Assembly: GCA_030583745.1 (NCBI GenBank)
Contig: CP129473.1
Coordinates: 268,551-332,550 of the forward strand
Origin: Minisyncoccota bacterium
GTDB lineage: Bacteria > Patescibacteriota > Minisyncoccia > Phycocordibacterales > BOKC01
Length of the DNA stretch: 64,000 nt
Direction of reading: 5' to 3'
Shown: positions 1-64,000 of the stretch, piece by piece
How the letters are laid out: each line of letters begins with the position of its first letter
Position numbering within the stretch: position 1 is the first letter of the stretch
Position numbers and translations under genes: made by a program
The notes under the pieces: generated by a model
What the model was told of the DNA's origin: nothing
What the model saw: only the letters and a program-made list of their open reading frames with translations
Database searches by the model: none

Positions 1-1
1 A

Positions 2-1492
2 GAAGCGGTCATCACCGTTCCGGCATATTTCAATGATGCCCAAAGAAAAGCCACCAAAGACGCCGGAGAAATTGCGGGTCTCACGGTTAAGAGAATTATA
101 AATGAGCCGACGGCGGCCGCCTTGGCTTACGGACTGAATAAAAAGAAAGACGAGAAAATCGCCGTCTTTGATTTTGGCGGCGGAACTTTTGATATTTCAA
201 TTCTTGAAGTTGGCGACAATGTAGTCGAGGTCAAATCAACCGATGGTGATTCTCACCTTGGTGGCAAAGATATAGACCAAAAAATAATAAATTATCTGGC
301 CGAAGAATTTAGAAAAGAGAGCGGGATAGATGTTAAAAACGACCCATTGGCTCTACAACGATTGGACGAAGCGGCCGAGAAAGCCAAAATTGAACTTTCA
401 AGCGCATTAGAAACTGAAGTAAATATTCCTTTTATAACTTCTGACTCAAGCGGGCCGAGACATTTACTGATCAAGATTTCCAGAGCAAAACTTGAAGAAT
501 TAGCGGAAGAATTTATTAACCGAGCGATGGAAATTACAAAAAGGGCAATGGATAATTCTCCATTCAAAGTTGGAGACATCGACGAAATTATCATGGTCGG
601 TGGACAGACCAGAATGCCAAAAATTTCAGAAAGAGTTAAAGAATTTTTTGGAAAAGAACCAAATAAATCAATCAATCCGGATGAGGTCGTGGCTCTCGGA
701 GCAGCAGTTCAGGGTGGAATCTTGATGGGTGATGTTAAAGATGTTTTGCTACTTGATGTTATTCCTCTTTCGCTCGGAATTGAGACCTTGGGTGGAGTAG
801 CAACAAAATTGATAGAAAAAAACACCACGATTCCGGCTAGCAAATCCCAGACTTTTTCTACCGCCGCCGACAACCAAACCAGTGTAGAGATTCACATTGT
901 TCAAGGCGAACGATCAATGGCCGCCGACAATAAAAGTTTGGGGCGGTTTATTTTAGACGGTGTCGCACCAGCTCCGAGAGGTATGCCACAAATCGAGGTA
1001 TCTTTTGACATCGATGCTAACGGAATTTTAAACGTCAAAGCCCGCGATAAAACCACCGGTAAAGAACAGTCCATACGCATCGAAGCCGGTTCTAGCTTGT
1101 CTAAAGATGAAATAGAAAGAATGAAAAAAGAAGCAGAAGCTCATGGCGAAGAAGACCAAAAGAAAAAAGATTTGGTTGAAGCCAAAAATTTGGCAGAACA
1201 ACTTGTTTATACAACAGAAAAAGCTCTAAAAGAAAACGAGTCAAAACTACCAGAAGACGTCAAAAATGAGATAAATGAGAAACTTGGCGCTCTAAAAAAA
1301 TCAAAAGAGACGAGTAATCTAGAAGAAATAAAATCAGCTACCGAATCTTTATCACAGACAATTCAAAAAATCGGCCAATATGCTTCAGCCGGAAATCAGC
1401 AGAATCCTGAACAAAATACCGACAAGGAAAATGTCAGAGATGCTGAAATAAAAGAAGAACAAAAAAAAGAGGACAAGGACGAGCAAAAGTAG
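2..1492 (+). CDS. dnaK: Molecular chaperone DnaK (Hsp70), 5'-truncated by window edge
   Basis: Frame is open from position 2: [27 protein letters not shown]... Typical Hsp70 substrate-binding and lid regions with an acidic C-terminus. Immediately followed by dnaJ. Confidence 0.9.
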
Positions 1493-1526
1493 TAAAATAT
1501 AAATGCTCACTTAAAGACAATAAAGT

Positions 1527-2579
1527 ATGTCAAAAAACTATTACGAAATTCTCGGGATAGATAAAAAAGCCAGCAAAGAAGAAATAAAAAAAGCTTTTCG
1601 TAAACTTGCGCATCAGTATCATCCTGATAAAAAAAGCGGTAACGAAGAAAAATTTAAAGAAATAAACGAGGCCTATGGGGTCTTGTCGGACGACAAAAAA
1701 CGAGCGGAATACGATTCTTATGGTCGGGTCTTTAACAACGCCGGAGGATTTGAGAATGGACCTTTTGAATGGCAATCCGGCGGTTTTGAAAATGCTTTTG
1801 AAGGTTTTGATTTGGGAGACATATTTGGGGATTTATTCGGTGGTGGTCAAAAAAACAAACGCGGAAGAGATATTTCAATTGATATTGAAATCCCTTTCAA
1901 AGAAGCCGTGTTCGGAACAGTTCGAAAGGTATTAATCCAAAAAACTGCACTCTGTGATGGATGTCGTGGTAGTGGAGCAAAAAAGGGGACTGAATTTTCA
2001 ACCTGTAACTCTTGCAATGGTCAGGGAAAAATAAGAGAGATCAAAAAGTCCCTGATCGGCTCTTTTGCGATTGCTAGAACCTGCGACAAATGTTCCGGCA
2101 AAGGCAAAATTCCAAAAGAAAGATGTTCAGAGTGTATGGGTCTTGGTGTCATAAAAAAAGAACAAGAAATATCGATAGAAATTCCATCGGGGATAGAAGA
2201 TGGAGAAATGATACGACTTATCGGAGAAGGAGAGGCAGCGGCAAATGGACAAAGCGGAGACTTATACGTAAAAATCAGGGTTAGAAAAGATCCGCAATTC
2301 ACAAAAGATGGCAACAATCTGATCACAACACTAAACATAAAACTGACGGATGCCCTGCTTGGCGAAGAATATGAAATAGGAACACTAGATGGAGTCCTAA
2401 AGATTAAGATACCTGAAAATGTATCCTTCGGCGAAACCTTAAGAGTCAGAGGAAAGGGCGTACCAATCGGCAAAAATCAGCGCGGTGATTTGCACATAAA
2501 AATAAATATCATCTTGCCTAAAAAACTTAGTAAAAACGCCAAGAAAATAGTTGAGGAATTGAAAAAAGAGGGGATTTAA
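1527..2579 (+). CDS. dnaJ: Co-chaperone DnaJ
   Basis: N-terminal J domain (YYEILGI...HPDK), a G/F-rich linker, and four CxxCxGxG zinc-finger repeats. Confidence 0.9.
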   Translation: MSKNYYEILGIDKKASKEEIKKAFRKLAHQYHPDKKSGNEEKFKEINEAYGVLSDDKKRAEYDSYGRVFNNAGGFENGPFEWQSGGFENAFEGFDLGDIFGDLFGGGQKNKRGRDISIDIEIPFKEAVFGTVRKVLIQKTALCDGCRGSGAKKGTEFSTCNSCNGQGKIREIKKSLIGSFAIARTCDKCSGKGKIPKERCSECMGLGVIKKEQEISIEIPSGIEDGEMIRLIGEGEAAANGQSGDLYVKIRVRKDPQFTKDGNNLITTLNIKLTDALLGEEYEIGTLDGVLKIKIPENVSFGETLRVRGKGVPIGKNQRGDLHIKINIILPKKLSKNAKKIVEELKKEGI

Positions 2580-2592
2580 AAACCTACAAAAA

Positions 2593-3093
2593 ATGAGTTT
2601 AATTTCTTCATATACCCCAGTGTTGGGATCAGAGTTGGCAGTTCTTTCTATAATTCTAATCATCTGTCTTGCTGTATCTTTCTCTTTGGGGAAAGGTAAG
2701 ATTATAGCTTTGATTTTATCTTTTTATCCGGCAGTATTTTTCTACAGCCAATTTCCAATCATAGAAAAACTAGTTTTTCTAAAAGAAAACCAATGGCAGA
2801 TTTTTTTCAACCGCCTGATTTTGTTCGCTATATTTTTTATATTAACCTTCCTCGTAATAAGTATAATTGCCGGTGGTAGGGTCTTATATACTGATAGAAG
2901 CCAGAAGTTGAAAATTTTTATTTTATCAATTTGTGTCTTTGTTTTAACTCTTCTGACAATCCACCAGATAATACCGCTTCCAGAAGCCCTGAAATATATG
3001 CCTAAATCCGGAGATTTTTTCGGTTCGGAGAAATATTTTTTCTGGCTAATCCTCTCTCCACTTGCCATCATCTTGCTTTTTATAAGAAAATGA
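2593..3093 (+). CDS. Hypothetical integral membrane protein
   Basis: 166-aa ORF with several hydrophobic segments. No recognisable motif. Confidence 0.4.
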   Translation: MSLISSYTPVLGSELAVLSIILIICLAVSFSLGKGKIIALILSFYPAVFFYSQFPIIEKLVFLKENQWQIFFNRLILFAIFFILTFLVISIIAGGRVLYTDRSQKLKIFILSICVFVLTLLTIHQIIPLPEALKYMPKSGDFFGSEKYFFWLILSPLAIILLFIRK

Positions 3094-3137
3094 ATGATGC
3101 TTCCAAAAATACAAGTCTTTTGATAGCATTTTAACCA

Positions 3138-4142
3138 ATGACTGAAAAAACAATTGTTTTAACCGGCGACAGACCAACCGGCCGGCTTCATCTCGGCCAC
3201 CTTGCCGGCTCAATTAAAAAAAGGGTGGAACTCCAGGAGCAATCCGAAAAGAATTTTTATCTTATCGCCGACCTTCAAGCTCTGACCGATAACGCCGAAA
3301 ATCCGGAAAAAGTAAAAGAGAGTGTTGTGGAGGTTGCGCTCGACAATTTGGCGTCAGGACTTGATCCAAAGAAAACCACTTTTTTAATTCAATCAAAAAT
3401 TCCTGAAATTTCTGAACTGACCATCCTTTTTCTAAACCTTGTTACTCTCGCCAGATTAAAACGCAACCCAACCGTAAAAGACGAAATGAAGCACAAGGGT
3501 TACGAAGAAAACGTGCCGGCAGGATTTTTGACTTATCCCGTAAGCCAAGCTGCTGATATTCTGTTCTGCAAAGCAAACTTAATTCCAGTCGGCGAAGACC
3601 AGCTACCGGTCATCGAGCAAGCAAACGAGATTGTGGATAAATTTAATTCTCTCTATGGTCAGACATTCCAAAAAATCAAAACTGTAACTTCTGAAACTCC
3701 GCGACTTATGGGAATAGACGGGAGAAATAAAGCCAGTAAATCTTTGAATAATGCCATTTTCTTGTCAGATCCGACAGATATCGTTGAAAAAAAAGTAATG
3801 GCAATGTTCACCGATCCCAAACATTTAAGAGCAGAGGATCCCGGCACAATTGAGGGAAATGTAGTATTCCAATACTTAGACGCTTTTGATCCGGAAAAAT
3901 CAGAATTGGAAAAAATCAAAAGAGATTATGAGCAGGGCGGACTTGGGGATGTAATTATCAAAAAACACCTTATCGAAGTTCTAGAGAAAGTCTTAGAACC
4001 AATAAGAAAAAAGCGTGACGAGCTTTCAAAAGATAAGTCAGCTATAATGAAAATCTTAAAAGATGGGACTGGTAGGGCGAGGGAAGAAGCAGCAGAGACT
4101 ATGTCCGAGGTTAGGGCCGCAATGAAAATAAATTATTTTTAA
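3138..4142 (+). CDS. trpS: Tryptophanyl-tRNA synthetase
   Basis: Class I aaRS with HIGH-type motif (TGRLHLGH) and KMSKS-type motif (KASKS). Size of 334 aa is typical of TrpRS. Confidence 0.75.
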   Translation: MTEKTIVLTGDRPTGRLHLGHLAGSIKKRVELQEQSEKNFYLIADLQALTDNAENPEKVKESVVEVALDNLASGLDPKKTTFLIQSKIPEISELTILFLNLVTLARLKRNPTVKDEMKHKGYEENVPAGFLTYPVSQAADILFCKANLIPVGEDQLPVIEQANEIVDKFNSLYGQTFQKIKTVTSETPRLMGIDGRNKASKSLNNAIFLSDPTDIVEKKVMAMFTDPKHLRAEDPGTIEGNVVFQYLDAFDPEKSELEKIKRDYEQGGLGDVIIKKHLIEVLEKVLEPIRKKRDELSKDKSAIMKILKDGTGRAREEAAETMSEVRAAMKINYF

Positions 4143-4146
4143 AAAA

Positions 4147-5529
4147 ATGGAGAGAATAAAAATTTCATCATTAAAAGAAAAAGTTGGACACGAAGTTAAG
4201 GTTTTAGGATGGATAAACGCAAGACGCGACCACGGCAAACTTATTTTTTTTGATTTGCGAGACGAAAGTGGTAAGGTCCAAATGGTTTCGCTCCCTCAAA
4301 ATCAAGACACTCACAAATTAGCTGACAGTTTAAGAGATGAGTGGGTGGTTGAAATAAAAGGCAAAGCCAACAAGCGTCCGGAAAAGATGGTTAATTCGGA
4401 AGAGGAATTGGGCCATATAGAAATAGAAATTTCAGAAATAAAAGTCTTGAATGAAGCTCAAACTCCACCCTTTAATCTTCAAGACAGCGGGTATGATATC
4501 AATGAAGAGATAAGAATGAAGTACCGATATTTGGATTTGAGAAGGCCTAGAATGCAGAAAAACATAAGAAATCGACACAAGATCATCAAATTTTTTAGAG
4601 ACTATTTAGATACAGAAGGTTTTGTTGAAGTAGAAACTCCAATCCTTACAAAATCAACCCCCGAAGGAGCGAGAGATTATATAGTGCCATCCAGAACCTA
4701 CCCGGGGAAATTTTACGCTCTGCCACAATCACCCCAGCAGTACAAACAATTATTGATGGCCTCGGGGATAGAAAAATATTTTCAGGTTGCAAAGTGCATG
4801 AGAGATGAAGACACCAGAGGCGACCGCCAAGCCGAATTTACCCAACTTGATATTGAGATGTCTTTCGTTGATCAAGAGAAAATTCTAGACTTGGTAGAAA
4901 ATATGTTTAGCAAAATGGTAAATAAGATCTACCCGGAGAAGACTTTTACTGAAAGTCCGTGGCCAAGAATAAACTATGATGAAGCCATGGAAAAATATAA
5001 TTCTGATAAGCCAGACATACGAAAAAACAAGAATGATCCAAACGAACTTGGTTTTGTCTGGGTATTAAATTTTCCACTTTTTGAAAAAGATTTGGAAAAT
5101 GGTCACTTCGCCCCGAGCCACCACATGTTTACCGCTCCCAAAGAAGAAGATCTGCAAAAGCTGGAAAATGATCCAGCAGATGCTAGATCTTACCAGCACG
5201 ATTTGGCGCTAAACGGCTTTGAGGTTGCGGGAGGTAGTATCCGTATTCATGACCCCAAAATTCAGGAAAAAATATTTAATCTCATCGGTTTTGACGAGAA
5301 ACAGAAAAAATATTTTGAACACATGTTAGACGCTTTCACGTTTGGCATACCACCTCATGGTGGCATAGCATCAGGACTCGACCGACTCATTGCTGTCTTG
5401 GAAAACGAATCAAGTATTCGGGAAGTCATCGCTTTTCCTAAAACAGGAGAGGGAAGAGACCTTACTATGGGAGCTCCTTCGGAAATCGAACAAAATCAGC
5501 TGAAAGACTTAAAAATCAAGACGGGATAA
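4147..5529 (+). CDS. aspS: Aspartyl-tRNA synthetase, short form without GAD insertion
   Basis: N-terminal OB anticodon-binding fold. Class II motif 2 is FQVAKCMRDEDTRGDRQAEFTQLDIEMSF. Motif 3 region is GGSIRIHD. Confidence 0.85.
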   Translation: MERIKISSLKEKVGHEVKVLGWINARRDHGKLIFFDLRDESGKVQMVSLPQNQDTHKLADSLRDEWVVEIKGKANKRPEKMVNSEEELGHIEIEISEIKVLNEAQTPPFNLQDSGYDINEEIRMKYRYLDLRRPRMQKNIRNRHKIIKFFRDYLDTEGFVEVETPILTKSTPEGARDYIVPSRTYPGKFYALPQSPQQYKQLLMASGIEKYFQVAKCMRDEDTRGDRQAEFTQLDIEMSFVDQEKILDLVENMFSKMVNKIYPEKTFTESPWPRINYDEAMEKYNSDKPDIRKNKNDPNELGFVWVLNFPLFEKDLENGHFAPSHHMFTAPKEEDLQKLENDPADARSYQHDLALNGFEVAGGSIRIHDPKIQEKIFNLIGFDEKQKKYFEHMLDAFTFGIPPHGGIASGLDRLIAVLENESSIREVIAFPKTGEGRDLTMGAPSEIEQNQLKDLKIKTG

Positions 5530-5568
5530 TAAAAGGTATTAGACCTTTTGTTGGCTATCCTCGGGTCG

Positions 5569-5596
5569 GAAATGAGAAAGATTACCTTCTCATTTC
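5569..5596 (+). terminator. Stem-loop downstream of aspS (GAAATGAGAA-agattacc-TTCTCATTTC)
   Basis: Perfect 10-bp inverted repeat seen in the sequence. The 3' tail is only weakly T-rich. Confidence 0.35.
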
Positions 5597-5637
5597 TCTC
5601 GCTCTACGTCGGCAATAAATACCAAAAAGCGTCATAA

Positions 5638-6384
5638 TTGGAAAAAACCCAAGAAATAAGGTATTATTCCACAATGATTGCGACCGGATTTGAAATAAAA
5701 ACCGAAAATTTTGAAGGACCTTTGGACTTACTCTTACATCTTATCGAAAAAAGAAAGCTCTACATAAATGACATTGCTCTGTCAAAAGTAACAGATGATT
5801 TTATCGATTATGTTCAAAAAAAAGAAGGTTTTCCGATAGACGAAATTGCTCAGTTTGTCGTTGTTGCAGCTACTTTGCTTTTAATAAAATCCAGATCACT
5901 TCTTCCTCTTCTTCAATTAACAGAAGAAGAGGAAGAAAGTATAGAAGACTTGGAACAAAGACTTAAGGAATATCAAAAATTCAAAGAATTAAGTCGGCAT
6001 GTAAAAAACCGATTTTCCAAGAAAATAATCTGGGGACGCGAAGGACGAATTTTTGAACCAATTTTTTCCCCGTCTGCAGAAATTAGCACCAAATCAATTT
6101 TAGAGGCCGTGAAGTGGATAATCACAGAATTCCCGAAACCGGAAAACCTACCAAAGGCTGTAGTAAAAAAAGTTGTCAGTCTGGAAGAAACTATAGAAAA
6201 ACTACTGGAGAGAATTACTGAAAGTTTCAAGATGAGCTTCCAAGAATTCTCCGGAAAAGGAGGAGGGCGGGAAAACATAATCATCAGTTTTTTGGCAGTC
6301 TTAGAATTAGTTAAAAGAGGATCAGTTTTTGCCGAGCAACAAAACCGGTATGGAGATATTGAAATACAAAAAGGCACTAATTAA
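5638..6384 (+). CDS. scpA: Segregation and condensation protein A
   Basis: ScpA signature FEGPLDLLLHLI near the N-terminus. Located upstream of scpB. Confidence 0.8.
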   Translation: MEKTQEIRYYSTMIATGFEIKTENFEGPLDLLLHLIEKRKLYINDIALSKVTDDFIDYVQKKEGFPIDEIAQFVVVAATLLLIKSRSLLPLLQLTEEEEESIEDLEQRLKEYQKFKELSRHVKNRFSKKIIWGREGRIFEPIFSPSAEISTKSILEAVKWIITEFPKPENLPKAVVKKVVSLEETIEKLLERITESFKMSFQEFSGKGGGRENIIISFLAVLELVKRGSVFAEQQNRYGDIEIQKGTN

Positions 6385-6394
6385 TATTTAAAAC

Positions 6395-6937
6395 ATGGAC
6401 TTAGACAAGAAAATAGAAGCTGTTTTGTTTTATCAAGCCGAACCTTTTTCAATCAAAAAGCTGGCGGAGATTTTAAAACAAGACGAATCATCCATAAAAA
6501 AAAGTCTGCAAATTTTGGAAGAAAATTTGAATGAGCGGGGAATTGTCCTTGTCCAAAACGGCGACAAAGTAATGCTTGGCACAAATCCAGAACTTTCTGA
6601 CCTCATAGCTGAATTAAACAAAGGTGAATTAAACAAAGAGCTCGGCAAGGCAGGGCTTGAAACTTTATCTATCATCTTATATCGCGGACCAATAAGTAAA
6701 AAAGAAATTGATTATATTCGTGGCGTTAATTCCGGATACATTCTAAGAAACCTTCTAATACGGGGTTTGATTGAAAAGACTGAACAAAAATTGAGAAGCG
6801 CATATTACCGCCCAACTCTAGATTTATTAGCTCATATGGGCGTAAAAAAGATTGAAGAATTACCGGAATTTGAAAACATCAAAACAGAATTAGAGTCTCT
6901 AAAAGTCGAAGAAAATAAAGAGACCGAATCAGAATAA
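6395..6937 (+). CDS. scpB: Segregation and condensation protein B
   Basis: 180 aa with winged-helix ScpB-like sequence (EAVLFYQAEPFSIKKLAEIL). Adjacent to scpA. Confidence 0.8.
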   Translation: MDLDKKIEAVLFYQAEPFSIKKLAEILKQDESSIKKSLQILEENLNERGIVLVQNGDKVMLGTNPELSDLIAELNKGELNKELGKAGLETLSIILYRGPISKKEIDYIRGVNSGYILRNLLIRGLIEKTEQKLRSAYYRPTLDLLAHMGVKKIEELPEFENIKTELESLKVEENKETESE

Positions 6938-6938
6938 A

Positions 6939-7937
6939 ATGTCACCCGAAAAAAAATTTTTTAATATGAGAAACGTTTTTGCTGGAGTAGTTTTAATTTT
7001 ACTTTTAATTGCTTCTTTTTTGACACCCATCACGCCATATGCATCGCAAAAAAATAATACTAACAACACTCAAGAATATAATGACAATAGTAATCAAGAA
7101 CTGATTTCGAAAAACCCGTTTGAAGAGATAACAATCGTGGGAAAATCCGCTTTTGTCTGGGACGTGGTAAAACAAAAACCATTATTTGAAAAAGACTCTG
7201 ACAAAGTTATGCCTTTGGCCTCAATCGCCAAAACGCTGTCGGCTGTTGTTTCTTTAGAGCTGGCGCCACAAAACACCGAAATCAGAATTGAGAAAGAATT
7301 TTTGGAAGCTGAGGGAGATTCCGGACTTTATGTGAATGAGAGATGGGCATTAAAAGACCTAATTGATTTCAGCTTGGTCGTCTCATCAAATGATGGATTT
7401 CGCGCTATAGCTTCGGTTATCGGCGCGATAACATTTGGCACAGATGATTTTTATTTCGGAAGGCAAAAATTCATAGAGAAAGTAAATCAAAAAGCCAAGA
7501 ATATTGGTCTTGAAAAAACAGTAATTCACGACGAAGCCGGACTTGACCAAAATGAAAACCAGAGTGGGGCCTATAGTACCGCAAAAGAAACCGCTTTGCT
7601 CTTTGAATATATTTTAAAAAACAAGCCAGAAATACTAGAGGCGACCACAAAAAAAGAAACCAGTTTCTTCTCACTCAACCAAATCAATCACACCGCCAGC
7701 AACACAAACCTTATAGTCAAAAACGTTCCCGGGATAATAGGAGCAAAGACGGGTTTTACCGACCTTGCGGGTGGCAACCTAGCGACCGTCTTTGATGCCG
7801 GACTTGGTCGACCAATAATAATCGTTGTTCTCAACTCCACCATAAACGAACGTTTTGTTGATAGTGAGAAATTGATTGAAGCTTCGAGAAGCTTTATTAT
7901 TGATGAAAAGAAAAACGCAAAATATTTAAAAATATGA
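6939..7937 (+). CDS. D-alanyl-D-alanine carboxypeptidase (serine-type, PBP5/6 family)
   Basis: N-terminal signal/anchor. Contains SxxK (ASIAK), SxN (SSND) and KTG (KTGFT) motifs. Confidence 0.8.
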   Translation: MSPEKKFFNMRNVFAGVVLILLLIASFLTPITPYASQKNNTNNTQEYNDNSNQELISKNPFEEITIVGKSAFVWDVVKQKPLFEKDSDKVMPLASIAKTLSAVVSLELAPQNTEIRIEKEFLEAEGDSGLYVNERWALKDLIDFSLVVSSNDGFRAIASVIGAITFGTDDFYFGRQKFIEKVNQKAKNIGLEKTVIHDEAGLDQNENQSGAYSTAKETALLFEYILKNKPEILEATTKKETSFFSLNQINHTASNTNLIVKNVPGIIGAKTGFTDLAGGNLATVFDAGLGRPIIIVVLNSTINERFVDSEKLIEASRSFIIDEKKNAKYLKI

Positions 7938-9004
7938 TTATAGACACGGTAAAAGTCATCGCGCCAGCAATTATCGCCTTCTCTATAGGAATAGGTATAA
8001 CACCTTTTCTGACCGAGTATCTCTACAAAAACAAGATGTGGAAAAAAAGAGCCGGTAAGATAGCGATGGACGGCAAAGAGGCCGAAGTCTTTAATTCACT
8101 GCACAAAGAAAAAGAAGTTGGTACACCGAGAATGGGCGGAGTAGTAATCTGGCTAAGCGCAACCTTAACAATTGTCGGTATCTGGATAATAGCCAAACTA
8201 GCCCCAAGCGATCTAACTTCAAAGATAGACTTTTTGAGCAGAAATCAAACATGGATTCCTTTTTTCACCTTAATAATCGGCTCGCTGATCGGCTTATTTG
8301 ATGATTTTTTGGAAGTCCAAAATTCTTCTTCAAACAATAACGGTGGATTATCGCTGAAAAAAAGACTGCTAGCGGTAATTATTTTAGGACTGCTGGCTGG
8401 GTCTTGGTTTTACTTTAAACTTGACATCACTGGGATCAACCTGCCAGTTTTCGGGATTTTAAATCTGGGGTGGCTATTTGTGCCTTTTTTCGCTTTGGTA
8501 ACTTTAGTGATTTATTCTGGCGGAATAATAGACGGCATAGACGGCTTAGCCGGAGGAGTTTTCGCCATAATGTTCTCTGCTTATGCCACCATCGCTTTCT
8601 TTTTGGAACAGATAAATTTGGCGGCTTTTTGTGCTATGCTCTCCGGCGCAATTTTAGCTTTTCTTTGGTTTAACATTCCGCCAGCTAGATTTTATATGTC
8701 TGAAACCGGAACAATGGGCTTAACCCTGACTTTATCAGTTGTAGCTTTTATGACCGACACACTTGGCAATGGTTATGGAATTCTTATCCTGCCAATTGTC
8801 GCTTTTCCACTTATTGCCACTTCTTTTTCTAACATTATCCAAATAGCATCAAAAAAATTCCGTGGCAAAAAAATATTTCTAGTAGCACCAATACACCATC
8901 ATTTTGAAGCACTGGGCTGGCCGGCATATAAAGTAACCATGAGATTTTGGGTTATCAGTGTTATCTTTGCCTTAATTGGAGTAATACTAGCTCTTATATG
9001 GTAA
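7934..9004 (+). CDS. mraY: Phospho-N-acetylmuramoyl-pentapeptide transferase MraY
   Basis: Polytopic membrane protein carrying the conserved DDFLEV and IDGIDGLAGG motifs. Confidence 0.9.
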   Translation: MIIDTVKVIAPAIIAFSIGIGITPFLTEYLYKNKMWKKRAGKIAMDGKEAEVFNSLHKEKEVGTPRMGGVVIWLSATLTIVGIWIIAKLAPSDLTSKIDFLSRNQTWIPFFTLIIGSLIGLFDDFLEVQNSSSNNNGGLSLKKRLLAVIILGLLAGSWFYFKLDITGINLPVFGILNLGWLFVPFFALVTLVIYSGGIIDGIDGLAGGVFAIMFSAYATIAFFLEQINLAAFCAMLSGAILAFLWFNIPPARFYMSETGTMGLTLTLSVVAFMTDTLGNGYGILILPIVAFPLIATSFSNIIQIASKKFRGKKIFLVAPIHHHFEALGWPAYKVTMRFWVISVIFALIGVILALIW

Positions 9005-10104
9005 AAAAACAGAAAATAGATAGGGTTTTTTTTCTAACAGTCATCGCTTTGTTAGTCTGTGGTTTCTTTGTCTTTACTTCGGCATCTTTGGGATTACTAG
9101 CGAAAGACAAAGAGAATTTCAGCGACATAGCTTTTAACCAAACATTTTTTGGTCTCTTCTTGGGAACGATTGCCATGCTGTCTTTATCAAAAGTCCACTA
9201 CCGAAGGTGGAGAAAGTTTGCCCTCTATATTTTTTTATTTTCGATTCTTACAGCAATAGGGGTTTTTATTCCCGGTTTGGGATTTGAGCATGGTGGGGCA
9301 AGAAGATGGATTTCAATTGCCGGACTATCTTTCCAACCAGCGGAATTTTTGAAATTGGGTTTTGTCATCTATCTTGCAACTTGGCTTTCCGGTGTAAAAG
9401 AAAAAATTGGAAATATAAAATTTGGCCTCTTACCTTTTCTGTTGATAGTAGCGATTATCGCCAGTCTTTTGTTAATGCAACCGGACATTGGAACTTTTCT
9501 AGTAATCGCTACTGCCGGATTTGCAATTTTCTTGTCAGCCGGTGCTAGGTGGCGAGACATCATAATAGTCTTAATTATCGGAATTTTAGGGATAATATCA
9601 ATCGCCATTCTTAAACCATATGCCGCCGAAAGAATCGTAACTTTTCTGGATCCTTCGCGTGATTATCACAGGGCTAGTTATCAACTTCAACAGTCACTAA
9701 TTGCTATTGGCGCTGGCGGCATGTTTGGTAGAGGATTCGGACAAAGCATCCAAAAATTCGGCTTCTTGCCGGAGCCGGTCGGCGATTCCGTTTTTTCAGT
9801 CGCAGCCGAAGAGTTTGGTTTTATCGGTGGTCTTTTTCTGATCTCACTCTTTGTATTTTTTGCTTTTCGCGGTCTTAAAATTGCAAGATTTTCGCCAGAC
9901 CTATTTGGGTCTCTTCTCACTACCGGCATAATAATGTTGATAATCACCCAATCTTTCTTTAATATTGCTTCCATGACCGGTGTTGTACCGATGTCCGGAT
10001 TACCACTTTTGTTTGTTAGCCACGGCGGGACAGCATTGTTTTTTACTTTAGCTTCTATAGGTATAATTCTTAATATATCAAAGTATAAGACATATAAAAA
10101 ATGA
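8998..10104 (+). CDS. ftsW: Peptidoglycan glycosyltransferase FtsW/RodA (SEDS family)
   Basis: SEDS motifs (QPDIGT, GAGGMFGRGFGQS). Start chosen at the ATG that overlaps the mraY stop (ATGG overlap). Confidence 0.8.
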   Translation: MVKKQKIDRVFFLTVIALLVCGFFVFTSASLGLLAKDKENFSDIAFNQTFFGLFLGTIAMLSLSKVHYRRWRKFALYIFLFSILTAIGVFIPGLGFEHGGARRWISIAGLSFQPAEFLKLGFVIYLATWLSGVKEKIGNIKFGLLPFLLIVAIIASLLLMQPDIGTFLVIATAGFAIFLSAGARWRDIIIVLIIGILGIISIAILKPYAAERIVTFLDPSRDYHRASYQLQQSLIAIGAGGMFGRGFGQSIQKFGFLPEPVGDSVFSVAAEEFGFIGGLFLISLFVFFAFRGLKIARFSPDLFGSLLTTGIIMLIITQSFFNIASMTGVVPMSGLPLLFVSHGGTALFFTLASIGIILNISKYKTYKK

Positions 10105-11228
10105 AAATATTATTAACAGGCGGCGGTTCAGGTGGGCATTTCTATCCAGTTATTGCTGTGGCCGAGGCCTTAAAGGATCTGCAAAAAGAACAACATATAG
10201 TCAAACCGACGCTATATTATATGGCGCCGGAACCTTACAATAAAAGACTGCTATTTGACAACGAAATAATTTTCAAAAAAAACCCAACCGGCAAATTGAG
10301 GCGATACTTTTCGCTGTTAAACATCTCCGACACCTTCAAAACATTCTGGGGAGTTTTGAAAGCAGTCTGGACAATATTTTATATTTATCCTGACGCGGTA
10401 TTTAGCAAGGGTGGTTATGGCAGTTTTCCGGCAGTCTTTGCCGCAAAACTATTTAGAATTCCGGTTATTATCCATGAGTCGGATTCAGTACCAGGCAAAA
10501 CTAATCTCTGGGCTGGCAAATTTGCCAAAAGAGTTGCTGTGTCTTGGCCTGAATCTGCTGAATATTTCCCGAAAGAAAAAGTGGCATTTACAGGAAATCC
10601 TATAAGAAAAAGTATTTTACAACCCATTGAGGATGGTGCGAAAAAAATCTTGAAACTAGAAGATAATCTGCCCGTCGTTTTGGTTTTAGGGGGTTCTCTT
10701 GGAGCACAAAAAATAAATGACACCATAATTGATTCATTGCCAGAAATCTTGGAGTTCTGCCAAATTATCCATCAAACAGGCAAAGGGGGGCTAAAAGACG
10801 CGAAGAGCCGGGCCTCGGCAATTTTATACAACTCCGAAAAAGAAAGCAGGTATAAAGTTTTTGATTACTTAAACGACGAAGCAATGAGAATGGCGGCCGG
10901 AGTAGCAGATTTGGTAGTATCAAGAGCCGGTTCAACAATTTTTGAAATAGCAAATTGGAGCAAACCAAGTATTATAATTCCAATATCAAAATCAAACGGG
11001 GATCACCAGAGAAAAAATGCTTATGGTTATGCGCGAAGTGGCGCCTGCATTGTCATTGAAGAACCAAACCTCAACGCGAATATTTTAACTTCAGAAATAA
11101 AAAACTTGTTGGCAGACAACGATAAGTTACAGACGATGTCGCAGGCGGCTCAAAAGTTCTCCAGAAAAGACGCCGCAAAAGTGATTGCCCAAGAGATATT
11201 TAATATCGCACTTGGACACGAAAAATAG
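10101..11228 (+). CDS. murG: UDP-GlcNAc:lipid I N-acetylglucosaminyltransferase MurG
   Basis: N-terminal MKILLTGGGSGGHFYPVIAV G-loop. GT28 C-terminal domain. Confidence 0.85.
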   Translation: MKILLTGGGSGGHFYPVIAVAEALKDLQKEQHIVKPTLYYMAPEPYNKRLLFDNEIIFKKNPTGKLRRYFSLLNISDTFKTFWGVLKAVWTIFYIYPDAVFSKGGYGSFPAVFAAKLFRIPVIIHESDSVPGKTNLWAGKFAKRVAVSWPESAEYFPKEKVAFTGNPIRKSILQPIEDGAKKILKLEDNLPVVLVLGGSLGAQKINDTIIDSLPEILEFCQIIHQTGKGGLKDAKSRASAILYNSEKESRYKVFDYLNDEAMRMAAGVADLVVSRAGSTIFEIANWSKPSIIIPISKSNGDHQRKNAYGYARSGACIVIEEPNLNANILTSEIKNLLADNDKLQTMSQAAQKFSRKDAAKVIAQEIFNIALGHEK

Positions 11229-11243
11229 AATTAAACAGACAGT

Positions 11244-12593
11244 ATGAAAAAAATTGTTACTAGATTTGCTCCATCGCCAACAGGTAATCTACATCTAGGG
11301 GGTGTTAGAACTGCTTTGTTTAATTTTGTTTTTGCTAAACAAAAGATGGGTGAGTTCATCTTAAGAATAGAGGATACCGACAAAGAAAGGTCAAAGAAAG
11401 AATATGAGGACGACTTAATCGCTGGCTTAGGGTGGCTTGGACTCTCACATGACAGTTTTTTCAGACAGTCAGAACGCGGAGAAATTTATAAAAAATATCT
11501 GAAAAAAATTGTTTCCGAAGGAAAAGCTTATGTTTCTAAAGAAAAAAGTAGGGAAGGGGACGGAGAAGTTGAAATAGTAAGATTTAAAAACCCAAACACC
11601 ACCATAAAGTTTGATGATGAAATCCGTGGTCAAGTTGAGTTCAAAACAGAAGATCTCGGAGATTTTGTGATAGCCAAAAATTTTGAAGAGCCCCTTTATC
11701 ACTTGGCAGTGGTAATTGATGATTTTGAAATGGAAATCAGCCATGTAATCCGCGGGGAAGATCATATTTCAAATACTCCAAGACAAATTTTGATTCAAGA
11801 AGCGCTCGGCTTTCCGCGCCCAATCTACGCCCATATACCACTAATCCTTGCAACCGACCGATCCAAGCTCTCAAAAAGAAAGCATGGGGAGCTGGTGTCT
11901 GTTAACTTTTACAAGGAGCAAGGCATAATGCCAGAAGCGATGATAAATTTCTTGGCAATGCTTGGTTGGAATCCGGGAGATGATAGGGATATCTTGAGTT
12001 TAGAAGAAATCATCTCTTGTTTTGATTTTAAAAAGGTTCAGAAAAGCGGAGCGGTTTTCAATATCGAAAAGCTTGAGTGGCTGAATCAACAATATATAAA
12101 AAATCTAAGAGTGGAAGAAAAAATTGAAAAAGTAAAAGAGAGACTTGAAAAAAAGGGGAAAACTGACTGGGTTAAATCTAAGGTTTTTGGGCAAGAATTT
12201 GTGGAATTGATCTGCGAAAGAATTAAAAAATGGGCGGACATTGACTGTCTTATAAATGACGGGGATTTAGACTTTTTTTTCAATGAACCAAGTATCGTCA
12301 GGGAGAAAATAGTGTGGGAGAAAAATCCAAATTTGGAAAAAACAATAATTCATTTAGAGAAATCGCTAGAAATTTTAGAAAGTATAGATAATGTCAGTTG
12401 GAAAACTGATATAATAAAAGAGAGGCTGATGGCTTATGCGGACAAAGAGGGAAGAGGTGAAGTGCTCTGGCCACTGCGCTACGCACTATCCGGCAAAGAC
12501 AAATCATCAGACCCTTTCACGACGTCCTTTATCTTGGGCAAAGATAATACAATAGCAAGATGGCAAAAAGCGATAGAAATTCTAAAACAATAA
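11244..12593 (+). CDS. gltX: Glutamyl-tRNA synthetase
   Basis: HIGH region (PSPTGNLHLGG) and KLSKR motif. Confidence 0.9.
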   Translation: MKKIVTRFAPSPTGNLHLGGVRTALFNFVFAKQKMGEFILRIEDTDKERSKKEYEDDLIAGLGWLGLSHDSFFRQSERGEIYKKYLKKIVSEGKAYVSKEKSREGDGEVEIVRFKNPNTTIKFDDEIRGQVEFKTEDLGDFVIAKNFEEPLYHLAVVIDDFEMEISHVIRGEDHISNTPRQILIQEALGFPRPIYAHIPLILATDRSKLSKRKHGELVSVNFYKEQGIMPEAMINFLAMLGWNPGDDRDILSLEEIISCFDFKKVQKSGAVFNIEKLEWLNQQYIKNLRVEEKIEKVKERLEKKGKTDWVKSKVFGQEFVELICERIKKWADIDCLINDGDLDFFFNEPSIVREKIVWEKNPNLEKTIIHLEKSLEILESIDNVSWKTDIIKERLMAYADKEGRGEVLWPLRYALSGKDKSSDPFTTSFILGKDNTIARWQKAIEILKQ

Positions 12594-12625
12594 AGGTTCT
12601 AGACAGCAAGCCGACGAGGCGTTGT

Positions 12626-13957
12626 ATGTCGCTAATACAAAAATTAATAATCCCAGTGCCGGCATTGATTTTTATCGCATTAATACTTTTATTTTTATCC
12701 AACAGCAATATTGCAGAAGCCGATCAAAACTTAATCAGAGAACTTCAGGAAAAGATTAGCGATAGAAGCAATCAAATAGGTGCAATTGAAAAAGAAATAG
12801 AACAATCAAAAAAACAACTTGAAGCGGTCGGCAGGGAAGTAAACACTCTACAAAACGCGGTTCGATCTATTGAGCTGACACAAAAAAAACTAGAACAAGA
12901 CATCTCTCTAACTGAAAATAAAATAATAAACGCATCTTTAAGCATAGAAAAATTAACACTGGAAATAAGCGAATCCGAGCAAAGAATAGAGAAAAACAGC
13001 CAAAGCTTGTCTGAAACACTTCGCTTACTAAACGAAACCGGGGAAAGCTCGTCTTTGGTTGAATCACTTTTAAAATACGGTGATTTCTCTTCTGTTTGGG
13101 AAGAATTTGAAACCCTGCAGAGATTTCAGGTAGAAGTCAGGCAGAACCTGAATAATCTAAAAATTATAAAAGACACATTAGAAAAGAAAAGGGAGGAGTC
13201 AGAGTCGCAAAAAGAACAGTTGGAGCTTTTAAATATGGATTTAAAAGATCAACACGGCGTCTCTCTAATAAATAAAAAACGACAAGCGTCTCTTCTAAGC
13301 GAGACTAAAAACCAAGAAGCTGAATATCAAAAAATATTACAAACAAATTTGGCTCGAAAAGCCGCGTTTGAAAAAGAACTTTTTGAGTTTGAGTCACAAC
13401 TACGCTTGGTTATTGACCCGTCTCAAACCCCACCAGCAAGACCCGGAATATTGTCGTGGCCCCTTGATAGCGTATTTGTAACTCAATATTTCGGAGACAC
13501 CGAATTTGCCCGTAGTGGAGCTTACAGAGGCCGAGGACACAATGGTATTGATTTTCGAGCAACAATGGGTACTAGAGTTAAATCAGCACTGTCCGGAATT
13601 GTCAGCCATATCGGTAACACCGACGAAATACGCGGTTGTTACTCATTCGGAAAATGGGTTTTGGTAAAACACGATAACGGACTGTCCACTCTCTATTCTC
13701 ATTTGTCATCAATCAGAGTCCAGCCGGGACAAGTTGTCCAAACCGGAGAGATGGTCGGACTAAGTGGTGGTTTGCCCGGAACTTTTGGGGCAGGGTATTC
13801 AACCGGTCCACACTTGCATTTTGGACTTTACATAACCGAAGGTCTGCGTCCACAAACCTATCGTTCAAGCACACCATGTAATGGTGCTTTTATGCCCCTT
13901 GCTGATCTAAAAGCTTATCTTGACCCAATGTCTTATTTACCAACTCTTTCTCAATAG
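12626..13957 (+). CDS. M23 family metallopeptidase with N-terminal anchor and long coiled-coil (EnvC-like)
   Basis: HxxxD (HNGIDF) and HxH (GPHLHFG) motifs of LytM/M23 in the C-terminal domain. N-terminal TM and coiled-coil repeats. Internal ATG chosen as start. Confidence 0.8.
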   Translation: MSLIQKLIIPVPALIFIALILLFLSNSNIAEADQNLIRELQEKISDRSNQIGAIEKEIEQSKKQLEAVGREVNTLQNAVRSIELTQKKLEQDISLTENKIINASLSIEKLTLEISESEQRIEKNSQSLSETLRLLNETGESSSLVESLLKYGDFSSVWEEFETLQRFQVEVRQNLNNLKIIKDTLEKKREESESQKEQLELLNMDLKDQHGVSLINKKRQASLLSETKNQEAEYQKILQTNLARKAAFEKELFEFESQLRLVIDPSQTPPARPGILSWPLDSVFVTQYFGDTEFARSGAYRGRGHNGIDFRATMGTRVKSALSGIVSHIGNTDEIRGCYSFGKWVLVKHDNGLSTLYSHLSSIRVQPGQVVQTGEMVGLSGGLPGTFGAGYSTGPHLHFGLYITEGLRPQTYRSSTPCNGAFMPLADLKAYLDPMSYLPTLSQ

Positions 13958-14018
13958 GCAACAAAAAATAAATTGAGTCAATTTATAAAAATCTAAAAAA
14001 GATTTAAAATACAAACAT

Positions 14019-14219
14019 ATGAAAAAACAAAAAGGGTTCTTAAAAACAATAATACTTATTATCATTGCCTTGGCACTTCTAAAATTGGTTTGGGATTTTG
14101 ATATAGTTGAGTTTATAAACAAACCGTTCGTCAAAGCTATCTGGGAGACCATTTGGAGCATTATAGGGCCCCTGTGGGACTTTATAAAAGGCCTTTTCAG
14201 CGTCTTTTCTAAGAATTAA
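14019..14219 (+). CDS. Small hypothetical membrane protein (66 aa)
   Basis: ORF with one hydrophobic helix and no clear RBS. Weak. Confidence 0.25.
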   Translation: MKKQKGFLKTIILIIIALALLKLVWDFDIVEFINKPFVKAIWETIWSIIGPLWDFIKGLFSVFSKN

Positions 14220-14438
14220 GATAAAACAACCCACGACAGATAAACGGACGTAAAATAGCTCTACTTGGTTGAAAGTCAATTAAATAGCCAAAAGTAAGAT
14301 AAAAAAGGACATAGTTGTGGATTTAGCAGTAGCGCGGTTGGGGATAAGTGATTTTCCAAACAATATTTTTTGTTATCATAATAATTGAGTGTTAGAGATA
14401 TTATACTCAATTTATTATAATTCAATCCTAGGATATAA

Positions 14439-15398
14439 ATGACCAACTCAAATAATAAAAGTGCTCTACCCCACCTTGAAGATTTTCTTCTTTTCATCCA
14501 ATCAAATAATTATTCAAAAGAAACTTTATATAATTATGAAAGAGATCTCAAAACTTTTGAAAGATTTCTAGAAGAAGAATTTAAAGGACTCCCCTTTTCA
14601 AAAGTCACTAAAAGGACGATCGAACAATACAAGGCGTATTTGAACTCTACTGACAGAAAAACTGCCGAAGGGTCCGGCGCGCAAAAAAATCTCAAAAGCG
14701 GTTCTATAAACCGCAACCTAAGCTCGCTTAGAAGATATCTGTCGTATCTTATAGATATGGATTATGAATCTCCGATCGCCCCAGGCGCTATCAAGCTGTT
14801 GAGAATGGAGAAAAAGCATCCGCAAGTTTCCGAACTCGAAGAGCTGACTAGTTTGATTGAAGCCCCGATGAAATTTGAAAAAAACAAAAAAGTTGCCCTG
14901 CGCAACCGCGCGGCTTTGGAAACACTTTTTGCCTCTGGTATGCGTATTTCAGAACTAATATCATTAAAAATTATCCAGCTTGATAAAACTGGTCGAATCT
15001 TCATAGAGGGCAAGGGTAAAAAACAACGATTCGTCTATCTAACAGAAAGGGCTAAAAAACATATAGACAATTATTTGAAAGTTAGAGCCGATGACTCTCC
15101 TTTTCTCTTTATTGCAAGCAGAGGACAAAATGCTGGCGACAAAAACAAACACATATCGGCAAACTACCTTCAGATGAAAATAAAAAAATATCGGGAACTT
15201 TTGGGCATAAACGTTCCAACAAGCGCTCATTCATTACGTCACGGTTTTGCTACGTATTTGGCCGAGCAAGGTGCCAACCCGGCCGCCATCCAGATTCTTT
15301 TAGGCCATGAGTCACTTGATACTACGACAAGATACGTCCACGCTTCAGACAAATATGCCGAAAGCACTCACCGCAAATTCCACCCACTTAAAGACTAA
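14439..15398 (+). CDS. Tyrosine site-specific recombinase (XerC/XerD/phage integrase family)
   Basis: C-terminal catalytic motifs R...HxxR...Y (LRHGFATYLAEQGANPAAIQILLGHESLDTTTRYVH). N-terminal SAM-like core-binding domain. Confidence 0.8.
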   Translation: MTNSNNKSALPHLEDFLLFIQSNNYSKETLYNYERDLKTFERFLEEEFKGLPFSKVTKRTIEQYKAYLNSTDRKTAEGSGAQKNLKSGSINRNLSSLRRYLSYLIDMDYESPIAPGAIKLLRMEKKHPQVSELEELTSLIEAPMKFEKNKKVALRNRAALETLFASGMRISELISLKIIQLDKTGRIFIEGKGKKQRFVYLTERAKKHIDNYLKVRADDSPFLFIASRGQNAGDKNKHISANYLQMKIKKYRELLGINVPTSAHSLRHGFATYLAEQGANPAAIQILLGHESLDTTTRYVHASDKYAESTHRKFHPLKD

Positions 15399-15436
15399 AC
15401 AAAAACTCCCCCTTTAAAGGGGGAGTTTTTGTTTTA
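15396..15436. terminator. Bidirectional rho-independent terminator between convergent genes
   Basis: AAACAAAAA-ACTCCCCC-tttaaa-GGGGGAGT-TTTTTGTTTT. Perfect 8-bp GC stem flanked by an A-run and a T-run. Confidence 0.75.
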
Positions 15437-15868
15437 TCTGTTCCAGCATTTCTTGGAGGCATTCCAAGGACGAGTACCCTCTCTTTCAAAAAGATATCTA
15501 GCGAATTCCATATTTCCTTCAATAACGTGGATATCAAGATTCATTTGTTTGGCTTTGTCAGCGTGGAAATATTCATTAATCTGCATGATCCCAACATCCT
15601 TTGAGTTTTGGACTCCGCGCAAGACATTTCCGTCTTTATCATTCTGCCTGAAGGTTGATTCGCAAAAAGCGATTCTAATCATAATCGGAGCGTCTTTGAA
15701 GTATTCGCGGACGATTTCCTCATCAGTCATTTTTATTTCTTCAGCCAAGGCCGCTTCTACCGCGGCCGTGATACTCGGCGGCTCGTCTCCACTTTCACTT
15801 AACATGACTGCGGGGGCGTTAAGCCCGGTCAAGCTGGTCAGAGTCATTAATAAAGCAATTTTTAACAT
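15434..15868 (-). CDS. Secreted lysozyme-like / lytic-transglycosylase-like protein
   Basis: Signal peptide. Motif CESTF...DVGIMQINE resembles the E-S...G(L/I)MQ core of SLT/lysozyme-like domains. Confidence 0.45.
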   Translation of the reverse strand: MLKIALLMTLTSLTGLNAPAVMLSESGDEPPSITAAVEAALAEEIKMTDEEIVREYFKDAPIMIRIAFCESTFRQNDKDGNVLRGVQNSKDVGIMQINEYFHADKAKQMNLDIHVIEGNMEFARYLFEREGTRPWNASKKCWNR

Positions 15869-16092
15869 ATTATTTTTTTAACAATAAAACTCAACCTTTC
15901 AGTTGAGTTACAAACATCCTAGCATAAACCAAACTTTTTGTCAATGACAAAAATCGTTTTGTGTGGTCTATTTAAGCAAATATATGGCTTAAAATAAGGG
16001 GTTTTAGAAAAACTGGACTATTAGATTATTATCACCGGAAGCTCAATTTCCCCTTGAAAGTTTAATCTCAAATCCACCTTACCTCCAAAATT

Positions 16093-16121
16093 TGACAAAA
16101 CATAATCTTTTGTGATAAGAT
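16093..16121 (+). promoter_or_regulatory. Sigma70-like promoter for the GL-repeat gene
   Basis: TTGACA, 17-18 bp spacer, then TAAGAT, about 85 bp upstream of the start codon. Confidence 0.4.
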
Positions 16122-16213
16122 GGTAAAGGATTTTTGCACATCAAAAAAACAGGGAGCTTGTAGCTTCCTGAACAGCAGAAACACAGCGAACAAACTATGA
16201 ACAGGAGATGGCG

Positions 16214-16825
16214 ATGGACTGGAAGAAAACGTGGTTCTGGATGGGTGTAACAGCCCTTGTGTTCGGGCTCTTCTGGCACATCTGGCACATTTTCGCTGGA
16301 GAAATTCCGGCGATTCGGGAACTTACTATGTCAGTTGGCGACGAAGAAGAGGAGAGCGCAATCTGGACTCTTCCCTTCGCAGTATCCCATTCGTGGGATA
16401 TGCTGGCGGCTCCCCTCTTCGTTCTTGCTTTCTCTTGGCTTCAGTCGAGAACAGAGGAGGGCACAGACGAAAATGACATACTGGTCGTCGGGCTGGTCTT
16501 CGGGCTGGGCCTCGGGCTGGTCGTCGGGCTGGTCTTCGGGCTGGTCTTCGGGCTGGTCTTCGGGCTGGGCCTCGGGCTGGGCCTCGGGCTGGTCTTCGGG
16601 CTGAGCTTCGGGCTGAGCTTCGGGCTGGGCCTCGGGCTGGTCTTCGGGCTGGGTTTCGGGCTGGGTTTCGGATTCAACTGCGGAATATTCTGGACGATGC
16701 CTCTGGGGGCTGTGTTCGGAGCATTAGTCATTCTGCCAAACACCGTCCTGCTCATTGTTCTCATGGGTTTGAGAGAAGCCATCCGAGGATTCTCCAACAG
16801 CAAGGCGGCTCCTTCAGAATGCTGA
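16214..16825 (+). CDS. High-GC membrane protein with 16 tandem GL(V/G/S)F tetrapeptide repeats
   Basis: RBS AGGAG 6 nt upstream of the ATG. Hydrophobic N- and C-terminal segments. Followed by a GC-rich terminator on the + strand. GC content is well above background. Confidence 0.55.
   Translation: MDWKKTWFWMGVTALVFGLFWHIWHIFAGEIPAIRELTMSVGDEEEESAIWTLPFAVSHSWDMLAAPLFVLAFSWLQSRTEEGTDENDILVVGLVFGLGLGLVVGLVFGLVFGLVFGLGLGLGLGLVFGLSFGLSFGLGLGLVFGLGFGLGFGFNCGIFWTMPLGAVFGALVILPNTVLLIVLMGLREAIRGFSNSKAAPSEC
16483..16675 (+). repeat. Tandem 12-nt repeat (GGKCYTCGGGCT) x ~16 inside the CDS
   Basis: Directly visible: ggtcttcgggct / gggcctcgggct / gagcttcgggct units in perfect register. Confidence 0.85.
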
Positions 16826-16830
16826 CACAC

Positions 16831-16863
16831 AGCCCCGCGCGGACAACCGCGCGGGGCTTTTTC
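16831..16863 (+). terminator. Rho-independent terminator
   Basis: AGCCCCGCGCGG-acaa-CCGCGCGGGGCT followed by TTTTT. Confidence 0.75.
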
Positions 16864-16885
16864 ATTTACGGTATTCTGCTAATAA

Positions 16886-17476
16886 CTAGCTTATCCAAGG
16901 AATTTTATATTCTTTAAATTCTGGAAAAAGCGGTTTGTTATAAAACAACCGAGAGAACGCTTCAGCTTCCCATTTGGCGCCGTTAAAAGCGATGTGAGGC
17001 TTTGGTTCCGCCGGCAGGCCGACATATTCCATTATTGAATCAGAATTTAAAGCGGAACGTTTATTTTCCAATGGCAAATTTAATCCCCGTTTTATCATAT
17101 GCGCCGCGCAAACCGAATGAAGGTCAAAAGTCCGATGAGCCAAAGGAAAATTTAGACCGTATTCTTCCGATGCCACTTGCAAAAAAGAAACGTCAAAAGA
17201 CGGATTCTGACCGGCAATTGTATGGTCTCTACTCTCCATCGCCCAAGCAAAAAAATCGGCGACAATTTTTTCTTCCGTTTCTTTCCTCGGGTCGGCTATC
17301 TCTTCCCTGCTAAAACCGTTTACCGCCAACCCCTCCTCGCTAATATGCGCGCCCGGCCGGATTTGGCATTCTCTGGAAAACGTTCGTTTTAAGTCTAAAA
17401 AATCAACGGCGCCAATTGAGAGAATGGAGTGTTTCCACGGATTAGTTCCTGATGTTTCTATGTCTAGTATGATCAT
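16886..17476 (-). CDS. DEDDh 3'-5' exonuclease (DnaQ/RNase T-like)
   Basis: Exo I ILDIETSG, Exo II NPSFDVSFL, Exo III HIAFNGAKWEAEAF. Confidence 0.75.
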   Translation of the reverse strand: MIILDIETSGTNPWKHSILSIGAVDFLDLKRTFSRECQIRPGAHISEEGLAVNGFSREEIADPRKETEEKIVADFFAWAMESRDHTIAGQNPSFDVSFLQVASEEYGLNFPLAHRTFDLHSVCAAHMIKRGLNLPLENKRSALNSDSIMEYVGLPAEPKPHIAFNGAKWEAEAFSRLFYNKPLFPEFKEYKIPWIS

Positions 17477-17508
17477 AAACTAACGCCTAAAGCCTAGCAC
17501 CTAACTGC

Positions 17509-17964
17509 CTATTCTAATCCTTTACAATTCCCCGCCGGGCTATAGCCGGCCGCTTTTGCCTCCTCAATTGAATTGAAATAAATTTTATTTTCTTCTTTTA
17601 TTCTTTTTGCGCCGGAACACCAAGGAAAATGATACTTGTCTGAAGTTTTAGAACCAACCAAAAGCCCACCGGCTTGTAAACTGATTTGTTCTGAAACGCT
17701 TTGCCCTAAAACCAAGGGCTCATTATTTGAAGCGGTGTCAGACGATAGAGTGGCGACATTGGCCGAAAGAGGAATTTCATTTATTTTTACCGGCTCACGA
17801 TTTTCATCCAAAGCCGAAATCCGACCTAAACCGAAAGAGGCGGTGCCAACCAGAAAAATCACGGCCACAATCAAGGCCTTTTCTCTACCCTCCGATGCCA
17901 CACAAACATTCTTGATTTTTTGTAATGCTTCAGTTATACTTTCCATCAATCTAAATAATATCAT
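17509..17964 (-). CDS. Membrane-anchored protein with C-terminal Ada-type Zn-binding-like domain
   Basis: N-terminal TM. C-terminal YHFPWCSGAKRIKEENKIYFNSIEEAKAAGYSPAGNC matches the YH.P.C...I...N...F.S..EA...GY.PC..C pattern. Confidence 0.5.
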   Translation of the reverse strand: MILFRLMESITEALQKIKNVCVASEGREKALIVAVIFLVGTASFGLGRISALDENREPVKINEIPLSANVATLSSDTASNNEPLVLGQSVSEQISLQAGGLLVGSKTSDKYHFPWCSGAKRIKEENKIYFNSIEEAKAAGYSPAGNCKGLE

Positions 17965-18019
17965 AAATTATTTGGTAGCCAGTATTTTTTAGAAAAACCA
18001 GCGTTAAATCAGCAGTAAT

Positions 18020-18295
18020 ATGGCACATAAAAAAGCAGGAGGATCAACAAAAAATAACCGGGATTCAAATCCAAAATATCTCGGGATAAAAATAGATCAC
18101 GGACAAGCTGCCAAAACCGGCGCAATTTTGGTACGCCAAAGAGGCACAGAATTTCTACCGGGACAAAATGTCGGCATGGGTAAAGACCACACTCTCTTCG
18201 CCTTGAAAAACGGAAAAGTTGGAATAACAAACAAAAGAAAAATCTCGCTAAACGGCGGAGTAAAAATTAAAAAAGTAGTGAATGTTTCGGCTTAA
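18020..18295 (+). CDS. rpmA: 50S ribosomal protein L27
   Basis: [17 protein letters not shown]...LVRQRGT.F.PG.NVG.G.DHTLFAL. Confidence 0.9.
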
Positions 18296-18744
18296 CTTTT
18301 ATCTTTTGCTTTGATTATAAATTCAATTTCCGCAGACACCCCCTCCCCTTCTATTTTAACTTTTTGACTGCCGACTTCTTTTATCGGCCTCTCAAGTCTG
18401 ATTAAATCTTGCTCTATTTCTATTCCCTCCTGATTCAATATTGATTTGACCAAATCTTTTTCGTGTAAACCCTTGAAAAGATGACCTTTCTCATTCGCTT
18501 CACTTTCAATTAAGATCGGTCTCCCCAACAGTTGCCTGATTTTTAAACGCAAATTATTTAATTTATCCTCTCTGGTTTTATTTTCTGAAGCTTTTAAGGA
18601 TTCAATTTTTGCAATTTCGGACGGATTTGCTGTTTTAGCCAATCCTCTCGGAATCAAAAAGTTAAGGGCGTAACCATCAGCCACATTCTTTATTTCAAAC
18701 TTCTGGCCGATTTTTGAAACATCTTTTAGTAAAATAACTTTCAT
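18292..18744 (-). CDS. rplI: 50S ribosomal protein L9
   Basis: MKVILLKDV...[14 protein letters not shown]-domain and a C-domain of L9 size. Confidence 0.85.
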
Positions 18745-18759
18745 ATCTTTTTTTAAATA

Positions 18760-19998
18760 CTAATTTTTTAATATTTCAATAGCTTTCTCCAAGACCAAGT
18801 CATACTCACTTTCCAAATCTTCCGACTCTATTTCCACCTCTATATCTGGCTCCAAACCGCCAAGAGAAATTGATTTTCCATTTGGCGTAACCCAACGAGC
18901 CACAGTCACCTTAAGAGAGGTGTCGGGGGTTACCCTGACAAGCTCCTGCACTGAACCCTTACCAAATGACTGATTTCCGACAATTGTCGCCACTCCGTGT
19001 TCCTGCAAAGCCCCGGCCAATATCTCCGAAGCTGAAGCACTGCCTTTATCAATTAATACAACCATTTTTAAATCATTACCAAAAATATTATAACCGCGGC
19101 TCCTATGAACTATATCCTCTCGCCGTCCACCAAAGTCTTCTTTTATCACCACTTTTCCTGCTGGCAAAAACCAACTGGCAATATCAACTGATGCGTTCAA
19201 AAATCCGCCGGGATTACCTCGCAAATCCAAAATCAATTTTCTCTCTCCAACTCGACTTCCCAAAATAAATTCTCTCAAAGCATTCCGAAAAACACCCTGG
19301 GCATTGCCAGAAAAATTGTAGAGTCGAATAATAAAAATATCGTCACGCCATTCGGTGTCGAGAGTCGGAATATCAATCGTATCTCGGATCAAAGTAATTT
19401 CAACCGGCTCATTAGAGTCTTCTCTGAAAAGTATGAGGGAAACAGGGGTTCCTTTTTTTCCACGAATCAAACTAATCGCTTCCTCAATACCAAGATTTAG
19501 AGTCTCTTTATCATCAATCTTAAAAATTTTGTCACCTGCCTTTATCCCAGCTCGATAGGCCGGAGTATTTTTCAAAGGCGCGATGACGGTTAAAACACCA
19601 TCCCTTATTCCGACTTCCATGCCAACTCCTTCAAAAGCACCACTTATTTCTTCTTCAAAAACCTCAAGTTCTTTCGGGGTTAAAAAGGTGGTGTTAGGGT
19701 CACCAAGTGATCGCACCATTCCCTTTATTGCCCCCCAAACTCTTTCTTGTCCGGAAATTGTTTTGTCTCTTGTTTCCAAGTCCGGTGGAACATATTTTTC
19801 ATCAATCAAATTCCAAACTCGCCAAAAAGAAGAAAAGTCAGCAGTAATTTCTGTCGTATGTTCTTTACCCTCAAGACCACTGACTTTGGAAATTTCCGAT
19901 ACCTGGCCTGCACCAAAATAAAAACCTAAGAAAAAAAATAGTACCGATAAGACTATCGGCTTTAAAAAACTTCTCCTATTTTGGTCTTTATCTTCCAT
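18760..19998 (-). CDS. ctpA: Carboxy-terminal processing peptidase (S41, tail-specific protease) with PDZ domain
   Basis: GNPGGFLNASVDIA and SASASEILAGALQ motifs. Start at the internal ATG (MEDKDQ...), which follows a terminator on the same strand. Confidence 0.85.
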   Translation of the reverse strand: MEDKDQNRRSFLKPIVLSVLFFFLGFYFGAGQVSEISKVSGLEGKEHTTEITADFSSFWRVWNLIDEKYVPPDLETRDKTISGQERVWGAIKGMVRSLGDPNTTFLTPKELEVFEEEISGAFEGVGMEVGIRDGVLTVIAPLKNTPAYRAGIKAGDKIFKIDDKETLNLGIEEAISLIRGKKGTPVSLILFREDSNEPVEITLIRDTIDIPTLDTEWRDDIFIIRLYNFSGNAQGVFRNALREFILGSRVGERKLILDLRGNPGGFLNASVDIASWFLPAGKVVIKEDFGGRREDIVHRSRGYNIFGNDLKMVVLIDKGSASASEILAGALQEHGVATIVGNQSFGKGSVQELVRVTPDTSLKVTVARWVTPNGKSISLGGLEPDIEVEIESEDLESEYDLVLEKAIEILKN

Positions 19999-20013
19999 AG
20001 TCAAATCATTATT

Positions 20014-20053
20014 GCAAAAAAAAGAGCGCGCCGCAAGGAGCGACGCGCGCGAC
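20014..20053 (-). terminator. Rho-independent terminator for the minus-strand small gene
   Basis: GC-rich imperfect hairpin GCGCGC(C)GC...GCG(A)CGCGCGC followed by T8 on the minus strand. Confidence 0.5.
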
Positions 20054-20057
20054 AAAC

Positions 20058-20333
20058 TCACTCTGGACTGGAGAAGACCATGAGTGAGACAGGGAGTCCT
20101 ATCATAAAGACCAAAACCCCAAAAATCCATCCAACGACCGGCTCTACTCCCAGTCCGAAGGTAAAGCCGGTTACAATAGACAGTGCTGTAGAGAAAGCTA
20201 GAACAGACAGGCAAATTCTTTGCTTGACCGCCCTCGGCATCTTCGCTGATCCGTGTTTCCTCATCGTATTCTCCTTTCTACTTCTTATTTTAGCACTAAA
20301 ATATTTTTTGTCAATCTTTTGAAATAAAAGCAT
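20058..20333 (-). CDS. Small hypothetical membrane protein
   Basis: 91-aa ORF with two hydrophobic helices and its own terminator. Confidence 0.35.
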   Translation of the reverse strand: MLLFQKIDKKYFSAKIRSRKENTMRKHGSAKMPRAVKQRICLSVLAFSTALSIVTGFTFGLGVEPVVGWIFGVLVFMIGLPVSLMVFSSPE

Positions 20334-20363
20334 ACAAGTTAAAATTAAAGCTCTGAAATCTCA

Positions 20364-21731
20364 ATGATTAAATTTTTCAACACTCTGACTCGCAAAAAAG
20401 AGAATTTTCGTCCGATAAAAAAGAAAGCAGTACAAATCTACAGCTGTGGTCCGACCGTCTATGACCGCCAGCATATCGGCAACCTTCGTTCAGCGGTCAT
20501 CTGGGATATTTTGCGCCGGACTTTGGAATTCAACGGCCTAAAAGTCCGGCAGGTCGTAAACATTACCGACTTTGGCCACCTGACCTCTGACGCTGATTCC
20601 GGCGAAGATAAGATGACTAAAGGACTTAAAAAAGAGGGGCTGGCCCTAACTCTTGAAAACATGAAAAAACTCGGAGAAAAATACGCCGAGTTTTATCTCG
20701 ATGATAGAAAAAAATTAAATACTCTCTCCCCTTTCAAGTTTCCCTTTGCCAGCGACCACATATCTGAAGATATTGAGTTCATAAAAAAACTGGAAAAAAA
20801 GGGATATGTTTACATTTTAGACGACGGAGTATATTTTGAGACCGAAAAATTTCCGGCTTATGGAAAACTTGGCGGCCTGTCGGAAATTCAAGAAACCCGT
20901 ATCGGCAAGAATCAAAAAAAGAAAAATCCGAGAGATTTTGTTTTGTGGAAAATGAATGAAAAAATCGGTTGGGATAGCCCTTGGGGCAAAGGTTTTCCCG
21001 GTTGGCACATTGAGTGTTCGGTAATGAGCGAGAAATATCTTGGTAAAACTTTTGACATCCATACTGGTGGCATAGAACACATTCCGATTCACCATAATAA
21101 TGAAATTGCTCAAAGTGAATCGGTAAACGGAAAAAAGATGGCCAACTTTTGGATGCACAACGAACACCTGATAATGCCCGAAGGTAAAATGGCAAAGTCG
21201 CTCGGTAACACCATAACGCTAACAGAAATTGAAGAAAAAGGATTTGACCCGCTGGCTTTCCGATATTGGCTTTTAGGCGCGCATTATCGCTCCCCTATTT
21301 CTTTTTCTTGGGACGCTCTTGAGGCCTCGCAAACTGCTTTTGAAAAAATTAAAAATCAAATTCAAGAAATCAAAAGTAAAGGAAAAATGTCAGACAGACA
21401 TTTGAAGAAATTTAAAGAAGCTGTCAATGATGATTTAAATACCCCAAAAGCTCTTGCAATTCTTTGGGAGGTCTTGAAAGATGAAAGTTTAACACCTCAA
21501 GACAAGAAAAAAACTGTTCTGGAAATGGATAAAGTTTTCGGGCTGGGCTTGGCGACTCTCAAAAAAGAATCGATCACAATTCCTTCTGAAGTCAAAAGTT
21601 TGGTCGAGCAAAGAGAAAAAGCCCGCCGAGAAAAAAACTGGGGTGAAGCCGATAGATTAAGGAGTGAAATAGAAAAGAAGGGTTTTGAAATTAAAGACAC
21701 AAACAAAGGGCCGGTGATAAAGAATTGCTAA
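20364..21731 (+). CDS. cysS: Cysteinyl-tRNA synthetase
   Basis: [15 protein letters not shown]...YSCGPTVYD...HIGN and KMAKSLGN motifs. Very close to canonical CysRS. Confidence 0.9.
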
Positions 21732-21844
21732 TATTTAACATCGGATTCATCAACACGACGTGGGGATGTTAATACAAAAAATATAAAAAAAGCGTCCGAC
21801 CGTAAGATGCGGGGACGCCTTGTGTCTTGACCATGTGAGTTCGA

Positions 21845-22252
21845 CTAGATGATTTCATTTTCTCCGAGAAAACGTATGACACAGCCGAACTCAAGCGGAA
21901 TTTCTTCACTAAAATTCTCAAGAACCTTGAGCGTACGGCGCCTCAAAGCATCCAGATCTTGAGCTGTCAGTTCCTTAGCCATCTCATTGTGTGCTGACCT
22001 CAGTATTCTTTGAATAAGAGGAGATTTAGGATCATAGAATCCTTGCCTGATAGACAGAGCGTATTCTGTATCATGCCACAACGAGAAAGATGCCTGGAGG
22101 AGAAAATCTGGTACTTCCATTCCTCTCACCCCTGCTCTCATCTTCTGATAGCGTTGCCTTCTTTCTAACACAAGAAGGAGAAGTTCATCTTCTGGCTTCA
22201 AGGCCATTGATCTGATCATCTTCATTCGCTGACGACCATTTTTTATGAACAC
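21845..22252 (-). CDS. Hypothetical protein (moderately high-GC ORFan)
   Basis: RBS AAGGAG followed by a GTG start. No recognisable domain. Confidence 0.4.
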   Translation of the reverse strand: MFIKNGRQRMKMIRSMALKPEDELLLLVLERRQRYQKMRAGVRGMEVPDFLLQASFSLWHDTEYALSIRQGFYDPKSPLIQRILRSAHNEMAKELTAQDLDALRRRTLKVLENFSEEIPLEFGCVIRFLGENEII

Positions 22253-22348
22253 TTACAATCTCCTTTCTTCTTTCTGAAGGGAGCTTTTTCTCCAGCACAA
22301 TGCCAGAGATTACATCTCTTAAAAACCTAGCAGATTACTACCCTCTTG

Positions 22349-23053
22349 TCAAGTTTTGGATTCCCGAGTTCCAGAAAGCAATTCTTTCTCCGCTGTTTCC
22401 AAATCGTTCGGAGCTGTTTGGGAGAGCCAGAATTTGCTTTTAACAACTTTTATTGAGAATTTTCCCAAAAGTGGAATAAGTGTTTGCGGTAAACCATATT
22501 CTGTCTTGCCGGGAATTTGGACTAAATCATAATCAAAAATTTCCGGACCTAAAACATAAAGTCCGGCATTTACCAAAGCGTTGTGTTCGTGATGGTGCGC
22601 GCCTTCAACAATGTCTTTCAAACTGCCGTCCGGATTCAAAACAACTTTTCCGCCGGCTTCCAAAAAATCAACTTCTTTCACTAAAACCGCCCAATCTTCT
22701 TTGAGGCACGCATCAATATCTTCTTTGCAGTAAATATCATCACCCATCAAAACTAAAAATCTTCCTTTTAAAAGGCCTTTCGCCTGCCACAGGGCATGAG
22801 CGGTTCCCTTCAATTCTTTCTGCCAAACGTAAGAAATTTTTTTGTCTTTGTATTGGTCTCCCAGAGATTCAATAATCTGTTCGCCGTGATAACCAACAAT
22901 AATAATTATTTCGTGAATGCTTTCCGGTAACTCATCAAGCTTCCGCTCAAGAAGGGTTTTGCCCAACACTTTTAAAAGTGGCTTTGGAGTTCCATTGGTC
23001 AAGTCCCCCATTCTGGTTCCCCTGCCGGCTGCTAAAATTACTGCTTTCCACAT
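22349..23053 (-). CDS. Sugar-phosphate nucleotidyltransferase (NTP_transferase family)
   Basis: N-terminal AVILAAGRGTRMG signature. Confidence 0.75.
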   Translation of the reverse strand: MWKAVILAAGRGTRMGDLTNGTPKPLLKVLGKTLLERKLDELPESIHEIIIIVGYHGEQIIESLGDQYKDKKISYVWQKELKGTAHALWQAKGLLKGRFLVLMGDDIYCKEDIDACLKEDWAVLVKEVDFLEAGGKVVLNPDGSLKDIVEGAHHHEHNALVNAGLYVLGPEIFDYDLVQIPGKTEYGLPQTLIPLLGKFSIKVVKSKFWLSQTAPNDLETAEKELLSGTRESKT

Positions 23054-23094
23054 ATTGCTAACAGCTTTTAAATACTAAAAACGTTGTCGGGTAA

Positions 23095-24495
23095 TTGCCT
23101 TATGGTAATATGAGATTAATGGCAAAGCAACCTTTCAACCTAAGAATCCCACCGCAGTCTCTAGATGCTGAAAAAGCCCTTCTTGGTTCAATAATGCTCC
23201 GGAGTGATACTCTCTATGAAATTATAGACATCATCGCGCCAACGACTTTTTACGCCAGAAAACATCGCTTGATTTTTGAGGCGATGATGGATCTTTTCAA
23301 GAAAAACAATCCGATTGATTTACTCTCGGTCTCTTCGCGTTTGGCGGAGAAAAAAGTGCTAGAAGAAATTGGAGGGGCGAGCTATCTGACAGAAATTGCC
23401 AATGGCGTTCCAACCGCCACCAACGTCCGTCATTACGCTGAAATAGTCAGAAAAAAACACATTATGCGACTTCTGATTGAGGCCTCCGAACAAATCGCCA
23501 ATTTGGGATATGACGAAGCGTCAGAATTGGAAGAAATTTTAGACCGCGCTGAAAAACAAGTCTTTGAAATAACATCCACAGGTAGCACTTTTCGTTTTTC
23601 CGAATTGAAAAACGAACTGTCAGAGGCCTGGGAGCGTTTGGATAGATTGCACAATATGAAAGGTGAACACCGCGGAGTACCGACCGGTTTTCCAGAAATT
23701 GACCACAAACTAGCCGGCCTACAAAATTCCGACTTGATAATTTTGGCCGCCAGACCGTCAATGGGAAAAACCTCCTTGGCACTTGATATCGCTCGACAGA
23801 CTGCCGTCAATCATGGAAATCCAGTCGGAATCTTTTCTCTGGAAATGAGCTCGCAACAACTAGTAGATCGACTGCTTGCCGCTCAAGCTCAAGTTGACGC
23901 TTGGAAATTGCGAACTGGAAAACTCTCGCGTGAGGAAGATTTCGCCGCTATCCGTCAGTCTCTGGACAAACTCTCCCAAGCCCCAATCTTTATCGACGAC
24001 CAGCCGGGTAGTAATATCTTAAAAATGCGAGCGGTAGCAAGACGACTAAAAGCCGAAAAGGGCTTGAAGCTTTTGATTGTTGACTATCTTCAACTTATGG
24101 TGCCAGTCGGCGCCAGAGCCAACGACAATCTGGTCCAGCAAGTGACTGAAATTTCAAGGTCCTTAAAACATTTGGCGCGCGAACTTGATATTCCGGTTTT
24201 AGCACTCTCCCAGCTTTCTAGAGCGGTGGAGTCGCGTGGTGGTCGGCCTCGACTTTCGGATCTTCGTGATTCAGGATCATTAGAACAAGATGCGGATGTT
24301 GTAATGTTTATCCACCGCGAAGATAGATACAAAGAAGATTCGGATAAAACCAACATTGCTGAAATTTTGATTGAAAAGCATCGCAACGGCGAAACTGGCA
24401 AAGTTGAACTTTATTTCAACGACAAAAAAGCGACTTTCCAAAATATAGATAAAAGTAATTTTGGTGGCGCCGAACTTTCATCTGAAGATTTCTAA
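23095..24495 (+). CDS. dnaB: Replicative DNA helicase DnaB
   Basis: DnaB N-domain (SLDAEKALLGSIM). Walker A ARPSMGKTSLALDIA. Arginine finger region. The true start may be the ATG at 23119. Confidence 0.9.
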   Translation: MPYGNMRLMAKQPFNLRIPPQSLDAEKALLGSIMLRSDTLYEIIDIIAPTTFYARKHRLIFEAMMDLFKKNNPIDLLSVSSRLAEKKVLEEIGGASYLTEIANGVPTATNVRHYAEIVRKKHIMRLLIEASEQIANLGYDEASELEEILDRAEKQVFEITSTGSTFRFSELKNELSEAWERLDRLHNMKGEHRGVPTGFPEIDHKLAGLQNSDLIILAARPSMGKTSLALDIARQTAVNHGNPVGIFSLEMSSQQLVDRLLAAQAQVDAWKLRTGKLSREEDFAAIRQSLDKLSQAPIFIDDQPGSNILKMRAVARRLKAEKGLKLLIVDYLQLMVPVGARANDNLVQQVTEISRSLKHLARELDIPVLALSQLSRAVESRGGRPRLSDLRDSGSLEQDADVVMFIHREDRYKEDSDKTNIAEILIEKHRNGETGKVELYFNDKKATFQNIDKSNFGGAELSSEDF

Positions 24496-24496
24496 A

Positions 24497-25114
24497 ATGA
24501 CCGAGCAAATTACAAAACTTGCCGAACTTTTTTCGCGTTTCCCCGGAGTTGGGCAGAAGCAAGCCAAAAGATTTGTTTATTTTTTGCTCGGGCAAAATCC
24601 GGTTTTCACAAAAAAACTGATTCAAGAAATAGATTTGCTGAAAAAAAGCGCTTCAGCTTGCCACGAATGTTTTCGTTTCTTCTTCAACCCAAATGATAAA
24701 AATCTCTGCTCAATTTGTAGTGACGGAAAACGAGAGAAAATTTTGATGATTGTCAGTCGAGATTTGGATATTGAAAATATAGAAAAAGCCGGTGAGTTTA
24801 AGGGGCGATATTTTGTTTTGGGCGGCAGTTTGCCGATTTTGGAAAAAGAACCGGCAAAAAAGATTAGAATCATAGAACTTCTAAATTATTTGGAAAAACT
24901 GGGACACGGAAAACATGTTGGCGAAATAATTTTAGCGACCGACTTCAATCCGGAAGGTGAAAACACCGCCGAGTTTGTCAAAAAACAAATAGAACCGCTT
25001 TCAAAAAAATTTGGCTTTAAAATTTCATCTTTAGGCAAGGGCTTGTCGCTTGGCACCGAACTTGAATACTCCGATCCGGAAACCATTAAAAATGCCCTGA
25101 AAAATAGACATTAA
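24497..25114 (+). CDS. recR: Recombination protein RecR
   Basis: HhH (RFPGVGQKQAKRF), C4 zinc finger (CHEC...CSIC) and Toprim domain. Start is 1 nt after the dnaB stop. Confidence 0.85.
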   Translation: MTEQITKLAELFSRFPGVGQKQAKRFVYFLLGQNPVFTKKLIQEIDLLKKSASACHECFRFFFNPNDKNLCSICSDGKREKILMIVSRDLDIENIEKAGEFKGRYFVLGGSLPILEKEPAKKIRIIELLNYLEKLGHGKHVGEIILATDFNPEGENTAEFVKKQIEPLSKKFGFKISSLGKGLSLGTELEYSDPETIKNALKNRH

Positions 25115-25285
25115 AAAAATCCCGATTTTAGCTATATTTTGAGACTACAGAAAAGAAGGAAAGAGAGAAAACTATTGGTTCCGACTGGCAGGGGGTTTCT
25201 TTTTCTTGCAACTTATTCCTTATTTGGTAATATCTCAACGGAAAAAAGGAGGGCTTGTGGCTTCTCCGAAAAAAAGGAGGCGAAG

Positions 25286-25867
25286 ATGGGAAAGTCCGGC
25301 TCTCTCACAATGGATATCACTTTCGTTGCTTTGATACTCTTTATTTTTGGCGCTCCTGTTTTTTGGTTGCTCCTTGACTCTCCACATCAAGTGGCAACGA
25401 GAAAACAACCAGACAAACCACCGGTACTTCAAGAACAACAGCAAATTCAGAAGCCGGAGCCGGAACAGACAGAAAACCCATGGCACCAGTGGGAGAAAGA
25501 GATGGTCAAGCTGCTCGGCGGCAAGATCACAAATCTCTCGCCCGAGGACATCGAACGGATGAATTCGGGGATTGATGTGAGCCACTGGCGCCTCGGCGAA
25601 GCCGGCGATTTGGTCAGATTCCAAGACGGCTTCGTCTGGGTGGTTGAATCAGTCTGGCCGGAAGGGTTGAATCTCATCACCTTCCGCTCGAGGGATACTC
25701 TCGGAATCTTCCTGCCGATCTTCAAGTTCCACGTTCTCTCCGACACGGCGGACTTGATCAGCCGCGGAGATCCGAGCAATCCGGAGGAAGAGTGGCGAGA
25801 AGGGGTGGAAGAGCTCTTCCGTCAACAGTTTGACTGGCCCGGAGAAATCCAAAAGCCGTCATCCTAG
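25286..25867 (+). CDS. Hypothetical membrane-anchored protein (high-GC ORFan)
   Basis: Strong RBS GGAGG. N-terminal TM, a Pro/Gln-rich linker and a C-terminal globular region. Followed by a GC-rich terminator. Confidence 0.5.
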   Translation: MGKSGSLTMDITFVALILFIFGAPVFWLLLDSPHQVATRKQPDKPPVLQEQQQIQKPEPEQTENPWHQWEKEMVKLLGGKITNLSPEDIERMNSGIDVSHWRLGEAGDLVRFQDGFVWVVESVWPEGLNLITFRSRDTLGIFLPIFKFHVLSDTADLISRGDPSNPEEEWREGVEELFRQQFDWPGEIQKPSS

Positions 25868-25882
25868 ACCGACGCATTCAAC

Positions 25883-25914
25883 GCGCGGGCGAATTCTCGC
25901 CCGCGCTTTTTTTT
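25883..25914 (+). terminator. Rho-independent terminator
   Basis: GCGCGGGCGA-attc-TCGCCCGCGC followed by T8. Confidence 0.75.
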
Positions 25915-26258
25915 GGTTGTAGAAAATGACCCGCAGATCCAATCAGCAATGTTTTACACTTGAGTTAAGGTTGAGTAAGCGCGGGGTTGTTTTTTAAATT
26001 TTATTAAAAAACCCGACCCACTAAACACTACTATACTATATAGTATGATAGTGCTCTGATTCTATAAAAATTTCGAAACATCAACAAAAATCGGAAAATG
26101 ATATTTAGACAAAATAATCGATATCATATCCACAACAAAACATATATAAAAATTACATAAAAAGTTCAGTAAAAAAACACATTGCAACGATGGCAAACAA
26201 TGGCAAACTTGATGTGAGGGCTTGCTAAAAAAAATGTTTTAATATATTACTTAATCCC

Positions 26259-28454
26259 ATGACAACTACACTAGTCATAGTAGAGTCGCCTGCTAAAGAG
26301 AAAACAATTTCAAAATATCTGGGCAAGGGCTACACGGTTAAGGCCTCAATTGGCCATATCCGCGATCTGCCAAAAAGTAATAAAAAAGCTATAGATATTG
26401 AAGCTGGCTTCGTGCCACATTATGAAATTTCCCCGGGCAAAGAAAGAGTGGTTGCGGAAATTAAAAACTCGGCGAGAAAGGCCGACGAAATTTTGTTAGC
26501 AACCGATCCAGATCGAGAGGGCGAAGCCATTGCATGGCATATTTCTAAAGCCGCTGATTTGAAAAATCCTAAAAGGATAGTTTTTTATGAAATTACAAAA
26601 GATGCGGTGTTGGAAGCTTTAAAACATCCGAGGAAAATTGATATAAATCTAAAAGAAGCCCAAGAAGCGAGAAGGGTTCTCGATCGACTTGTCGGCTATG
26701 ACCTTTCTGGGCTTATTTGGAAAAAAGTTCGGTATGGACTTTCAGCCGGCCGAGTTCAATCCCCCGCACTTCGAATAATAATGGAGCGCGAGCGAGAGAT
26801 CAGAGCTTTTGAATCTCATAAATTTTGGGTCATAACGGCAGACGTATTAAATAAGAATAAAGAACCTCTCACCCTGACTTGTTCGGAAGAACCAACCGAT
26901 TTTCAAGAGGTTCAAAGAATTCTGGAAAACGGCAAGGTGGCGAAGTGGCGAGTTAAGGAAGTAAAAGAGAGCGAAGCAAAAAGATCGCCGAGGGCACCCT
27001 TTATCACCTCAACGCTTCAACAAACCGCGAGCTCGCGACTCGGCTTTTCTCCGGCAAAAACCATGTCCGTCGCGCAAAAACTTTATGAGGCCGGACTGAT
27101 TACATACATGAGAACGGACAGTACAAACTTAAGTTCGTCTGCTCAAGCCCAAATTGCCAAAATCATCAACGAAAAATACGGTAAAGACTACTTTTCACCA
27201 AGAAACTACAAGACCAAAAGCAAATCCGCCCAAGAAGCTCACGAAGCTATTCGACCATCAGATGCCAGCAAAGAAATGGCGGGCCAAAATGAAGACCAGA
27301 AAAAATTATATAGACTGATTTGGCAAAGAACTGTAAGTTCGCAAATGTCGGACGCTAAAATCTTGAGAAGCAAAATAACCGCAAAGACCACCGAATCTGA
27401 CATACCGGAATTTTACGCCACTGGCTCCCGAATTATTTTTGACGGCTGGCTTAAAGTTGACTCGGCTGCCAAAGGAGAAGATCTGATCTTGCCCAAAGTT
27501 TCCGAGGGTGAAGAGTTGTTTCTTCAAGAAATCAAAACTGAAGAAAAAGAAACACAGCCGCCGTCGCGTTATACTGAAGCCGGCTTAATTAAGGAATTGG
27601 AAAAAAGAGGAATCGGCCGGCCTTCAACCTACGCTTCCATTATTAAAACCATTCAAGATCGCGGTTATGTTGAGAAACGTCCGGAAACTGGCGGAAAAGC
27701 CCTGTTCCCCACTGATACGGGCGACGTGGTCAGCACTTTTTTGGAAGAAAATTTTACTCAATACGTAAGCGATACTTTCACCGCGGAGATGGAAGATAAG
27801 CTCGACCTTGTCGCGCAAGGAAAATTAAAATACGAAGAAATTTTGGGGGATTTTTATAAACCTTTTCTTAAAGAAGTAAAATCAAAAGAAAAAATGGAAA
27901 AAATAACCAATCTGGGGAAAGCGGACGCGAAACTCAAATGTCCAAAATGTAAAAGTCCCATGATTATCAAACTTAGCAAGTCTGGAAAGTTTTTAAGCTG
28001 TGAAAAATTCCCAGAATGTAGCGGTGCTAGAACAATTGAAGGTGAGGAACTTCAAGGTCCAAAAGAAACCGGCGAAGACTGCCCAGAATGCAGTAAGGGT
28101 CGGCTCATAGAAAGAGACGGTAGATACGGCCGGTTTGTTTCTTGTAATCGCTATCCAAAATGCAAATTTATCAAAAAAGACCCGGAGGCAGAAAAGAAGG
28201 CCTCAACCGGTGTCAAATGCCCAGAATGTAATTCGCCAGATGGCGGAGGAGAGCTGACAGAAAAACGCGGACGTTTCGGAGTTTTTTACGCTTGCACAAA
28301 TTATCCGAAATGTAAATTTACAATCAAATCAAAACCGACCGGCGAAATCTGTAAGCTCTGTGGTTCACTTATGATGGAAGGGACAAAAACAATCCCAGAA
28401 AGATGTTCGGATAAAAATTGTCCTAATCATAATCCGCATAAACTAAACAAATAG
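26259..28454 (+). CDS. topA: DNA topoisomerase I
   Basis: Toprim N-terminus (LVIVESPAKEKTISKYLG), type IA core, and three C-terminal C4 zinc ribbons. Confidence 0.9.
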   Translation: MTTTLVIVESPAKEKTISKYLGKGYTVKASIGHIRDLPKSNKKAIDIEAGFVPHYEISPGKERVVAEIKNSARKADEILLATDPDREGEAIAWHISKAADLKNPKRIVFYEITKDAVLEALKHPRKIDINLKEAQEARRVLDRLVGYDLSGLIWKKVRYGLSAGRVQSPALRIIMEREREIRAFESHKFWVITADVLNKNKEPLTLTCSEEPTDFQEVQRILENGKVAKWRVKEVKESEAKRSPRAPFITSTLQQTASSRLGFSPAKTMSVAQKLYEAGLITYMRTDSTNLSSSAQAQIAKIINEKYGKDYFSPRNYKTKSKSAQEAHEAIRPSDASKEMAGQNEDQKKLYRLIWQRTVSSQMSDAKILRSKITAKTTESDIPEFYATGSRIIFDGWLKVDSAAKGEDLILPKVSEGEELFLQEIKTEEKETQPPSRYTEAGLIKELEKRGIGRPSTYASIIKTIQDRGYVEKRPETGGKALFPTDTGDVVSTFLEENFTQYVSDTFTAEMEDKLDLVAQGKLKYEEILGDFYKPFLKEVKSKEKMEKITNLGKADAKLKCPKCKSPMIIKLSKSGKFLSCEKFPECSGARTIEGEELQGPKETGEDCPECSKGRLIERDGRYGRFVSCNRYPKCKFIKKDPEAEKKASTGVKCPECNSPDGGGELTEKRGRFGVFYACTNYPKCKFTIKSKPTGEICKLCGSLMMEGTKTIPERCSDKNCPNHNPHKLNK

Positions 28455-28668
28455 TCTTCAGGGGAGCACGCAACCTGCGTTGCGTGCGTAGATTGTTTTT
28501 GTCGGGCGGAGCGATGCCGAGCGAGCTCGCGAGGCAGCGAGCCGGGGTCGCGAAGTTTTACGAGCGGCGGCGAGTAAAATATTTGTGACCAAAAACAATC
28601 CCAGAAAGATGTTCGGATAAAAATTGTCCTAATCATAATCCGCATAAACCAAACGATAAAATACAAAA
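28385..28668 (+). repeat. Direct duplication (~70 bp) of the topA 3' end flanking a 137-bp GC-rich insert
   Basis: 28385-28454 and 28592-28668 are near-identical (aaaaacaatcccagaaagatgttcggataaaaattgtcctaatcataatccgcataaac...). The segment between them is GC-rich with the hairpin GCACGCAAC-ctgc-GTTGCGTGC. Confidence 0.7.
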
Positions 28669-28752
28669 ACCGACCACCTAATTAAAGTATAGGGGGGGGC
28701 TTGGGATCGCTCTTCACTCTCCCCTTTCGCAAGTTTATAGTATTATGAAAGA

Positions 28753-30303
28753 ATGATTGTATCTAAAGAACCGAGATTAGAAGAAATTATTTCTCTAACT
28801 AGCGGTTTTTCCAAAAAAGACACAGAGCTTCTTAAAAATGCTTTTGAATTTGCTAAAAAAGCTCACGACGGACAAAAAAGAATGTCGGGAGAAGATTATT
28901 TTATTCATCCATTTGAAACGGCAAAAATTTTAGCCGAGCTCGGTGTTGGACCAAAAACTATTGCCGCGGGCCTGCTTCATGACGTTTTGGAGGACGCGCT
29001 TATCAGTAGAGAAGAGTTTGAGAAAGAATTCGACAAAGAAATTCTTTTTTTAGTTGAAGGCGTAACAAAACTCGGGAAAATTAAATATCGTGGTGTCAAA
29101 AGACATAGTGAAAGTTTAAGAAAACTTTTTGTCGCCATGTCACAAGATATAAGAGTTATATTAGTTAAATTAGCTGACCGGCTTCATAACATGCGGAGCT
29201 TGGAACATGTTCTACCTCACAAACAAAAGCGAATCGCCGAAGAAACTTTAGAAATTTATGCTCCTATTGCCTACCGCCTCGGAATTGGACAGCTAAAAAA
29301 ACAACTAGAAGACTTATCTTTTCCTTATGTTTTTCCAAAAGAATACAAGGAAGTAAAAGAGTTGACCAAGCAGAAAAGCAAGGACACCCAAAAACGACTT
29401 GAAAAAATTTACCGAGCTTTACAAATAAAGTTGGCAAAAGAAGGGATACGGATACTAAAAGCTGATTTCCGACTTAAAGGAATCTTTAGTCTTTTTCGAA
29501 AACTGAAAAAGTACGATATGGATATAGAAAAAATTTACGATATTTATGCTTTGAGAATCGTGGTTAAAGATGTGGCTGATTGCTATAAAGTCCTAGGAGT
29601 AATACACGAGTTCTGGCGTCCTCTACCCGGCAGGATTAAAGACTATATTGCCGACCCAAAACCTAATGGGTATAGAAGTATTCACACCACAATTTTTACC
29701 GGTGACGGTGGTATAGCCGAAATACAAATAAGAACAGAAGAAATGCACAAAGAAGCCGAGTTCGGAGTCGCTTCCCATATTTCTTACAAAGGGGATGGGA
29801 AAAAAAACCCTTGGGGCTTGGCTTGGGTTTTTCATCTCCTACCTTACGTCGGCAAAAAAAATAAGAATGATAGTGAAAAAGAAAAAGATGACATCCCGCT
29901 CTGGGTCAAAGAATTAGCTGAATTTCAATCGGAATTTGGTCAGGAAAAATTTGAAGAAGAATTAAAATCTAATTTCTTCAAGGAGCGAATTTTTGTTTTC
30001 ACACCTAAAGGAGATGTTATGGATCTGCCATTTGATGCCACGCCGGTTGATTTTGCTTACGCGATTCATTCAGATGTCGGTGATCATATGTTTGGGGCAA
30101 AGATCAATGGCAAATTTTCAGCCCTAAGTTCCAACCTGAAAAATGGCGATATCGTTGAAATTCTTACAAGACAAGGAAGTCACCCCAGTCAAAAATGGCT
30201 CGAAGATGCTAAAACAGCATTGGCGCAGAAAAAAATAAAATCGACATTATCCGATGCCAACAAAAGGTCGGAGTCTAAAAAGGAGTCTAAAAAAAAGCGC
30301 TAG
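28753..30303 (+). CDS. Bifunctional (p)ppGpp synthetase/hydrolase, RelA/SpoT homologue (short form)
   Basis: HD hydrolase motif (HDVLEDA), synthetase motif (YRSIHTTI) and a TGS-like C-terminus. Confidence 0.85.
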   Translation: MIVSKEPRLEEIISLTSGFSKKDTELLKNAFEFAKKAHDGQKRMSGEDYFIHPFETAKILAELGVGPKTIAAGLLHDVLEDALISREEFEKEFDKEILFLVEGVTKLGKIKYRGVKRHSESLRKLFVAMSQDIRVILVKLADRLHNMRSLEHVLPHKQKRIAEETLEIYAPIAYRLGIGQLKKQLEDLSFPYVFPKEYKEVKELTKQKSKDTQKRLEKIYRALQIKLAKEGIRILKADFRLKGIFSLFRKLKKYDMDIEKIYDIYALRIVVKDVADCYKVLGVIHEFWRPLPGRIKDYIADPKPNGYRSIHTTIFTGDGGIAEIQIRTEEMHKEAEFGVASHISYKGDGKKNPWGLAWVFHLLPYVGKKNKNDSEKEKDDIPLWVKELAEFQSEFGQEKFEEELKSNFFKERIFVFTPKGDVMDLPFDATPVDFAYAIHSDVGDHMFGAKINGKFSALSSNLKNGDIVEILTRQGSHPSQKWLEDAKTALAQKKIKSTLSDANKRSESKKESKKKR

Positions 30304-31301
30304 ACAGAAAAGTTTTTGATAAAATAAATTTCTTCGTTTTCTTTTTCCTCACGGCTTCTGTCATCCAACGGAGCAACCGCTTCTGTTTCTGGAGGTGTGT
30401 CCGTTTCAGCTAACTTACCCGCCTCCTCTCCACCCTGAACAACCTCACCTTGAGACGACAAATTAATCTTGCCAGCATTTATTAAATCCAAAATCGTTCC
30501 CAAATCTGAGTCAGAAAAGAAATCAATCAAAATTTTTCCGCCAATCTGCTTTTTCTCTATGAGAACTCTAGTACCGAAAGTCTCACTTAGCTCATTCTCC
30601 AGAGCTTTAATTTCAGGGCTTAAATCTCTTTTCCTAGCTCTTTCAACAGCAACTCTTCTGGCGATCGCCTCGCTGTCCCTAACTGTCAATTTCCTGTCTA
30701 TGATTTCTTTAAAAAGAGCTGTTTGTTCTTCCGGTTTTTCAGAAAGCATCATCAGAGGTCGCGTATGGCCTTCAGAGATTTTACCTTGATTCAATGCGTC
30801 TAGAATTTCGTCCGGCAAAGTCAGAATTCTGATTGTGTTGGCAACATATTCCCTACTCTTTCCAACTTTCTCGGCAATTTGATTCTGCTTGAATTTGAAT
30901 TCTTCAGCTAATCGATGAAAAGCTCTAGCCCTGTCCACCGGACTCAAATCCTCGCGCTGGATATTCTCGATAATGGCAAGCTCCAATTTCATCAAGTCCG
31001 TATCTTCTGACGCCCTAATTAGAGCTGGCACCTGCGAAAGACCGGCCAGTTTTGCCGCCCTCAAACGCCTCTCGCCAGCGATAAGCTCATATTCCGTTGA
31101 AAGACCGCCGTCCGGATGAATAATCTCTCTCCTTGTTACCACAAGGGCTTGAAGTACACCATATTGCCTGATTGATTCAGCCAGACTACGGAGTGCGATT
31201 TCGTCAAACTCCCTTCTTGGCTGGAATGGATTTGGCTTGATTTTGTCTACTTCAATCCAGAAAACTGAATTGTTGTAAAATTCTGATGGCTTTGGTTGCA
31301 T
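30300..31301 (-). CDS. parB: Chromosome partitioning protein ParB/Spo0J
   Basis: ParB box (LQALVV...IAGERRLRAAKLAG) plus HTH. C-terminal extension. Confidence 0.85.
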   Translation of the reverse strand: MQPKPSEFYNNSVFWIEVDKIKPNPFQPRREFDEIALRSLAESIRQYGVLQALVVTRREIIHPDGGLSTEYELIAGERRLRAAKLAGLSQVPALIRASEDTDLMKLELAIIENIQREDLSPVDRARAFHRLAEEFKFKQNQIAEKVGKSREYVANTIRILTLPDEILDALNQGKISEGHTRPLMMLSEKPEEQTALFKEIIDRKLTVRDSEAIARRVAVERARKRDLSPEIKALENELSETFGTRVLIEKKQIGGKILIDFFSDSDLGTILDLINAGKINLSSQGEVVQGGEEAGKLAETDTPPETEAVAPLDDRSREEKENEEIYFIKNFSV

Positions 31302-31394
31302 ACTATTATTTTTTTATAAGCTAATTTTAGCATAATTCCCTTTTATAGAAAATTGAAATTTACCCTGATTTAATATAATATTTTCATCAGACAA

Positions 31395-31476
31395 GCTGGA
31401 GTGGCGGAATTGGTAGACGCGCACGACTCAAAATCGTGTGGGGTAACCCGTGGGAGTTCGATTCTCCCCTCCAGCA
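31395..31476 (+). tRNA. tRNA-Leu (anticodon CAA)
   Basis: Cloverleaf: acceptor GCTGGAG/CTCCAGC, anticodon loop CTCAAAA, long variable arm, T-loop TTCGATT. No encoded CCA. Confidence 0.85.
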
Positions 31477-31534
31477 TTTTGTACGGAATAGTAAACCAAG
31501 AGAATTTGGTCTTTAACTTTGCTATAATTTAAAA

Positions 31535-33661
31535 ATGGATATTTATTTGATTTTGAGAATCCTACATCTCTTGGGATTTGCTATCGGCATTGGTGGCGCC
31601 ACGGCATCCGATGCCCTATTTTTTAGAAGTCTAAAAGACAAAAAAATTACAGATGACGAATTGAACTTGTTAAAAACTTTGTCGAGGTTGATGTGGGCTG
31701 GAATTTCTATCTTGGTCATTTCGGGAGCGGGATTTTTAATTTATTCACACGTCACAACAGGCAGTATACCGCTTCTGTCTAATCCCCGATTTTTAGCAAA
31801 ACTGACAATTGTTGGTGTGATAATAACAAACGGTGTTGTCTTCCATTCTATTATTCTGCCTTTCTTGTCAAAATCAGTCGGTAAAAAACTAAACAAAAAA
31901 TCCTTAGGTAATAAATTCATGCTTTTGGTTTCGGCGGGTGGAATTTCAATCGCCTCTTGGTACAGTACTTTTATTTTTGCGATGTTAAAGCAGTTTTCTA
32001 TGCCATATTTCGTCTGGATAAATATCTACGTTTTAGCTGTTCTCTTGGCGATTACCGGGGGATATTTTGTTTTTTCCTTTAAACTGAAAAATAAAAACGA
32101 ACAAAAAAAAGCTAATGCTAAAAACATAAATCCAAATCCCCCTAATAGCGGTAACAAAAACAAAACCGAAAAAATAATCTTTAGCGCGCTTGTTTTACTC
32201 GTTATTTTATCAGCTGTCTTAATCACAAAACCTTTTGCTACTTCCGACAAAAATTATTATGTTTGTATAGATGAAATTCCGCCATGGTTCCATCCTGAAG
32301 TTTTAGAAATAAAAAAAGGAGATACCGTCATTTGGAAACATTGCAAAAATACAAATAAATCAGAAAACGACCGTCACCTAAGAAATACTCTTGAATCGAT
32401 TTTTTTAAAAAAAATAAACGCTCACGAAGAGAATGGTGGCGACAATTACAAGCATATCCACACCCACCCGATACTGGCGATCTCTGGACCAGAAATTTTT
32501 TCTAGTGGCTTTAGACCAATAGGCCACATTGAAGATAAAAACGAATTTTCTTTTAAATTTACTAAAGAAGGAATTTACGAATATCTCTGCCCTACCCATC
32601 CATATATGAAAGGAATAATCGCTGTTGGTGAAAAATCCCCAGTAGAATCACTCTGGCCGCCAAAAGAAAAACTTGATCAAAATTTAATGGTTTTGCCGAA
32701 AACTCCGGGAATTGGAGAAATTTGGGTTGATACCCAGTTTGAAATAGTCCCCGGACAAAGACATCCAGGAACAATAACCGTTATAGATGCCGAGACTTGG
32801 GAAATCAAAAATATAATCAAAGACCATGATTTTAATAACCCTCACAATCTTTGGAATACTCCGGATAACAAATTCATTTTCCAAACCCAGTGGCATCATA
32901 ATATTGTGACAAAAATAGACGCAGAAACAAAAGAGGTTTTAAAAAACCTTCCGCTTGGTAATGCGCCGGCTCACGTTTTTGTTCACCCCAAGAAAGAGAG
33001 GGTTTACTGGACGATAAATAACGAAACGCAAATTATTATTACTGATTACGAACTGAACGTCCTAGAAGAAATTCCAACCTCATTCGGACCACATGGTGTT
33101 TGGATTGACCCTTCTGGAAAGTGGATGAGTGTCGCCGCTACTTTAGCAGAGGAAATAAACATAATTGACCTTGAAAAAGAAGAAATAGTGGCGACCTTTG
33201 AAGCGCCGGGTTTACCTCTAGCAACACAGATTACCAATGATGGAAAATACGCAATGGTAAGTCTTCTCCTTGAAAACAAAGTTAGGTTTATTGATTTGGA
33301 AAAAATGGAAATAGTAAAAGATGTGGAGGTCGGAACTTTCCCAATTTGGGCTATTCCAGAACCGACCGGAAAATATGTTTTTGTCGCAAACACCGGCACA
33401 GCCGACATCAGTATAATTTCCCTAGAAAGATTTGAGGTTGAAAAAACCATTCCAGCGGCAGCCGGCGCTCACGGCATTATCTTTGGCAAAAAATCAGGTG
33501 GCGGATATTATGGATACTTTTCCAATAAATTTGCCCGCGCCGTTGGCATAATTGACTTAGATACATTAGAAACAGTTGGTTTTATTCCTCTTGGTGAAAA
33601 TCAATGGGGAGGCAATGGAATTTTGGTAATACCAAACCCTTATGACGAAATTAGTTTCTGA
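31535..33661 (+). CDS. Multidomain protein: CopD-like polytopic N-domain + cupredoxin (type-1 Cu) domain + YVTN-type beta-propeller repeats
   Basis: Five or six N-terminal TM helices. HTHP...YEYLCPTHPYMKGIIAV matches the plastocyanin H/C/H/M ligand pattern. C-terminal ~40-aa repeats. Confidence 0.6.
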   Translation: MDIYLILRILHLLGFAIGIGGATASDALFFRSLKDKKITDDELNLLKTLSRLMWAGISILVISGAGFLIYSHVTTGSIPLLSNPRFLAKLTIVGVIITNGVVFHSIILPFLSKSVGKKLNKKSLGNKFMLLVSAGGISIASWYSTFIFAMLKQFSMPYFVWINIYVLAVLLAITGGYFVFSFKLKNKNEQKKANAKNINPNPPNSGNKNKTEKIIFSALVLLVILSAVLITKPFATSDKNYYVCIDEIPPWFHPEVLEIKKGDTVIWKHCKNTNKSENDRHLRNTLESIFLKKINAHEENGGDNYKHIHTHPILAISGPEIFSSGFRPIGHIEDKNEFSFKFTKEGIYEYLCPTHPYMKGIIAVGEKSPVESLWPPKEKLDQNLMVLPKTPGIGEIWVDTQFEIVPGQRHPGTITVIDAETWEIKNIIKDHDFNNPHNLWNTPDNKFIFQTQWHHNIVTKIDAETKEVLKNLPLGNAPAHVFVHPKKERVYWTINNETQIIITDYELNVLEEIPTSFGPHGVWIDPSGKWMSVAATLAEEINIIDLEKEEIVATFEAPGLPLATQITNDGKYAMVSLLLENKVRFIDLEKMEIVKDVEVGTFPIWAIPEPTGKYVFVANTGTADISIISLERFEVEKTIPAAAGAHGIIFGKKSGGGYYGYFSNKFARAVGIIDLDTLETVGFIPLGENQWGGNGILVIPNPYDEISF

Positions 33662-34067
33662 CAAAAAATTTGTTGGGTTAATTTTGACTTTGATTATTTT
33701 GTTTTGTTTGACTCTGTTTTTGCAGATATTTTCAGCTCCAAATCAAACATTCAAAGAAAGAAATCTGGAAAATAATTTAACGGAAAATGAAAAATTAGTT
33801 TTTGTTGGAGAAATGTATTTTAAGCAAAAAGAACCGGAAATGCCAAGAAATGTTCTGAACTTTAAAAAAGGAGAAATAGTAAAATTCTATAATGAAGGAA
33901 GTGTTCCCCACACCGTCACGGTAGAGGAATTTGTCTTTGATGAGGTAATTAATCCCGGGGAATCAACTTATTTCTCGGCAGAAAAAGTCATCGAAAATAC
34001 CTTGGTTACCTGTCGTTTCCATCCAGGTCATCGCTCTAGTCTTACTATAAGCCAGTCGTCGGATTAA
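33642..34067 (+). CDS. Small membrane-anchored cupredoxin-like protein
   Basis: N-terminal TM. VPHTVT...VTCRFHPGH resembles a blue-copper ligand set. Confidence 0.45.
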   Translation: MTKLVSDKKFVGLILTLIILFCLTLFLQIFSAPNQTFKERNLENNLTENEKLVFVGEMYFKQKEPEMPRNVLNFKKGEIVKFYNEGSVPHTVTVEEFVFDEVINPGESTYFSAEKVIENTLVTCRFHPGHRSSLTISQSSD

Positions 34068-34979
34068 ATGCTCGGTAGTAAAATAGAAAAAAGAAAGGTT
34101 ATTGTAATAATAGGCCCAACCGCAACGGGAAAAAGTGGGCTTGCTGTTGAGTTAGCAAAAAAATTTAATGGAGAAATTATTTCTGCTGACTCGAGGCAGG
34201 TTTATAAGGGGCTCAACATCGGTACAGGAAAAATAACAAAAAGAGAAATGCAGGGTGTGCCCCACTATCTACTTGATGTCGCTAATCCGAAAAGAAGATT
34301 CACTGTCGCGGAATACAAAAAACTAGCAGAAAAAATACTACCATATATGGTAGTGCGAAATAAACTGCCGATAATTGTTGGTGGCACAGGATTTTATATT
34401 GAAGCTCTAGTTGACGATTTAAATTTGCCGGAAGTTCCTCCGAATTTAGGATTGCGAGAGAAATTAGAGAAAAAATCTACTGAAGAGCTTTTTAAAATTC
34501 TCCAAAAACTGGATCCAAAACGTGCAAAAAATATTGATTACAAAAACCCCCGCCGCCTCATCCGTGCTATTGAAATCGCCAAACATCTCGGAAAAATTCC
34601 CCCCTATACCCTAAACCCTAGTGGCTATACCCCACTTTTTATCGGTCTAGATTTACCTGATAAAAAACTCAAGCAAAAAATAAAAAAACGTCTGGAAGAG
34701 AGAATAAAAAAAGGGATGATTTCAGAAGCCAAAAAACTTCATAAAAACGGCTTGAGTTACAAAAGAATGGAAGAACTGGGATTAGAATATCGCTTCTTGG
34801 CTAAATATTTGAAAGGAGAAATAAGTAAAGAAGAAATGAAAAAACTTCTGGAAACCGCCATCTGGCAATACGCCAAACGCCAACGCACTTGGTTTAAGAG
34901 AGATAAGAGAATTAAATGGATAAAGCCGAACGGACAAAATAAAATCGAGAAAGAAATAGAAAGATTCCTAAAAATCTGA
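34068..34979 (+). CDS. miaA: tRNA dimethylallyltransferase
   Basis: P-loop GPTATGKS...ISADSRQVYKGLNIGTGK. Confidence 0.85.
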   Translation: MLGSKIEKRKVIVIIGPTATGKSGLAVELAKKFNGEIISADSRQVYKGLNIGTGKITKREMQGVPHYLLDVANPKRRFTVAEYKKLAEKILPYMVVRNKLPIIVGGTGFYIEALVDDLNLPEVPPNLGLREKLEKKSTEELFKILQKLDPKRAKNIDYKNPRRLIRAIEIAKHLGKIPPYTLNPSGYTPLFIGLDLPDKKLKQKIKKRLEERIKKGMISEAKKLHKNGLSYKRMEELGLEYRFLAKYLKGEISKEEMKKLLETAIWQYAKRQRTWFKRDKRIKWIKPNGQNKIEKEIERFLKI

Positions 34980-35106
34980 GTTCTTTCATTTACCCATTCG
35001 TACGAATAGGTAAATGAAAAACAAACTGGATTAAAAATCAAAAAGAAATAGAGGGTTAAAAAAGAGGCGGGTCTCTTTTTTAAATAAAGACATCACCAAT
35101 TCTGAT

Positions 35107-35892
35107 TTGATATACTTAAACATGATGAGTTTTGAAGGACCAAAATTTAACACCGAGCCCAATAAATCTGAACAAGAACCCTTAAGCGGTGATTTTTTGA
35201 AGCAGCAAATTCGTCTTCCGGAAGCAGAATGGGATGAAAGGTTTAGAAAATTAGTTACAAGAAAGATAAAAGAGAAGAAGGATAGAGAATCTAAAGAACC
35301 AGAAGAATCTCCGGAAGTTCTTCGTGAAGAATCATACAGACGTTATTTAAAGGTATTAAATTTGGATGAAGAATTATTAAGGGGAAAAAAGATATTAGAT
35401 TTTGGATCTGGTGAAGGTGAGTTTGTAAAATATCTTATAGATAAAGAAATTACTCAAGAAGCATACGGGATTGATGAGGACCTGGATCAAAATACAGTTG
35501 AAGAAGAATTTCAAAATCATTTCTTTCAGGGTGACTTCAGAGACGATCTTCCAGTAAAAGATGCAGACTACATTGTTTCTGTAGGCGCTATGAACGCGGT
35601 TTGGACAGATGAAGATGTCAGAGATGTAAAACGTATGGTTGACAAAACCCTTGCCTCTCTTAAAAAGAATGGGGAAATAAGAATAGCTGGTATAGCGGAA
35701 CCCGCTAAGGCAAACCCTATCGAACTTGAGGGTCTCGATACTACCTTAAAGAGATGGCGCGAATTACTTAAAGATATATCTGAAAGTCAAGGAATAGAAT
35801 GCAGACTTGAACCACAAGATATCGAGCTTATGGGTGAAGACAATCATATTGCATTGCAATATGTGTTGGTTATAAAAAGAAAGGAAAATTAA
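35107..35892 (+). CDS. Class I SAM-dependent methyltransferase-like protein
   Basis: Motif I KILDFGSGEGEF. Acidic N-terminal extension. Confidence 0.55.
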   Translation: MIYLNMMSFEGPKFNTEPNKSEQEPLSGDFLKQQIRLPEAEWDERFRKLVTRKIKEKKDRESKEPEESPEVLREESYRRYLKVLNLDEELLRGKKILDFGSGEGEFVKYLIDKEITQEAYGIDEDLDQNTVEEEFQNHFFQGDFRDDLPVKDADYIVSVGAMNAVWTDEDVRDVKRMVDKTLASLKKNGEIRIAGIAEPAKANPIELEGLDTTLKRWRELLKDISESQGIECRLEPQDIELMGEDNHIALQYVLVIKRKEN

Positions 35893-35894
35893 TT

Positions 35895-36368
35895 TTATTT
35901 AAAATCATCCCGAATTTTCATCCAAATTTTCCCAACCATATTCTCTCCATCCCCTTCTGGACCAATACCCCAGAAGTTATCAACTGGTGAATTTTCTATA
36001 ATTTCCTTGTTACCTGTTTTCTTCAATATTTCTCGTACATCTTTGTGCTGTTCGGCTTTGGCTTTTAATATTTCTTCCATAACAGAAACTTTTCTGTCGT
36101 GCCAGTCACTTGGTTGGTTTGATTTATTTGCATCAGAGATCTCTTTTACAAGATGCGGACTTTTTGCTTCTAAGATTTTATCGGCAATTTCAGCATCGGT
36201 TTCAGAAAATTTTTTCCATTGAAAAGCATGCTCGGCGGTCGAAAATTCTTTATCCCAAATATTTATTACGTGTGCTGAAAAATTATCCAGCGGATGAAAT
36301 GCCGGAGTAAAAAAGTAAACAGCATTATCTGTCTCTTTATTTAAATCTTTATTAGATTTTGGATACAT
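35895..36368 (-). CDS. NADAR/YbiA-family (DUF1768) protein
   Basis: FSNFS-like start, EHAFQWKKF, DNFWGIGPEGDGENMVGKIWMKIR. Internal ATG start avoids overlap with the upstream gene. Confidence 0.6.
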   Translation of the reverse strand: MYPKSNKDLNKETDNAVYFFTPAFHPLDNFSAHVINIWDKEFSTAEHAFQWKKFSETDAEIADKILEAKSPHLVKEISDANKSNQPSDWHDRKVSVMEEILKAKAEQHKDVREILKKTGNKEIIENSPVDNFWGIGPEGDGENMVGKIWMKIRDDFK

Positions 36369-36393
36369 GATACATACCAAGCGATGAAAATTT

Positions 36394-36945
36394 TTATTTC
36401 CTATAACCCTCAAGGATCTTGGACCATTTTTCGTAATTTTCTCTAGCAATTTCTTTTCGCTTTTTTGAACTAATACGATTAAACATCCAGTCTAATTTTT
36501 CTTTTACCTCTTCATATCCTTCTATCGCGGCTTTTTCATTTACAAACAATTCAGCATTAGTTTCAAAAAAGCTCACCGAATCTGCATCCATAAGAGCATT
36601 CTGTTCTTCATCGCCACCAACTTCATGCTTACTTATTAAATGCCTAACAGTTTTGATAACATCTTCAGAGGATTTTTGAGATTTCAAAAACTTAGCCATA
36701 ATCTCAGCGCCTTTCTCTTGGTGGACTCTTAAAAATTCCTTATCAAGATAATTTTTTAAATTATTTTTAGTTTTTTCATCTCGAAAAGATCGTTCAATAT
36801 CATGACTATAAGCAGCAATTTTATGAGCTTCGTTTGCTTCCGGCAAAAATCTTTCAAGCCAAAATACTGTTCTCTCAAAATGAGGTTTCTGCTTCCACTG
36901 AAATGATTTGTCCACATACTCAATTGTTTTTGAAAAAAGATCCAT
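36394..36945 (-). CDS. Hypothetical protein, HD-domain-like
   Basis: AAYSHDIER motif. Helical protein with no further assignment. Confidence 0.4.
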   Translation of the reverse strand: MDLFSKTIEYVDKSFQWKQKPHFERTVFWLERFLPEANEAHKIAAYSHDIERSFRDEKTKNNLKNYLDKEFLRVHQEKGAEIMAKFLKSQKSSEDVIKTVRHLISKHEVGGDEEQNALMDADSVSFFETNAELFVNEKAAIEGYEEVKEKLDWMFNRISSKKRKEIARENYEKWSKILEGYRK

Positions 36946-36963
36946 ATTTAATAGTTTTTATTT

Positions 36964-37036
36964 TGCGGGTCCAGCAGGACTTGAACCTGCAGTCCGGGAT
37001 TTGGAGTCCCGTGGTTTACCAATTAACCGATGGACC
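36964..37036 (-). tRNA. tRNA-Trp (anticodon CCA)
   Basis: Reverse complement folds as GGGTCCA...anticodon loop CTCCAAA...T-loop TTCAAGT...TGGACCC-G. Confidence 0.85.
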
Positions 37037-37679
37037 CTTTCATATACTCTCTGGCTATAGCCAATAAATCTTGAGCCAGACGAGCATCATAATATCGAAT
37101 ATTAGCACAACCTTGATAATTTTTCCTTACCCTCTTTCCTCCATTATTTTTCTTATAGGATTTCATAAACTGACCTTGAGGAATCTTTGTTATTCTTGAC
37201 CAGAAAGCTTTCTGTGTTTTTTCACTATGATAATTATGTAGATGAATACAAACTCTGAATTTTTTCTCGTTTAAAACGAAAGAAGCTCTTAAAAGTTTTA
37301 GAAAAGTAGAAATCAAATTAGGGTCTGAATTGATAAAACCAAAATATGAATCATTTTTTACCCCTTCACACCAATAAATAACAGCGCATATAACCTTTTT
37401 TGATTCTTTGTCTAGATCTACTACTTTTAAAATATCTAGAGCTTTTTGTTTTGATTCATCCAGGCGCGCTCTTTTCTTTGCTCTAAGAACTTCTTGGGAG
37501 GCAATTTGTCCTCTTGTATATTTTTTTCTTAACAACTCTTTCGCTTCATCAGATAATTCTACGTCCCTTACCCATAAAGATACAGAGCTTTTCGAAACAT
37601 TTAAGTTATCCGAAATTTCTTTAAGTGAAAATCCTTTTCCCCTCAACTGCACCGCTTTGTGCCTTTCTTTTAATTTCAT
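37023..37679 (-). CDS. HTH-domain protein, possibly LAGLIDADG-like homing-endonuclease fold
   Basis: N-terminal sigma-70 region-4-like HTH (GFSLKEISDNLNVSKSSVSLWVRD). Central AVIYWCEGVK resembles a degenerate LAGLIDADG helix. The 3' end overlaps tRNA-Trp by 14 nt. Confidence 0.4.
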   Translation of the reverse strand: MKLKERHKAVQLRGKGFSLKEISDNLNVSKSSVSLWVRDVELSDEAKELLRKKYTRGQIASQEVLRAKKRARLDESKQKALDILKVVDLDKESKKVICAVIYWCEGVKNDSYFGFINSDPNLISTFLKLLRASFVLNEKKFRVCIHLHNYHSEKTQKAFWSRITKIPQGQFMKSYKKNNGGKRVRKNYQGCANIRYYDARLAQDLLAIAREYMKGSIG

Positions 37680-37798
37680 ACTCTGAACCTACTAGTTAGT
37701 TCATATTAACTAATTATAACATAATAGATAATACCAAAAAGAGCGATAATTCTCTATCACCCCCCTATTGGCTATTGGCTAAACCCTATACCCTATCC

Positions 37799-37957
37799 CT
37801 ATTTCTTGGTTTCTTTATGCACCTGCCTTTTTCTGCAGGTATTGCAATATTTTTTAAGTTCAATCTTCCGCTCCACCAATTTCTTATTCTTGGAGGACCG
37901 GTAGTTAATATTTTTGCACTTACTGCAAGCAAGTTTTATTAATCTGTCTTGACTCAT
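37799..37957 (-). CDS. rpmG: 50S ribosomal protein L33 (52 aa; missed by the 60-aa ORF track)
   Basis: MSQDRLIKLACSKCKNINYRSSKNKKLVERKIELKKYCNTCRKRQVHKETKK. This is the canonical L33 C4 zinc-ribbon pattern. Confidence 0.8.
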   Translation of the reverse strand: MSQDRLIKLACSKCKNINYRSSKNKKLVERKIELKKYCNTCRKRQVHKETKK

Positions 37958-38065
37958 GTTACTAGGTTTATTAAGCTCTAGGCTTTAGGCACTAGGAATT
38001 TTTATTAAAGCTAAAGAATAATAGAAAATGTCTAAAAAAGCAACTAGATGTATCCGTCCAGCACA

Positions 38066-38368
38066 TATGAGACTGCTTTGCTGATAATATACTAAAAATA
38101 TACTGCATCGGAATATTATCAAGGAAATTCCTTGATAAGGACATAAGGATATATGATGTTGAATATTATCAAGGAATTTTAAGGATGAATTAAATTATCA
38201 AACAATCTATGACGGCCGTCATAGATTGTTTGATGATTTCTGAAACTGGCATGTTATCTTTTTTGAATACATTAAAAAAACTGCTAAAAAAACCTGTATG
38301 TATTTTTTTGCAAATTTACATATAAGACTTTAAATTAAAGTCTTATATGTATCTGAACTTATGCACTA
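38066..38368. repeat. Left copy of ~300-bp inverted repeat module (contains three internal palindromes)
   Basis: Reverse complement matches 47128-47416 almost base for base. Internal palindromes are at 38116-38138 (TTATCAAGGAAATTCCTTGATAA), 38199-38232 (34-bp perfect CAAACAATCTATGACGGCCGTCATAGATTGTTTG) and 38318-38350 (ACATATAAGACTTTAAATTAAAGTCTTATATGT). Confidence 0.85.
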
Positions 38369-39565
38369 GACATAAAATCTTTTAATCAAAGGATTAATTC
38401 TAGTGATTATTTCATAGTTTGTGGTGTCAGCAAGCCGAGCTAGCTCGTCAGCCGAAACTTCCTCCCCACTTTGCCTTCCTAAAATCACCACCTCATCACC
38501 TATTCTAGGGTTTCGGATTTTGCCTGCCTGCCGGAGCTTTGACGCGGGCAGGGGGTTAGAGTTTGGGGAAATGCCTGATACGTCGACGGCAATCATATCC
38601 ATAGACACCCTGCCTAAAACTCGGCACTTTTTGCCGCCAACTAAAACCCAACCAATAGACGAGAGCGAACGCGGAAAACCGTGCCAGTAGCCAATCGGGC
38701 AAATCGCGACCAAAGAATCTTTTGTGAGCGTCTCGGTTAGGTCATAACCAATTTTTGATCCCTTCGGCAATTTTTTAATCTCCCCCACCACAGTCTTCCA
38801 AGACAAAACCGGCTGTAATTTTAATTTATCTTTGCAAAAAGCTTCAACTTCCGGCGAAGGCCAGAGGCCGTACATTGCGATTCCGATTCTCACCAAATCA
38901 AAATGTGTATCTGGAAAAATTAAAGTGCCGGAACTGGCGGCTGCATGCTTGATTGGGTTAAATCCCACTTCTTCAAATGCATTAACCCACTTTTTGAATT
39001 CTTCTAGCTGACTGTAAGTATATTTTGGAAATGAAGGGTTTTTGGCCGCCGCAAAATGAGTATAGAGACCCTCGATCTCAACATTTAAGGCCTGACGATT
39101 GACTTTTAACTGGTTGAGAATTTTTGGCAAATCAGACACAAAAAACCCCTGACGTCCCATTCCAGTATCAACTTTTATATGAAGCTTTGCCGGCTTCTTT
39201 ACCTTTATTTTTTTTAAAGCATCTAAAACTTCAAAAGAAGGGACTGTGATACTGATATCATTTTCAATCGCCAGCTTTAACATTTCTGGTAGAGTGTGTC
39301 CAAGAACCAGAATCGGCTTTTTGATTCCGGCTTTCCGTAAAGCAAGGGCTTCAATGACCGAGTCGACACCGAGCCAATCAATACCGAGCCAACTTATTTC
39401 TTTCGAAAAGTCAATAATTCCGTGTCCGTAAGCGTTTGATTTAACGACAGACATCAAGCGACATTTTTTTGGAACTATTGAGCGAAAAACTTGATAGTTA
39501 TTTTTCAGAGCTTTTTTATCAACTTCTATCCAAGTCCTCAATCCAGCTCTTTTTCTTTTATCCAT
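38366..39565 (-). CDS. alr: Alanine racemase
   Basis: PLP-binding VVKSNAYGHG motif near the N-terminus. Two-domain size. The stop codon lies inside the left repeat module. Confidence 0.8.
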   Translation of the reverse strand: MDKRKRAGLRTWIEVDKKALKNNYQVFRSIVPKKCRLMSVVKSNAYGHGIIDFSKEISWLGIDWLGVDSVIEALALRKAGIKKPILVLGHTLPEMLKLAIENDISITVPSFEVLDALKKIKVKKPAKLHIKVDTGMGRQGFFVSDLPKILNQLKVNRQALNVEIEGLYTHFAAAKNPSFPKYTYSQLEEFKKWVNAFEEVGFNPIKHAAASSGTLIFPDTHFDLVRIGIAMYGLWPSPEVEAFCKDKLKLQPVLSWKTVVGEIKKLPKGSKIGYDLTETLTKDSLVAICPIGYWHGFPRSLSSIGWVLVGGKKCRVLGRVSMDMIAVDVSGISPNSNPLPASKLRQAGKIRNPRIGDEVVILGRQSGEEVSADELARLADTTNYEIITRINPLIKRFYV

Positions 39566-39608
39566 AATTAACACCAATTTATCAAAAAAACGGTTAACAA
39601 ACAACAAA

Positions 39609-39636
39609 GCACCCCCGCGTCTCGGCGGGGGTTTTC
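39609..39636. terminator. GC-rich hairpin terminator (ACCCCCGC-gtctcg-GCGGGGGT, T-run)
   Basis: Seen directly. Separates alr from the high-GC cassette. Confidence 0.5.
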
Positions 39637-40007
39637 AGAAGAAACAAACCAGAAAGAAAATGGTTGTGATGGAAAAACCGAGAAAAAGTCCGAGGATAAA
39701 GCAGAACTTCCCTCGGTGTTTGAAGACTCTGTCATACCGCGACCGATCCTCTGTATAATCCATATTTCTTTCCTCCTTTCTAAAATGGAGAGTACCATAA
39801 AAAAACCGAAAAATAAAACGAGTCAAATTCTGGTGCACGATATTAAAGATAGTTCGAACGCATTTCGCCGCCGCAGGCGGCGGGGAGGCCACCAAAAAAT
39901 CGGAGCGGCTTCGCCGCGCACTTTGACAATTTCACATGCTTCTTTTGCGGCAAACTATTTTGAGTTCGCGAAGCGAACACAATTTCAGTATAGAAAATTT
40001 TTAATGG

Positions 40008-40053
40008 GCTGAAAAGAAAAGACCCGTCGCAAGTTGTTAGCTCACGACGGGTC
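40008..40053 (-). terminator. Rho-independent terminator of the high-GC secreted-protein gene
   Basis: GACCCGTCG-(15 nt)-CGACGGGTC followed, on the minus strand, by TTTTCTTTTC. Confidence 0.5.
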
Positions 40054-40079
40054 AATGACCTTGTGGAGGAACGTCCGTT

Positions 40080-40646
40080 TCAGCCACGCCTGTCGAAGAT
40101 CTTGACAACCTTCTTCTGCTCCGAGTTCCACTCCCAGCGTTGGCTGAGGTTGTCCTCGTTGTGCAGACGACTCATGGCGAGGTCGAGCTCGGCGATGGCG
40201 AAACTGATCGCGCGATCGCTGAACGGCTGTACCACTCCTTCGTCGGCCGGGCAAGGCTCGAACTTCCAGCCACTTGCGGTGCGAATGACCGAGTTACACC
40301 CGAACTCCGAGTACTCTGGGTGCCGGCCGACCAGTTCGTGATTGCCGCAGTAGAACACGCGATCCCACTTGCCATCGTTGTCGTAGTCGTGCCCTGTGAT
40401 CCCGACGTAGCTCGGACTGTCGACAAGCCTCAGATGAACCAGTCGACGGAAACCGTAGCCATGATCGGCTTCGTCGATCTCCACGTTGTAGGCGATGTTC
40501 TCCGACTGGAGCTCTCCGTGATAGAGATTCCAGGTCACGAGATGCTCGCCCCGCTCGTCGATGACCGCCGTGTAGATCATGGCACCCACCGCGACGACGA
40601 GCGCGATGGCGGCCAGGCCCAAGGCCAGATTGTTTCGGTTGCGCAT
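40080..40646 (-). CDS. Hypothetical secreted/membrane-anchored protein (high-GC, foreign-looking)
   Basis: GGAGGT RBS 7 nt before the ATG. N-terminal hydrophobic anchor. Markedly GC-rich. No known domain. Confidence 0.55.
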   Translation of the reverse strand: MRNRNNLALGLAAIALVVAVGAMIYTAVIDERGEHLVTWNLYHGELQSENIAYNVEIDEADHGYGFRRLVHLRLVDSPSYVGITGHDYDNDGKWDRVFYCGNHELVGRHPEYSEFGCNSVIRTASGWKFEPCPADEGVVQPFSDRAISFAIAELDLAMSRLHNEDNLSQRWEWNSEQKKVVKIFDRRG

Positions 40647-40678
40647 GGCATACCTCCTATCGTTTGGAATGTGCTGGC

Positions 40679-40699
40679 GATGAGTCACCATGACTCATC
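40679..40699. promoter_or_regulatory. Perfect 10-bp-arm palindrome GATGAGTCAC-c-ATGACTCATC upstream of the high-GC gene
   Basis: Seen in the sequence ~35-55 nt upstream of the start codon. Geometry is operator-like. Confidence 0.35.
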
Positions 40700-40906
40700 T
40701 ATGAACCAAAATAAGCTTAGCATAAAACATTTTCTATGTCAAGGTCGAGCAGATAAACAAAAACAGCCCTCTTGGGCCGTTAAGATGAATTCAAAAAATT
40801 TCTTTTTTCAACCGAGAACCGCGTTTTAAATTTCGTGCCCAAAGAGCCGTACGATTTAATAGCCGAGGCCGCGAATGCGGCCGAGGCAAACTTGACTTTT
40901 CCATTC

Positions 40907-40993
40907 TGGTGCGCCGGGTAGGATTCGAACCTACGTAGCCCTAAGGGCGACAGATTTACAGTCTGTTGCGATTGACCACTCCGCCACCGACGC
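40907..40993 (-). tRNA. tRNA-Tyr (anticodon GTA), CCA encoded
   Basis: Reverse complement: GCGTCGG...anticodon loop CTGTAAA...long variable arm...GGTTCGAATCC...CCGGCGCACCA. Confidence 0.85.
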
Positions 40994-41065
40994 AAAAAGA
41001 ACAAAGAACACTAAAAAAATACTATAAGTTCAGAGAAAAGACAATTAAATTTTAATTTCTTAGCT

Positions 41066-43768
41066 TTAGCTCTTTGTTAGCGCCTCATCCATAAACGGGC
41101 TTTTTTCTACCAAACTCCCCTTTCGGCCTTTTTTGATGTCAAACTTAAATTCCTTGTTCAAGACATCAACCACCACAAACCCACCCCTAACCAAACCTTT
41201 GGAAATAATTAGTGAAGCGACAGGAGAAAGAATCTTGTTCTGGATCAAGCGCCTCATCGGCCGAGCGCCGTACTGTGGGTCAAAGCCGATTTCTGCCAAA
41301 TATTCAATCGCCGCCGGGGTTACTTCAAGTTTAATCTCTTTCTGTTCAAGGCGTTTCGCAATCTCCCCAACTTGAATTTGTGCAATTTGCTTTATAGCTT
41401 CTTTGCTTAAAGTGTCAAAGACAATAATATCGTCCAGACGATTCAAAAATTCCGGCTTGAAATGATCTTTCAAGCTTTCCAATACTTTTTCTTTCATTTC
41501 TTGATAATTTCCAAATCCATCTTTCTCACCGCCAAAGCCAATTTTTTGCATCCGATCAATATATTGAGCGCCGACGTTAGAAGTCAGAACAATAACGGTA
41601 TTTCTAAAATTAATTGTCCGACCTTTGGCATCGGTCAGTCGTCCGTTGTCTAAAATCTGAAGCATGATATTAAAAACTTCCGGATGAGCTTTTTCAATTT
41701 CATCAAATAAGACAACGGAGTAAGGCCTGTGTCTTATTTTTTCAGTAAAAGTTCCGCCTTCTTCAAAACCAACGTAGCCCGGTGGCGCGCCGATAATTTT
41801 TGAAACAGAATGTTTTTCCATATATTCCGACATATCAACTCGAATCAAAGCTTTTTCATTGTCAAACATAAACTCAGCGAGGGCTTTGGTCAATTCAGTT
41901 TTACCAACTCCAGTCGGACCTAAAAAGATAAAAGAACCAATTGGTCTTTCCGGATCAGCAATACCGGCGCGAGAGCGTTTGACGGTATCGGTGATTCTCT
42001 TTACCGCTTCATCTTGACCGATAATACGATTTTTCAACCAATCTTCCATCCTATTCAATTTTTCAGCTTCCGCTTCAAGCATCTTTGAAACCGGCACTCC
42101 AGTCCAACGAGAAACAACCTCGGCAATATCAGTTTCAGTAATTTCTTCTTTTAAAATCCGGCGGAAACTTTGGAGTTTCTTTAGACGCTTTGTTCTTTGA
42201 TCCAACTCCTTTTCTAGAGCTGGTATCTTGCCGTATCTAATTTCGGCCACCAGAGTTAAGTCCGCTTGGCTTTCGGCTTTTTCGGCTTGAATTTTCAAAT
42301 CATCAATTTCTTTCTTGACCGACTTCATTTCCGAAACTGTTTCTTTTTCATTTTTCCACTTTAGCTCAATCTCAGAGGTTTTTTCTTTCAAATCTGCAAT
42401 TTCTTTTTCTATTTCTTTTATTCTGGCTTTGACCTTGCTACTTTTGGAGTCTTTGGAAGACTTGGCTTCTTTCGTTAGAGCCTGTCTTTCTATTTCTAGC
42501 TTCATTATTTTTGACTGTGCTTCTTCAAGAATTGGCGGCATATTTTCCAAAGAAATTTTCAACTGTGAGGCCGCTTCATCTATCAAATCAACCGCCTTGT
42601 CTGGCAAAGATCTGTCAGTGATATAGCGACTTGAAAGATTGACAGCCGAGATAATCGCGTCATCAGTTATCCTAACACCATGATATAGCTCGTACTTTTC
42701 TTTAAGACCACGAAGAATTGTAACAGCATCTTCGATTGAAGGTTCGCTGACAAAAACCGGTTGAAAGCGCCTGGTCAAAGCCGGGTCTTTCTCTATGTAT
42801 TTTTGATATTCTTTCAGGGTGGTCGCGCCAATTGCCCGAAGTTCTCCTTGCGCAAGCGGAGGTTTCAACATATTTGACGCATCAATTGATCCTTCGGCTG
42901 CGCCAGCACCTACAATTGTATGGATTTCATCAATAAAAAGAATTATCTTACCGTTTGAACTTTCTATTTCTTTCAGAATTTTTTTCAACCGATCCTCAAA
43001 TTCTCCGCGGTATTTGGTTCCGGCAACCAAAAGCCCAAGATCCAAAGAAACAAGCTCTTTGTCTTTTAATGATTCAGGCACGTCGCCTTTTGCAATTTTT
43101 ATTGCCAAACCTTCGGCAATAGCGGTCTTGCCAACTCCGGCTTCTCCAATCAATATCGGATTGTTTTTTTTCCTGCGAGACAAAATCTGAATTATTCTTG
43201 AAATTTCAATATCTCTGCCAATCACCGGATCTAATTTGTTTTCCGAAGCCATTTTCGTCAAACTTCTAGTATATTTCGGCAAGAATCTGTATTTTTTAGT
43301 CTGACCAACATCAGTAATCTTGCTATGACGTAATTCCTCAAGAACTTTCAAAACCCTGTCTTTGTCTATTTTAAACTTAGACAATATTTCTTTAGCAACA
43401 GACGGCACCTCGCAAGCGGCAATAAACAAATGTTCCGTTGATACAAATTGGTCGTTTAAGCCCGAAGCGATTTTTGGGCTCAACTCTATGGTTTGAGCCA
43501 GCTCCGGAGTTATGTAGATTTGATAAGAAGGCGCCATGGTTGTTGAGCCTTCCGGCGCTTCGGTCGCGTCCAGAATAGAATCTGTCAAAAGAATGGTGTC
43601 CACTTCCAAACGCTCCAAAATTGAAAACACGATACTCTCTTCCTGCAAGATTAAAGCGGCCAGCAAATGAAGCGGGTTCACATGATTTTGACCTCGCTCA
43701 ATTGCCATCTCGTGAGCTTTTCTGATGGCTTCTTTGGCCTTAGTTGTAAATTGATTGAATGGCGGCAT
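41066..43768 (-). CDS. clpB: ATP-dependent chaperone ClpB
   Basis: Clp_N repeat, two AAA+ modules ([15 protein letters not shown] and [15 protein letters not shown]) and a coiled-coil M-domain. 900 aa. Confidence 0.9.
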
Positions 43769-43853
43769 ATTTAAAAAAGATTAAAACAAAAAAATCTTAA
43801 TCTAAATTGTAAGTTTTTTTAATATGTTTGTCAAATTTAATAATCTAATCTAG

Positions 43854-44621
43854 TTAGTTTCCTTTTTCAGCTTTCAATACATTTATCGGAATAAAAATCG
43901 AACCTCCTACTGAATTTAGACCAACGACTTCCCCCTTCAGATTGACTATAGGGCTCAAACTCTCGTTGTTCAAAATATCAGTTTCAATTGAAGAAAATTT
44001 TGAGACCGCACCTTCTTCGTTTCTAGACAAACTCAAAATCCGTCCGATTGAGACAGAAGTCTTAGATTCTCCCCTCATCGAAATAACCGTTTGTCCGAGC
44101 TGAAGACTGTCTGAATTGGCCAAAACCGCCGGCTTCATTACCGAATCTCCCGGCACCTGCTCGGTCTTAAAAAAAGAGAAGTGTGTAGTATTGAGAGTGC
44201 TGTTGATTTTGGAAATTGAACCATCTGGCAAAACCGCTTCGAAAAACAAACCTCCTGCGGTATCAAGCTTGCCAGTCGCAATAAGCCCGTCTTTGTCCAA
44301 AAGCAAACCCAAACCGACAAAAACTTTTTCTTCGCCAGAAACTCTAAAGATTCTCACCAAACTCGGTTCGTTATTAGCAATAGCTTCTATAACCAAATCC
44401 TCCTCTTGAACAACAACTGTCACTTCTCTTGTCACCACATCTCTAGTCTGTTGAGGCACAATCGTCTCGACAGTTCTCTCAACGACTCTGTTTACTGTTT
44501 GAGTTACGGTCGGCGGAGCTTCTACTAAAAGAGAGTAGGTCATAATACTTGTTGCGACTGAACCAACAAAACTGACTAAAAGTGCCAATAAGATTATTTG
44601 GTTTTTATTAAGATCTTCCAT
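43854..44621 (-). CDS. Membrane-anchored trypsin-like (HtrA-like) domain protein, possibly catalytically degenerate
   Basis: N-terminal TM. C-terminal region aligns to the S1C fold (…NESLSPIVNLKGEVVGLNS…), but a canonical catalytic His is not evident. Confidence 0.4.
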   Translation of the reverse strand: MEDLNKNQIILLALLVSFVGSVATSIMTYSLLVEAPPTVTQTVNRVVERTVETIVPQQTRDVVTREVTVVVQEEDLVIEAIANNEPSLVRIFRVSGEEKVFVGLGLLLDKDGLIATGKLDTAGGLFFEAVLPDGSISKINSTLNTTHFSFFKTEQVPGDSVMKPAVLANSDSLQLGQTVISMRGESKTSVSIGRILSLSRNEEGAVSKFSSIETDILNNESLSPIVNLKGEVVGLNSVGGSIFIPINVLKAEKGN

Positions 44622-44744
44622 ATTTTAAATTATAGCAAAAAACAAAAAAAGATATACAGTGTTTGCAAACCCCTAATCCAAAATCTGTTGATAAATTAAT
44701 GTTTTACATTTAAATCGGCAAAGGATAAAATACATTCCATAAAA

Positions 44745-45239
44745 ATGGAAAAATTTACAACACTCAACAACGAAACATTCTTTATTTTGGCACTAGCATT
44801 ATCATTCGTCGTCGTGTTTTCGCTTTTTTTATGGATTTGGCGGTTAGAAAGAAAAATTAAAAAAATTTTGGGCGGAGGAGTGAGCGCAAATATTGAATCT
44901 GTAATTCTAGAAAACCACAAAAGAATAAAAAGGGTGGAAGAGCAACAAAAAGTAACTATCGAGAGATTAAGTCTGATAGAAAACAAATTAAGAAAAAGTG
45001 TCAGGGCAATAGAAACCATCAGATTTAATCCTTTCAAGGGGGTTGGTGTTGGTGGTAATCAGAGCTTCTCTTCGGCTTTCTTGAACGAAGATGGGGACGG
45101 ATTAGTCTTGTCAGGACTATACTTGAGAGATCGGGTCTCAATTTACGCCAAACCACTAAAAAACCTACAAGCAGAATTTGAACTTTCCGAAGAAGAAAAA
45201 TTGGCTATTAAAAAAGCTCTGGACTCTACTAAAAACTAA
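44745..45239 (+). CDS. Hypothetical protein with N-terminal TM (DUF4446-like)
   Basis: RFNPFKGVGVGGNQSFSSAFLNEDGDGLVLSGLY block. Confidence 0.45.
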   Translation: MEKFTTLNNETFFILALALSFVVVFSLFLWIWRLERKIKKILGGGVSANIESVILENHKRIKRVEEQQKVTIERLSLIENKLRKSVRAIETIRFNPFKGVGVGGNQSFSSAFLNEDGDGLVLSGLYLRDRVSIYAKPLKNLQAEFELSEEEKLAIKKALDSTKN

Positions 45240-45314
45240 ATACAGGTTTTGCGAATTAGGTTTTTCAAGCCGATTTTTGTTATTGGACAATAACACTAAA
45301 AAATGTAAACTCTA

Positions 45315-46844
45315 TTGAATATGCCCGAAAAAAAACAGAAAAAACAAGGAACGAAACAGCGCTCGCCTATTGTTGTGGTTATGGGGCATATTGATCATGG
45401 CAAATCAACACTTCTTGATTACATCAGGAAAACCAAAATTACAGAAAACGAAAAAGGTGGAATAACACAACATATGGGTGCTTACGAAGTTGAAACTGCA
45501 CCAAACAAAAAAATTACTTTTCTAGACACCCCGGGGCATGAGGCCTTTCAAGCCATAAGATCGCGAGGGGCCAAAGTCGCTGACATCGCTGTATTGGTTG
45601 TGGCGGCAGACGACGGCGTCAAACCCCAAACCCTTGAAGCACTGAAGTGTATTCGCGAAGAAGAAATGCCCTTTGTCGTCGCCATCAACAAAATCGATAA
45701 ACCAGACGCAAATATAGAAAAAACAAAAAATGATCTAGCCGAAAACGAAATTTTTTTGGAAGGATTCGGCGGAGATGTGCCTTTCGCCGCCATCTCTGCA
45801 AAAACCGGAGAAAATATAAACGAGCTTTTAGATTTACTCTGGCTTATGGCTGAAATGGAAGAATTGAAGGGTGATCCAGAAATCTTGGCCGAGGGCGTTG
45901 TTCTTGAAAGCCATTTAGATCCCAAAAAGGGTGTGGCGGCGACGCTCGTCATCAAAGACGGAACTTTAAAAAAAGGATTGTTTGTTGCGACTAGCGAAGC
46001 GTTAGCCCCGGTCCGAATTATGGAAAGCTTTCTTGGAGAAAATATTTCGGAAGCCAGTTTCTCAAATCCAATTAGATTAGTTGGCTGGAATGTAATGCCA
46101 AAAGTCGGAGAAATTTTTAAAGCTTTTAAAACCAAAAAGGAAGCCGAAGTGTTTATTATCTCATCAAAATTGATTGGAAAAAACCCCGACCGAAGTGAGA
46201 ATGGTGCAAGAGAGCAAAACAGAAAAACAATAGTTCCGGTAATAATAAAAGCTGATACCGCCGGAGGTGTCGAAGGGGTTGAACATGAATTGAAAAAACT
46301 TGGAAACGAACATCTGGAGTTTAAAATTTTAAGCTCCGGAATCGGAATAATAACCGAAAAAGACGTGCAGAAAGCCACCGCCGGGCAACAAAAAGGCACA
46401 ATAATCGGCTTTAACGTAAAAATAGACAATTCGGCAAAAAATTTGGCGGAGAGGGACGAAATAATGATAAAAAATTTTGAAATAATTTATAAAATCACTG
46501 AATGGTTGAAAACTGATCTCTCGCAATATTTGCCGAAAATTGAGGTAGAGGAGATCACGGGTAAAGCCAAGATTCTTAAACTCTTTGGCGAACAAAAGGG
46601 ACGCCAAATAGTCGGGGGAAAAGTTCTGGAAGGAGAGATTCCGGCTGACGGACTATTTAGAATTATCCGCCGAGAAAATATTTTAGGAGACGGTCGGATA
46701 AAAGAATTACAACAGAAAAAAGAAAAATCTGGAAAAGTGGAGGCCGGCAACGAATTCGGAGCCCTTTTGGAAGCAAAACAGGAGGTAGCCGCCGGTGACA
46801 CTTTAGAAATTTATAAGAAGGTCTTCCAGACAATAAAAATCTGA
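45315..46844 (+). CDS. infB: Translation initiation factor IF-2 (short form)
   Basis: G-domain motifs GHIDHGKST, DTPGHEAF and NKID. Beta-barrel domains II and IV. Confidence 0.9.
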   Translation: MNMPEKKQKKQGTKQRSPIVVVMGHIDHGKSTLLDYIRKTKITENEKGGITQHMGAYEVETAPNKKITFLDTPGHEAFQAIRSRGAKVADIAVLVVAADDGVKPQTLEALKCIREEEMPFVVAINKIDKPDANIEKTKNDLAENEIFLEGFGGDVPFAAISAKTGENINELLDLLWLMAEMEELKGDPEILAEGVVLESHLDPKKGVAATLVIKDGTLKKGLFVATSEALAPVRIMESFLGENISEASFSNPIRLVGWNVMPKVGEIFKAFKTKKEAEVFIISSKLIGKNPDRSENGAREQNRKTIVPVIIKADTAGGVEGVEHELKKLGNEHLEFKILSSGIGIITEKDVQKATAGQQKGTIIGFNVKIDNSAKNLAERDEIMIKNFEIIYKITEWLKTDLSQYLPKIEVEEITGKAKILKLFGEQKGRQIVGGKVLEGEIPADGLFRIIRRENILGDGRIKELQQKKEKSGKVEAGNEFGALLEAKQEVAAGDTLEIYKKVFQTIKI

Positions 46845-47134
46845 TGCGGCCTTACAAAAAAGAAAAGGTGGAAGAGATTTTGCACCATGCGGCCGCTGAA
46901 TTTTTTAGAAAAGAATCAGGACCGCAATCGCTTTTGACGGTCGTTGGTGTCAATTTTGACGAAAAGAAAAAAAGAGCAGTTATTCTTTTCAGTATTTTGC
47001 CTGTAGAAAAAACAAAATCAGCAATTGATTTTATTGAGAGACAGAAAAGAGATTTTATTGACTATTTAAAGAAGAATACAAAAATGAAAATTATTCCGTT
47101 TATTTCTTTTGAGTTGTCACCAATAATTGCATAA
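46844..47134 (+). CDS. rbfA: Ribosome-binding factor A
   Basis: 96-aa KH-like protein immediately downstream of infB with an overlapping stop/start. Conserved synteny. Confidence 0.6.
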   Translation: MRPYKKEKVEEILHHAAAEFFRKESGPQSLLTVVGVNFDEKKKRAVILFSILPVEKTKSAIDFIERQKRDFIDYLKKNTKMKIIPFISFELSPIIA

Positions 47135-47416
47135 GTTCAGATACATATAAGACTTTAAATTAATCTTATATGTAAATTTGCAAAAAAATACATACAGGTT
47201 TTTTTAGCAGTTTTTTTAATGTATTCAAAAAAGATAACATGCTAGTTTCAGAAATCATCAAACAATCTATGACGGCCGTCACAGATTGTTTGATAATTTA
47301 ATTCATCCTTAAAATTCCTTGATAACATTCAACATCATATATCCTTATGTCCTTATCAAGGAATTTCCTTGATAATATTCTGATGCAATATATTTTTAGT
47401 ACGTTGTCAGCAAAGG
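47128..47416. repeat. Right copy of ~300-bp inverted repeat module
   Basis: Near-identical to the reverse complement of 38066-38368. Begins inside the rbfA stop codon. Contains the 34-bp palindrome (one mismatch) at 47259-47292. Confidence 0.85.
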
Positions 47417-47448
47417 GGTCTCGTATGCGCTGGACTAGTACAATAATT

Positions 47449-47477
47449 TGACTATCGGCTTTTTGCTCAATAGAATA
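47449..47477 (+). promoter_or_regulatory. Sigma70-like promoter for the tRNA cluster
   Basis: TTGACT, 17-bp spacer, then TAGAAT, about 15 nt before tRNA-Cys. Confidence 0.45.
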
Positions 47478-47493
47478 GTAACTGTCGATAGGT

Positions 47494-47565
47494 GGTGGCG
47501 TAGACAAGTGGTAAGTCAAGAGTCTGCAAAACTCTTATGCGGCGGTTCGATTCCGCCCGCCACCT
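47494..47565 (+). tRNA. tRNA-Cys (anticodon GCA)
   Basis: Acceptor GGTGGCG/CGCCACC, anticodon stem AGAGT/ACTCT with loop CTGCAAA, T-arm GGCGG-TTCGATT-CCGCC. Confidence 0.8.
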
Positions 47566-47570
47566 CATGT

Positions 47571-47652
47571 GCCCGGGTGGCGTAATTGGTAGCCGCAATC
47601 GACTTAAGATCGATCGCCGTAAGGCATGCGAGTTCGAGTCTCGCCCCGGGCA
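47571..47652 (+). tRNA. tRNA-Leu (anticodon TAA)
   Basis: Acceptor GCCCGGG/CCCGGGC, anticodon loop CTTAAGA, long variable arm. Confidence 0.85.
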
Positions 47653-47654
47653 TC

Positions 47655-47770
47655 AGACCGCCCATAGCTGTCTTGGTAGATATGAAGTTAGGTAACCGCT
47701 ATAGCTGTCTTGGTAGATATGAAGTTAGATGACCGCCCATAGCTGTTTTGGTAGATATGAAGTTAGATGA
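47655..47770 (+). repeat. Three tandem ~38-bp copies of the 5' end of tRNA-Lys fused to a common 22-nt tail
   Basis: The unit (at)gaccgcccatagctgtcttggtagatatgaagttag occurs three times. The first 14-16 nt equal the 5' end of the intact tRNA-Lys that follows. Confidence 0.75.
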
Positions 47771-47843
47771 CCGCCCATAGCTCAGTTGGCAGAGCAGTCG
47801 CCTCTTAAGCGAACGGTCGTAGGTTCAAATCCTACTGGGCGGA
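47771..47843 (+). tRNA. tRNA-Lys (anticodon CTT)
   Basis: Acceptor CCGCCCA/TGGGCGG, D-arm GCTC-AGTTGGCA-GAGC, anticodon loop CTCTTAA, T-arm GTAGG-TTCAAAT-CCTAC. Confidence 0.7.
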
Positions 47844-47883
47844 TAGCCATGATTTAGAGTTTAGAAATTAGAAATTAAGTTTT

Positions 47884-47965
47884 GGGCGAGTGGCGTAATT
47901 GGTAGCCGCGCTGCGCTTAGGACGCAGTGGAGTAATCCGTGGAGGTTCGAGTCCTCTCTCGCCCA
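47884..47965 (+). tRNA. tRNA-Leu (anticodon TAG)
   Basis: Acceptor GGGCGAG/CTCGCCC, anticodon stem CTGCG/CGCAG with loop CTTAGGA, long variable arm. Confidence 0.85.
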
Positions 47966-47977
47966 TAAAATATCAAA

Positions 47978-48010
47978 AAAAAAGAAGGCCACGCGAGGTG
48001 CGTGGCCTTT
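47978..48010. terminator. Bidirectional rho-independent terminator at the tRNA-cluster / island boundary
   Basis: A9-GGCCACGC-gaggt-GCGTGGCC-TTT. Confidence 0.7.
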
Positions 48011-48035
48011 AGGGTTACGTTGTTGCTTCAGGAGG

Positions 48036-48613
48036 TTACGAACCGCCGGACCTGGAGGTGGCACCGGAGTTGGAGTCGGCATTTCCACCTGCTCCGCCCT
48101 GTCCCGTGGCCGTGGCAGACGACCCACCTCCTTCCTGTGTCACGTTCGTCCTCGCGGGGCGAAGCACGTATGCACCACCCACAATTCCTGCCGGCATTGC
48201 GACAGACTCCAGGATGCTCCGAGAATTAGCGTCCGAAGCGCCGAGATGCCAAGACTCCCCTGTAAGTTCGTTGAGAAGGTGGCTGTCGAAGCGCTTCAGT
48301 CCCGGAGAAAGGAGACCAGCCGGGGAATTGCTCTCCACCGTCTGATGCCACAAACTCCAATGTCGAACAACTGGGATCATCATCTGAGACGTGGTTTGAG
48401 ACATGCCCTGAGACATGCCTTGGACGTCGGCGTAGTTTTGGAGAGTGTCCGGGTTCGAGTCGTTGTTGGTGTTGTTGTGGGCCATGCCCCTGGCTTCTGC
48501 CAGGTCCACGGCAGAGAAAAGCTCCACCGGACGATGAGCTGTGACCGTAGTGGAACATCCACTCACGACGACAGTCACGATCAGTCCGAACAGACAGACA
48601 ACAATCTTCATCA
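48036..48613 (-). CDS. Putative lipoprotein with Gly/Ser-rich C-terminus (high-GC)
   Basis: RBS AAGGGAG. Signal peptide ending in lipobox LVVSGC. Start set at the MMKIVV ATG. Confidence 0.55.
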
Positions 48614-48652
48614 TCACTGATCTCCCTTTCTTTTGTTCTGTTGATTCTCTTT

Positions 48653-49414
48653 TCAACTCCACACGATGTGGATTCTGAATGGTGGAGGCCATCTCCGCCA
48701 CATACCTTCTACGAAAAAAATGAAGCCCTCGTCAAACTCACGAATCGGCACGTCTTTGAAGATCAGTTTTTCTTCGGGAAAGTTGTCGTGAGTAAGTACC
48801 ACCATTTTTGCCCTCCGGTCATTTAGGGTCGGTGGTGACTGAGAAGAAAGTGTTTCGGGCTTCACCTTTTCATTCAGCCGGTTTTCTAGACGACTGACAG
48901 CTGAGTTGACCTCGGCGATTTCTTGCCGAAGCTTCTCCTGCTCTGCCCGGTCGCCTTGGCCGGCAACGCTTAGAGCAAAGACGTCGCTAAGTTTAGTGTT
49001 GATGTCTTGTAGTGTGCCGGTGAGAGCCGAGAGATTTTCCCGAATTTCTCCGAGAGAATCCTCGACGCTTCCCTGCTGACCTTGGAGTTGCGAGAACTCC
49101 AACGCCAGCTGATTGACCCTGATCGTGAGATCCTGAACGGACTTCGCGATCAGGTCTTCTTCCGGTTCCGGCTCAACAGCCAGAGCTTTGACTTCTTCGG
49201 ACTTCTGCTCTACTTGATCTTCTTCCGGTTTCTCCTCTCTTTCTGTTTCCCCCTCCGTCACTTCGGACTTCTTCTCGTCCTCCGATTTGGACGCGGTTGC
49301 TGACTCCGCAACCTTCTGATTCGCCGACTGGTCAAAATCCGGGGCATTAACATACCCCAAAACAGCGACACAGAGCGCCACAAGCGCTCCAAAAACCCGA
49401 GTGAAATCCCTCAT
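48653..49414 (-). CDS. Secreted acidic coiled-coil protein (high-GC)
   Basis: Signal peptide, a Glu/Lys-rich region and heptad-like segments. RBS AGAGGGG upstream. Confidence 0.55.
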   Translation of the reverse strand: MRDFTRVFGALVALCVAVLGYVNAPDFDQSANQKVAESATASKSEDEKKSEVTEGETEREEKPEEDQVEQKSEEVKALAVEPEPEEDLIAKSVQDLTIRVNQLALEFSQLQGQQGSVEDSLGEIRENLSALTGTLQDINTKLSDVFALSVAGQGDRAEQEKLRQEIAEVNSAVSRLENRLNEKVKPETLSSQSPPTLNDRRAKMVVLTHDNFPEEKLIFKDVPIREFDEGFIFFVEGMWRRWPPPFRIHIVWS

Positions 49415-49669
49415 TTTTCCCCTCTTTTTTTCTCTTTCTTGTGTTAGTTTGATTCAAACTTCCGGTACGCCCAGAAGCCTGATTTATGCAACAACGTCAA
49501 TGTCCATCCAATAAAGAGTATGCGCCTTTGTTCATAAAAGTCAATAGACAAAAATTTGACTTTCATAAAAACATGATATACTATTGTAAGCAGTAGTTCC
49601 TTGACGTGAGGAATTTATACACACAGATTCAGATTTGCCATAACAACGGCAAGAAAAAAGGAGAGAATC

Positions 49670-50932
49670 ATGGAAAGTGTCGTGTGGTGGTTGGATCTGA
49701 TTGGTAAGCTAACCCTTGTGATCATAACCTTTCTACTCCCTCTTTGGTTCATTCTTCTGGCTAGGTGGTTAGCCAAAATTGGCGAACAAATCCCGTACCT
49801 GCAGTTCTTCACAGTCGTCAACGAGGGAGAAGCAAAAACAATAACAGTCAACGGAAAGTTTGACAGAGCTATCATGTCATTCACTGGTTACGCTTTCAGG
49901 TGGCAGGTCTTCTCTAGAGAAGAGGAAATTGACTTTACACCTGACGAACTTAGGTGGGCCAAGGAAAGACTGACAGAAGAGAATTCAACATTCAGTTCCC
50001 AACCGAAAAGACAGCAAGAATCGTTGAGCAGAGACTGGCTCAAGAGGGAAGCTGTCGGGGAGCCAGGGCCCTGGGATGTCATCCGTCTATCAGAAAACCT
50101 AGAAATTCGCAGAGGTCAACTCATTCTTCTCTCTAGTTTACCCTTTATAGGCAAATTGGTCGGTGGTCTTCGCTGGGTGGGAATCCTGCCCGGAATCTCT
50201 CACAGAGTCTATCAGATGCCCCGCTTTGCTTGGGCATCTGTCGAATACCGAAAGGATGAGCAAGGAAATCCTACCCACGACAGGGTTGTCGTGCCCAAGG
50301 AAATGTCGAGCTACGAAGTAGTGTTTGTCAAGAGAGATGTCTATCCTGTCATCCTTCGACCAGCAATTGTCGATGAGGGTGTGCAAATAAACCTTGTAGT
50401 ACTCCTGCAAATCTGCAGCAGAAACCCCTTCAAGACCATGCATCGTATTGAGCACTGGTTTGAATCTGTCTCCAACAGAGTGCAAACTAGGTTGAGAGAG
50501 TTGGTTGGCCGAAGGGGGCTTAAAGAAGTCTACGGCAGTGGACCGCAACCCCTACTTGCCGAGGCGCTCTTACGCGAACTTCAGGACATCATTACAGATG
50601 TAAGGATTAGATTCGGAATCCAGATTGACGCTATAGAAATCTTCTCTGCTGAATTCGCTCGAAATACCGACAACGACATCTACATACTCCCCTTCAAGTC
50701 AGAACAGGAGGCACAAGGTATCAAGATCATCGCGAAGGCACGAGAGGAGGAGGCTAGGTTGGTGTTGCGGGCAACAGAACAGTATGGCGGAAGAGAAGCT
50801 GTAGAAACTCGACTCCTGACTGGACCGGACTCCAAGGTAACTACGGTTGTCCAGAAAGGCGCTATTAACGTAGCTCTTCCCCCCTCGTCTCCACCCACCC
50901 CGCCGGCAACCGGCGGTGGGACGGGAACCTGA
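49670..50932 (+). CDS. Membrane-anchored SPFH/band-7 (stomatin/prohibitin/flotillin-like) domain protein (high-GC)
   Basis: N-terminal TM. Central region resembles the SPFH fold (…VQINLVVLLQICSRNPFKTMHRIEH…GIQIDAIEIFSAEF…AQGIKIIAKAREEEARLV…). Pro/Gly-rich tail. Confidence 0.55.
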   Translation: MESVVWWLDLIGKLTLVIITFLLPLWFILLARWLAKIGEQIPYLQFFTVVNEGEAKTITVNGKFDRAIMSFTGYAFRWQVFSREEEIDFTPDELRWAKERLTEENSTFSSQPKRQQESLSRDWLKREAVGEPGPWDVIRLSENLEIRRGQLILLSSLPFIGKLVGGLRWVGILPGISHRVYQMPRFAWASVEYRKDEQGNPTHDRVVVPKEMSSYEVVFVKRDVYPVILRPAIVDEGVQINLVVLLQICSRNPFKTMHRIEHWFESVSNRVQTRLRELVGRRGLKEVYGSGPQPLLAEALLRELQDIITDVRIRFGIQIDAIEIFSAEFARNTDNDIYILPFKSEQEAQGIKIIAKAREEEARLVLRATEQYGGREAVETRLLTGPDSKVTTVVQKGAINVALPPSSPPTPPATGGGTGT

Positions 50933-50954
50933 ATCCTCACTTCACGCATCGCTT

Positions 50955-50994
50955 CTCGCCCCGACGCACTCGCGTCGGGGCGTTTCTTTTTATT
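50955..50994 (+). terminator. Rho-independent terminator
   Basis: CGCCCCGACGC-act-cGCGTCGGGGCG followed by TTTCTTTTTATT. Confidence 0.75.
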
Positions 50995-51114
50995 GACTTA
51001 ACAAGTAAAACATGATAACATTTATAACGGAAAGTTCGTTGCCAAAAACATCCACTTTGTCAGTGTAGGCAAAGTAGAATCGTCGAAACATGTGCAAGAA
51101 GAAAGGAGTGCGAG

Positions 51115-52428
51115 ATGAACATCACCCTTGCGGTTCTCGGAGTTTTGTTTTTCATCTCGATGCTCATAGTCGGGATGGAAAGATTCGTAAACTGGAAACA
51201 TCCTGGAAAACAGGGCGATCGGAGCAAAGGAAAAGGAAGGAAAAGGAAGTCGGATCCCAAACGCCTGAACAGAAAAGTTCTGATTGGTAAGATTGCTGTC
51301 TATATTGTCTTCTTTGGGCCAGCATTATTTGTTTCAATGGCCATATTCTTCCAACTCTTCCACGAGAGACCCGATCGAGAAACAGCCTTCAGTGTGTGGG
51401 CTGTCGTTGGCTTGGCAGTTTTATTTACTCTCATCATCTTTGTTGCGGTGTTAATAACACAACGACAGGGGAAATCGGCAATCAAGTGGGCAATGATCGC
51501 AACTATGATAGCCCTACCAATCTACCTTGTTTGGTACTTCCTAGATATCCACACAACAACTTGGATTGTGATGCTGTACGTAGTAAAAATCCAAGTCGCA
51601 ACTGAAGAACTCGAGTCAGAACACAGGAAAGTCCTGTGGTGGATCACAACAACCATCATCGCCCTTGTGGTCTTCTTCGCATTCTGGTGGCTCTCCAAAC
51701 TCTTCAAAAAGAAAGTGAGGTCAGAAGACGGAACACGTCGTGCAGGTGTTTTCGAAAACACCTGCAGACGGGTCCTAAAATACGACGTAGGTTCAACCAC
51801 GCTCTTCCGGTTCTTCGCAACCGGACTTGTGACGCTTGTCATCATGATCGGCGTCCACTTCCTCGCACAAATCTACTGGCCGGATAGCTGGAGCGGGTGG
51901 CGAAGAAGCGGGGTTGAGTTGTTCTGGATTCCAAATCTGGCAATCCTCCTGTTCTTCCCGCTAATCATCACGTTCCGCCGCTGGGGTTGGCTGCCGGCGT
52001 TAGCCATTGTCGGCATTACAGTGCTTGGTGTCCTCTCCAGCTTGGACTGGCTATCAAGCACGACGTCGACCGACAATGGCAGACACAGATCGACGGCAAC
52101 CCAACCGTCTCAACCACAAGAGTGGCTCTCTGTCGGAGAACTGCGAGGAAAACAGAGCGTCACCACTCTACGAAACCTCTACTACGACGAATACCAGCTG
52201 TCGTACGACATCTGGTATCCCGACAGCAGGGGGAAGCGTGGAGAAGCGAAGCTCAAAAGGTGCATCGAGGACGGCAAGTACTACGGCACCTTTGAATACC
52301 GAAACCCAAGAGGAGAGGGCGATGTCTGGCTGGAAGAGATTCCAGATAGGCCCGGGCACTTCAGGGGTCAGTCCTGGAGTGATTACACTAACGGCGAAAG
52401 GGTCTGGTTCGAGATCAGACCCAAGTAG
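51115..52428 (+). CDS. Polytopic membrane protein (~9 TM) with ~100-aa C-terminal soluble domain (high-GC)
   Basis: RBS AAAGGAG. Multiple hydrophobic helices rich in Trp. No known family recognised. Confidence 0.55.
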   Translation: MNITLAVLGVLFFISMLIVGMERFVNWKHPGKQGDRSKGKGRKRKSDPKRLNRKVLIGKIAVYIVFFGPALFVSMAIFFQLFHERPDRETAFSVWAVVGLAVLFTLIIFVAVLITQRQGKSAIKWAMIATMIALPIYLVWYFLDIHTTTWIVMLYVVKIQVATEELESEHRKVLWWITTTIIALVVFFAFWWLSKLFKKKVRSEDGTRRAGVFENTCRRVLKYDVGSTTLFRFFATGLVTLVIMIGVHFLAQIYWPDSWSGWRRSGVELFWIPNLAILLFFPLIITFRRWGWLPALAIVGITVLGVLSSLDWLSSTTSTDNGRHRSTATQPSQPQEWLSVGELRGKQSVTTLRNLYYDEYQLSYDIWYPDSRGKRGEAKLKRCIEDGKYYGTFEYRNPRGEGDVWLEEIPDRPGHFRGQSWSDYTNGERVWFEIRPK

Positions 52429-52447
52429 GCAACGATAACTACACGCA

Positions 52448-52477
52448 AGCGGCGAGCATCATGCTCGCCGCTTTTTC
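52448..52477 (+). terminator. Rho-independent terminator
   Basis: AGCGGCGAGCAT-c-ATGCTCGCCGCT followed by TTTTT. Confidence 0.75.
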
Positions 52478-52509
52478 AATTCTATATTTTTTCGCACCAG
52501 ACGTTTGAT

Positions 52510-52770
52510 TTAAGGAATTATGCCTCCCGGCGCTGAAATTCCGAAAGTTCCGAGAATAATTTTGATTATCCCAAAAACGGCCACCATAATGAAAAGTCCG
52601 ATAATCCCCCAGAGCATATGTTTCTTACCGGTCGCCCTTTTTTCTTCACTTTCCATTCCAGCAACAAACTGCAAAATACCCCAGAGAAAAACAAGACTGG
52701 CAGTAGCCAAAAGCAGAATAATCAGCGGATTAATAATGACCTGATTGACTTTGTAAATAATTTCGATCAT
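52510..52770 (-). CDS. Small pilin-like membrane protein, TrbC/VirB2-like (paralog 1 of 7)
   Basis: Shares the core …FLWG…FV.AG.E(E/D)KR..GK..M(I/L)WGII… with the six ORFs upstream. Two hydrophobic helices flank a charged loop. Confidence 0.5.
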   Translation of the reverse strand: MIEIIYKVNQVIINPLIILLLATASLVFLWGILQFVAGMESEEKRATGKKHMLWGIIGLFIMVAVFGIIKIILGTFGISAPGGIIP

Positions 52771-52820
52771 TTGTTTTCAAGGCAAGAACCCCGCCAAAAG
52801 CGGGGTTCTTCAGAAAAATC

Positions 52821-53174
52821 TTAAAGTCCTGGAATCGCTGGAGGAGCGGGCGGTTGTCTTTCCGGAAAAATAGTAATCAGAAGGTTCACAATTCCCCAAA
52901 TCGCAACCATCACAAAGAAAGCAATAATACCCCAAATCATGATTTGCTTACCTTTTCCTCTTTTTTCTTCGTCACCGGCAGAAGCCACAAACATCATCAA
53001 GCCCCAAAGGAAGAAGACCAAAGCTAAAGCGATAATGACCCCTGTAACAACATTCAAGAATCCCTTGAAAGCGTTCAAGAAATTACCAACTTCGCCGAAT
53101 TGGGCATTTAAGACAGCAACCGGAAGAATAAAAAGAAATCCGGCCGGCAAAACCCATGCTAATAATTTTTTCAT
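52821..53174 (-). CDS. Small pilin-like membrane protein (paralog 2 of 7)
   Basis: Signal peptide. VFFLWGLMMFVASAGDEEKRGKGKQIMIWGIIAFFVMVAIWGIV. Confidence 0.5.
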   Translation of the reverse strand: MKKLLAWVLPAGFLFILPVAVLNAQFGEVGNFLNAFKGFLNVVTGVIIALALVFFLWGLMMFVASAGDEEKRGKGKQIMIWGIIAFFVMVAIWGIVNLLITIFPERQPPAPPAIPGL

Positions 53175-53269
53175 TTATTTTGTGAATAAAAAAACAACTT
53201 TTAAATTTTAACGACCTTTTAAATTTTAATACGATTAAACATTTTATTCAACCGCAGTTTTGCACAAAA

Positions 53270-53641
53270 TTACCTTGGCAAAACCGGAGGAATAAAAATC
53301 GGCGGTAGAGGTGCCCCAGTCGGTAGAAAAATTGAAGCTAAAAGTCGAACTATACCCCAGATTGCGATCATCACTGCAAGAACAATAATCCCCCAGAGCA
53401 TCTTTTGTTTCCCTTCAGACCTTTTGTCCTCGCTTCCGGCATTCAATACAAACAAGGCCATTCCCCAGAGAAAGAAAATAAGCGCTAAAGCGATAATGAC
53501 CTTGACCAGAATATTTGCAAGAGCCAAAAAATTAACTAGAAAAACAACAAACGGACCATAGTGGTCAAAACCGGGTATTCCAAGAAGATACTGGCAAACA
53601 TCTTTTGGTATTGCGCCCCAATTGCAAAGAATTTGAATCAT
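53270..53641 (-). CDS. Small pilin-like membrane protein (paralog 3 of 7)
   Basis: IFFLWGMALFVLNAGSEDKRSEGKQKMLWGIIVLAVMIAIWGIV. Confidence 0.5.
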   Translation of the reverse strand: MIQILCNWGAIPKDVCQYLLGIPGFDHYGPFVVFLVNFLALANILVKVIIALALIFFLWGMALFVLNAGSEDKRSEGKQKMLWGIIVLAVMIAIWGIVRLLASIFLPTGAPLPPIFIPPVLPR

Positions 53642-53687
53642 ATTTATAAATTATACGATAATTTTAAAAATTATTCTGACTTTTAAT

Positions 53688-54026
53688 CTATCTAGGGATG
53701 GGCGACAGTCCGAATCCTAATTGCAAAGCCCACATAATCCCGCCAATACCAACCATTATCACCAAAGCTACGATCCCCCACAACATTCTTTGCCTCCCTT
53801 CCCTTCTCTTGTCTTCATTGCCGGAATTCAAAATAAAAACCGCAGCGCCCCAAAGAAAAAACGCTAAAGCAAAACCCATAATGGTAATAAGTAAAAGATA
53901 AAGTGGTATCCAAGCCCAAGCCAGAAGAGACTGAATGGTCGGATTTTGAGCCGAAACAAGAGCGGGCGAAAACAAAAAAAATATCGCCAAGAATTTCAAG
54001 TGTTTATTTGTAATAGAATATTTCAT
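53688..54026 (-). CDS. Small pilin-like membrane protein (paralog 4 of 7)
   Basis: Signal peptide. AFFLWGAAVFILNSGNEDKRREGRQRMLWGIVALVIMVGIGGIM. Confidence 0.5.
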   Translation of the reverse strand: MKYSITNKHLKFLAIFFLFSPALVSAQNPTIQSLLAWAWIPLYLLLITIMGFALAFFLWGAAVFILNSGNEDKRREGRQRMLWGIVALVIMVGIGGIMWALQLGFGLSPIPR

Positions 54027-54388
54027 TTTGTTCTTAATTGGGGTAAAAATTTAAATTCGGAACCAAGAACGCTGGCGTATAGAATCCCAACCAAAGCCCA
54101 AGTTGAAACGGCAATAAAAAGCGCGATAATGCCCCAAATCATCAAAGTCTTTCCACTCTTTCTCTTGTCCTCTTCATCGGCTTTCAAGATAAAAATCGCC
54201 AATCCCCAAAAAAATATTACAAAAGAAATAAAGATTACGAGGGGCGCGGCTAAAGACAATATGTTTAAAACTATATCCGCAAATTCCTGAAAATTTCTTG
54301 GGGTTCTCGGTTGAAGTTGCGCGCTCGCAATATGTGGCAAAAAAAACAAAGTTGACAGAATAAGTGAAAATTTTGAAAACTTCTTCAT
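54023..54388 (-). CDS. Small pilin-like membrane protein (paralog 5 of 7)
   Basis: Signal peptide. IFFWGLAIFILKADEEDKRKSGKTLMIWGIIALFIAV. Confidence 0.5.
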   Translation of the reverse strand: MKKFSKFSLILSTLFFLPHIASAQLQPRTPRNFQEFADIVLNILSLAAPLVIFISFVIFFWGLAIFILKADEEDKRKSGKTLMIWGIIALFIAVSTWALVGILYASVLGSEFKFLPQLRTK

Positions 54389-54389
54389 T

Positions 54390-54812
54390 TTATTTTTTTG
54401 GACATTCTAATCCCGGAATATCAGAAATCAAACAAATTGTATTTTTTATACCCTCGGAAATCACCAACGCGCCGAGTAAAACAGCAATACCAACAACCGT
54501 CCAAGTCAGAGATTTCTTGGCGGTCTTCAACTTGTCTTCATTGCCCTGCGCCGTAACAAAAAGAAAGCCGGTAAAGATCAAAGCCAAGACCGCTATCACA
54601 GCGCCAATCGGCAAAACAATATCTCTCAAAATCAAGTTAAGAAGACCAATAAGAGTCATTTTTGGGTCCTTGAACGGCGACTCTATGCCGGGAGGATTTG
54701 CGGGCTCGGTTATGTTGGCCAAAACCGGATTTACGAAAAATAAAATTAGAAAAATGGAAAACAAACAAAGAGAAACTGCCGAAAAAAAATATTTACTTTT
54801 CATTTTCAACAT
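54390..54812 (-). CDS. Small pilin-like membrane protein (divergent paralog 6 of 7)
   Basis: Signal peptide. LIFTGFLFVTAQGNEDKLKTAKKSLTWTVVGIAVLLGALV. Extra C-terminal Cys pair. Confidence 0.45.
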   Translation of the reverse strand: MLKMKSKYFFSAVSLCLFSIFLILFFVNPVLANITEPANPPGIESPFKDPKMTLIGLLNLILRDIVLPIGAVIAVLALIFTGFLFVTAQGNEDKLKTAKKSLTWTVVGIAVLLGALVISEGIKNTICLISDIPGLECPKK

Positions 54813-54825
54813 AATTATATCACGA

Positions 54826-55302
54826 TTATTTGTTCGGTCTTAAGAGCTGAAGAAGTGAATCTTCCCGTAACAGAGTTGAAATAATAAGCCAGACAATAAG
54901 CCAAGCCGCCAAGACAAGAAAAAGACCAATCGCCACGTTTTTAAAAATCTCGTGGGCTTTCTTGATTTTGTCTTCACTGCCCGCTGCTGTCAAATATAGA
55001 AATCCGGCATAAGCAAAAGCGATGGCGGAAAGAGGTAGAGAAATTATAATCAAAAAATTCATTACGTTTTGTGCCAAAATCAAAAGCTCCGTCCAACCGC
55101 AACCTTCCGGCGGACAGTTTGGAACCAATCCCCCGCCACCCTGCTGTGATTGCTCGCTTTGCGGTTCAGATGGGGGTGGAGGTGTTGATTCGCCAACTCC
55201 GTCTCCAGCATCGGGTAATATTTGCCCTGTCGCTAAGAAAGGCAAAGGGGTAAAAACAAAAACCAGAGTAAAAATTATAGAAAAAAATAAAAACTTCTTC
55301 AT
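54826..55302 (-). CDS. Small pilin-like membrane protein (divergent paralog 7 of 7) with Pro/Gln/Gly-rich N-region
   Basis: Signal peptide. AFAYAGFLYLTAAGSEDKIKKAHEIF…IGLFLVLAAWLIVWLI. Confidence 0.45.
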   Translation of the reverse strand: MKKFLFFSIIFTLVFVFTPLPFLATGQILPDAGDGVGESTPPPPSEPQSEQSQQGGGGLVPNCPPEGCGWTELLILAQNVMNFLIIISLPLSAIAFAYAGFLYLTAAGSEDKIKKAHEIFKNVAIGLFLVLAAWLIVWLIISTLLREDSLLQLLRPNK

Positions 55303-55307
55303 TTAAT

Positions 55308-56603
55308 TTATCTCAAAATCAAATTAAGTTCTTGATGAGCTCTTTGAACGGCGTCGCGAACTACCGCTCGGCCACCAGTAACCGATTCTATCATGTTTCT
55401 GAAGATATTCGACACTCTTGTTTTATCCGGCACTGGCCAAGTCTTTGAAATTACAGCGCTTTGATAAAAAGTCTCCATAAAAGCTCTTTCCGGTCGCAAG
55501 GAAAGCAGGTCTCTTCTTGCTGGCGGCAAATTCCTAATCTGACTGAAAGCTCGGGAATTATCTTGGCCGGAAAGAATTGAAGCTACTCTGAAAGCTCCGG
55601 CAATATTTCTAGAGCGGTTACTTATCGCAAGACCCTCCATTTTTCCATAGACAATTCTATTATTAACACTTTCGGCTTGGGGTATTAGAGCTACGTCAAA
55701 ATTAAGGTTAGGATTTCTATCGCGAATTTCAAAAAGTTCGGAAGCAAAACCAAGATAGATCGCTAAATCCCCAGCAACGAAAAAGTCTTTTGACTTGGGC
55801 AGGGCGCGGTTCCAGCTATAAAAAGGTTTTAAAGGGTTTGAAAATTCGGTATAAAAACTTAAAGCTCTTTCGGCCGGTAGGGCCGGCAGACCTCTTGCCT
55901 CGTCGAGCGTGCTCGTCAAAACCCCGTTTGACTTTTTTTCGGCTATCGGATTTCCGGCCTGCATAATAAGTAAACTCAAAATCTCAAAAGCGTGGTTTAT
56001 GTTGGTAAACTCACCTAAGGCCAAAGCGCTTCTGGTGATATTAAAATTTGGGTCTCTTCTCGTCAGTGCGGAAGAGATATCATAAAACTCATCCCAAAAC
56101 GAAGGTGGCTCGATCAATCCGGCAAAGGTAAAAATGTCTCGATTCCAGTACATCACCATAGGATCAATTGAGATCGGCAAAGCCCAAACCCCTTCTTCAG
56201 ACAAAAAAACTTCAGCGCCCTCAATGAAGGATTTTTTGAAATCTCTTTCCGAAAAACTAGCAAGAGGAACAGCGAAAATTCTCTGTTTTTGCTTCAACAA
56301 ATTATCACTGCTAACAAAAAACAAGTCTGGTCCGGCGTCTTTTGCCAATGCCTCAAGAAGTTCCTGGTCAAATGTCTCCGGCCTCTTTTCTTCGTAACTT
56401 ATTTTAATTTCTTCGTTTTGGTCTAGACCGGTAGCTTTAAGGACTTCAGCAAATTGGTTTCTCGGCATCGCTCCCCACATTAAAACCTCAATAACCGCAG
56501 TCCTACTCCCACTTCTTGCCATCGCAAAAACCAAAATGCCGATTATGAAAAAAGCGGCAAAAACACCAAGAACAATTAATTGGAATTTAGAAATATTTTT
56601 CAT
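55308..56603 (-). CDS. Membrane-anchored extracellular solute-binding-protein-like (SBP family 1-like) protein
   Basis: N-terminal TM. Size of ~400 aa and sequence are compatible with a periplasmic-binding fold. Weak assignment. Confidence 0.4.
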   Translation of the reverse strand: MKNISKFQLIVLGVFAAFFIIGILVFAMARSGSRTAVIEVLMWGAMPRNQFAEVLKATGLDQNEEIKISYEEKRPETFDQELLEALAKDAGPDLFFVSSDNLLKQKQRIFAVPLASFSERDFKKSFIEGAEVFLSEEGVWALPISIDPMVMYWNRDIFTFAGLIEPPSFWDEFYDISSALTRRDPNFNITRSALALGEFTNINHAFEILSLLIMQAGNPIAEKKSNGVLTSTLDEARGLPALPAERALSFYTEFSNPLKPFYSWNRALPKSKDFFVAGDLAIYLGFASELFEIRDRNPNLNFDVALIPQAESVNNRIVYGKMEGLAISNRSRNIAGAFRVASILSGQDNSRAFSQIRNLPPARRDLLSLRPERAFMETFYQSAVISKTWPVPDKTRVSNIFRNMIESVTGGRAVVRDAVQRAHQELNLILR

Positions 56604-56630
56604 GTCAGATTTAGAAATATAATAACACGA

Positions 56631-57167
56631 CTACAATTTCCTAAAGACTAGACCATAATGATGCTCTCCGACATCCGATAACACTCTCTCTAGTACAAAA
56701 CCGTTTCGGGAAAAAATCTCCTTGGCGACTTCCGGAGAAACCACGCGACTTTTCTCCGGCCCAAGATTGCCAAAAGAATCAAGCCAGTCAATAAGATAAA
56801 CTTTGCCTTTACCTGTCTTTAAAATTCTTTTGGTTTCCTGAACAAAACTCTCTTTGTCTTCAATTTGAAAAAAAATGTTTGAAGCGATAGCGACATCAAC
56901 AGAATCATCAACAAGATGTGTCCCGCCCAGCTTTTCAACGTCACCCCAAATTACCTCAATGTTAAAAATCCGTTTTTCTTGCGCGCGTCTTTTCAAGCTT
57001 GTTAAGACATCTTTCTGGATATCAACAGCATAAAGCCGGCCTTTTTCTCCAGCGAGTAAAGCTGCCAAAAGTGAGTATTCCCCAGATCCGCAACCTAAAT
57101 CAACTACGCAAGTTCCGGGCAAAATCTGGAATTTTTCTATATTTTTCTTAGGATTGGTAAAAGGCAT
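56631..57167 (-). CDS. Class I SAM-dependent methyltransferase
   Basis: Motif I VVDLGCGSGEYSL. 178 aa. Confidence 0.7.
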   Translation of the reverse strand: MPFTNPKKNIEKFQILPGTCVVDLGCGSGEYSLLAALLAGEKGRLYAVDIQKDVLTSLKRRAQEKRIFNIEVIWGDVEKLGGTHLVDDSVDVAIASNIFFQIEDKESFVQETKRILKTGKGKVYLIDWLDSFGNLGPEKSRVVSPEVAKEIFSRNGFVLERVLSDVGEHHYGLVFRKL

Positions 57168-57229
57168 TCGGTTTTAATTATACTAAAAAACCAAAAACCG
57201 TCTTTAAATTTATTAACAATAGAAAACTT

Positions 57230-59701
57230 TTACAAGCAAATTGAAGACGCGATTTTGTCACCCTCTCTAAGCTTCATTATTCTAACACCTTGAGTCTGTC
57301 GTCCAAGAGTCGGAATCTCGGAAAGCGCGGTTCTGATGACCTGACCTTTTTGTGAAATAGCAACAATTTCTTCCTCCTCTTCTATAACTTTAGCAGTGAT
57401 AAGTGGTCCGGTCTTTTCAGTAACCTTCGCTGTCTTAATCCCCGACCCACCACGCTTCTGATTTTTGTATTCTTTTAAACTGGTTTTCTTGCCGTAACCA
57501 CCGCGACTGACAACAAGAATTTCCGGATCTTTATATTCTTTCTTTGCGACCTGCATAGCAACAACGACGTCGTTTTTCCCGAGTCTAATGGCCCTGACAC
57601 CGGTTGCCCCTCGCCCCATATCTCGAAAATCAGATTCTTTGAATCTGATTGACTGACCTTTGGAAGAAACAACAACCACATCGTCGCCCACACTAACAAG
57701 CTCAACCGAGACAAGTCTGTCGCCGGACGGTAGTTTGATAGCGATAATTCCGCTTCTTCTGACATCGCTAAAACTCTCGGCTTTGACTTTTTTGGCAGTA
57801 CCACGCTCGGTTATCATAAAAACTGAAAGTTTTGAAACATCCTTGCCTTTCTTCAGAGGTAGAATGGAGGTTATTTTTTCATCGGCTTCAAGCGAAATAA
57901 AGTTCATAACCGACTTGCCACGAGTCGCCCTTCGGCCTTCTGGCAGTTCGTACATTTTAGTCTTGTAGACCTTGCCTTTGTCAGTAAAAAATAAGACGTC
58001 ATCGTGAGTGGAAGCTGTCAAAAGGATTGTTACAAAATCTTCTTCTTTGGTATCCAAATCAATAACGCCGACCCCACCGCGTTTTTGTCTTCTAAATTCT
58101 TCCGGGTTGGTTCTTTTGATATAACCTCCAGCCGTCAGAACTAGAGCATTTTCTTCTTCCGGCACCAAATCTTCAACTGAAAGATTCTTGACTCCGCCCT
58201 TAACGACCTTTGTCCTCCTCTCGTCTCCATGCTTTTCGGCAATTTCTTTGATTTCGTCTTTGATAATTTGCAAAATCATCTTCGGACTGGAAAGAATGGA
58301 TTTTAATTTTTTAATAAGCTCTTGGGTGGTTTTCAAATCCTCTTCTATCTTTTTTCTTTCCAGACCAGCTAATTTCTGAAGGCGCATTTCCAAAATTGCC
58401 GTGGCTTGTATATCAGAAAACTTGAACTCCTGCTTTAGTTTCTTGTGTGCATCCGTAACGTCTTTTGAAGATTTTATAAGCTTGATTATTCGATCTATAT
58501 GATCAAGAGCTTTTTTAAGCCCTAGAAGAATGTGCTCTTTTTCTTCTGCTTTTCTTAAATCATATTCTGTTCTCTTTCGAACAATCACCACTCTGTGTTC
58601 AGCAAATTCTTCAAGCAATCCCTTTAAGGAAAGTGTTTGAGGCACGCCTTTAACCAAGCCGACTGTATTGTAATGGAAAGTTTCTTCCAGTTGGGTGTGT
58701 TTATAGAGATAATTCAAGACATTTTGAGGGTGGGCGGTGTTTTTCAAATCTATTACAACCCTAATGTCTTTTGTTGATTCATCGCGCAAGGCCTTAATAC
58801 CTTCAATTTTTTTCTCGCGAACCATGTCAGCAATCTTCATTATTAAGTCGGCCTTATTGACGCGATAAGGAATTGAAGAAATGATAATCTGCGACTGGCC
58901 GGTTTTGTTTTCAACAATTTCCGCTTCGCCTCGAACAATCACCCCGCCTCGGCCGGTGGCATAAGCATGATGAATATCTTTTTCGTTGAAAATAACTCCG
59001 CCTGTTGGAAAATCAGGCCCCTTAACAAATTTCAAAAGATCTTCGGTTGTTGCATCTTTGTTGTCAATTAAATAAATGGCCGCCTCTGCTACTTCCCGCA
59101 AATTATGTGGCGGGATATTGGTCGCCATGCCAACAGCAATGCCAAGCGTACCGTTTAAAAGCAAATTCGGCGCGGCGGCCGGCAAAACAGTCGGCTCTTG
59201 CCTTGTGCCTTCGTAATTCGGCCTCCATTCAACCGTCTCTTTTTCCAAATCGCGTAAAAGCTCGCCGGCGATTCTAGACATTTTGGCTTCGGTATATCTT
59301 GGTGCCGCAGCGTTGTCGCCATCAATTGAGCCAAAATTTCCTTGGCCGATAATCAACGGGTAGCGCATAACAAAGGGTTGTGCCATTTTCACCAACGCTT
59401 CATAGACAGCAGTATCGCCGTGAGGATGATAATTACCAGTTACATCTCCAGTAATTTTGGCTGACTTTCTAGTCTTGGCACCAGCTGAAAGACCGATCTC
59501 ATGCATAGCGTAAAGAATTCTCCTTTGGACCGGCTTTAGGCCGTCTCGCACGTCCGGCAAAGCGCGCGCGGTAATAACCGACATCGCATAATCCAAATAC
59601 GATTCTTTCATCTCCAAAGTTATATCGCGAGAAATAATTCCGGAGTTTTCTGCTCTTAAATCATCTTGTAATCCTTTTTTTTCTGGCTTTTCTTTTGGCA
59701 T
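57230..59701 (-). CDS. gyrA: DNA gyrase subunit A
   Basis: [16 protein letters not shown], active-site [10 protein letters not shown], and C-terminal beta-pinwheel repeats. Confidence 0.9.
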
Positions 59702-59718
59702 AAAATCACTTAAAGTTT

Positions 59719-60117
59719 TTAATCAAGGACAATGACTTGACTGTCATCAAGACTTTTCTCTTCTGTTGTCGAAACACTCTTTTCAATTTCCTCAAAAACC
59801 TCGGCTTGCTTAGCAAAAAAGTCAGTCATAGCCGATTTTAAGGAAGCAAAGTTTTGCTTGGGAATTTCAAAAGTCTGGCTGAAATTTTTCCGTAACGTTG
59901 AGAAAGGTGTATTACCATACTCGCTCTCTTTTGCTTTGGCCAAGGATTCGTTTTGAGACCGAAAGTCTATTATCCAGAAAGAAAATATTACTAGGGTTAT
60001 AAAAAAAGAAATAACAAAAGCGATGGTTTTCTTTTGCCGTTGCGAACTGTTTGCAATCTTTCCAAAAAAATCTTCGTTCATTTTTAAGAAAATAAAATTA
60101 ACCTTGAGATAAGACAA
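59719..60117 (-). CDS. Hypothetical membrane-anchored protein
   Basis: 132 aa with one TM helix. No motif. Confidence 0.35.
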
Positions 60118-60733
60118 CGATCTCGCCCTGCTTACCGACTAAATCTTTTTTCCTCAAAGACAGCTTTTCAACCGGCTTCAAATTTTCCTCTCCACCTTCT
60201 TTCAAAAAGGTCTTCAAAGAATTTTTGTCGCCATTGAAATTGAAATGGATCGGAATAATTATTTTTGATTCCAGTCCGACTGCTGTCTTATAAGCTTCAG
60301 CGGCGCTTAACACGCCATCCCCGCCAATCGGTATAAAAAGTATATCAACTTCTTCTTCTAAAGCGTTGAGGTGGTCTTTTATATTTTCAGAACTTATGGC
60401 ACCAAGGAAACAAATCGACGTCTCTTCCAAAATCACGTTATAAAATGTATTTGGGCGTTTTTTATTTTTATAAGAAGAAAAAGACGGAAAACCGCGAACA
60501 AAGACTCCTCTGAATTCATATTCTCCGGGTCCATTTATGACAAAAGGTTCCTTCTCCCCTCTCGCCAACGATTGCCAACCGTTAAAATCGGGGTCATTCA
60601 AACTGATAAAAGCCATATCGGCGCCAAAGGACGACGATTTGTAGTCGGAAGATTTGGAAACAGGGTTAAAAGCAATCGTAATGTCACCAAAGGTTATTTT
60701 GACAAATTCTAAACCGTGGTAAGTGATTACCAT
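60098..60733 (-). CDS. Metallo-beta-lactamase-fold hydrolase (Lactamase_B_3/UlaG-like)
   Basis: MVITYHGLEFVKITFGDITIAFNP… and …GGDGVLSAAEAYKTAVGLESKIIIPIHF. Confidence 0.55.
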   Translation of the reverse strand: MVITYHGLEFVKITFGDITIAFNPVSKSSDYKSSSFGADMAFISLNDPDFNGWQSLARGEKEPFVINGPGEYEFRGVFVRGFPSFSSYKNKKRPNTFYNVILEETSICFLGAISSENIKDHLNALEEEVDILFIPIGGDGVLSAAEAYKTAVGLESKIIIPIHFNFNGDKNSLKTFLKEGGEENLKPVEKLSLRKKDLVGKQGEIVVLSQG

Positions 60734-60852
60734 GCTTAAATTATAGCATACCGCTATTTTAAAATACAGATAGAAAGGCCTAATTTTATCTTTTGACACA
60801 AATTAAATAATCAATATAATGGTATAACTTGTCCCAAAAAGACATATAAAAA

Positions 60853-62055
60853 ATGACCCAAACAGCCACTTTAGAATTAGAGAGAGAAGAAACATCAGAA
60901 GGCAAGACTAGGAAATCGGTTTCCGAGGAAAATTCTATTGGAGACGATGATAAGTCATTGACCAGCAAATTCATAAGCGAAATCTCAAACCCGCCGGCTG
61001 TTGGTGACCTTGTCGATGGCCAGGTTATAGACGTCTATAAAAATTCAGTTTTTGTTGATCTCCAACCGTTCGGCACAGGAATCATTTACGGCCGAGAATT
61101 CAATATCGCAAGAGACATCATCAAAAATGTCAGTCCTGGGGACAACATCAGCGGAAAAATAATAGACCTTGAAGAAAAAGATGGTTATTTTGAAATTTCA
61201 TTAAAAGAAGCTAGGCAAGCAAAAGTTTGGAGCGAAGCTGAAGAAGCTATAAAAAGTAAGAGTATTTTTGAGCTCGTTGTGCAAGAGGCAAACAAAGGTG
61301 GCTTAATGCTGACCTGGCAGGGAGTAATCGGATTTCTACCAGCTTCCCAGCTTAATTCTGAACATTATCCGCGCGTTGCAGATGGCGACAAAGACAGGAT
61401 TCTTGAAGAATTGAAAAAAATGGTTGGTCAGAAACTTTCCGTCTCAATCATCAACGCCTCGCCGAAAGAAGGAAAATTGATTTTTTCTGAAAAAAGTCCA
61501 GAGTTGAAAAAGAAGATAAAGATTATAGAAAAATATTCAGTCGGCGACGAAGTTGAAGGAGAAATTACCGGAGTTGTTGATTTCGGAGCTTTCGTTAAAG
61601 TTGAAGAAGGTCTTGAAGGGTTAGTACACATTTCAGAAATGGATTGGGGTTTGGTTGAAGATCCAAAACAAATGTTTAAGGTCGGTGAAAAAGTCCGAGT
61701 TAAAATCATTGAGGTCAAAGACGAAAAAATATCACTTTCAATCAAGGCCCTAAAAAAGAACCCTTGGACCGAAGCCGAGAAAAAATACAAAAAAGACGAC
61801 ATTGCCACCGGAGTTGTCATCAAATTCAACAAGCACGGAGCTTTGGCTTCAATTGAAGAAGGGGTGGCCGGCTTGGTGCATATCTCCGAATTCGGCAATG
61901 AATCAAAACTCCGCGAAAAATTATCTTTAGGCAACAGCTATAAATTCAAAATCACTCTGTTTGAACCAAAAGAACAAAAAATGACTCTCTCTTATATGGA
62001 AGCGCATCCGGAAGAAAAGCCGGCCACAAAAGATACGGTAACAGCTAAAGAATAA
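60853..62055 (+). CDS. rpsA: 30S ribosomal protein S1 (four S1 domains)
   Basis: Repeated OB-fold S1 motifs (GDLVDGQVIDV…, GDEVEGEITGVVDFGAFVKV…, GVVIKFNKHGALASI…). Confidence 0.8.
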   Translation: MTQTATLELEREETSEGKTRKSVSEENSIGDDDKSLTSKFISEISNPPAVGDLVDGQVIDVYKNSVFVDLQPFGTGIIYGREFNIARDIIKNVSPGDNISGKIIDLEEKDGYFEISLKEARQAKVWSEAEEAIKSKSIFELVVQEANKGGLMLTWQGVIGFLPASQLNSEHYPRVADGDKDRILEELKKMVGQKLSVSIINASPKEGKLIFSEKSPELKKKIKIIEKYSVGDEVEGEITGVVDFGAFVKVEEGLEGLVHISEMDWGLVEDPKQMFKVGEKVRVKIIEVKDEKISLSIKALKKNPWTEAEKKYKKDDIATGVVIKFNKHGALASIEEGVAGLVHISEFGNESKLREKLSLGNSYKFKITLFEPKEQKMTLSYMEAHPEEKPATKDTVTAKE

Positions 62056-62065
62056 AATTTTATTT

Positions 62066-62656
62066 CTAATTCCACTTCCCCATTGCTTTCGGGAGACCTT
62101 CGGAAATTATATCTTCAATCGCCAAAACTGATTTTTTTGAAATTTTTTTCAGCTCATCAATTTCTGGTTTTCGAAATTTTCCTAAAATAAAATCAATTAC
62201 CGCTTTTTCACCTTGCGGTTTTTTCAGTTTCCCGCTCGGAGTCTGTGGAGATATGCCGATTCTCAATCTACCGAACTCTCTGGTTTTCAAACTTCTCTCA
62301 ATTGATTCAATCCCCCTGTGGCCGCCAGCTCCCCGATTGAAAGAAATTTTCATTTTACCCAACGGCAAATCCAAATCATCGTAAATAACAATCAGGTCTC
62401 GAGCTTTTTTGACTGAAGTCACAAAAGAAGCGGCAGAGATACCAGATTTATTCATAAAAGTTTCTGGTTTGATTAAAAGAACTTCGGTTTTTCCGATTTT
62501 ACCTTTTGAAATCAGGGATTTGGACTTCTTATCAATTTTCCATTCGGGAAATTTTGCCGAACGATGAAAAAAATCGACAACCATCCTTCCAGTGTTGTGC
62601 CGAGTCTCCTCATACTCTTCGCCGGGATTACCCAAACCAATTATATAAATCATCAA
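62066..62656 (-). CDS. pth: Peptidyl-tRNA hydrolase
   Basis: MIYIIGLGNPGEEYEETRHNTGRMVVD… with the catalytic His region. Confidence 0.85.
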   Translation of the reverse strand: MMIYIIGLGNPGEEYEETRHNTGRMVVDFFHRSAKFPEWKIDKKSKSLISKGKIGKTEVLLIKPETFMNKSGISAASFVTSVKKARDLIVIYDDLDLPLGKMKISFNRGAGGHRGIESIERSLKTREFGRLRIGISPQTPSGKLKKPQGEKAVIDFILGKFRKPEIDELKKISKKSVLAIEDIISEGLPKAMGKWN

Positions 62657-62733
62657 ATATAGAATACTTGAAAAAGTTAAAATCTCAAATTAAAAAAATG
62701 AATTTTAACCACTAGAAAAACCAAGAGGGCTGA

Positions 62734-63375
62734 ATGTTTATGTCAGACTCGGCACTCGAGCTTGCGTTATTTTTTTATTCGTATAAAATGGTCTGCAAGA
62801 TGACGGAAGAAACTCCTCAAGTACATAAAAAAAGCGGTTTTTTTAAAGAGTTAGTGAAGTTTACCTTAATCGCTTTCCTCATCGTTGTCCCTTTCAGGAT
62901 ATTTATCGCCCAACCATTCATAGTTAATGGTGCCTCCATGGAACCAACCTTTCATCCGGGTGAATATTTGATTGTAGATCAGCTAACTTACAAGGCGTTT
63001 AGCCAGCCAAAGCGTGGAGAAGTCATAATTTTCCGCTATCCGCAAGACACTACAAAATTTTTTATTAAAAGGGTTGTTGGTCTGCCCGGAGAAACTATCG
63101 AAATCAGAGGAGAAAATATCAGAATCAGCAATTCTGATTTTCCTGAAGGATTTCTCCTTGACGAAGATTATCTTTCATTCAGAAAACAAGACAACTTAAA
63201 AACAAAATTAAAAAGCGACGAGTATTTTGTAATGGGAGACAACCGACCCCAAAGCTCCGACTCAAGAATCTGGGGTCCATTAAAAGAAGAACTGATAATC
63301 GGTCGACCGCTTGTCCGACTGTTTCCAGTCAACCGGCTTCAGTTCCTACCTGGAAGTTTCAGTTTTCAACGATAA
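62734..63375 (+). CDS. lepB: Signal peptidase I
   Basis: Box B GASMEPT and box E YFVMGDNRPQSSDSRIWG. The true start may be the ATG at ~62800. Confidence 0.8.
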   Translation: MFMSDSALELALFFYSYKMVCKMTEETPQVHKKSGFFKELVKFTLIAFLIVVPFRIFIAQPFIVNGASMEPTFHPGEYLIVDQLTYKAFSQPKRGEVIIFRYPQDTTKFFIKRVVGLPGETIEIRGENIRISNSDFPEGFLLDEDYLSFRKQDNLKTKLKSDEYFVMGDNRPQSSDSRIWGPLKEELIIGRPLVRLFPVNRLQFLPGSFSFQR

Positions 63376-63395
63376 ATAAACAAAAATGTCATCCA

Positions 63396-64000
63396 CCAAA
63401 ATAAACAAAAAAAATAGTTTGATTTTGGAGGAAATAGACAAAGCCCTTGAAACGGCGATGTTTTACGGTTTCGTGCCAATCAAGAAACCGAGAGTAACTA
63501 AAGAAGATTCGGTATTATCCGGAGATTGCAATGATTGCATCGCTGAGCCAGAAATAGGAAGCGAAATGGAGAGGAGTCACAGACTGGAGAACAAAATCAG
63601 AATCTTAAGAAGTTATCTTGACGGGCACTTTCAGAAACTCCCGTCGCCGACAATGGTCTGCTATAAAGAAACAGTGGGCAAACAAAACACCGAGTCTGTT
63701 CTAAACCTTTTGATTTTAGGTCAACTTGAGAGTATCGCAGAGGCGATTGCTATAAAAACCGCCACATCCCTTTTATCTCAACATGCTCAAAATCTGAAAG
63801 TTGAGATAAATCATATCGGCGATCGAGAGTGTTTTACTAAATTTGAAAAAGATTTCTTCGGTCATTTGAAAAAAAATCTGGACAATACGCCGGGCAACCA
63901 AATACAAGACTCCAACATAAACAGGGTCTATAGAAAATATAAAGAAAACGAAAATCTCAAGAGCTTCTGGAATAGCGCCCCAAAACCACTCGATTATTTA
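63396..64000 (+). CDS. Histidyl-tRNA synthetase-like protein (HisS/HisZ family), 3'-truncated by window edge
   Basis: …LKVEINHIGDRECFTKFEKDFFGHLKKNLD…APKPLDYL parallels the HisRS LELNSIGS…Y…LGDYL region. The N-terminus is divergent. Confidence 0.4.

Follow-up and report, generated by a model that had tools for sequence, protein, structure and literature searches.

The DNA analysed here (64 kb, hereafter the window) contains a gene on the + strand that, judged from its sequence, most likely runs from the ATG at 16214 and would encode a small polytopic membrane protein with a tandem-repeat array in its second half (Table 1). An alternative ATG at 16208 would extend the product to 205 amino acids. 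We prefer 16214 because it lies 6 nt after the AGGAG element (0 nt in the case of 16208) and because homologues begin with MNWKK; moreover, the codon aligned with 16208 is not ATG in three same-species alleles (L003, L025 and L026). The promoter-like TTGACA/TAAGAT site, the AGGAG ribosome-binding site and the T-tailed GC hairpin named in an earlier sequence-only reading were all found. Both the promoter-like site and the hairpin are unchanged in the same-species locus L001, and AGGAG occupies the equivalent position in L003 and L001. The hairpin may double as terminator for the convergent exonuclease gene. Coding on the + strand, as that reading had it, is borne out by a non-repeat N-terminal domain conserved across hundreds of homologues, and we hold with high confidence that the + strand carries a bona fide gene here, whose product is a small inner-membrane protein of an unnamed family drawn almost entirely from genomes labelled Patescibacteria. 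No paralogue was found elsewhere in the 64-kb window.

Table 1. Features of the repeat-bearing gene and its immediate surroundings (positions are those of the window)
Feature	Position	Strand	Remarks
Weak SLT_3-like gene	15434-15868		E=0.0013, below cutoff
Promoter-like site	16092..16121	+	TTGACA, 18-nt spacer, TAAGAT; TG before the -10 hexamer; 10/12 consensus matches
Putative 5' leader	16122..16213	+	Shine-Dalgarno AGGAG at 16203-16207
CDS	16214..16825	+	203 aa, predicted small polytopic membrane protein; based on ORF, homologues and five intact same-species alleles
Predicted TM helix 1	16220..16297	+	aa 3-28; conserved F20-W21, then G29 and P32; AF2
Hypervariable segment	16274..16369	+	aa 21-52; spans the greater part of the beta-hairpin predicted to be exposed, with its acidic tip
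Signature LPFAVSHSWD, TM helix 2 and acidic linker SRTEEGTDEND	16370..16477	+	aa 53-62, 60-81 and 78-88, respectively
Antisense mirror ORF	16441..16830	-	SPKx repeats, 129 aa; judged not a gene
12-nt array	16481-16672	+	sixteen contiguous units, aa 90-153, each L-(V/G/S)-(F/V/L)-G
C-terminal hydrophobic segment FNCGIFWTMPLGAVFGALVILPNTVLLIVLMGL and basic tail REAIRGFSNSKAAPSEC	16673..16822	+	specific to the window's clade
Intrinsic-terminator-like hairpin	16831..16863	+	12 bp (16831-16858), 11 GC, then TTTTT

The sixteen in-register 12-nt units claimed at this position were recovered both by reading the sequence and by TRF, which reports a repeat at 16488-16671 with a period of 12, 15.3 copies, 90% matches, 0% indels and a score of 256—the top-scoring tandem repeat anywhere in the window. 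As DNA, the unit is CTG-(GTC/GGC/AGC/GGT)-(TTC/GTC/CTC)-GGG; the register first proposed, GG(T/G)C(T/C)TCGGGCT from 16483, describes the identical array rotated by 2 nt. The GC content of the array is 0.71 and its GC3 reaches 0.95. Read on the + strand, the peptide runs LVVG, LVFG, LGLG, LVVG, LVFG (three times), LGLG (twice), LVFG, LSFG (twice), LGLG, LVFG and LGFG (twice). Glycine recurs at every fourth residue 17 consecutive times, from G93 to G157, and, after one miss, again at G165 and G169, so that the array shows the small-xxx-small pattern (G/A/S at i, i+4 and i+8 in a hydrophobic segment). These period-4, GxxxG-type glycines agree with the glycine-zipper-like hydrophobic block between predicted TM helices that had been suggested. 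Homologues display a 12-nt periodicity too, with 70-77% unit identity across their full-length arrays, and in other family members S, A or C replaces G at the equivalent position.

The N-terminal 88 residues (the N-domain) define a family of some 765 protein clusters: a profile built on this domain only matches at least 765 clusters at E<=1e-3, falling to 414 at E<=1e-10, and the matches sit at or near the protein N-terminus in nearly all of those listed. Every named source except one carries a Patescibacteria (CPR) label, and the genomes named in the family searches are small-genome Patescibacteria MAGs. One search returned 88 homologues; across 39 aligned members, L53, P54, F55 and D62 are invariant, and F20, W21, G29, P32, S58, W61 and P67 are nearly so (>=90%). 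The layout of the family comprises a TM helix, a beta-hairpin, the motif LPFxxS[RH]xWD, a second TM helix, a charged linker and a variable-length, period-4 [G/S/A]Lxx array. The window protein carries each element shared by most members, with F20-W21 in TM helix 1 followed by G29-x-x-P32, LPFAVSHSWD at the junction of hairpin and TM helix 2, and the linker leading into the 16 units; phmmer relates it to members with the canonical SRWWD at E values of 1e-20 to 1e-28. Its clade (WIN, P0001-P0004) is a divergent subfamily, which reads SHSWD where the family consensus has SRWWD, has lost the basic C-terminal tail ending in ..NWLxAK and carries instead an extra hydrophobic segment and REAIRGFS....

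Searches against Pfam (with the window protein, and with 39 members at E<=1), NCBIfam, PHROG and PADLOC left the family unmatched. A sequence profile against the PDB gave chance citrate-synthase matches only (E ~0.2), and Foldseek against the PDB, run with models of the full protein and of the N-domain, yielded a best E of ~2-4 and a weak connexin-like topology only. A tblastn search of 50,697 phage records with the family N-domain returned nothing, looking up the window protein as an exact product gave no record, and a full-text literature search brought up no description of a family of this kind. Two unusual members were seen: P0200, which has a C-terminal RNA_pol_A_CTD domain (35.6 bits; cutoff 23.8), and L023, a truncated, possibly frameshifted family copy at another locus.

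From a structural perspective, the AF2 model of the window protein (mean pLDDT 80) places a helix at residues 3-28, strands at 33-40 and 48-58, a second helix at 60-81 and a further helix through the array. Over the array, block-mean pLDDT is 69-89 within a single 109-residue helix, with a pTM of 0.30, and residues 161-190, in the C-terminal hydrophobic segment, are modelled at pLDDT 91-96. As a prediction, this single rod neither confirms nor excludes a zig-zag transmembrane model. In the topology that we propose, a basic N-terminus would lie in the cell and lead through TM helix 1 to a short exposed beta-hairpin and the LPFxxS[RH]xWD interface motif; TM helix 2 would then return the chain to a charged linker in the cell, followed by the [G/S/A]-L-x-x block and a basic C-tail, also in the cell. 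A small residue at each fourth position of the tetrapeptide block would provide the classical small-xxx-small, or glycine-zipper, packing code, and the block may zig-zag through the membrane as two to four tightly packed, self-associating TM helices. The K/R-rich N-termini and tails of family members support this topology, as does P0200, whose RNA_pol_A_CTD is a cytoplasmic domain and would put the C-terminus inside. Among 71 complete members, hydrophobic-block lengths peak at 40-47 and 80-103 amino acids, with a trough at 72-79, and range nearly continuously from 19 to 119; the shortest members could span the membrane just once, which would conflict with a strict topology of both ends inside.

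To follow the gene within one species, we compared the window with four assemblies that are 96-98% identical to it. L001, L003 and L025 align at 95.9-98.1% identity across 5-15 kb, and L026 at 97.4-98.0% across 2.0-2.2 kb, in two aligned pieces. The ORF is intact and in frame in all five alleles. Homogenised units number 16 in the window, 15 in L025 and 9 in L026—counts that rest on metagenome assemblies, several of them clearly short-read, in which tandem repeats can collapse—and L001 and L003 carry degenerate versions of the array of 57-61 amino acids that keep a polar turn (ELDDG or RLGDG) mid-block, which the homogenised allele lacks. L025 and L026 are separated by ~10 SNPs in 4.1 kb and a clean 72-nt indel; between the window and L025, the units differ in order and composition besides count. 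In the 15.5-kb same-species alignment, the array forms the 150-nt bin of lowest identity (67%, against a median of 97%). Three more allele pairs from the family, 100% identical outside the array, show in-frame indels of 32, 8 and 12 amino acids, the last of these pairs with a small 3-aa indel as well. Array length variation between assemblies of one species is therefore supported. Of the slippage-type variation predicted earlier, the differences in length and content stood, and phase (on/off) variation did not: the 12-nt unit is divisible by 3 and lies inside the CDS, so slippage leaves the frame unshifted and provides no on/off switch.

Outside the array, change between these alleles is unevenly spread. 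The dN/dS is 0.5-1.1 for the N-terminal part and 1.0-1.4 for the whole gene, values resting on small counts (15-20 substitutions in 88 codons), compared with 0.04-0.24 in 11 of 13 neighbouring genes; the other two have no non-synonymous change. Substitutions cluster in residues 21-52, where pN is 0.12-0.22 and pS 0.17-0.25 between same-species alleles. Codons 1-20 are free of differences between the window and L001, and pairs with L003 show one synonymous and one non-synonymous difference there. Motif, TM helix 2 and linker accumulate at most one difference, and the C-terminal segment reaches a pN of ~0.08 between divergent alleles.

The gene is indeed GC-rich relative to its surroundings, as the sequence-only reading had noted, with a GC content of 0.58, the window standing at 0.41 and neighbouring genes at 0.35-0.44. 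Since the gene exceeds its locus in GC in every homologue examined, the excess characterises the family and is no sign of recent import, and recent horizontal transfer was rejected as its source. A mobile-island origin was also rejected, there being no tRNA nearby, no meaningful flanking inverted repeats and a conserved synteny; likewise, no invertible-promoter signature was detected around the gene. The suggestion of a GC-rich cassette linked in function with the recombinase, lysozyme-like and exonuclease genes beside it was not supported, as same-species strains of ordinary divergence retain the gene order: L001 has the same order, with the block amid murG, gltX, L27, L9 and cysS, and the shorter L003 and L025 preserve it over the stretches they cover. 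Some 17 more distant homologues lie in unrelated housekeeping gene contexts, among which we found no conserved neighbourhood hinting at function; the sole recurring neighbour is a divergent uvrC, at three loci, and adjacency to an SLT-like gene is confined to this species.

Several known systems offer points of comparison. The transmembrane glycine zipper, or small-xxx-small (GxxxG, GASright) motif, is a helix-packing motif; the array resembles it in placing a small residue at every fourth position of a hydrophobic predicted helix, but known examples have 2-3 units on one helix face, whereas here 16-22 uninterrupted units are encoded by tandem DNA in variable number. Pfam glycine-zipper and related small membrane families (Gly-zipper_Omp, Gly-zipper_YMGG, Gly-zipper_OmpA, Rick_17kDa_Anti and Transgly_assoc) share Gly-rich hydrophobic segments in small envelope proteins but have a different N-terminal domain, and membership of these families is ruled out, as hmmscan of 39 members gave no match at E<=1. 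A set of proteins retrieved by way of the repeat only (P0046, P0056, P0061, P0073, P0076 and P0086) includes two labelled Streptomyces, one of them named 'NACHT domain-containing protein'. These share the GL-x-x tetrapeptide code but lack the N-domain and LPFxxSRWWD, ending instead in LRxVG..Y.F.H..LQ, and the resemblance is confined to the repeat and probably convergent. The GLxx runs of these unrelated, NACHT-linked proteins are short (~5-6 units) and have polar stretches on either side, which gives them the look of single TM segments, in keeping with the topology proposed above.

Size-variable tandem-repeat surface proteins such as Mycoplasma Vsa/Vlp have hydrophilic, disordered, extracellular repeats. 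Classical phase-variable contingency loci of Neisseria and Haemophilus are built on simple-sequence repeats; like them, the gene harbours a highly homogeneous, slippage-prone intragenic tandem repeat, but its 12-nt unit causes no frameshift and every observed allele is 'on'. Set beside such loci, it displays a polymorphic unit number, subject to the assembly caveat, and a unit length that does not switch frame. The tandem repeats of Borgs provide a coding VNTR case for comparison (PMC9879509). As in Vsa/Vlp and Borg repeats, in-frame units vary between close strains with the protein retained; unlike those, the array is extremely hydrophobic and presumably membrane-embedded, so changes in unit number should alter the spanning length or the number of passes.

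Taken together, the locus is probably best explained as a real membrane-protein gene with a homogenised repeat and a surface-exposed part that diversifies. The array is old across the family and usually degenerate as DNA; in the lineage of this strain, slippage during replication or unequal recombination would recently have homogenised and expanded it, starting from a 12-nt unit and overwriting the polar turn still present in sister strains, and later gains and losses of whole units would have produced the in-frame length alleles of 16, 15 and 9 units. Within the species, two modules, the exposed hairpin and the array, diversify much faster than the remaining genome, and motif, TM helix 2 and linker stay frozen. 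This may reflect selection, diversifying or frequency-dependent, on a membrane protein exposed at the surface, e.g., a contact site for phages or partner cells. The glycine-zipper block may anchor the protein in the membrane with tolerance for changes in length, or may promote oligomerisation. With lower confidence, we infer a self-packing glycine-zipper membrane module bearing a variable surface loop.

A dN/dS near 1 suits relaxed constraint as much as diversifying selection, and the gene could be read as an evolving low-complexity ORF in which the repeat of a dispensable membrane protein expands neutrally and strain differences amount to slippage plus drift. The erased polar turn points the same way—and, with that turn missing, the homogenised allele could be a less functional variant—as do the drift of the window's clade from the consensus motif and tail and the truncated L023 copy. 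We nevertheless consider such decay unlikely, given an intact frame in 5/5 same-species alleles, a promoter-like site and terminator hairpin unchanged in L001, and a family maintained in at least 765 clusters whose named genomes are small-genome Patescibacteria MAGs; the frozen motif, TM helix 2 and linker beside the variable loop indicate mosaic conservation and not uniform decay. Assembly raises a separate doubt, since all alleles come from metagenome assemblies and L025 and L026, whose accessions have adjacent prefixes, differ by a clean deletion between identical units: a uniform true allele might have been collapsed by short-read assembly of a 190-nt near-perfect array. This we rate as quite improbable, because the window and L025 also differ in the order and composition of their units, the L001 and L003 sequences are different, degenerate and non-collapsible, L025 and L026 carry SNPs in their unique flanks too, and similar in-frame indels occur in three unrelated allele pairs.

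There is very little to commend a holin-like member of a lysis or mobile-element cassette, acting with the lysozyme-like gene, the tyrosine recombinase and the exonuclease: PHROG, Pfam holin and PADLOC searches gave no match, the family N-domain has no phage match, and the preserved gene order of L001, L003 and L025, the lack of a tRNA or inverted repeats pointing to insertion, the housekeeping neighbours in ~17 other genomes and the family-wide GC excess all speak against it. A divergent promoter pair between the SLT_3-like gene and the repeat gene, a small multi-TM product with a charged C-tail, and genes at ~14.5-17.5 kb that are slightly GC-richer than some surroundings would fit such a cassette. 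As for the minus strand, the (S/T)PK(P/T)-type repeat noted earlier does exist—the mirror ORF gives SPK(T/P)/SPRP—and its 129-aa frame is open, so that a proline/lysine-rich repeat protein might be the true gene. That is almost certainly not the case: the GTG start falls within the terminator hairpin, the minus strand showed nothing conserved outside the repeat, and it is the + strand N-domain that is conserved over hundreds of clusters. Because the repeat contains no stop complements, the window has all three antisense frames open, and long open frames on that side turn up again among the homologues examined.

Instead of forming a bundle of ordinary TM passes, the array could conceivably act as a variable-length hydrophobic rod or self-assembling glycine-zipper polymer that bridges to or inserts into a partner membrane, with unit number tuning its reach and the hairpin tuning partner or phage specificity; we regard this as a long shot. 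If true, a continuous helix of ~65-110 residues would reach a length of 100-160 A, Patescibacteria living as episymbionts might gain lipids or metabolites from a partner cell, and the family would represent a lineage-specific device at the cell-cell interface, its 'ruler' being genetically adjustable.

Hydrophilic surface proteins offer familiar cases of tandem-repeat length variation; here, it is the predicted membrane-embedded part that varies. Intact alleles of 9 to 16 units were recovered from assemblies of one species, with 9 and 15 coming from two near-identical assemblies and, if the counts hold, they constitute a natural experiment on the length tolerance of a glycine-zipper membrane domain. 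Patescibacteria have very small genomes, and little is understood of their envelope. The family delineated here lacks annotation, numbers at least 765 clusters, comes mainly from genomes labelled Patescibacteria and has an interface motif that is strongly conserved. Across 15 kb in which the genomes are otherwise 96-98% identical, no spots evolve faster than the exposed hairpin and the array, which flags the protein as a candidate contact site for phages or partner cells and a candidate marker for strain typing.

On the + strand, the window carries a membrane-protein gene that belongs to a conserved family; the gene's recently homogenised 12-nt array varies in unit number and content between close strains. 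The head-to-tail units, CTG-(GTC/GGC/AGC/GGT)-(TTC/GTC/CTC)-GGG, read LVVG/LVFG/LGLG/LSFG/LGFG on the + strand and SPK(T/P) on the minus strand. TRF assigned the array a period of 12, 15.3 copies and 90% matches with no indels, and its score of 256 is the highest of any tandem repeat in the 64-kb window. The sequence-only reading had described the right array and its sixteen repeats, albeit in a register 2 nt off from the CTG-first units; the promoter motif, ribosome-binding site, T-tailed hairpin and opposite-strand proline repeat that it listed are all present, as is the GC excess (array 0.71, with a GC3 of 0.95; gene 0.58; window 0.41). Translation likelier begins at ATG 16214 than at ATG 16208, because of the spacing of both from AGGAG, because the 16208 codon is non-ATG in three same-species alleles and because the N-termini of homologues read MNWKK.

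Coordinates of the array gene, its signals and other features of the window
Feature	Position	Strand	Remarks
Promoter-like site	16092-16121		TTGACA-18-TAAGAT; upstream of gene; sequence match
AGGAG	16203-16207		6 nt before ATG 16214; abuts ATG 16208
Array gene	16214-16825	+	203 aa (205 aa from 16208)
12-nt array	16481-16672		sixteen units
Terminator hairpin	16831-16863		12-bp GC hairpin and T run; 3' of gene
Small ORF	17509-17964	-	151 aa; weak Ada_Zn_binding match
tRNA-Leu(taa)	47570-47654		in four-gene tRNA cluster
Second tandem repeat	47656-47782		38-nt unit, 3.4 copies, 91% match; between the two tRNA genes
tRNA-Lys	47771-47843		in four-gene tRNA cluster
GC-rich stretch	48000-52500		directly after tRNA cluster; GC 0.49-0.50 vs 0.41 for window
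ORFs in this stretch	49670-50932, 51115-52428		examples of secreted or multi-TM-like translations

With the 205-aa product as query, a homologue search retrieved 88 proteins, about 45 of which share the non-repetitive N-terminal part and not the repeat alone. In a 39-member alignment, L53, P54, F55 and D62 are invariant, and F20, W21, G29, P32, S58, W61 and P67 are conserved in at least 90%. A profile restricted to the 86 N-terminal positions, with the repeat columns excluded, matched 765 clusters (at 50% identity) with E<=1e-3 and 414 with E<=1e-10; nearly all matches listed lie at or close to the N-terminus of proteins of 75-363 aa. This conservation marks the + strand gene proposed earlier as real; the ORF opposite it is a mirror artefact. 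Long open antisense frames do recur among the homologues examined, because the repeat carries no stop complements; the minus-strand ORF starts within the terminator hairpin, and a true gene on that strand is scarcely credible.

A typical member comprises a K/R-rich N-terminus, TM1 (..LIALFWxIWYL..), G-x-VP, a short loop (..IKMTxxWT..), LPFGISRWWD, TM2 (..LIGPIWS..), a charged linker with D/E at its end, and a hydrophobic block, usually a period-4 [G/S/A]-L-x-x array, followed by a basic tail (..FWxxVxNWLxAK). The window's clade (the window protein and P0001-P0004) has SHSWD and, in place of the tail, an extra hydrophobic segment and REAIRGFS. AF2, with the family alignment as input, predicted a helix (3-28), a beta-hairpin (33-40/48-58), a second helix (60-81) and a single long helix (87-195), with a mean pLDDT of 80 and a pTM of 0.30; the N-domain by itself folded as in the full-length model. 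No match to the family was found in Pfam, NCBIfam, PHROGs, PADLOC or the PDB sequence profile, Foldseek gave a best E of only ~2 for the predicted structure, and a full-text literature search found nothing relevant.

Where a source is named, it is a Patescibacteria MAG (Microgenomates, Saccharibacteria, Falkowbacteria, Nealsonbacteria) or, in one case, a MAG labelled Nanoarchaeia. The window holds one family copy and each of three MAGs holds two. Two copies lie on one 382-kb contig, JAQTMK010000001.1, labelled 'Candidatus Nanoarchaeia archaeon'; this would mean either that the family reaches DPANN archaea or that the MAG is mislabelled or mis-binned. P0200 (363 aa), matched by the N-domain profile, has at its C-terminus a helix-hairpin-helix domain like that of the RNA polymerase alpha-CTD (35.6 bits) and would be a membrane-tethered DNA-binding module. 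The 80-aa C-terminal extension of another member, P0005, has no Pfam match. A Nealsonbacteria-labelled copy (L023, 2109-2468) has a non-family N-terminus, possibly frameshifted, and just 2-3 GLxx units ahead of an NWLLAR tail; this copy may be a pseudogene or reflect an error in sequencing.

Same-species loci align to the window at 95.9-98.1% identity over 5-15 kb (L001, L003, L025) and at 97.4-98.0% over 2.0-2.2 kb in two pieces (L026). Along the 15.5-kb alignment with L001, identity reaches its minimum in the array's 150-nt bin (67%, against a median of 97%, sd 5%). The window allele has 16 homogenised units, L025 has 15 in an order unlike the window's, L026 has 9, and L001 and L003 carry degenerate arrays of 61 and 57 aa with a mid-array polar turn (ELDDG or RLGDG). 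L025 and L026 differ by ~10 SNPs across 4.1 kb of flank and by a clean 72-nt (6-unit) indel; in three allele pairs from elsewhere in the family, identity outside the array is 100% and in-frame indels of 32, 8 and 12 aa set the two alleles apart, with a further small 3-aa indel in the third pair. The repeat-number variation foreseen by the sequence-only reading is thus seen among close strains; the on/off phase variation it also suggested is excluded because the unit is 12 nt long. All alleles come from metagenome assemblies, and assembly can collapse tandem arrays; since collapse cannot explain the differences in unit order or the degenerate alleles, we regard unit counts as an assembly artefact as rather improbable. 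Between the window and L001, dN/dS (Nei-Gojobori) is 0.04-0.24 in 11 neighbouring genes, and two more show zero non-synonymous changes, whereas the array gene reaches 0.5-1.1 in codons 1-88 and 1.0-1.4 over its full length, at a dS similar to that of its neighbours. Drift under relaxed constraint would be one account of these values, albeit an unlikely one: the reading frame is intact in 5/5 same-species alleles, and changes concentrate at aa 21-52, the TM1 end and predicted exposed hairpin (pN 0.12-0.22), with at most two TM1 differences per allele pair and at most one in the LPF..SHSWD motif, TM2 and linker.

That the gene is a holin or a mobile-cassette component is highly improbable. It neighbours a tyrosine recombinase and a weak SLT_3-like ORF, together with gltX, an M23 peptidase, a DEDDh exonuclease, an Ada-Zn/'sunset'-like ORF, L9, an S41 peptidase and cysS. 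The gene order is unchanged in L001, and L003 and L025 keep it over the shorter parts that they span. A check of the locus for tRNA, attachment-like repeats and promoter-flanking inverted repeats found none, and distant homologues adjoin unrelated housekeeping genes (e.g., ruvC/PBP1, uvrC/uvrA, SHMT, leuS/tatD, sigma factor). Gene GC exceeds locus GC in 7/7 homologous loci checked (L001-L005, L008, L009; 0.47-0.57 vs 0.33-0.45; gene GC3 0.51-0.69), and full-length arrays of distant homologues keep the 12-nt periodicity at 70-77% unit identity. By these comparisons both are family traits, so the proposed GC-rich cassette beside mobile genes is unsupported. GC3 is raised in the non-repeat parts of the window gene too (0.58 vs 0.33-0.47 for neighbouring genes); more than amino-acid composition is needed to account for the excess, and GC-biased gene conversion or codon selection is a possible cause.

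Other observations concern the surroundings. A divergent uvrC lies upstream on the opposite strand in 3 of ~17 family contexts (L005 3991-5361, L013 1609-2868, L020 208-1821), with a 90-aa ORF in between in L005; the recurrence may stem from lineage synteny or be coincidental. Also found as neighbours are ruvC, tatD and exonuclease genes. The small ORF near the window gene also weakly matches NCBIfam 'sunset domain' models (L20/L17 variants, E 8e-7 to 1e-3); its product is small and stands alone, with a domain that annotation otherwise places on variants of ribosomal proteins. The GC-rich stretch after the tRNA cluster is possibly an integrated island.

Basic N-termini and tails, and the C-terminal cytoplasmic RNA_pol_A_CTD of one member, suggest that both protein ends lie inside the cell, and therefore an even number of membrane passes. 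Hydrophobic blocks have length peaks at 40-47 and 80-103 aa, a weak fit to 2 and 4 passes, yet their lengths run almost continuously from 19 to 119 aa. In unrelated proteins, GLxx runs of ~5-6 units with polar stretches on both sides look like single TM segments. Six such proteins (P0046, P0056, P0061, P0073, P0076, P0086) share a terminal motif, LRxVG..Y.F.H..LQ, and would form a separate GLxx-using family; two are labelled Streptomyces, one of these a NACHT domain-containing protein. An array product acting as a rod, fibre or inter-membrane bridge is a very unlikely reading of the family's block.

Glycine-zipper packing and coding VNTRs are kinds already known. Neither an uninterrupted, predicted intramembrane glycine-zipper array of 16-22 units with a variable tandem repeat as its coding sequence, nor the joining of such an array to a conserved 2-TM/beta-hairpin domain (mainly in Patescibacteria-labelled genomes), is described in the libraries and literature searched. 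With a small residue at each fourth position, the block follows the small-xxx-small, or glycine-zipper, packing code and could act as a self-packing, length-tolerant membrane module to which a conserved interface motif and an exposed, hypervariable hairpin are anchored. Its length alleles would arise from slippage or unequal recombination, and the fast evolution may reflect diversifying or frequency-dependent selection, perhaps exerted by phages or contact with partner cells; relaxed constraint is another possible cause.

Follow-up and report, generated by a model that had tools for sequence, protein, structure and literature searches.

The window, our term for the whole 64-kb stretch of DNA that was analyzed, contains a topA gene whose 3' end is present twice, with a GC-rich block between the two copies. 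The topA product is identical to NCBI entry WKZ26769.1 and carries the Pfam domains Toprim, Topoisom_bac and Zn_ribbon_Top1. The genes and repeats of the locus are as follows.

26259..28454, + strand: topA (type IA DNA topoisomerase I, 731 aa), from its ORF, translation and Pfam domains
28385..28454, + strand: copy 1, the expressed topA 3' end (TKTIPERCSDKNCPNHNPHKLNK, then stop); the repeat proper is 28384-28448
28590..28681, + strand: copy 2, the displaced native topA 3' end (...HKPNDKIQKPTT, then stop), from comparison with relatives
28691..28727, + strand: G-rich/C-rich hairpin followed by TTT, read from the sequence
28753..30303, + strand: rel/spoT homologue (Pfam HD_4, RelA_SpoT, TGS)

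The direct repeat comprises 28384-28448 and 28590-28654, 65 nt each and identical at 64 of 65 positions (the sole mismatch is T/C), a length that excludes a chance origin. The final ~23 codons of topA now come from copy 1, which ends ...HKLNK at the stop codon 28452-28454; this short HK(L/I)xK tail before the stop is typical of relatives carrying the insertion described below. Copy 2 reads ...HKPNDKIQKPTT up to its own stop (28679-28681), is out of frame with topA and is no longer translated. Between the topA stop and copy 2 lies a block of 135 nt (28455-28589) with a GC content of 0.59-0.63, vs 0.36-0.40 in its surroundings. An earlier note on this DNA had described a ~70-bp duplication of the topA 3' end, with a first copy ending HKLNK, around a GC-rich insert of 137 bp; the duplication, the HKLNK end and the GC-rich insert are all real, but the repeat is 65 nt with limits 1-2 nt away from those proposed, its second copy had been drawn slightly too long (it ends at 28654), and the insert is 135 nt. 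The hairpin at 28691..28727 is probably the native topA terminator, judging from the sequence; it is kept 3' of topA in the related genomes L205, L214 and L215, and a terminator scan gave it no score. The rel/spoT homologue is the downstream neighbor and lies outside the inserted element.

The block, together with the start of copy 2, folds into a three-way junction, a structure supported by covariation among related elements. Its parts, with the flanking triplet that takes part in pairing, are these.

28382..28384, + strand: left-flank triplet GAC of the insertion point, pairing with guide positions 28501-28503 (GTC)
28466..28487, + strand: P1 hairpin, GCACGCAAC-CTGC-GTTGCGTGC (CUGC loop), belonging to the element
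28491..28503, + strand: guide GATTGTTTTTGTC, complementary to the uninterrupted topA target (GAC joined to AAAAACAATC, with the insertion point between them)
28491..28602, + strand: whole folded core, the match to covariance model R1 (cmsearch 94.7 bits, E = 8e-30)
28505..28543, + strand: hairpin A, from alignment A1 and RNAalifold
28546..28590, + strand: hairpin B, from alignment, RNAalifold and covariation

The R1 core occurs once in the window. On its G-N-C:G-N-C base, hairpin A carries an internal loop that is conserved, GGA/GA (CGGAG...GAG), and beyond it a distal stem that varies; its pair N16:N72 is CG 36 times, GC 21, AU 13 and UA 8. Hairpin B has the base GGUC...GACC and ends in GTGACC (28585-28590), abutting copy 2. 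A bulged A in this hairpin (28581 in the window) is present in 81 of 81 elements and was not demanded by the search pattern. That pattern accounts in part for the constancy of CGGA, GAG, GGGGT and GTGACC. G-U pairs greatly exceed A-C oppositions in the helix of hairpin B (127 vs 5), indicating that one strand folds. Across the alignment, 87.7% of cells are paired, vs 66% in shuffles and 35-44% when partners are slid, and the covariation score is 0.558 vs 0.176. P1-like hairpins, with loops of the CTGC type and compensatory changes, are seen again in relatives and in elements at tRNA genes, and in the window P1 plus the T-run of the guide looks like a terminator. The secondary structures that the earlier note had picked out are borne out: the CTGC-loop hairpin is P1, the CGAGCTCG-centered palindrome is imperfect and lies at 28507-28544, and the long-range stem appears in the predicted fold of 28440-28700 (z = -3.6 vs shuffles). 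A kissing contact of the P1 loop (CUGC) with GCAG sequences of the hairpin loops was considered and dropped, since by eye the window's own loops are unsuited to it. A search of the window with all 4227 Rfam families, including group I/II introns, hammerhead, hairpin, twister, pistol, hatchet, HDV-like and IS605 omega-RNA motifs, gave no match at gathering thresholds; 28300-28760 yielded two chance snoRNA matches and nothing else at E<=10, and 12 other element-bearing loci yielded no match at E<=1.

The guide is the part of the fold that refers to the target. It begins with GATTGTTTTTG at 28491, one nucleotide before the 28492 of the earlier note, which had correctly called this motif complementary to the start of copy 2; that pairing is perfect over 11 nt (28590-28600). 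The full 13 nt of the guide are perfectly complementary to 28382-28394 at the start of copy 1, spanning 3 nt to the left and 10 nt to the right of the insertion point in topA (target site written as an oligo: GGGACAAAAACAATCCC). Apart from the starts of copies 1 and 2, the 13-mer occurs nowhere else in the 64 kb on either strand. The 5' part of the guide also builds a stem, P0, with the start of copy 2, and P0 covaries. Of 49 elements, 45-46 show pairing of guide columns 11-13 to the 3 nt on the left side of the junction, also where these are the rare flanks CAC, GAC, CTC, TGC and GGC, and columns 12-13 never pair with the element's own end. Guides at topA follow each genome's own topA sequence, with G-U allowed, and guides overall match three unrelated target classes: tRNA T-loop, tRNA 3' end and topA. 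In L015, elements at topA and at tRNA-Leu share a near-identical hairpin B yet have different guides. Where copies 1 and 2 differ in their first 10 nt, a sample both small and biased gave no sign that the guide favors one of them. Copy 2 often retains its first 9-10 nt after the rest has decayed (L041, L071b).

We found about 140 distinct relatives of the window element in CPR bacteria, protein-less and ~130-210 nt long, with a unit between the repeats of 114-399 nt (median 166). Most lie just behind tRNA genes: 86 of them follow same-strand tRNA genes (19 specificities), while 15 are in topA and 1 is at the end of an AdoHcy-hydrolase gene. In every case the guide matches the element's own target, whose 3' end is present a second time, and the element sits directly behind the matched gene in the same orientation. 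Elements at topA are present in 16-19 of 80 species-level Paceibacteria relatives, with two in tandem in each of L015 and L030; L124 and L102 contain tandem arrays (periods 134 and 166 nt), and L044 and L048 degenerate copies. The sister strains L214 and L215, two independent assemblies, carry the same insertion at the same site, and the closest element-free relatives are L205/L206 (85% topA identity) and L208-L210 (79%). All seven tRNA genes in the window are free of the element. A pattern scan of IMG/VR gave only four chance matches, in GC-rich coding DNA, and blastn against INPHARED phages and PLSDB plasmids gave none; the element was thus not found on a phage or plasmid in these collections. 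Full-text literature searches returned no description of such an element, and the family is apparently undescribed. The AdoHcy-hydrolase copy appears to be an off-target insertion at a look-alike site.

Comparison of the two topA ends shows which one is native. The tail of copy 2 and the sequence downstream of it are contiguous with topA in element-free L205/L206, the comparison of relatives' topA ends that the earlier note had called for, and copy 2 of L214/L215 is intact, divergent, at the same position and similar to the native topA end of the element-free outgroup L208. Within relatives' genomes, 86 of the codon changes between copies 1 and 2 are synonymous and 27 are non-synonymous (for example 14:2 in L009 and 12:2 in L026); both copies remain open, and the differences span all base types. 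This mostly synonymous divergence indicates two functional alleles, one imported with the element. It led us to reject a target-site-duplication model, as did the divergent copy 2 of the sister strains, and it does not support the earlier suggestion that the element had duplicated its target: the element brings its own copy of the 3' end. Since L214/L215 keep a divergent copy 2, we read the near-identity of the window's copies as secondary gene conversion. On this sequence comparison, copy 1 arrived with the element and is a mosaic now, and the first ~60 nt of copy 2 were overwritten from copy 1 by gene conversion. In element-free L205 a body of copy-1 type continues into a tail of copy-2 type; homologous recombination between copies, and possibly ordinary allelic exchange, thus explains part of the distribution with no need of dedicated machinery, which counts against the insertion-element reading given below. 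Copy 2 is truncated or frameshifted in L039, L041 and L048. A diversity-generating retroelement does not fit the single T/C difference in the window, the synonymous, all-base-type differences in relatives or the lack of an RT domain in the window ORFs scanned; nor does a MITE with target-site duplication, since the inverted repeat consists of target sequence, differing from one target to another, and the repeats run from 10 to >90 nt and are different alleles at topA.

We searched the neighborhoods of the elements for a protein that might move them. All-against-all clustering of 1436 flanking ORFs gave no cluster common to more than 7 of about 115 loci within 3 kb, and no Pfam family was found in more than 3 of the 129 ORFs nearest to the elements, with no recombinase, transposase, RT or integrase among the families common to at least 2; the families that recurred in either analysis were housekeeping only. 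The lack of a recurrent recombinase, transposase or RT gene nearby implies that the element is non-autonomous. Among 5464 ORFs from 1.67 Mb of flanking loci, phmmer with IS200/IS608 TnpA queries found nothing, a weak negative since the queries were approximate sequences; no TnpB was found in the 1.67 Mb either, and no RT domain was present in the window ORFs scanned. An HTH protein encoded at 37023-37679, with homologues near three elements, was dropped as a partner: in L216-L229 its homologues lie directly upstream of tRNA-Trp, mostly as rpmG-HTH-tRNA-Trp, with no element adjoining. The window also encodes a XerC/D-like recombinase at 14439-15398.

Taken together, these data make it likely that we are dealing with a miniature insertion element, site-specific and non-autonomous, of which the block is a resident copy. 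The earlier note had listed a small mobile element among its explanations, and the patchy distribution, the roughly 140 relatives at other genes and the absence from L205/L206 and L208-L210 favor that choice. It had also held that the same arrangement in relatives, as a conserved 3' UTR structure, would speak against insertion; the arrangement is indeed present in relatives, but as recurrent or patchy insertions. The data show an insertion with a gene-end cargo, a conserved fold, a guide complementary to the target across the junction, no enzyme gene linked to the element, and later gene conversion or deletion between the copies. The integrated unit measures ~206 bp and consists of copy 1 with its own stop, P1, the 13-nt guide and a three-way-junction core ending GTGAC(C). 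It entered topA between GAC and AAAAAC (codons T-K-T), pushing the native 3' end (copy 2) downstream. As for the mechanism, we infer that the + strand of the element folds, as RNA or single-stranded DNA, and that the guide pairs with the sense strand of the intact target, 3 nt to the left and 6-10 nt to the right of the junction. Through this pairing the 3' end of the element (GTGAC-C, at the base of hairpin B) would come to lie next to the target phosphodiester, and a trans-acting factor would perform the strand transfer. Re-insertion yields tandem arrays, since the target sequence is part of each unit.

Three candidates for the strand-transfer step can be drawn from known systems. The first would be a tyrosine recombinase of the host that works on a folded single strand, as happens at integron attC and at the CTX-phage attP(+)/XerCD site. 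These sites are likewise structured and 60-140 nt long, with one strand mimicking a duplex site, conserved extrahelical bases, a recombinase in trans and arrays built by successive integration; they use a fixed, protein-recognized target (attI, dif), whereas the present element has many targets and a stem made of target sequence. A second candidate would be an HUH-type enzyme, as in IS200/IS605 and the PATEs, which move by 'peel and paste' with a Y1 HUH TnpA. There, too, one strand folds into subterminal imperfect hairpins with an extrahelical base, a short guide located 5' of a hairpin sets the target by base-pairing with the nucleotides that directly precede the insertion point on its left, and non-autonomous hairpin-only derivatives exist. 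In contrast, the guide of IS608 is 4 nt and reads the left side only, against 9-13 nt on both sides of the junction here, and this element has dissimilar hairpins A and B and carries the target gene end. The third would be an RNA reaction resembling reverse splicing, then reverse transcription; the terminator-like P1 and T-run would limit co-transcription of the core with topA, which counts against a purely RNA route. A further parallel is the bridge (seek) RNA of IS110/IS1111, in which an element-encoded, structured non-coding nucleic acid also sets the target by pairing and is reprogrammable. Bridge RNAs have two internal loops with split guides and belong to a 1.2-1.5-kb IS with a DEDD recombinase gene adjacent; the present element has a single contiguous guide, lacks a recombinase gene and carries a gene end as cargo.

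Among the other explanations, we think it unlikely that the block is the scar of a tyrosine-integrase island or prophage whose attP contained a gene 3' end and whose body was lost, leaving fused attP arms. An intact gene with an element-borne 3' end and a displaced repeat starting in a tRNA T-loop or 3' end is the attL/attR picture, an architecture classical for tRNA-targeting integrases, and the direct repeats here do derive from an element-borne target 3' end that restores the gene, as in integrative elements. Such islands, prophages and CIMEs also insert at the tRNA T-loop or extreme 3' end and in some protein genes, supply a replacement 3' end, leave the native end as a direct repeat and form tandem arrays, and the XerC/D-like gene in the window would fit. 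The element differs in being gene-less, 130-210 nt long and without a linked integrase, in its single-stranded three-way-junction fold and in an internal complement that tracks the target. Independent deletions would not yield >130 copies of uniform small size (median 166 nt) with one folded core and compensatory changes; no integrase recurs within 2-3 kb, and none lies inside the 114-399-nt unit next to attL/attR. Moreover, the guide changes with the target, and the strand asymmetry of G-U vs A-C indicates a single-stranded fold rather than duplex protein-binding arms.

We give similarly little credence to a host cis-acting structured RNA, for example one that governs how tRNA and topA transcripts are terminated, stabilized or processed at their 3' ends, with the guide as a regulatory switch on the upstream transcript, the downstream copy as a decoy and mobility incidental. 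Such an RNA would agree with the covarying fold, the constant position and orientation directly behind the matched gene, the two alternative pairings open to the guide, 13 bp with copy 1 or 11 bp with copy 2, and the frequent survival of the first 9-10 nt of copy 2 (as in L041 and L071b). However, the element is patchy among close relatives, its targets are functionally unrelated, it forms tandem arrays and stacked elements, its 3' ends are foreign alleles, some copies are degenerate (L044, L048), and seven of seven tRNA genes in the window do without it. The earlier suggestion of a structured RNA in the topA 3' UTR thus holds for the conserved fold but not for its setting, which is one of recurrent, patchy insertions and not of a uniformly conserved 3' UTR.

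Still less probable is a miniature self-splicing group II/III-like intron, with the bulged A as branch point, the guide as EBS or IGS, and the upstream gene spliced to copy 2. The guide complements the ligated-exon junction, as do P1+P10 (IGS) of group I and EBS-IBS of group II; the invariant bulged A is in the 3' strand of the terminal helix, 8-9 nt away from the 3' boundary, as in domain VI; and reverse splicing would give exactly the observed order of parts. Against this, Rfam models of group I, group II (D5-D6) and all small ribozymes found no match in 13 elements (nor did RF00029), there is no helix like the AGC-triad helix of domain V (D5), and where group II/III introns have a conserved GUGYG 5' end the 5' boundary here is target sequence and varies; on these features the likeness is limited to the bulged A in the 3'-terminal helix. 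The element is also only ~110 nt, without conserved catalytic domains, and it supplies its own stop codon or tRNA end; splicing would be dispensable where copy 2, the downstream 'exon' that such introns require, is truncated or frameshifted, as it often is (L039, L041, L048). The intron-like reading of the earlier note therefore survives as an analogy alone. Retron, hammerhead, hairpin-ribozyme and HDV-like readings were rejected, since neither an RT nor conserved catalytic cores are present and Rfam lends no support. An assembly artefact, such as strain variants collapsed in tandem, deserves virtually no weight: three short-read assemblies of sister strains do break 28-72 nt past the topA stop, inside the repeat region, but the independent L214 and L215 assemblies span the full structure with the same order of parts and >100 unrelated contigs share the architecture, with covariation, which settles the misassembly concern of the earlier note.

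Returning to the insertion element, we advance more tentatively, and with somewhat less than even confidence, that the family may constitute a new class of mobile element: a ~110-nt, gene-less folded RNA or ssDNA that would program its own integration through a contiguous 9-13-nt guide reading the intact target across the junction. The carried gene 3' end would neutralize the damage, a host housekeeping enzyme or the element's own catalysis would move it, and the bulged A and the GTGAC-C end would be the reactive groups. If the guide truly sets the target, as its covariation with three unrelated target classes and the apparent off-target copy at the AdoHcy-hydrolase gene suggest, its ~110 nt of folded nucleic acid, together with a borrowed enzyme, would make it the smallest reprogrammable integration module known, one that genome engineering could consider next to bridge RNAs, omega-RNAs and group II introns. 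The family also shows that the essential topA can have its C-terminus repeatedly exchanged between lineages by a selfish element. Model R1 describes an unannotated RNA/DNA motif that current annotation pipelines miss, and the family accounts for the recurrent GC-rich blocks and partial tRNA copies behind CPR tRNA genes and for the contig breaks there.

Within the window, the 65 nt ahead of the final two topA codons (28384-28448) are repeated at 28590-28654 with one mismatch, and the two copies enclose a 135-nt block with a GC content of ~0.6 against a background of 0.36-0.40. Copy 1, to the left, ends the gene as HKLNK-stop; copy 2 stands in a frame different from that of topA, and its translation would be HKPNDKIQKPTT-stop. 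A short guide inside the block is perfectly complementary to GACAAAAACAATC, with which copy 1 begins, and to 11 nt where copy 2 begins. The earlier note had described the repeated topA end, the GC-rich block, its hairpins and the complementarity, all of which were borne out by re-reading, with coordinates off by 1-2 nt. The features are:

26259-28454: topA
28466-28487: P1 hairpin, inside the 135-nt block
28491-28503: guide GATTGTTTTTGTC, inside the 135-nt block
28507-28544: imperfect palindrome, inside the 135-nt block

The genome belongs to the Paceibacteria (CPR/Patescibacteria); its topA matches without difference NCBI WKZ26769.1, which lies on a contig of 691,769 bp, and the gene content of the window is housekeeping (dnaK, dnaJ, aminoacyl-tRNA synthetases, murG, ftsW, dnaB, recR, topA, rel, parB, clpB, infB, gyrA). 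R1, a covariance model of the element core, has a single match in the window, at 28491-28602 (94.7 bits).

When 28301-28760 was compared by blastn with the topA loci of 80 species-level relatives, about 15 aligned across the insert into a second topA tail. These loci share one order of modules (post-stop hairpin, T-rich stretch, CGGAGCG, variable hairpin, CGCGAGYCGGGGTCG, long hairpin, GTGACC, copy 2), and in each relative the T-rich stretch complements the T-K-T-I codons of the genome it lies in. The window's 90% topA cluster includes two sister strains, L214 (GCA_016860785.1) and L215 (a Logan assembly), in which this element occupies an identical position in topA; contigs of three further assemblies of this cluster end inside the element. 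The topA insert is not an artefact and is not unique to the window. R1 found 29 additional copies in a further 86 loci, made up of L205-L210 and the 80 species-level relatives, and the topA loci L015 and L030 each hold two stacked elements and three topA tails. Separately, the topA locus of a Parcubacteria MAG (L006:5726-5940) contains a different, AT-rich insert of ~135 nt, a single long hairpin TCCCGCAGT...ACTGCGGGG. Because this insert shares the topA site GGAC|AAAAAC with the element and has an extra topA tail behind it (58/75 identical), it seems that another, unrelated type of element exploits this site with the same cargo strategy.

Copy 1 and copy 2 differ to very different extents among 13 genomes: over their first 57 nt, identity runs from 1.00 (the window and L072) down to 0.61, its low end reaching or falling under the median between genomes, 0.72. 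With the frameshifted L039 left out, the codon differences number 86 synonymous to 27 non-synonymous (for instance 14:2 in L009, 12:2 in L026 and 12:3 in L071), and displaced copies still code TKTIPERCS.K.C.NHNPHK... to a stop. Mainly synonymous divergence rules out target-site duplication as the origin of the repeat. Since the copies diverged under purifying selection, they must derive from two functional genes, and one topA end was thus imported with the element as cargo.

Which copy is native in the window is shown by the element-free relatives L205/L206 (85% topA identity), where topA ends ...HKLNDKIQKPTT-stop and runs into the G-rich hairpin region found after copy 2 in the window. Because of this continuity, the copy 2 tail and the sequence beyond it are native, and the insertion consists of the copy 1 tail (AAATAG), P1, the guide and the core. 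In L214 and L215 copy 2 has a different, intact body (CSKKECSNH, with CSDKNCPNH in copy 1) resembling the topA end native to L208, an outgroup that lacks the element (CSKKECPNH). For this reason the 64/65 identity in the window is secondary, the first ~60 nt of copy 2 having been overwritten from copy 1 in the window lineage; the lone T/C mismatch at 28650 is a remnant of the native CCA codon. L205 joins a copy-1-type body to the native tail, which looks like element loss via recombination between both copies; alternatively, a crossover at the right end of homology could have produced it. As a separate observation, L205/L206 (L205:2480-2730) and L215 (2790-3040) carry an additional stretch of ~240 nt that separates the rel promoter region from the native terminator hairpin of topA (GGGTTTTCCGCTGCGGGCGGGAGG...); it is absent from L214 and from the window (compared at 28730-28740) and is an indel or a possible small RNA.

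The family extends well beyond topA. A regular-expression search of the collected loci placed the core behind tRNA-Leu(CAA) in L015, L071 and L073, where the stretch before CGGAG complements the T-loop and T-stem of the tRNA, and the 3' part of the tRNA appears once more after GTGACC. A pattern scan of JGI metagenome contigs matched at least 120 loci, and the matches listed have the same anatomy save for four or five GC-rich chance matches; the same core pattern returned nothing real in IMG/VR. At least 140 distinct elements were collected.

Genomic context among the 140 elements listed
Same-strand tRNA gene ending at most 120 nt upstream: 80
Same-strand tRNA gene ending more than 120 nt upstream: 6
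topA-type: 15
Contig end too near for a call: 9
No called upstream tRNA: 30

Among the matches listed, the upstream tRNAs of the 86 tRNA-associated elements represent 19 amino-acid specificities; arrays and further kinds of target are found among the 30 that have no called tRNA. Insertion into tRNA genes occurs at two positions, either within the T-loop (GGTTC|GAATCC) or at the very 3' end of the gene. One of the 30, a short-type element on a metagenome contig (L197:3150-3290), lies two codons ahead of the stop of an S-adenosylhomocysteine hydrolase gene, at a site (GGCAC|AAAAGC) that nearly matches that of topA (GGCAC|AAAAAC). Its guide, GCTTTTGTG, makes an uninterrupted hairpin with the target (CACAAAAGC-GTA-GCTTTTGTG), and its cargo is only ~10 nt (K-A-stop). 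Whole units also form tandem arrays (3 x 134 nt in L124, 2 x 166 nt in L102). In L009 (- strand, 9990-10368), at least three elements lie within ~400 nt around a tRNA gene broken by an assembly gap (an N run), an example of heavy local build-up and of the assembly trouble such repeats cause. In L163 (- strand, ~4400-4560), L106, L147 and L178, GAAA(A)G(T/C)GTAC(T/C)C(A/G)CGG replaces the plain tRNA 3' part after GTGACC; in L163 it resembles a T-loop copy split by ~15 extra nt (AAGTGTACTCACGGT), and such stretches may represent an additional small insertion or a different class of target.

An alignment of 81 elements with the window as first row, analysed by RNAalifold and by counting pairs on a structure extended by hand, gives the core as a three-way junction:

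P0: guide paired with the first nucleotides past GTGACC
Hairpin A: base G-N-C:G-N-C, GGA/GA internal loop above, then a variable distal stem
Linker: two unpaired G
Hairpin B: a G-U pair and a bulged A (window 28581), both invariant

The middle pair of the hairpin A base is CG in 36 elements, GC in 21, AU in 13 and UA in 8, and hairpin B has double changes at eight pairs. Paired cells amount to 87.7%, against 66.3% in column shuffles and 35-44% with partners slid, with a covariation score of 0.558 against 0.176. The search pattern partly imposes the invariance of CGGA, GAG, GGGGT and GTGACC; the bulged A, present in 81/81 elements, lies outside it. Because G-U pairs outnumber A-C pairs in hairpin B (127 to 5, and 46 to 5 once the fixed pair is left out), the folding strand is the + strand, the target gene's sense strand, as RNA or single-stranded DNA. 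No Rfam family matches the element in the window, at the topA locus or at further element loci.

We examined the guide in 49 elements whose geometry is standard and whose upstream copy could be identified. In 45-46 of these, alignment columns 11-13, the three guide nucleotides lying 3' of P0, form Watson-Crick pairs with the 3 nt on the left side of the junction, as read in the intact gene upstream. The commonest left-flank pairing is TTC:GAA, and rare flanks match too (CAC:GTG, CTC:GAG, TGC:GCA, GGC:GCC and, in the window, GAC:GTC). Columns 12-13 pair with the element's own end (..ACC) in 0/49; stem closure by itself fails to account for the guide-target match. Column 14, the next position, does not pair. 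The guide thus complements 3 nt to the left and 6-10 nt to the right of the insertion point. This geometry is that of the group I internal guide (P1+P10), and its left side resembles the IS608 guide-cleavage-site pairing. In the single genome L015, the topA and tRNA-Leu elements share a nearly identical hairpin B yet differ in guides and in compensated hairpin A stems, which indicates retargeting. A short-core subtype on five metagenome contigs (L200, L199, L177, L175, L096) has ...GGAGC(N)CCGCAAGGC before CGGAGC and a small hairpin ahead; the usual complement to the downstream flank is not seen in this stretch, which in L200 resembles the upstream ORF end (CCGCAAGTAC) in direct orientation.

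No enzyme family accompanies the elements. When the 1436 ORFs lying no further than 3 kb from ~115 elements were clustered, no family reached more than 7 loci, and all were housekeeping; among the 129 nearest ORFs no Pfam family occurred in more than 3, and those common to at least 2 included no recombinase, transposase or RT. A phmmer search of 1.67 Mb with approximate IS200 and IS608 TnpA query sequences found no match. As no recurrent enzyme family adjoins it, the element is non-autonomous. The window has a single recombinase gene:

14439-15398, + strand: XerC/D-like tyrosine recombinase (Phage_integrase and SAM-like N-terminal domain)

This gene contains a one-mismatch copy of the 13-mer target (GACAAAAACAAAC, 15138-15150), probably by chance.

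The elements jointly display site-specific insertion with cargo, a conserved single-strand fold, a junction-spanning target-complementary guide, arrays and homologous exchange between copies. The folded + strand would pair with the sense strand of the intact target; the three extra left-flank pairs would help the guide to leave the target copy carried by the element and pair with the genomic one, and GTGAC-C, the 3' end lying where hairpin B closes at its foot, would then be brought to the C|R junction. Single-stranded DNA and RNA are both possible substrates. The terminator-like P1 in the window and the absence of a promoter from the stretch that links P1 to the guide speak for single-stranded DNA, on which a recombinase or HUH enzyme would act in trans. 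In many T-loop-type elements no T-run follows P1; these would be co-transcribed with the tRNA, which makes an RNA route possible as well. The bulged A, 8-9 nt from the element 3' end, invites an intron-like branch-point reading, countered by the dispensable copy 2 and by intron and ribozyme models, none of which matched elements at the topA locus or the other element loci.

We rate the element as a site-specific, gene-end-replacing integrative element. Its attL/attR genome architecture is that of tRNA-targeting integrative elements, from which it differs in size, gene-less state, fold and guide; it is also distinct from MITEs, PATEs, introns, attC sites and bridge RNAs. No account of such an element turned up in full-text searches of the literature. 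There is a substantial chance, though less than even, that it represents a new class of guide-programmed mini-element.

One other gene pair in the window drew our attention:

36965-37037, - strand: tRNA-Trp
37023-37679, - strand: 218-aa protein with an N-terminal HTH_23/resolvase-type HTH and a C-terminal domain with a YWCEG motif

The stop of the HTH gene overlaps the tRNA-Trp 5' end by ~14 nt. The family comprises at least 140 CPR proteins, many on ~1-kb contigs, and the overlap recurs in every context fetched and scanned for tRNAs, usually in the order rpmG-HTH-tRNA-Trp. R1 found no element beside the HTH-tRNA-Trp loci. The genes downstream of the tRNA-Trp vary, and one is a serine recombinase.

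Follow-up and report, generated by a model that had tools for sequence, protein, structure and literature searches.

The 64-kb stretch of DNA analysed here (hereafter, the window) comes from an uncultured CPR (Patescibacteria) species and contains, apart from the repeats described below, housekeeping genes. Two copies of an AT-rich sequence (28% G+C) lie in opposite chromosomal orientation on either side of an 8.8-kb segment that holds alr, a variable island, tRNA-Tyr, clpB, a gene for a trypsin-like protease, DUF4446, infB and rbfA. On the left, alr is followed by rpmG, by a gene for a 218-aa HTH protein and by tRNA-Trp; on the right, rbfA, downstream of infB, is followed by a tRNA-Cys/Leu/Lys/Leu cluster (Table 1). 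Both copies lie after a stop codon (that of alr or of rbfA) and before the -35 hexamer of the following promoter (that of rpmG or of the tRNA-Cys cluster), in the same orientation relative to this promoter and each exactly at a -35 box; the right copy ends 5 bp short of it. The hexamers of the putative rpmG promoter were taken directly from the sequence, their match falling below the scan threshold.

Table 1. Positions of the genes, promoters, element copies and element parts in the window.
Feature	Position	Strand	Details
HTH gene (218-aa protein)	37023-37679	-	left side, followed by tRNA-Trp
rpmG	37799-37957	-	left side
Putative rpmG promoter	38015-38043	-	TTGCTT-17-TATTCT; outside the element; conserved in L030
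Target-site duplication, left copy, promoter side	38044-38048		CTAGA on the + strand, TCTAG in element orientation
Left element copy	38049-38365	-	317 bp; TGCAT end (38365) adjoins alr, TACA end (38049) adjoins the rpmG promoter
Terminal inverted repeat, promoter-proximal end, left copy	38049-38074	+	TGTATCCGTCCAGCACATATGAGACT
P3 region, left	38116-38188		23-bp palindrome TTATCAAGGAAATTCCTTGATAA at 38116-38138; half-site TTATCAAGGAA at 38166-38176
P2 palindrome, left	38192-38239		24-nt arms, centre GACGGCCGTC; perfect 34-bp core 38199-38232
H1 palindrome, left	38318-38350		AT-rich, perfect, 33 bp; arm ACATATAAGAC belongs to the terminal repeat
Target-site duplication, left copy, alr side	38366-38370		CTAGA; includes the alr stop codon TAG
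alr	38366-39607	-	left side
Segment between the copies	38366-47127		8.8 kb; candidate invertible segment; syntenic with relatives
rbfA	46844-47134	+	right side, downstream of infB
Target-site duplication, right copy, rbfA side	47123-47127		ATAAT; with the preceding CA a 7-nt match
Right element copy	47128-47442	+	315 bp; supplies the last codon (GCA) and TAA stop of rbfA
Terminal inverted repeat, gene-proximal end	47128-47154	+	TGCATAAGTTCAGATACATATAAGACT; same sequence at 38339-38365 on the - strand
H1 palindrome, right	47143-47173		2-nt deletion
P2 palindrome, right	47252-47299		core 47259-47292
P3 region, right	47303-47375		palindrome 47353-47375
Terminal inverted repeat, promoter-proximal end, right copy	47417-47442	-	reverse complement TGTACTAGTCCAGCGCATACGAGACC
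Target-site duplication, right copy, promoter side	47443-47447		ATAAT, directly followed by the -35 box TTGACT
tRNA Cys-Leu-Lys-Leu promoter	47448-47476	+	TTGACT-17-TAGAAT; just outside the element
tRNA-Cys/Leu/Lys/Leu cluster	47494-47966	+	right side

A repeat search of the window returned each copy as the reverse complement of the other, with 95.2% identity over 310 bp in blastn (E=8e-141). A preliminary description of this DNA had already recognized the gene context, an inverted repeat of about 300 bp, the common orientation of its copies relative to the upstream gene and three palindromes in fixed order in each (H1, P2, and P3 with its half-site). We can confirm all four, the arms being slightly longer than had been claimed. 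Other details needed correction. Instead of one or two substitutions, the two copies differ by 16 and by one 2-nt indel, with 11 of the 16 clustered at one end, in the promoter-proximal 62 nt. The copies were said to begin inside stop codons; in fact the repeat includes rbfA's last codon and stop, and at alr it starts just after the stop. Nor does a T-run follow H1 directly: the AT-rich H1 is followed by AAATTTGC, and a loose consensus terminator scan passes P2, with the tail AATTTAATTC, rather than H1. Within P3, half-site and palindrome are 50 bp apart and can pair as a 15-bp stem on either strand. The further copies that the preliminary description suggested looking for were absent from the window, in which blastn found these two only. 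Searches of 185,579 species genomes and of viral contigs, plasmids, phages and the JGI metagenome contigs yielded no further copy either; the two large scans among them used the fast-evolving P2 palindrome, a poor probe, and exact-pattern scans matched only the right-site copy of this species.

The ends of the repeat are informative as to its origin. Exact 5-bp direct repeats occur at the homologous boundaries of both copies, ATAAT beside the right copy and TCTAG beside the left; with the boundaries fixed, the probability of such a 5-mer match arising by chance is about 0.002 per copy. In element orientation, the right copy lies between CCAATAAT and ATAAT-TTGACT, and the left copy between ATGTCTAG and TCTAG-TTGCTT. 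The element itself has TG...CA termini and an imperfect terminal inverted repeat of about 27 bp, matching at 20 of 27 positions with one gap when anchored at the termini. In anchored end-to-end alignments, the score of the left copy (12) was reached in none of 5000 shuffles and none of 5000 random window segments, and that of the right copy (7) in 6 of 5000 shuffles. In the window and the compared loci, nothing but the four element ends matches the terminal-repeat pattern. On the promoter side, three positions in the last 7 nt differ between the copies, always in a site-specific manner, so that the exact end and the length of the duplication (5 or 7 bp) are somewhat uncertain.

Relatives offer a view of the same sites without the repeat. 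The nearest ones compared are distant, with InfB 62-70% identical (70% for L025-L028 and L029, 62% for L030). Their neighbourhood is itself rearranged, the tRNA cluster being inverted in L030 and alr flipped in L025. In L025-L029 the gap from rbfA to tRNA-Cys measures 33-69 bp, contains no module, and has a -35 box TTGACT that shares bases with the rbfA stop; in L030, likewise without a module, the rpmG promoter comes right behind the alr stop. This absence from homologous sites marks the repeat as an insertion, and at both sites subtracting the element together with one copy of the duplication restores a sequence resembling that of the relatives. The preliminary description had considered a non-autonomous mobile element, and this possibility is now supported by the 5-bp target duplications, the terminal repeat, the TG...CA ends and the reconstructable empty sites. 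We therefore consider it probable that the module is a MITE-like, non-autonomous transposable element of about 316 bp that was inserted twice in this species. It has no credible coding capacity, all of its ORFs being at most 50 aa long.

How could such an element have come to bracket a block of housekeeping genes? Two insertions, each making a 5-bp target duplication, would have landed in the only gap available, from the stop codon of alr or rbfA to the -35 hexamer of rpmG or the tRNA-Cys cluster. Transposition would presumably have relied on a DDE-type transposase acting in trans; the window contained no transposase gene, and neither it nor the compared loci held an autonomous element sharing these ends. 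That both copies lie where a stop codon meets a -35 box may be due to selection and not to a preferred target. Because the insertions would have happened in opposite chromosomal orientation, they would leave 8.8 kb of housekeeping genes enclosed by an inverted repeat of 316 bp. Through gene conversion the copies exchange sequence, the interiors staying about 98% identical as the outer ends drift, and they might serve as RecA-type inversion substrates. The element would be an ordinary kind of genome parasite.

Alternatively, the module could be a functional regulatory cassette in duplicate, a terminator/insulator for alr and rbfA combined with operators P2 and P3. A regulator, for instance the 218-aa HTH protein encoded nearby, would bind these and so co-regulate rpmG and the tRNA operons. 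Such a cassette may have been mobile first and domesticated later. Food for this idea is the location of both copies directly upstream of translation-apparatus promoters; for what n = 2 can tell, their shared orientation and position beside a -35 box might point to a function or to a targeting rule. Moreover, the palindromes are long and near-perfect, P2 scores as terminator-like, and the HTH gene is 370 bp from the left copy. H1 and P3 are invariant among the few strains seen, these being too few, and the motifs too short, for significance. Nonetheless, we regard a cassette as unlikely, and the duplicated terminator/insulator and upstream-regulatory unit for stable-RNA and r-protein operons that the preliminary description proposed is not supported. 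All relatives examined lack the module, and in them the same promoters work without it; the HTH protein family also occurs in relatives without the module. Both promoters are outside the module in the window. The preliminary description suggested checking for recurrence upstream of other operons; the motifs were found nowhere else in the 64 kb, including upstream of other genes. Between strains the element diverges by 6.2%, at least the level of the neutral proxy (3.9% at four-fold sites, versus 1.1% in other intergenic DNA), and the putative operator P2 changes fastest, with 6 of 48 positions (12.5%) differing in L008. The element does not look like a conserved regulatory device.

A single rearrangement without transposition might also have produced two inverted copies, if a pre-existing intergenic region was copied to the far end of the 8.8-kb segment, either in a staggered-break inversion or by replication-based inverted duplication. 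Staggered-break inversions are known to leave inverted duplications at their breakpoints, this neighbourhood is prone to rearrangement in relatives (the L030 tRNA cluster, the L025 alr), and only two copies are known. We find this origin distinctly unlikely, since it predicts neither an exact 5-bp repeat around each copy nor terminal repeats at the homology boundaries, and the first copy would still have to be accounted for. Additionally, at both junctions the gene order in the window is the ancestral one (rbfA to tRNA-Cys, and alr to rpmG to tRNA-Trp), which argues for two insertions and not for an inversion.

It is very improbable that the module represents two copies of a small structured RNA gene or of a gene for a 38-aa peptide, as in a type I toxin-like locus. 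The element does fold strongly on both strands (z = -5.6 and -7.1), but a fold that is equal on both strands merely reflects the DNA palindromes, and in the suggested comparison with Rfam no family reached the gathering score, the hits with E up to 10 being sub-threshold miRNA-hairpin noise. The two window copies, L014 and L015 all keep the 38-aa ORF (MTAVIDCLMISETGMLSFLNTLKKLLKKPVCIFLQIYI) open; in L008, however, its C-terminus is frameshifted and the changes are mostly non-synonymous. No Shine-Dalgarno sequence precedes this ORF, and promoter candidates inside the element are unconvincing, with only 9-of-12 matches, no more frequent than in shuffled sequence. Neutral-level divergence and the absence of the module from relatives weigh against a gene of either kind. 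Finally, although the repeat does break short-read assemblies, duplicated or collapsed contig ends, an artefact that the preliminary description had allowed for, are scarcely credible, as the copies differ at 16 positions and an indel, their unique flanks differ, and the junctions recur in at least five independent assemblies, with L008 spanning a whole copy (the right one).

These assemblies also bear on what has happened to the copies since the two insertions that we favour. L014 and L015 each run across a copy, the left distal end is present in L016-L023, and both proximal ends are found in L001-L007. Short-read contigs of this species break inside the element. Over its distal 60 nt, the right-site copy of L014 and L015 has the variants of the left copy, and such shuffling of SNPs between copies shows gene conversion. 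The metagenome contig L014 moreover joins alr, element and tRNA-Cys in an inverted junction with the non-matching flanks TCTAG...ATAAT; the other junction, rbfA-element-tRNA-Cys, is that of the window, L008 and L015. L014, L015 and L002 are short-read assemblies of one strain, in which the copies match perfectly over at least 99 nt, and given copies this similar L014 may be a chimeric path, created by an assembler walking through a perfect repeat. The earlier proposal that the repeats are a substrate for homologous inversion of the 8.8-kb segment thus draws support from the mosaic SNPs and one recombinant-junction contig, and is weakened by the possible chimerism of the latter; we consider inversion plausible but unproven. 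Given that both promoters are outside the repeats, inversion would not obviously switch expression.

Several known systems invite comparison. Invertons such as the fim switch, Hin and the invertible promoters of Bacteroides likewise have inverted repeats flanking a DNA segment, but these measure 10-30 bp and flip a promoter, whereas the repeats here are about 316 bp long and the flanked segment carries whole operons. A site-specific inverton was rejected on the length of the repeats and because no serine or tyrosine invertase adjoins them, the only recombinase in the window being an Xer-like gene (14439-15398) 23 kb away. More comparable are inversions between inverted IS, MITE or rrn copies: repeats 95-100% identical bracket the segment, gene conversion is apparent, and one contig has a recombinant junction with non-matching target duplications. 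The difference is that the segment here is only 8.8 kb of housekeeping genes and the candidate inversion comes from contigs. REP/BIME sequences mobilised by RAYT (IS200/IS605-like) are also palindromic, extragenic and located right after stop codons. They are, however, 20-40 bp long and highly repeated, with neither target duplication nor terminal inverted repeats; our element is ten times longer and has both.

DDE transposons (IS3 family, IS21, Mu, Tn7-like, Tn402-like) have TG...CA ends and target duplications of 3-5 bp. The element, which carries no transposase gene, shares the 5'-TG...CA-3' termini and a 5-bp duplication. Among MITEs (Correia/NEMIS of Neisseria, RUP of Streptococcus pneumoniae, ERIC-type), typical families count tens to hundreds of copies, against two known here. 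In sequence the element resembles none of the described families, no autonomous parent IS was found for it, and it has three separate internal palindromes in place of one whole-element foldback. Yet the copies, at 315 and 317 bp and with no transposase ORF, fall within MITE size (under about 600-800 bp), and like MITEs they are small, AT-rich and non-coding, with terminal inverted repeats, a short target-site duplication and strong hairpin potential. They also share with MITEs the intergenic location beside stop codons and promoters, and the presence in some lineages but absence from the orthologous sites of relatives.

The repeat described here is a genuine inverted repeat (blastn: 310 bp, 95.2% identity, E=8e-141), the + strand of the left copy being the reverse complement of the right. 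In a MAFFT alignment the two copies differ by 16 substitutions and one 2-nt indel, and 11 of the 16 substitutions fall within the 62 nt closest to the outer flank. The preliminary description was correct both in its three palindromes (H1, P2 and P3, counted from the end next to alr or rbfA), which occur in identical order in both copies, and in its gene assignments on either side. A third copy or fragment was not detected by blastn in the 64-kb window. That description had also raised an assembly artefact, which is ruled out by the same junctions in independent assemblies of the species; one such contig (L008) spans an entire element copy. Among short-read contigs, every one with the exact RbfA or HTH protein is <10 kb and ends within the repeat. 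Those with the HTH protein or a 253-aa protein end inside or before the element and are therefore uninformative on the orientation of the bracketed segment. Exact-protein look-ups of L33 and Alr returned no entry on record.

Features of the element pair and its surroundings (positions in the window)
Feature	Position	Strand	Remark
Xer-like tyrosine recombinase gene	14439-15398	+	Phage_integrase and SAM_1 domains
218-aa HTH protein gene	37023-37679	-	left flank
tRNA-Trp			left flank
rpmG	37799-37957	-	left flank
Element, left copy	38049-38365	-	next to alr
P3 palindrome TTATCAAGGAAWTTCCTTGATAA	38116-38138		left copy; half-site 38166-38176
P2 palindrome	38199-38232		left copy; arms reach across 38192-38239
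H1 palindrome	38318-38350		left copy
alr	38366-39607	-	inside bracketed segment
tRNA-Tyr, clpB, trypsin-like protease, DUF4446, short infB			inside bracketed segment
rbfA	46844-47134	+	followed by the tRNA cluster
Element, right copy	47128-47442	+	next to rbfA
tRNA-Cys/Leu/Lys/Leu	47494-47966		right of rbfA and element

Among the readings offered earlier, that of a non-autonomous mobile element is supported by 5-bp duplications, terminal repeats, TG...CA ends and empty orthologous sites. Read outward from rbfA, the right copy runs ...CCAATAAT / TGCATAAGTTCAG...GCTGGACTAGTACA / ATAAT TTGACT..., and the left copy, outward from alr, ...ATGTCTAG / TGCATAAGTTCAG...GCTGGACGGATACA / TCTAG TTGCTT.... 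An exact 5-bp direct repeat brackets each copy at homologous boundaries (ATAAT on the right, TCTAG on the left); at fixed boundaries in this window the chance of such a repeat is ~0.002 per copy. Removal of the element and one repeat copy in silico yields sites resembling those of relatives: on the right, RbfA ends ...PII-TGA with its stop overlapping the TTGACT -35 box, and on the left the alr TAG abuts TTGCTT. As read from the sequence, the right insertion turned the RbfA terminus ...PII* into ...PIIA*, with a new TAA stop. The element has TG...CA termini, and an alignment anchored at both of them shows an imperfect terminal inverted repeat of ~27 bp (TGCATAAGTTCAGATACATATAAGACT versus TGTATCCGTCCAG-CACATATGAGACT). 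The terminal-repeat score of the left copy (12) was equalled by 0/5000 shuffles and 0/5000 random window segments, and that of the right copy (7) by 6/5000 shuffles. Across the window and all fetched loci, the end pattern TGYATNNGTYCAG(N0-2)ACATATRAGAC was found only at the four element termini. The element is AT-rich next to the window as a whole (28% and 40.6% G+C), and the window holds no transposase or other mobile-element gene. The sole recombinase in the window is the Xer-like one, 23 kb from the element; T4SS-pilin-like genes lie at about 52-55 kb, and the rest is housekeeping (dnaK/dnaJ, aaRS genes, murG/ftsW, dnaB, topA, relA/spoT, parB, gyrA).

The species has no representative among the 185,579-species genome set. 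Matches to its InfB are Patescibacteria/CPR proteins only, the closest being 70% (P0002, P0003) and 62% (P0007) identical, and in those relatives the alr...clpB...infB-rbfA segment is syntenic and lacks the module. At loci L025-L028 and L029 of related CPR species, the gap between rbfA and tRNA-Cys is 33-69 bp, and the rbfA stop codon shares bases with the TTGACT -35 hexamer of a TTGACT-17-TAGAAT promoter; at L030, also from a relative, promoter-like sequence conserved with that before the window's rpmG directly follows the alr stop. Neither blastn nor nhmmer found a trace of the module in L025-L030. Given its absence from both orthologous sites, the module is, by this comparison, a lineage-specific insertion at both. 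An InfB-based locus search of genome contigs returned distant, irrelevant loci only. Gene order around the locus differs between related CPR species: L030 (12163-12731) has the tRNA Cys-Leu-Lys-Leu cluster flipped with respect to rbfA, and L025 (568-1808) has alr on the other strand, following a 54-aa membrane ORF.

Another of the earlier readings took the pair of copies as a substrate for homologous inversion. The SNPs by which the two window copies can be told apart occur in new combinations in other strains. In L014 and L015, same-species contigs, the copy on the tRNA-Cys side has left-copy variants over its distal 60 nt, excluding the last 7 nt, and is right-like in its proximal part. Since a crossover within the element cannot carry distal variants to the other flank, these variants show that the two copies undergo gene conversion. 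This also explains the ~98% identity of the interior next to the drift of one end. An inversion of the 8.8-kb segment is possible. L014 (JAANMV010007060.1) reads clpB-tRNA-Tyr-alr-element-tRNA-Cys with non-matching flanks TCTAG...ATAAT, the junction expected from such an event, while the rbfA-element-tRNA-Cys junction is found in L015 (JAANMT010005520.1), L008 and the window. L014, L015 and L002 are three sister short-read assemblies of one strain (99.97% identical), and both ends of L002 stop precisely 99 nt inside the element, so the copies of this strain are probably near-identical; the L014 junction could be the work of an assembler that entered the repeat from one flank and left it by the wrong one. 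The proposal is plausible, but inversion itself is unproven, the lone L014 junction being ambiguous. It seems to us unlikely that the pair is a recombination switch present in both orientations in populations, or that the element family targets the boundary upstream of -35 hexamers; L014 and the position of both insertions directly 5' of TTG are in keeping with such a reading without demonstrating it. If the switch were real, each flip would alter the set of genes with read-through into the rpmG and tRNA operons, and also their orientation with respect to replication. In the outer arms of P2 (window 47252-47299, L014 3255-3302) a single asymmetric mismatch is mirrored between strains (AAATCATC...GATAATTT in the window, AAATTATC...GATGATTT in L014 and L015); the pattern resembles a flip or an arm-to-arm conversion of the outer arms, and the inner asymmetry is unchanged.

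The lead reading of the preliminary description, a terminator or regulatory unit, is not supported. Both strands fold far better than shuffles (z = -5.6 and -7.1), but the three DNA palindromes yield this symmetrically on both strands. Neither downstream promoter is part of the element, and the suggested search for recurrence found the unit and its palindrome motifs at these two sites only within the 64 kb, with relatives' loci lacking the module. Rfam, another suggested check, gave no family for the element; beyond tRNAs there was only noise, whether at the gathering score or with E relaxed to 10. Between L008 and the window's right copy 20/322 positions differ (6.2%), which exceeds the 3.9% at four-fold degenerate sites of the flanking genes; other intergenic regions differ by 1.1%. 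P2 is the most variable part (6/48 positions), its arm mismatches rising from 1-2 to 4; H1 and P3 are invariant among the few available variants and too short for significance. A coding role of the sole internal ORF (38 aa, without a Shine-Dalgarno sequence) is rejected, as in L008 its C-terminus is frameshifted and its changes are mainly non-synonymous. Overall, nothing points to purifying selection acting on the element in its entirety, nor is it a conserved riboswitch, sRNA or operator module. An oriC or terminus is dismissed for want of a clean GC-skew switch and DnaA-box-like repeats, and a transposase or resolvase identity of the HTH protein because its match is limited to the N-terminal HTH, far under cut-offs, with no PDB relative. 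Only the N-terminal HTH of this 218-aa protein is recognisable; PDB and NCBIfam offered no family, apart from weak HTH matches to the N-termini of IS3/IS630 transposases. The gene and tRNA-Trp overlap by 15 nt, and homologues (~30% identical, 208-218 aa) adjoin tRNA-Tyr and clpB in L025 and L030; the protein seems to represent a conserved CPR family that accompanies tRNA genes.

Strains vary elsewhere nearby. Between tRNA-Leu(taa) and tRNA-Lys(ctt), at 47656-47812, are three extra ~38-nt tandem units, diverged copies of the tRNA-Lys 5' half, where short-read contigs also break; the L014/L015 strain lacks them and has a Leu-Lys spacing of 3 nt. A strain-variable island between alr and tRNA-Tyr (39836-40907; ORF 40080-40691, 203 aa, no Pfam match) is present in L001 and deleted in L005-L007, and L002 and L014 have in its place a 676-bp insert unrelated to it; it may be an integration hotspot beside tRNA-Tyr. 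G+C is raised at 40-42 kb (0.47). The alr gene is far more polymorphic between strains than the remaining segment (4-39 amino-acid differences; DNA identity as low as 90.6% in L004, versus 98.5-99.8% elsewhere), a pattern that hints at recombination, beside the left element, with a divergent allele.

As to the origin of the mobile element, a DDE-type transposase supplied in trans might have made 5-bp staggered cuts and inserted it twice. With a stop codon touching the -35 box of the next promoter, perhaps only that exact boundary tolerates insertion, which would explain the identical placement without targeting. The copies now act as a 316-bp inverted repeat, with gene conversion between them and perhaps RecA-dependent inversion; any terminator or insulator effect of H1/P2 on read-through from alr and rbfA would be incidental.

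The small, compact genomes of CPR/Patescibacteria are generally considered poor in mobile elements. If correct, a clear MITE with target duplications means that transposition has happened in this lineage, and that the boundary between stop codon and next promoter is where an element can survive despite almost no intergenic space. The element splits every short-read assembly of the species at both sites and may yield ambiguous or chimeric joins, which is relevant to MAG quality. A real inversion would make this a case of structural polymorphism through repeats within a CPR population; none of these results alters what is understood of gene regulation. Searches for the P2 core, a poor probe in that it comes from the fastest-evolving part, gave 0 exact matches in genome contigs and two metagenome contigs only, both of this species. 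The P3 and P2 patterns had 0 matches in viral contigs, the element had no BLAST match to plasmids and phages, and a literature search on MITEs in Patescibacteria found nothing relevant.

Compared with known systems, a composite transposon or integrated island is ruled out by the synteny of the inner 8.8 kb with relatives. The element differs from invertons in its long repeats and the absence of an adjacent invertase, which rules out that identity, and from REP/BIME sequences in its target duplications and terminal inverted repeats, which likewise rule out an IS200/IS605-type or REP-type origin. The TG...CA ends and 5-bp duplication recall those of IS3, IS21, Mu and Tn7-type transposases, a likeness rather than a family assignment. 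MITEs are defined by size, terminal repeats, target duplications, lack of coding capacity and empty orthologous sites. The element behaves like a bacterial MITE and passes most tests for one, with two copies known, both within the 64-kb window; it is best read as a new, apparently species-restricted MITE family in a CPR bacterium.

Follow-up and report, generated by a model that had tools for sequence, protein, structure and literature searches.

Why is an intact tRNA gene preceded by three truncated copies of its own 5' end? The question is raised by the tRNA-Lys(CTT) gene in the stretch of 64,000 nucleotides analysed here (the window), which is chromosomal DNA of a Parcubacteria/Paceibacteria-type Patescibacterium with a GC content of about 39%. 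The truncated copies form an array inside a tRNA cluster of the order Cys(GCA)-Leu(TAA)-array-Lys(CTT)-Leu(TAG) (Table 1). The genes upstream of the cluster encode ClpB, a Trypsin_2-like protein, a DUF4446 protein, a short IF-2 of 509 aa and RbfA, and the order ClpB...IF-2-RbfA-Cys-Leu-Lys-Leu is kept in relatives. Homologues of this IF-2 are listed under names such as Patescibacteria group, Parcubacteria, Paceibacterota and Minisyncoccia, and the nearest other lineages share 57-70% IF-2 identity; when genome contigs were scanned with the IF-2 protein, the only matches were distant ones in archaea, Chloroflexi and Chlorobi. The cluster is likely driven by the sigma-70-like promoter predicted upstream of tRNA-Cys, and the -10 region of this promoter, TTTTTGCTCAATAGAAT, is conserved in two related lineages (L137 and L148). 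On the other side of the cluster, a segment at 48-53 kb has a GC content of 46-54%, compared to about 39% elsewhere, and encodes a Gly/Ser-rich secreted protein, a coiled-coil protein, an SPFH/Band-7 protein and a membrane protein. It is followed by six T4SS_pilin paralogs and then by genes for a solute-binding protein, a methyltransferase and GyrA.

The array covers 113 nt (47656-47768) and is composed of three head-to-tail units of 38, 37 and 38 nt, termed U1 to U3. The dinucleotide GA (47769-70) separates U3 from the tRNA-Lys(CTT) gene. Direct reading and Tandem Repeats Finder (47656-47782, period 38, 3.4 copies, 91% matches, score 219) thus agree with a preliminary description of the locus, in which three tandem partial copies of the tRNA-Lys 5' end had been noticed upstream of the gene. 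Each unit has a 14-nt head, made of the leader bases GA and positions 1-12 of tRNA-Lys(CTT), and a 24-nt tail of 22 nt plus 2 bases. The head of U2 is degenerate and carries the variant CCGCTATAGCT, and the tail of U3 reads GTTTTGG, with T for C compared to the GTCTTGG of U1 and U2; both differences had been described correctly, and GTTTTGG is the variant of most relatives. The leading 'at' that had been assigned to the unit is present before U3 and before the gene itself, but U1 is preceded by 'tca' after tRNA-Leu(TAA) and U2 by 'gt'. The 14-nt head, which in U1 and U3 is a perfect match to the gene start, occurs exactly three times in the window, where 0.16 occurrences are expected from dinucleotide-preserving shuffles. 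The 22-nt tail also occurs three times in the window, always within the array, with 0.00 expected from 100 such shuffles. Partial copies of any other tRNA were not found in the window. The tail has a weak residual similarity to the tRNA D-loop (TTGG-AGA), and the unit is best described as tRNA positions 1-22, with CAG at positions 13-15 replaced by GTC or GTT, plus a 16-nt linker. With this replacement a D-stem could not form in the module. Two other readings of the repeat were rejected. A CRISPR array would have distinct spacers, but here the 'spacers' (the tails) are identical or 1 nt apart and the array is a plain period-38 tandem repeat; a peptide-coding repeat is rejected because the period of 38 nt is not a multiple of 3.

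Table 1. Features of the tRNA cluster and the repeat array; positions refer to the window.
Feature	Position	Strand	Description
Sigma-70-like promoter of the tRNA cluster (predicted)	47448..47476	+	TTGACT, 17-nt spacer, TAGAAT; promoter scan, 10/12 matches; 17 nt upstream of tRNA-Cys
tRNA-Cys(GCA), first cluster gene	47494..47566	+	ARAGORN; Rfam, 65.6 bits
tRNA-Leu(TAA)	47570..47654	+	ARAGORN; Rfam, 47571-47652; array begins 3 nt past the discriminator base
Unit 1 (U1)	47656..47693	+	38 nt; GACCGCCCATAGCT GTCTTGGTAGATATGAAGTTAG GT; head identical to tRNA-Lys gene start
Unit 2 (U2)	47694..47730	+	37 nt; AACCGC-TATAGCT GTCTTGGTAGATATGAAGTTAG AT; degenerate head, tail same as U1
Unit 3 (U3)	47731..47768	+	38 nt; GACCGCCCATAGCT GTTTTGGTAGATATGAAGTTAG AT; head identical to tRNA-Lys gene start
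tRNA-Lys(CTT), intact	47771..47843	+	ARAGORN; Rfam, 68 bits; C1:G72 first pair, CCA not encoded
tRNA-Leu(TAG), last cluster gene	47883..47966	+	ARAGORN; Rfam
GC-rich hairpin with T-run on minus strand	47985..48009	-	Terminator scan; terminator of convergent gene 48036-48701; end of tRNA cluster

The site could be compared between strains. Three conspecific contigs from three assemblies cross it (L057, JAANMV010007060.1; L134, Logan run SRR23332755; L153, JAANMT010005520.1), and they are 97-100% identical to the window. All three lack exactly the 113 nt of the array while the flanks are identical, and they read tRNA-Leu(TAA)-tcaGA-tRNA-Lys. This exact absence between identical flanks identifies the array as an indel that varies between strains and has direct repeats at its boundaries. 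The array-less junction cannot be obtained by de Bruijn collapse of the array at k >= 17, and hence the array-less allele is real. It appears to be the common allele in conspecifics. A fourth allele (L001) diverges 1 nt past tRNA-Leu(TAA) into a different element (acgaacgaagt...), within which the contig ends. Logan run SRR23332755 also gave a contig that is 100% identical to window positions 42844-47157. Insertion and deletion would yield identical junctions, and the sequences give no direction of change.

A second assembly with the array was not found: 3/3 conspecific contigs crossing the site lack it, and the copy number of three comes from the window alone. A look-up of the array-specific 52-aa ORF returned no record, and a look-up of the overlapping minus-strand ORF returned only another array-less contig. 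These results are what one would expect if reads had been mis-joined or over-expanded at a short repeat, and the preliminary description had argued that absence of the array from independent assemblies would point to such an artefact. The absence was indeed observed, yet other observations speak against an artefact. The units differ from one another at defined positions, and the 24-nt tail, which is missing from the array-less allele, has a homologue in the leader that precedes tRNA-Lys in other genera: U3 and the single unit of L137 agree at 31/38 positions, and at 87.5% over 112 nt including the tRNA. An assembler cannot invent such a sequence, and an assembly artefact is therefore very unlikely.

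An intact tRNA gene with partial copies next to it in direct orientation is the classic signature of att sites, and the preliminary description had interpreted the array as scars of serial integration and excision at a tRNA attB that are linked to the island immediately downstream. Two further observations fit with repeated integrase-mediated events, namely the raised GC content of the 48-53 kb segment and the tRNA 3'-end duplications 45-160 nt downstream of tRNA genes that are common in these genomes. The array also shares strain variability with the attL/attR repeats of tyrosine integrases. In att-site repeats it is the 3' part of the tRNA that is duplicated, normally from the anticodon loop or the T-loop onward, and excision restores a single copy; kilobases of DNA and an integrase gene lie between the repeats. 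In contrast, the array duplicates 12-22 nt of the tRNA 5' end (GA and positions 1-12, with a changed extension to position 22), its copies are in tandem, and only 24 nt lie between them. Excision by conservative site-specific recombination does not leave a tandem duplication behind. A recombinase or integrase was not revealed by Pfam scans of 20 ORFs between 41 and 62 kb, in which ORFs below about 100 aa were partly covered, and within the window neither tRNA-Lys nor tRNA-Leu(TAG) has a distal copy of its 3' end. Furthermore, the array-less conspecifics keep the same downstream DNA, including the same genes, as the window. It had also been suggested to look for the tail in phage or plasmid DNA. 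In an exact search the 22-nt tail had 0 matches in IMG/VR, and blastn of the array found only tRNA-Lys genes in phages and nothing in plasmids. The 17-nt core of the unit had 15 matches in IMG/VR, which equals the chance expectation; these lie in unrelated coding DNA without a CCGCC prefix and without a tRNA nearby. We consider an origin of the array from integrase scars extremely unlikely.

Clues to the origin of the unit come from other lineages. A metagenome scan with the tRNA-Lys 5' sequence yielded at least 120 loci, and look-ups guided by IF-2 added syntenic loci from six related lineages. According to the preliminary description, arrays shared by relatives upstream of tRNA-Lys would speak for a conserved leader element, and at least six other lineages do have one or two homologous units immediately before their tRNA-Lys gene. 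The module is the equivalent of tRNA positions 1-22, has GTY in place of CAG13-15, and contains the core TAGCTGTYTTGGTAG. Single units are found in L137 (38 nt, CCACACATAGCTGTTTTGGTAGACATAAACTTAAAAAA), in L130, where the unit follows tRNA-Leu(TAA) as in the window, and in L150 (CCGCCTG-AGCTGTTTTGGTAG...), where the pseudo-acceptor CCGCCTG is that of the genome's own tRNA. Two units are found in L148 (degenerate, the proximal one ending TTGGTAGATATGAGTTTGATAAT), in L066 upstream of a tRNA-Lys(TTT) gene, and in L069 (76-nt units). Arrays with at least two pseudo copies occur in these three loci and in L114. No unit was found in L142, L146 and L152. The sister lineages L142 and L150, whose IF-2 proteins are 88% identical, have 0 and 1 unit, and hence gain or loss must be rapid.

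The conservation of the module is unevenly distributed. In an alignment of 11 units (A2), A9, G10, T12, T16, T17, G18, G19 and A21 are invariant, and the core reads TA-GCTGT-YTTGGTAG. When the tRNA region of the window was compared to L137 and L148 by sensitive blastn, the only intergenic alignments outside the tRNAs were the cluster promoter and the unit. Across lineages with IF-2 identities of 57-70%, the 15-nt core hardly varies, its derived GT at positions 13-14 included, and the tails diverge. Gene conversion by the neighbouring tRNA gene would remove the derived GT13-14, and its persistence argues for selection or recent spread. The near-invariant core thus points to purifying selection or recent horizontal spread, which a purely neutral remnant does not explain. 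This distribution means that the module is either old or mobile; it is widespread, yet patchy, and is readily gained or lost.

Taken together, the array is probably a tandem triplication of a pre-existing leader module of tRNA-Lys, a truncated and decayed 'pseudo-5' half', that was generated by unequal recombination or slippage. The module would be a decayed copy of the first ~22 nt of the tRNA-Lys gene, comprising the acceptor 5' strand, U8-A9 and the D-arm, followed by the 16-nt linker, and it would predate the strain of the window. Amplification to three copies may have occurred by unequal recombination or by slipped-strand mispairing between units. The proximal U3 would have kept the ancestral GTTTTGG, and the distal U1 and U2 share what is presumably the derived GTCTTGG; this pattern implies at least two duplication steps, and the changes in the U2 head would have followed these. 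Since the head of a unit is identical to the start of the adjacent gene, the whole array can be lost in one step: recombination of the U1 head with the same 14 nt where the gene begins would delete it precisely and give the array-less allele. The period-38 array with unit-specific substitutions counts for amplification. Slippage had already been named in the preliminary description as a possible source of the copies, and slippage or unequal recombination fits well with the precise polymorphism of 0 versus 3 units. Stepwise slippage also predicts conspecific alleles with 1 or 2 units, however, and none was seen, which counts against it, as does the near-invariant core with the derived GT13-14 against a remnant that is purely neutral. 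Transcription from the promoter at 47448-47476 would place the array, as a 116-nt spacer, within a Cys-Leu-Lys-Leu precursor, and the spacer would be discarded by the RNase P cut at tRNA-Lys +1 and by 3' trimming of tRNA-Leu.

An array that arose by amplification in this way has much in common with minisatellites (VNTRs). Head-to-tail units of constant period, point differences between units and differences of whole units between strains are typical for these, and the array has a constant period of 38, 0 versus 3 units in conspecifics with breakpoints at unit boundaries, and 1-2 units in other lineages. It differs from them in the nature of its unit, which is derived from a tRNA, has a core that is conserved across genera, and has a head identical to the adjacent gene. 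The array behaves like a VNTR that is built of a tRNA-gene remnant, and the resemblance to att sites is superficial. A truncated and decayed copy beside a functional gene is also known from the tRNA pseudogene remnants in animal mitochondria that result from tandem duplication and random loss. Those remnants decay without conservation, whereas the module described here keeps an invariant 15-nt core across genera and is re-amplified in tandem. An arrangement of partial tRNA 5' duplications as found here was not described in the literature that we searched, of which the coverage was incomplete.

Since the core of the module is conserved and the neighbouring intergenic DNA is not, one may ask whether the unit acts in cis on the tRNA-Lys gene. 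Such a function would be compatible with an origin by duplication, and two versions of it can be envisaged. The first takes the unit for an internal promoter that arose from the D-arm. The sequence TGGTAGATA in the unit resembles an extended -10 box with its end 13 nt ahead of the tRNA, TTGGTA keeps the same distance of 17 nt to the tRNA +1 in the window and in L137 and L148, and a D-arm-like TGGTAGAGT is located 10-11 nt upstream of the tRNA in L083 and L095. Against this version, a promoter scan within the array found nothing, and the conserved final T is missing from the candidate -10 hexamers, whose last position varies between lineages; a sigma-70 promoter in the unit is not supported. 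In the second version, the free pseudo-acceptor strands act as decoys towards the acceptor 3' strand and in this way adjust how pre-tRNA-Lys folds and is processed by RNase P. In the minimum free energy structure of array plus tRNA, the first pseudo-acceptor pairs with the real acceptor 3' strand and displaces the true 5' strand, and competition for the acceptor 3' strand is therefore possible. The folding energies themselves are no better than those of shuffled sequences. For single units and for the whole array z is +0.26 to +0.81, for the array with the tRNA it is -1.35, and for the unit of L130 it is -1.1. The reading of the unit as a structured RNA was dropped for this reason. Over 47440-48020, Rfam reported only the four tRNAs, both at gathering threshold and at E<=10, and on the window and ten related loci it reported tRNAs only. 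The units available, about nine of them independent, are too few to score covariation or to support phylogenetic tests. The array-less allele is common in conspecifics, which makes the element dispensable. In our view a functional leader, be it promoter or decoy strand, is distinctly improbable. The copy number of the amplified module is most likely neutral or slightly harmful, since every unit would compete for pairing with the acceptor 3' strand.

The array turned out to be one case among many self-remnants at Patescibacteria tRNA genes. Among the matches listed, 106 tRNA-Lys loci have at least 100 nt of upstream sequence, and in 39 of these a same-strand copy of the first 12 nt of the tRNA (at most 2 differences) lies within 400 nt upstream; in the same loci a copy is found downstream in 4 and in reverse orientation in 8. 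Where both flanks were available among the matches listed, the 5' 12-mer recurs upstream in 18/77 loci and the 3' 12-mer downstream in 14/77 (controls 0-3). In the fetched loci, 5' copies upstream are present at 11/85 tRNA-Lys genes and 5/168 non-Lys tRNA genes, and 3' copies 45-160 nt downstream at 9/85 and 18/168, respectively, so that 3' copies accompany about 11% of all tRNAs in these loci (controls 0-1 in both cases). No description of 5' self-remnants at Patescibacteria tRNA genes was found in the literature searched, which did not include most subscription journals. A TAnnnT box ends 4-20 nt upstream of 17/24 pseudo copies (71%) and of 49/77 intact tRNAs without a pseudo copy (64%), compared to 9/24 intact tRNAs that have a pseudo copy and 133/600 random positions (22%). 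The pseudo-5' copies are thus usually located where a tRNA gene would be relative to its promoter, which suggests that the remnant marks the ancestral gene start and that the intervening DNA is an insertion or a duplication. This DNA differs by family: it is the GTYTTGG module, a leader of about 60 nt with two hairpins (10 covarying pairs in 11 loci), or a GIY-YIG ORF. The ORFs of the last family encode 78-85 aa (PF01541, E 1e-12 to 3e-19) and lie between a pseudo-5' half and an intact tRNA-Lys gene in L114, L119, L089, L074 and L097. In L041 such an ORF follows the pseudo half and the contig ends before any tRNA; with this locus included, GIY-YIG ORFs were counted in 6 of about 111 sampled tRNA-Lys loci among the matches listed. 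A profile built from the five cassette proteins picked up 13 ORFs in related loci; of these, five lie between remnant and intact tRNA-Lys, plus that of L041.

The position of these ORFs raises the possibility that a homing-type cassette without an ORF was inserted serially into the part of tRNA-Lys that encodes the D-arm, with one insertion for each unit. Such a cassette would carry a replacement for the tRNA 5' end, would use the tRNA's own sequence as homology arms and would have the conserved core as its left junction. It would be driven by a nuclease in trans, for example by the small GIY-YIG proteins that are found at the same position elsewhere. There is a precedent in SegB, a freestanding GIY-YIG homing endonuclease in the tRNA gene cluster of phage T4 (PMC2330249). 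The likeness lies in the small GIY-YIG genes at tRNA-Lys of related Patescibacteria loci, whose products have no known cleavage activity; no tRNA 5' duplication is described for segB, which lies between tRNA genes (PMC2330249), and the window has no nuclease gene. Insertion would account for the predicted GIY-YIG ORFs exactly between pseudo-5' half and intact gene, for the pseudo copies behind -10-like boxes at the ancestral gene start, for the patchy distribution and the 0/3 polymorphism within one species, and for the pseudo-acceptor of L150 that equals the acceptor of the resident tRNA. Several findings do not fit. The profile of the five cassette proteins had no match among the ORFs of the window, no GTYTTGG-type unit was found beside a GIY-YIG ORF, and a cargo of 24 nt is too small for autonomy. 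The junctions of the pseudo copies across families lie anywhere from tRNA position 8 to 25, and this spread leaves no single crossover or target site. Moreover, alleles with and without the array do not differ in the tRNA or in its flanks, and hence no co-conversion tract is visible. We regard insertion of a cassette as unlikely, and amplification of the resident module as the better explanation for the array.

As a tentative and rather improbable extension of the cassette model, tRNA-Lys of Patescibacteria might be the home of undescribed 'gene-regenerating' insertion cassettes. These would enter the D-arm-coding region, bring a replacement 5' end and strand the original one behind the promoter; some would carry a GIY-YIG nuclease, some a structured RNA of about 60 nt, and some would be minimal, as the GTYTTGGTAG module. 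The three units of the window would then be three successive insertions, and the 15-nt core the recognition or junction sequence.

By itself, the array is a small polymorphic repeat and probably neutral. It can serve as a strain marker, and it is also a site at which short-read assemblies break or differ between samples. Its wider significance is that it points to conserved, possibly mobile modules at tRNA borders. These ultra-small bacteria have hot spots of short self-duplication at both borders, 5' and 3', of their tRNA genes; some of the remnants are conserved across genera, some enclose GIY-YIG genes and some form covarying RNA structures, and none of them is in Rfam. If the modules were indeed homing-type cassettes or cis-acting processing signals, they would represent a new way to colonise or regulate tRNA genes in streamlined genomes.

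The tRNA-Lys(CTT) gene of the window begins with a C1-G72 pair, G1 being the usual first base of bacterial tRNAs, and CCA is encoded in none of the four clustered tRNAs. At 11 related loci (L021, L028, L031, L032, L037, L039, L043, L045, L064, L077 and L096) tRNA-Lys is preceded, about 70 nt upstream, by a conserved leader of two hairpins that matches no Rfam family. In the first hairpin, P1, UAUGGaCGG is the pairing partner of CCGCCCAUA, which duplicates the 5' strand of the tRNA; P1 thus mimics the acceptor stem. The second, P2, has 14 bp, and compensatory changes are seen at 10 of these pairs.

A different kind of element is found at the 3' side of tRNA genes. These trailer elements of about 100-170 nt start with AYGAACGAAGNGAG directly after the discriminator base. 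Within them the T-loop and T-stem recur in inverted form, and at their end GTACTGANNCTGTAAGNNTCGARTC is followed by a direct copy of the last 12-19 nt of the tRNA. They accompany Leu, Lys, Cys, Arg, Trp and Ala tRNAs, about 11% of the tRNAs at the fetched loci; besides those in the table, they occur at L141, L146, L150, L048, L078 and L108. The window carries no trailer element. In the conspecific strain represented by L001, one follows tRNA-Leu(TAA), which is the exact site that the array of truncated tRNA-Lys starts occupies in the window.

Coordinates of features in the window and of trailer elements at related loci
Feature	Sequence	Position	Strand
tRNA-Lys(CTT)	window	47771-47843	
Inverted repeat, 315 nt, arms	window	38049-38365 and 47128-47442	
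Region of raised GC content	window	48000-53000	
Segment variable among conspecific contigs	window	48089-48869	
Pilin-like gene tandem	window	52821-55302	minus
12-nt tandem repeat	window	16488-16671	
Trailer elements	L137	6047-6215 and 6458-6600	
Trailer element	L142	6248-6418	minus
Trailer element	L001	4809-4819	

The arms of the inverted repeat are 95% complementary and enclose an 8.8-kb segment with tRNA-Tyr, ClpB, Trypsin_2, DUF4446, IF-2 and RbfA. In L057, a conspecific contig, the tRNA cluster is joined to the opposite arm compared with the window; hence either the segment is inverted there or L057 is chimeric. In L153, also conspecific, the orientation is that of the window. The short-read contigs L002-L010 terminate within the repeat.

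In the region of raised GC content (46-54% against about 39% elsewhere) lie the genes for a secreted protein rich in Gly and Ser, a coiled-coil protein, an SPFH/Band-7 protein and a membrane protein of 437 aa; no mobility genes were observed there. The window also holds a tandem of six paralogs that code for small membrane proteins of the T4SS_pilin/TrbC-like kind (PF18895), and 15 copies (90% match) of the 12-nt unit TCGGGCTGGGCT within a locally GC-rich kilobase.

Both ends of the tRNA-Lys acceptor stem recur together in a 16-nt hairpin, TCCGCC-N4-GGCGGA, whose point of insertion varies: the T-loop, or the site after tRNA position 9, 12, 14 or 23. It was found in pseudo-5' halves, the truncated and decayed tRNA-Lys copies upstream of the intact gene (L083, L030, L048/L076, L114, L089, L041 and L115), and in one pseudo-3' half (L074), and never within an intact tRNA-Lys gene. 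At six loci (L114, L119, L089, L074, L097 and L041) an ORF for a GIY-YIG nuclease of 78-85 aa (PF01541) is located upstream of tRNA-Lys. It is placed immediately downstream of the tRNA promoter and exactly between the pseudo-5' half and the intact gene; in L041 the contig stops short of the tRNA. These ORFs have the appearance of a mobile cassette by which the 5' end of the tRNA is regenerated.
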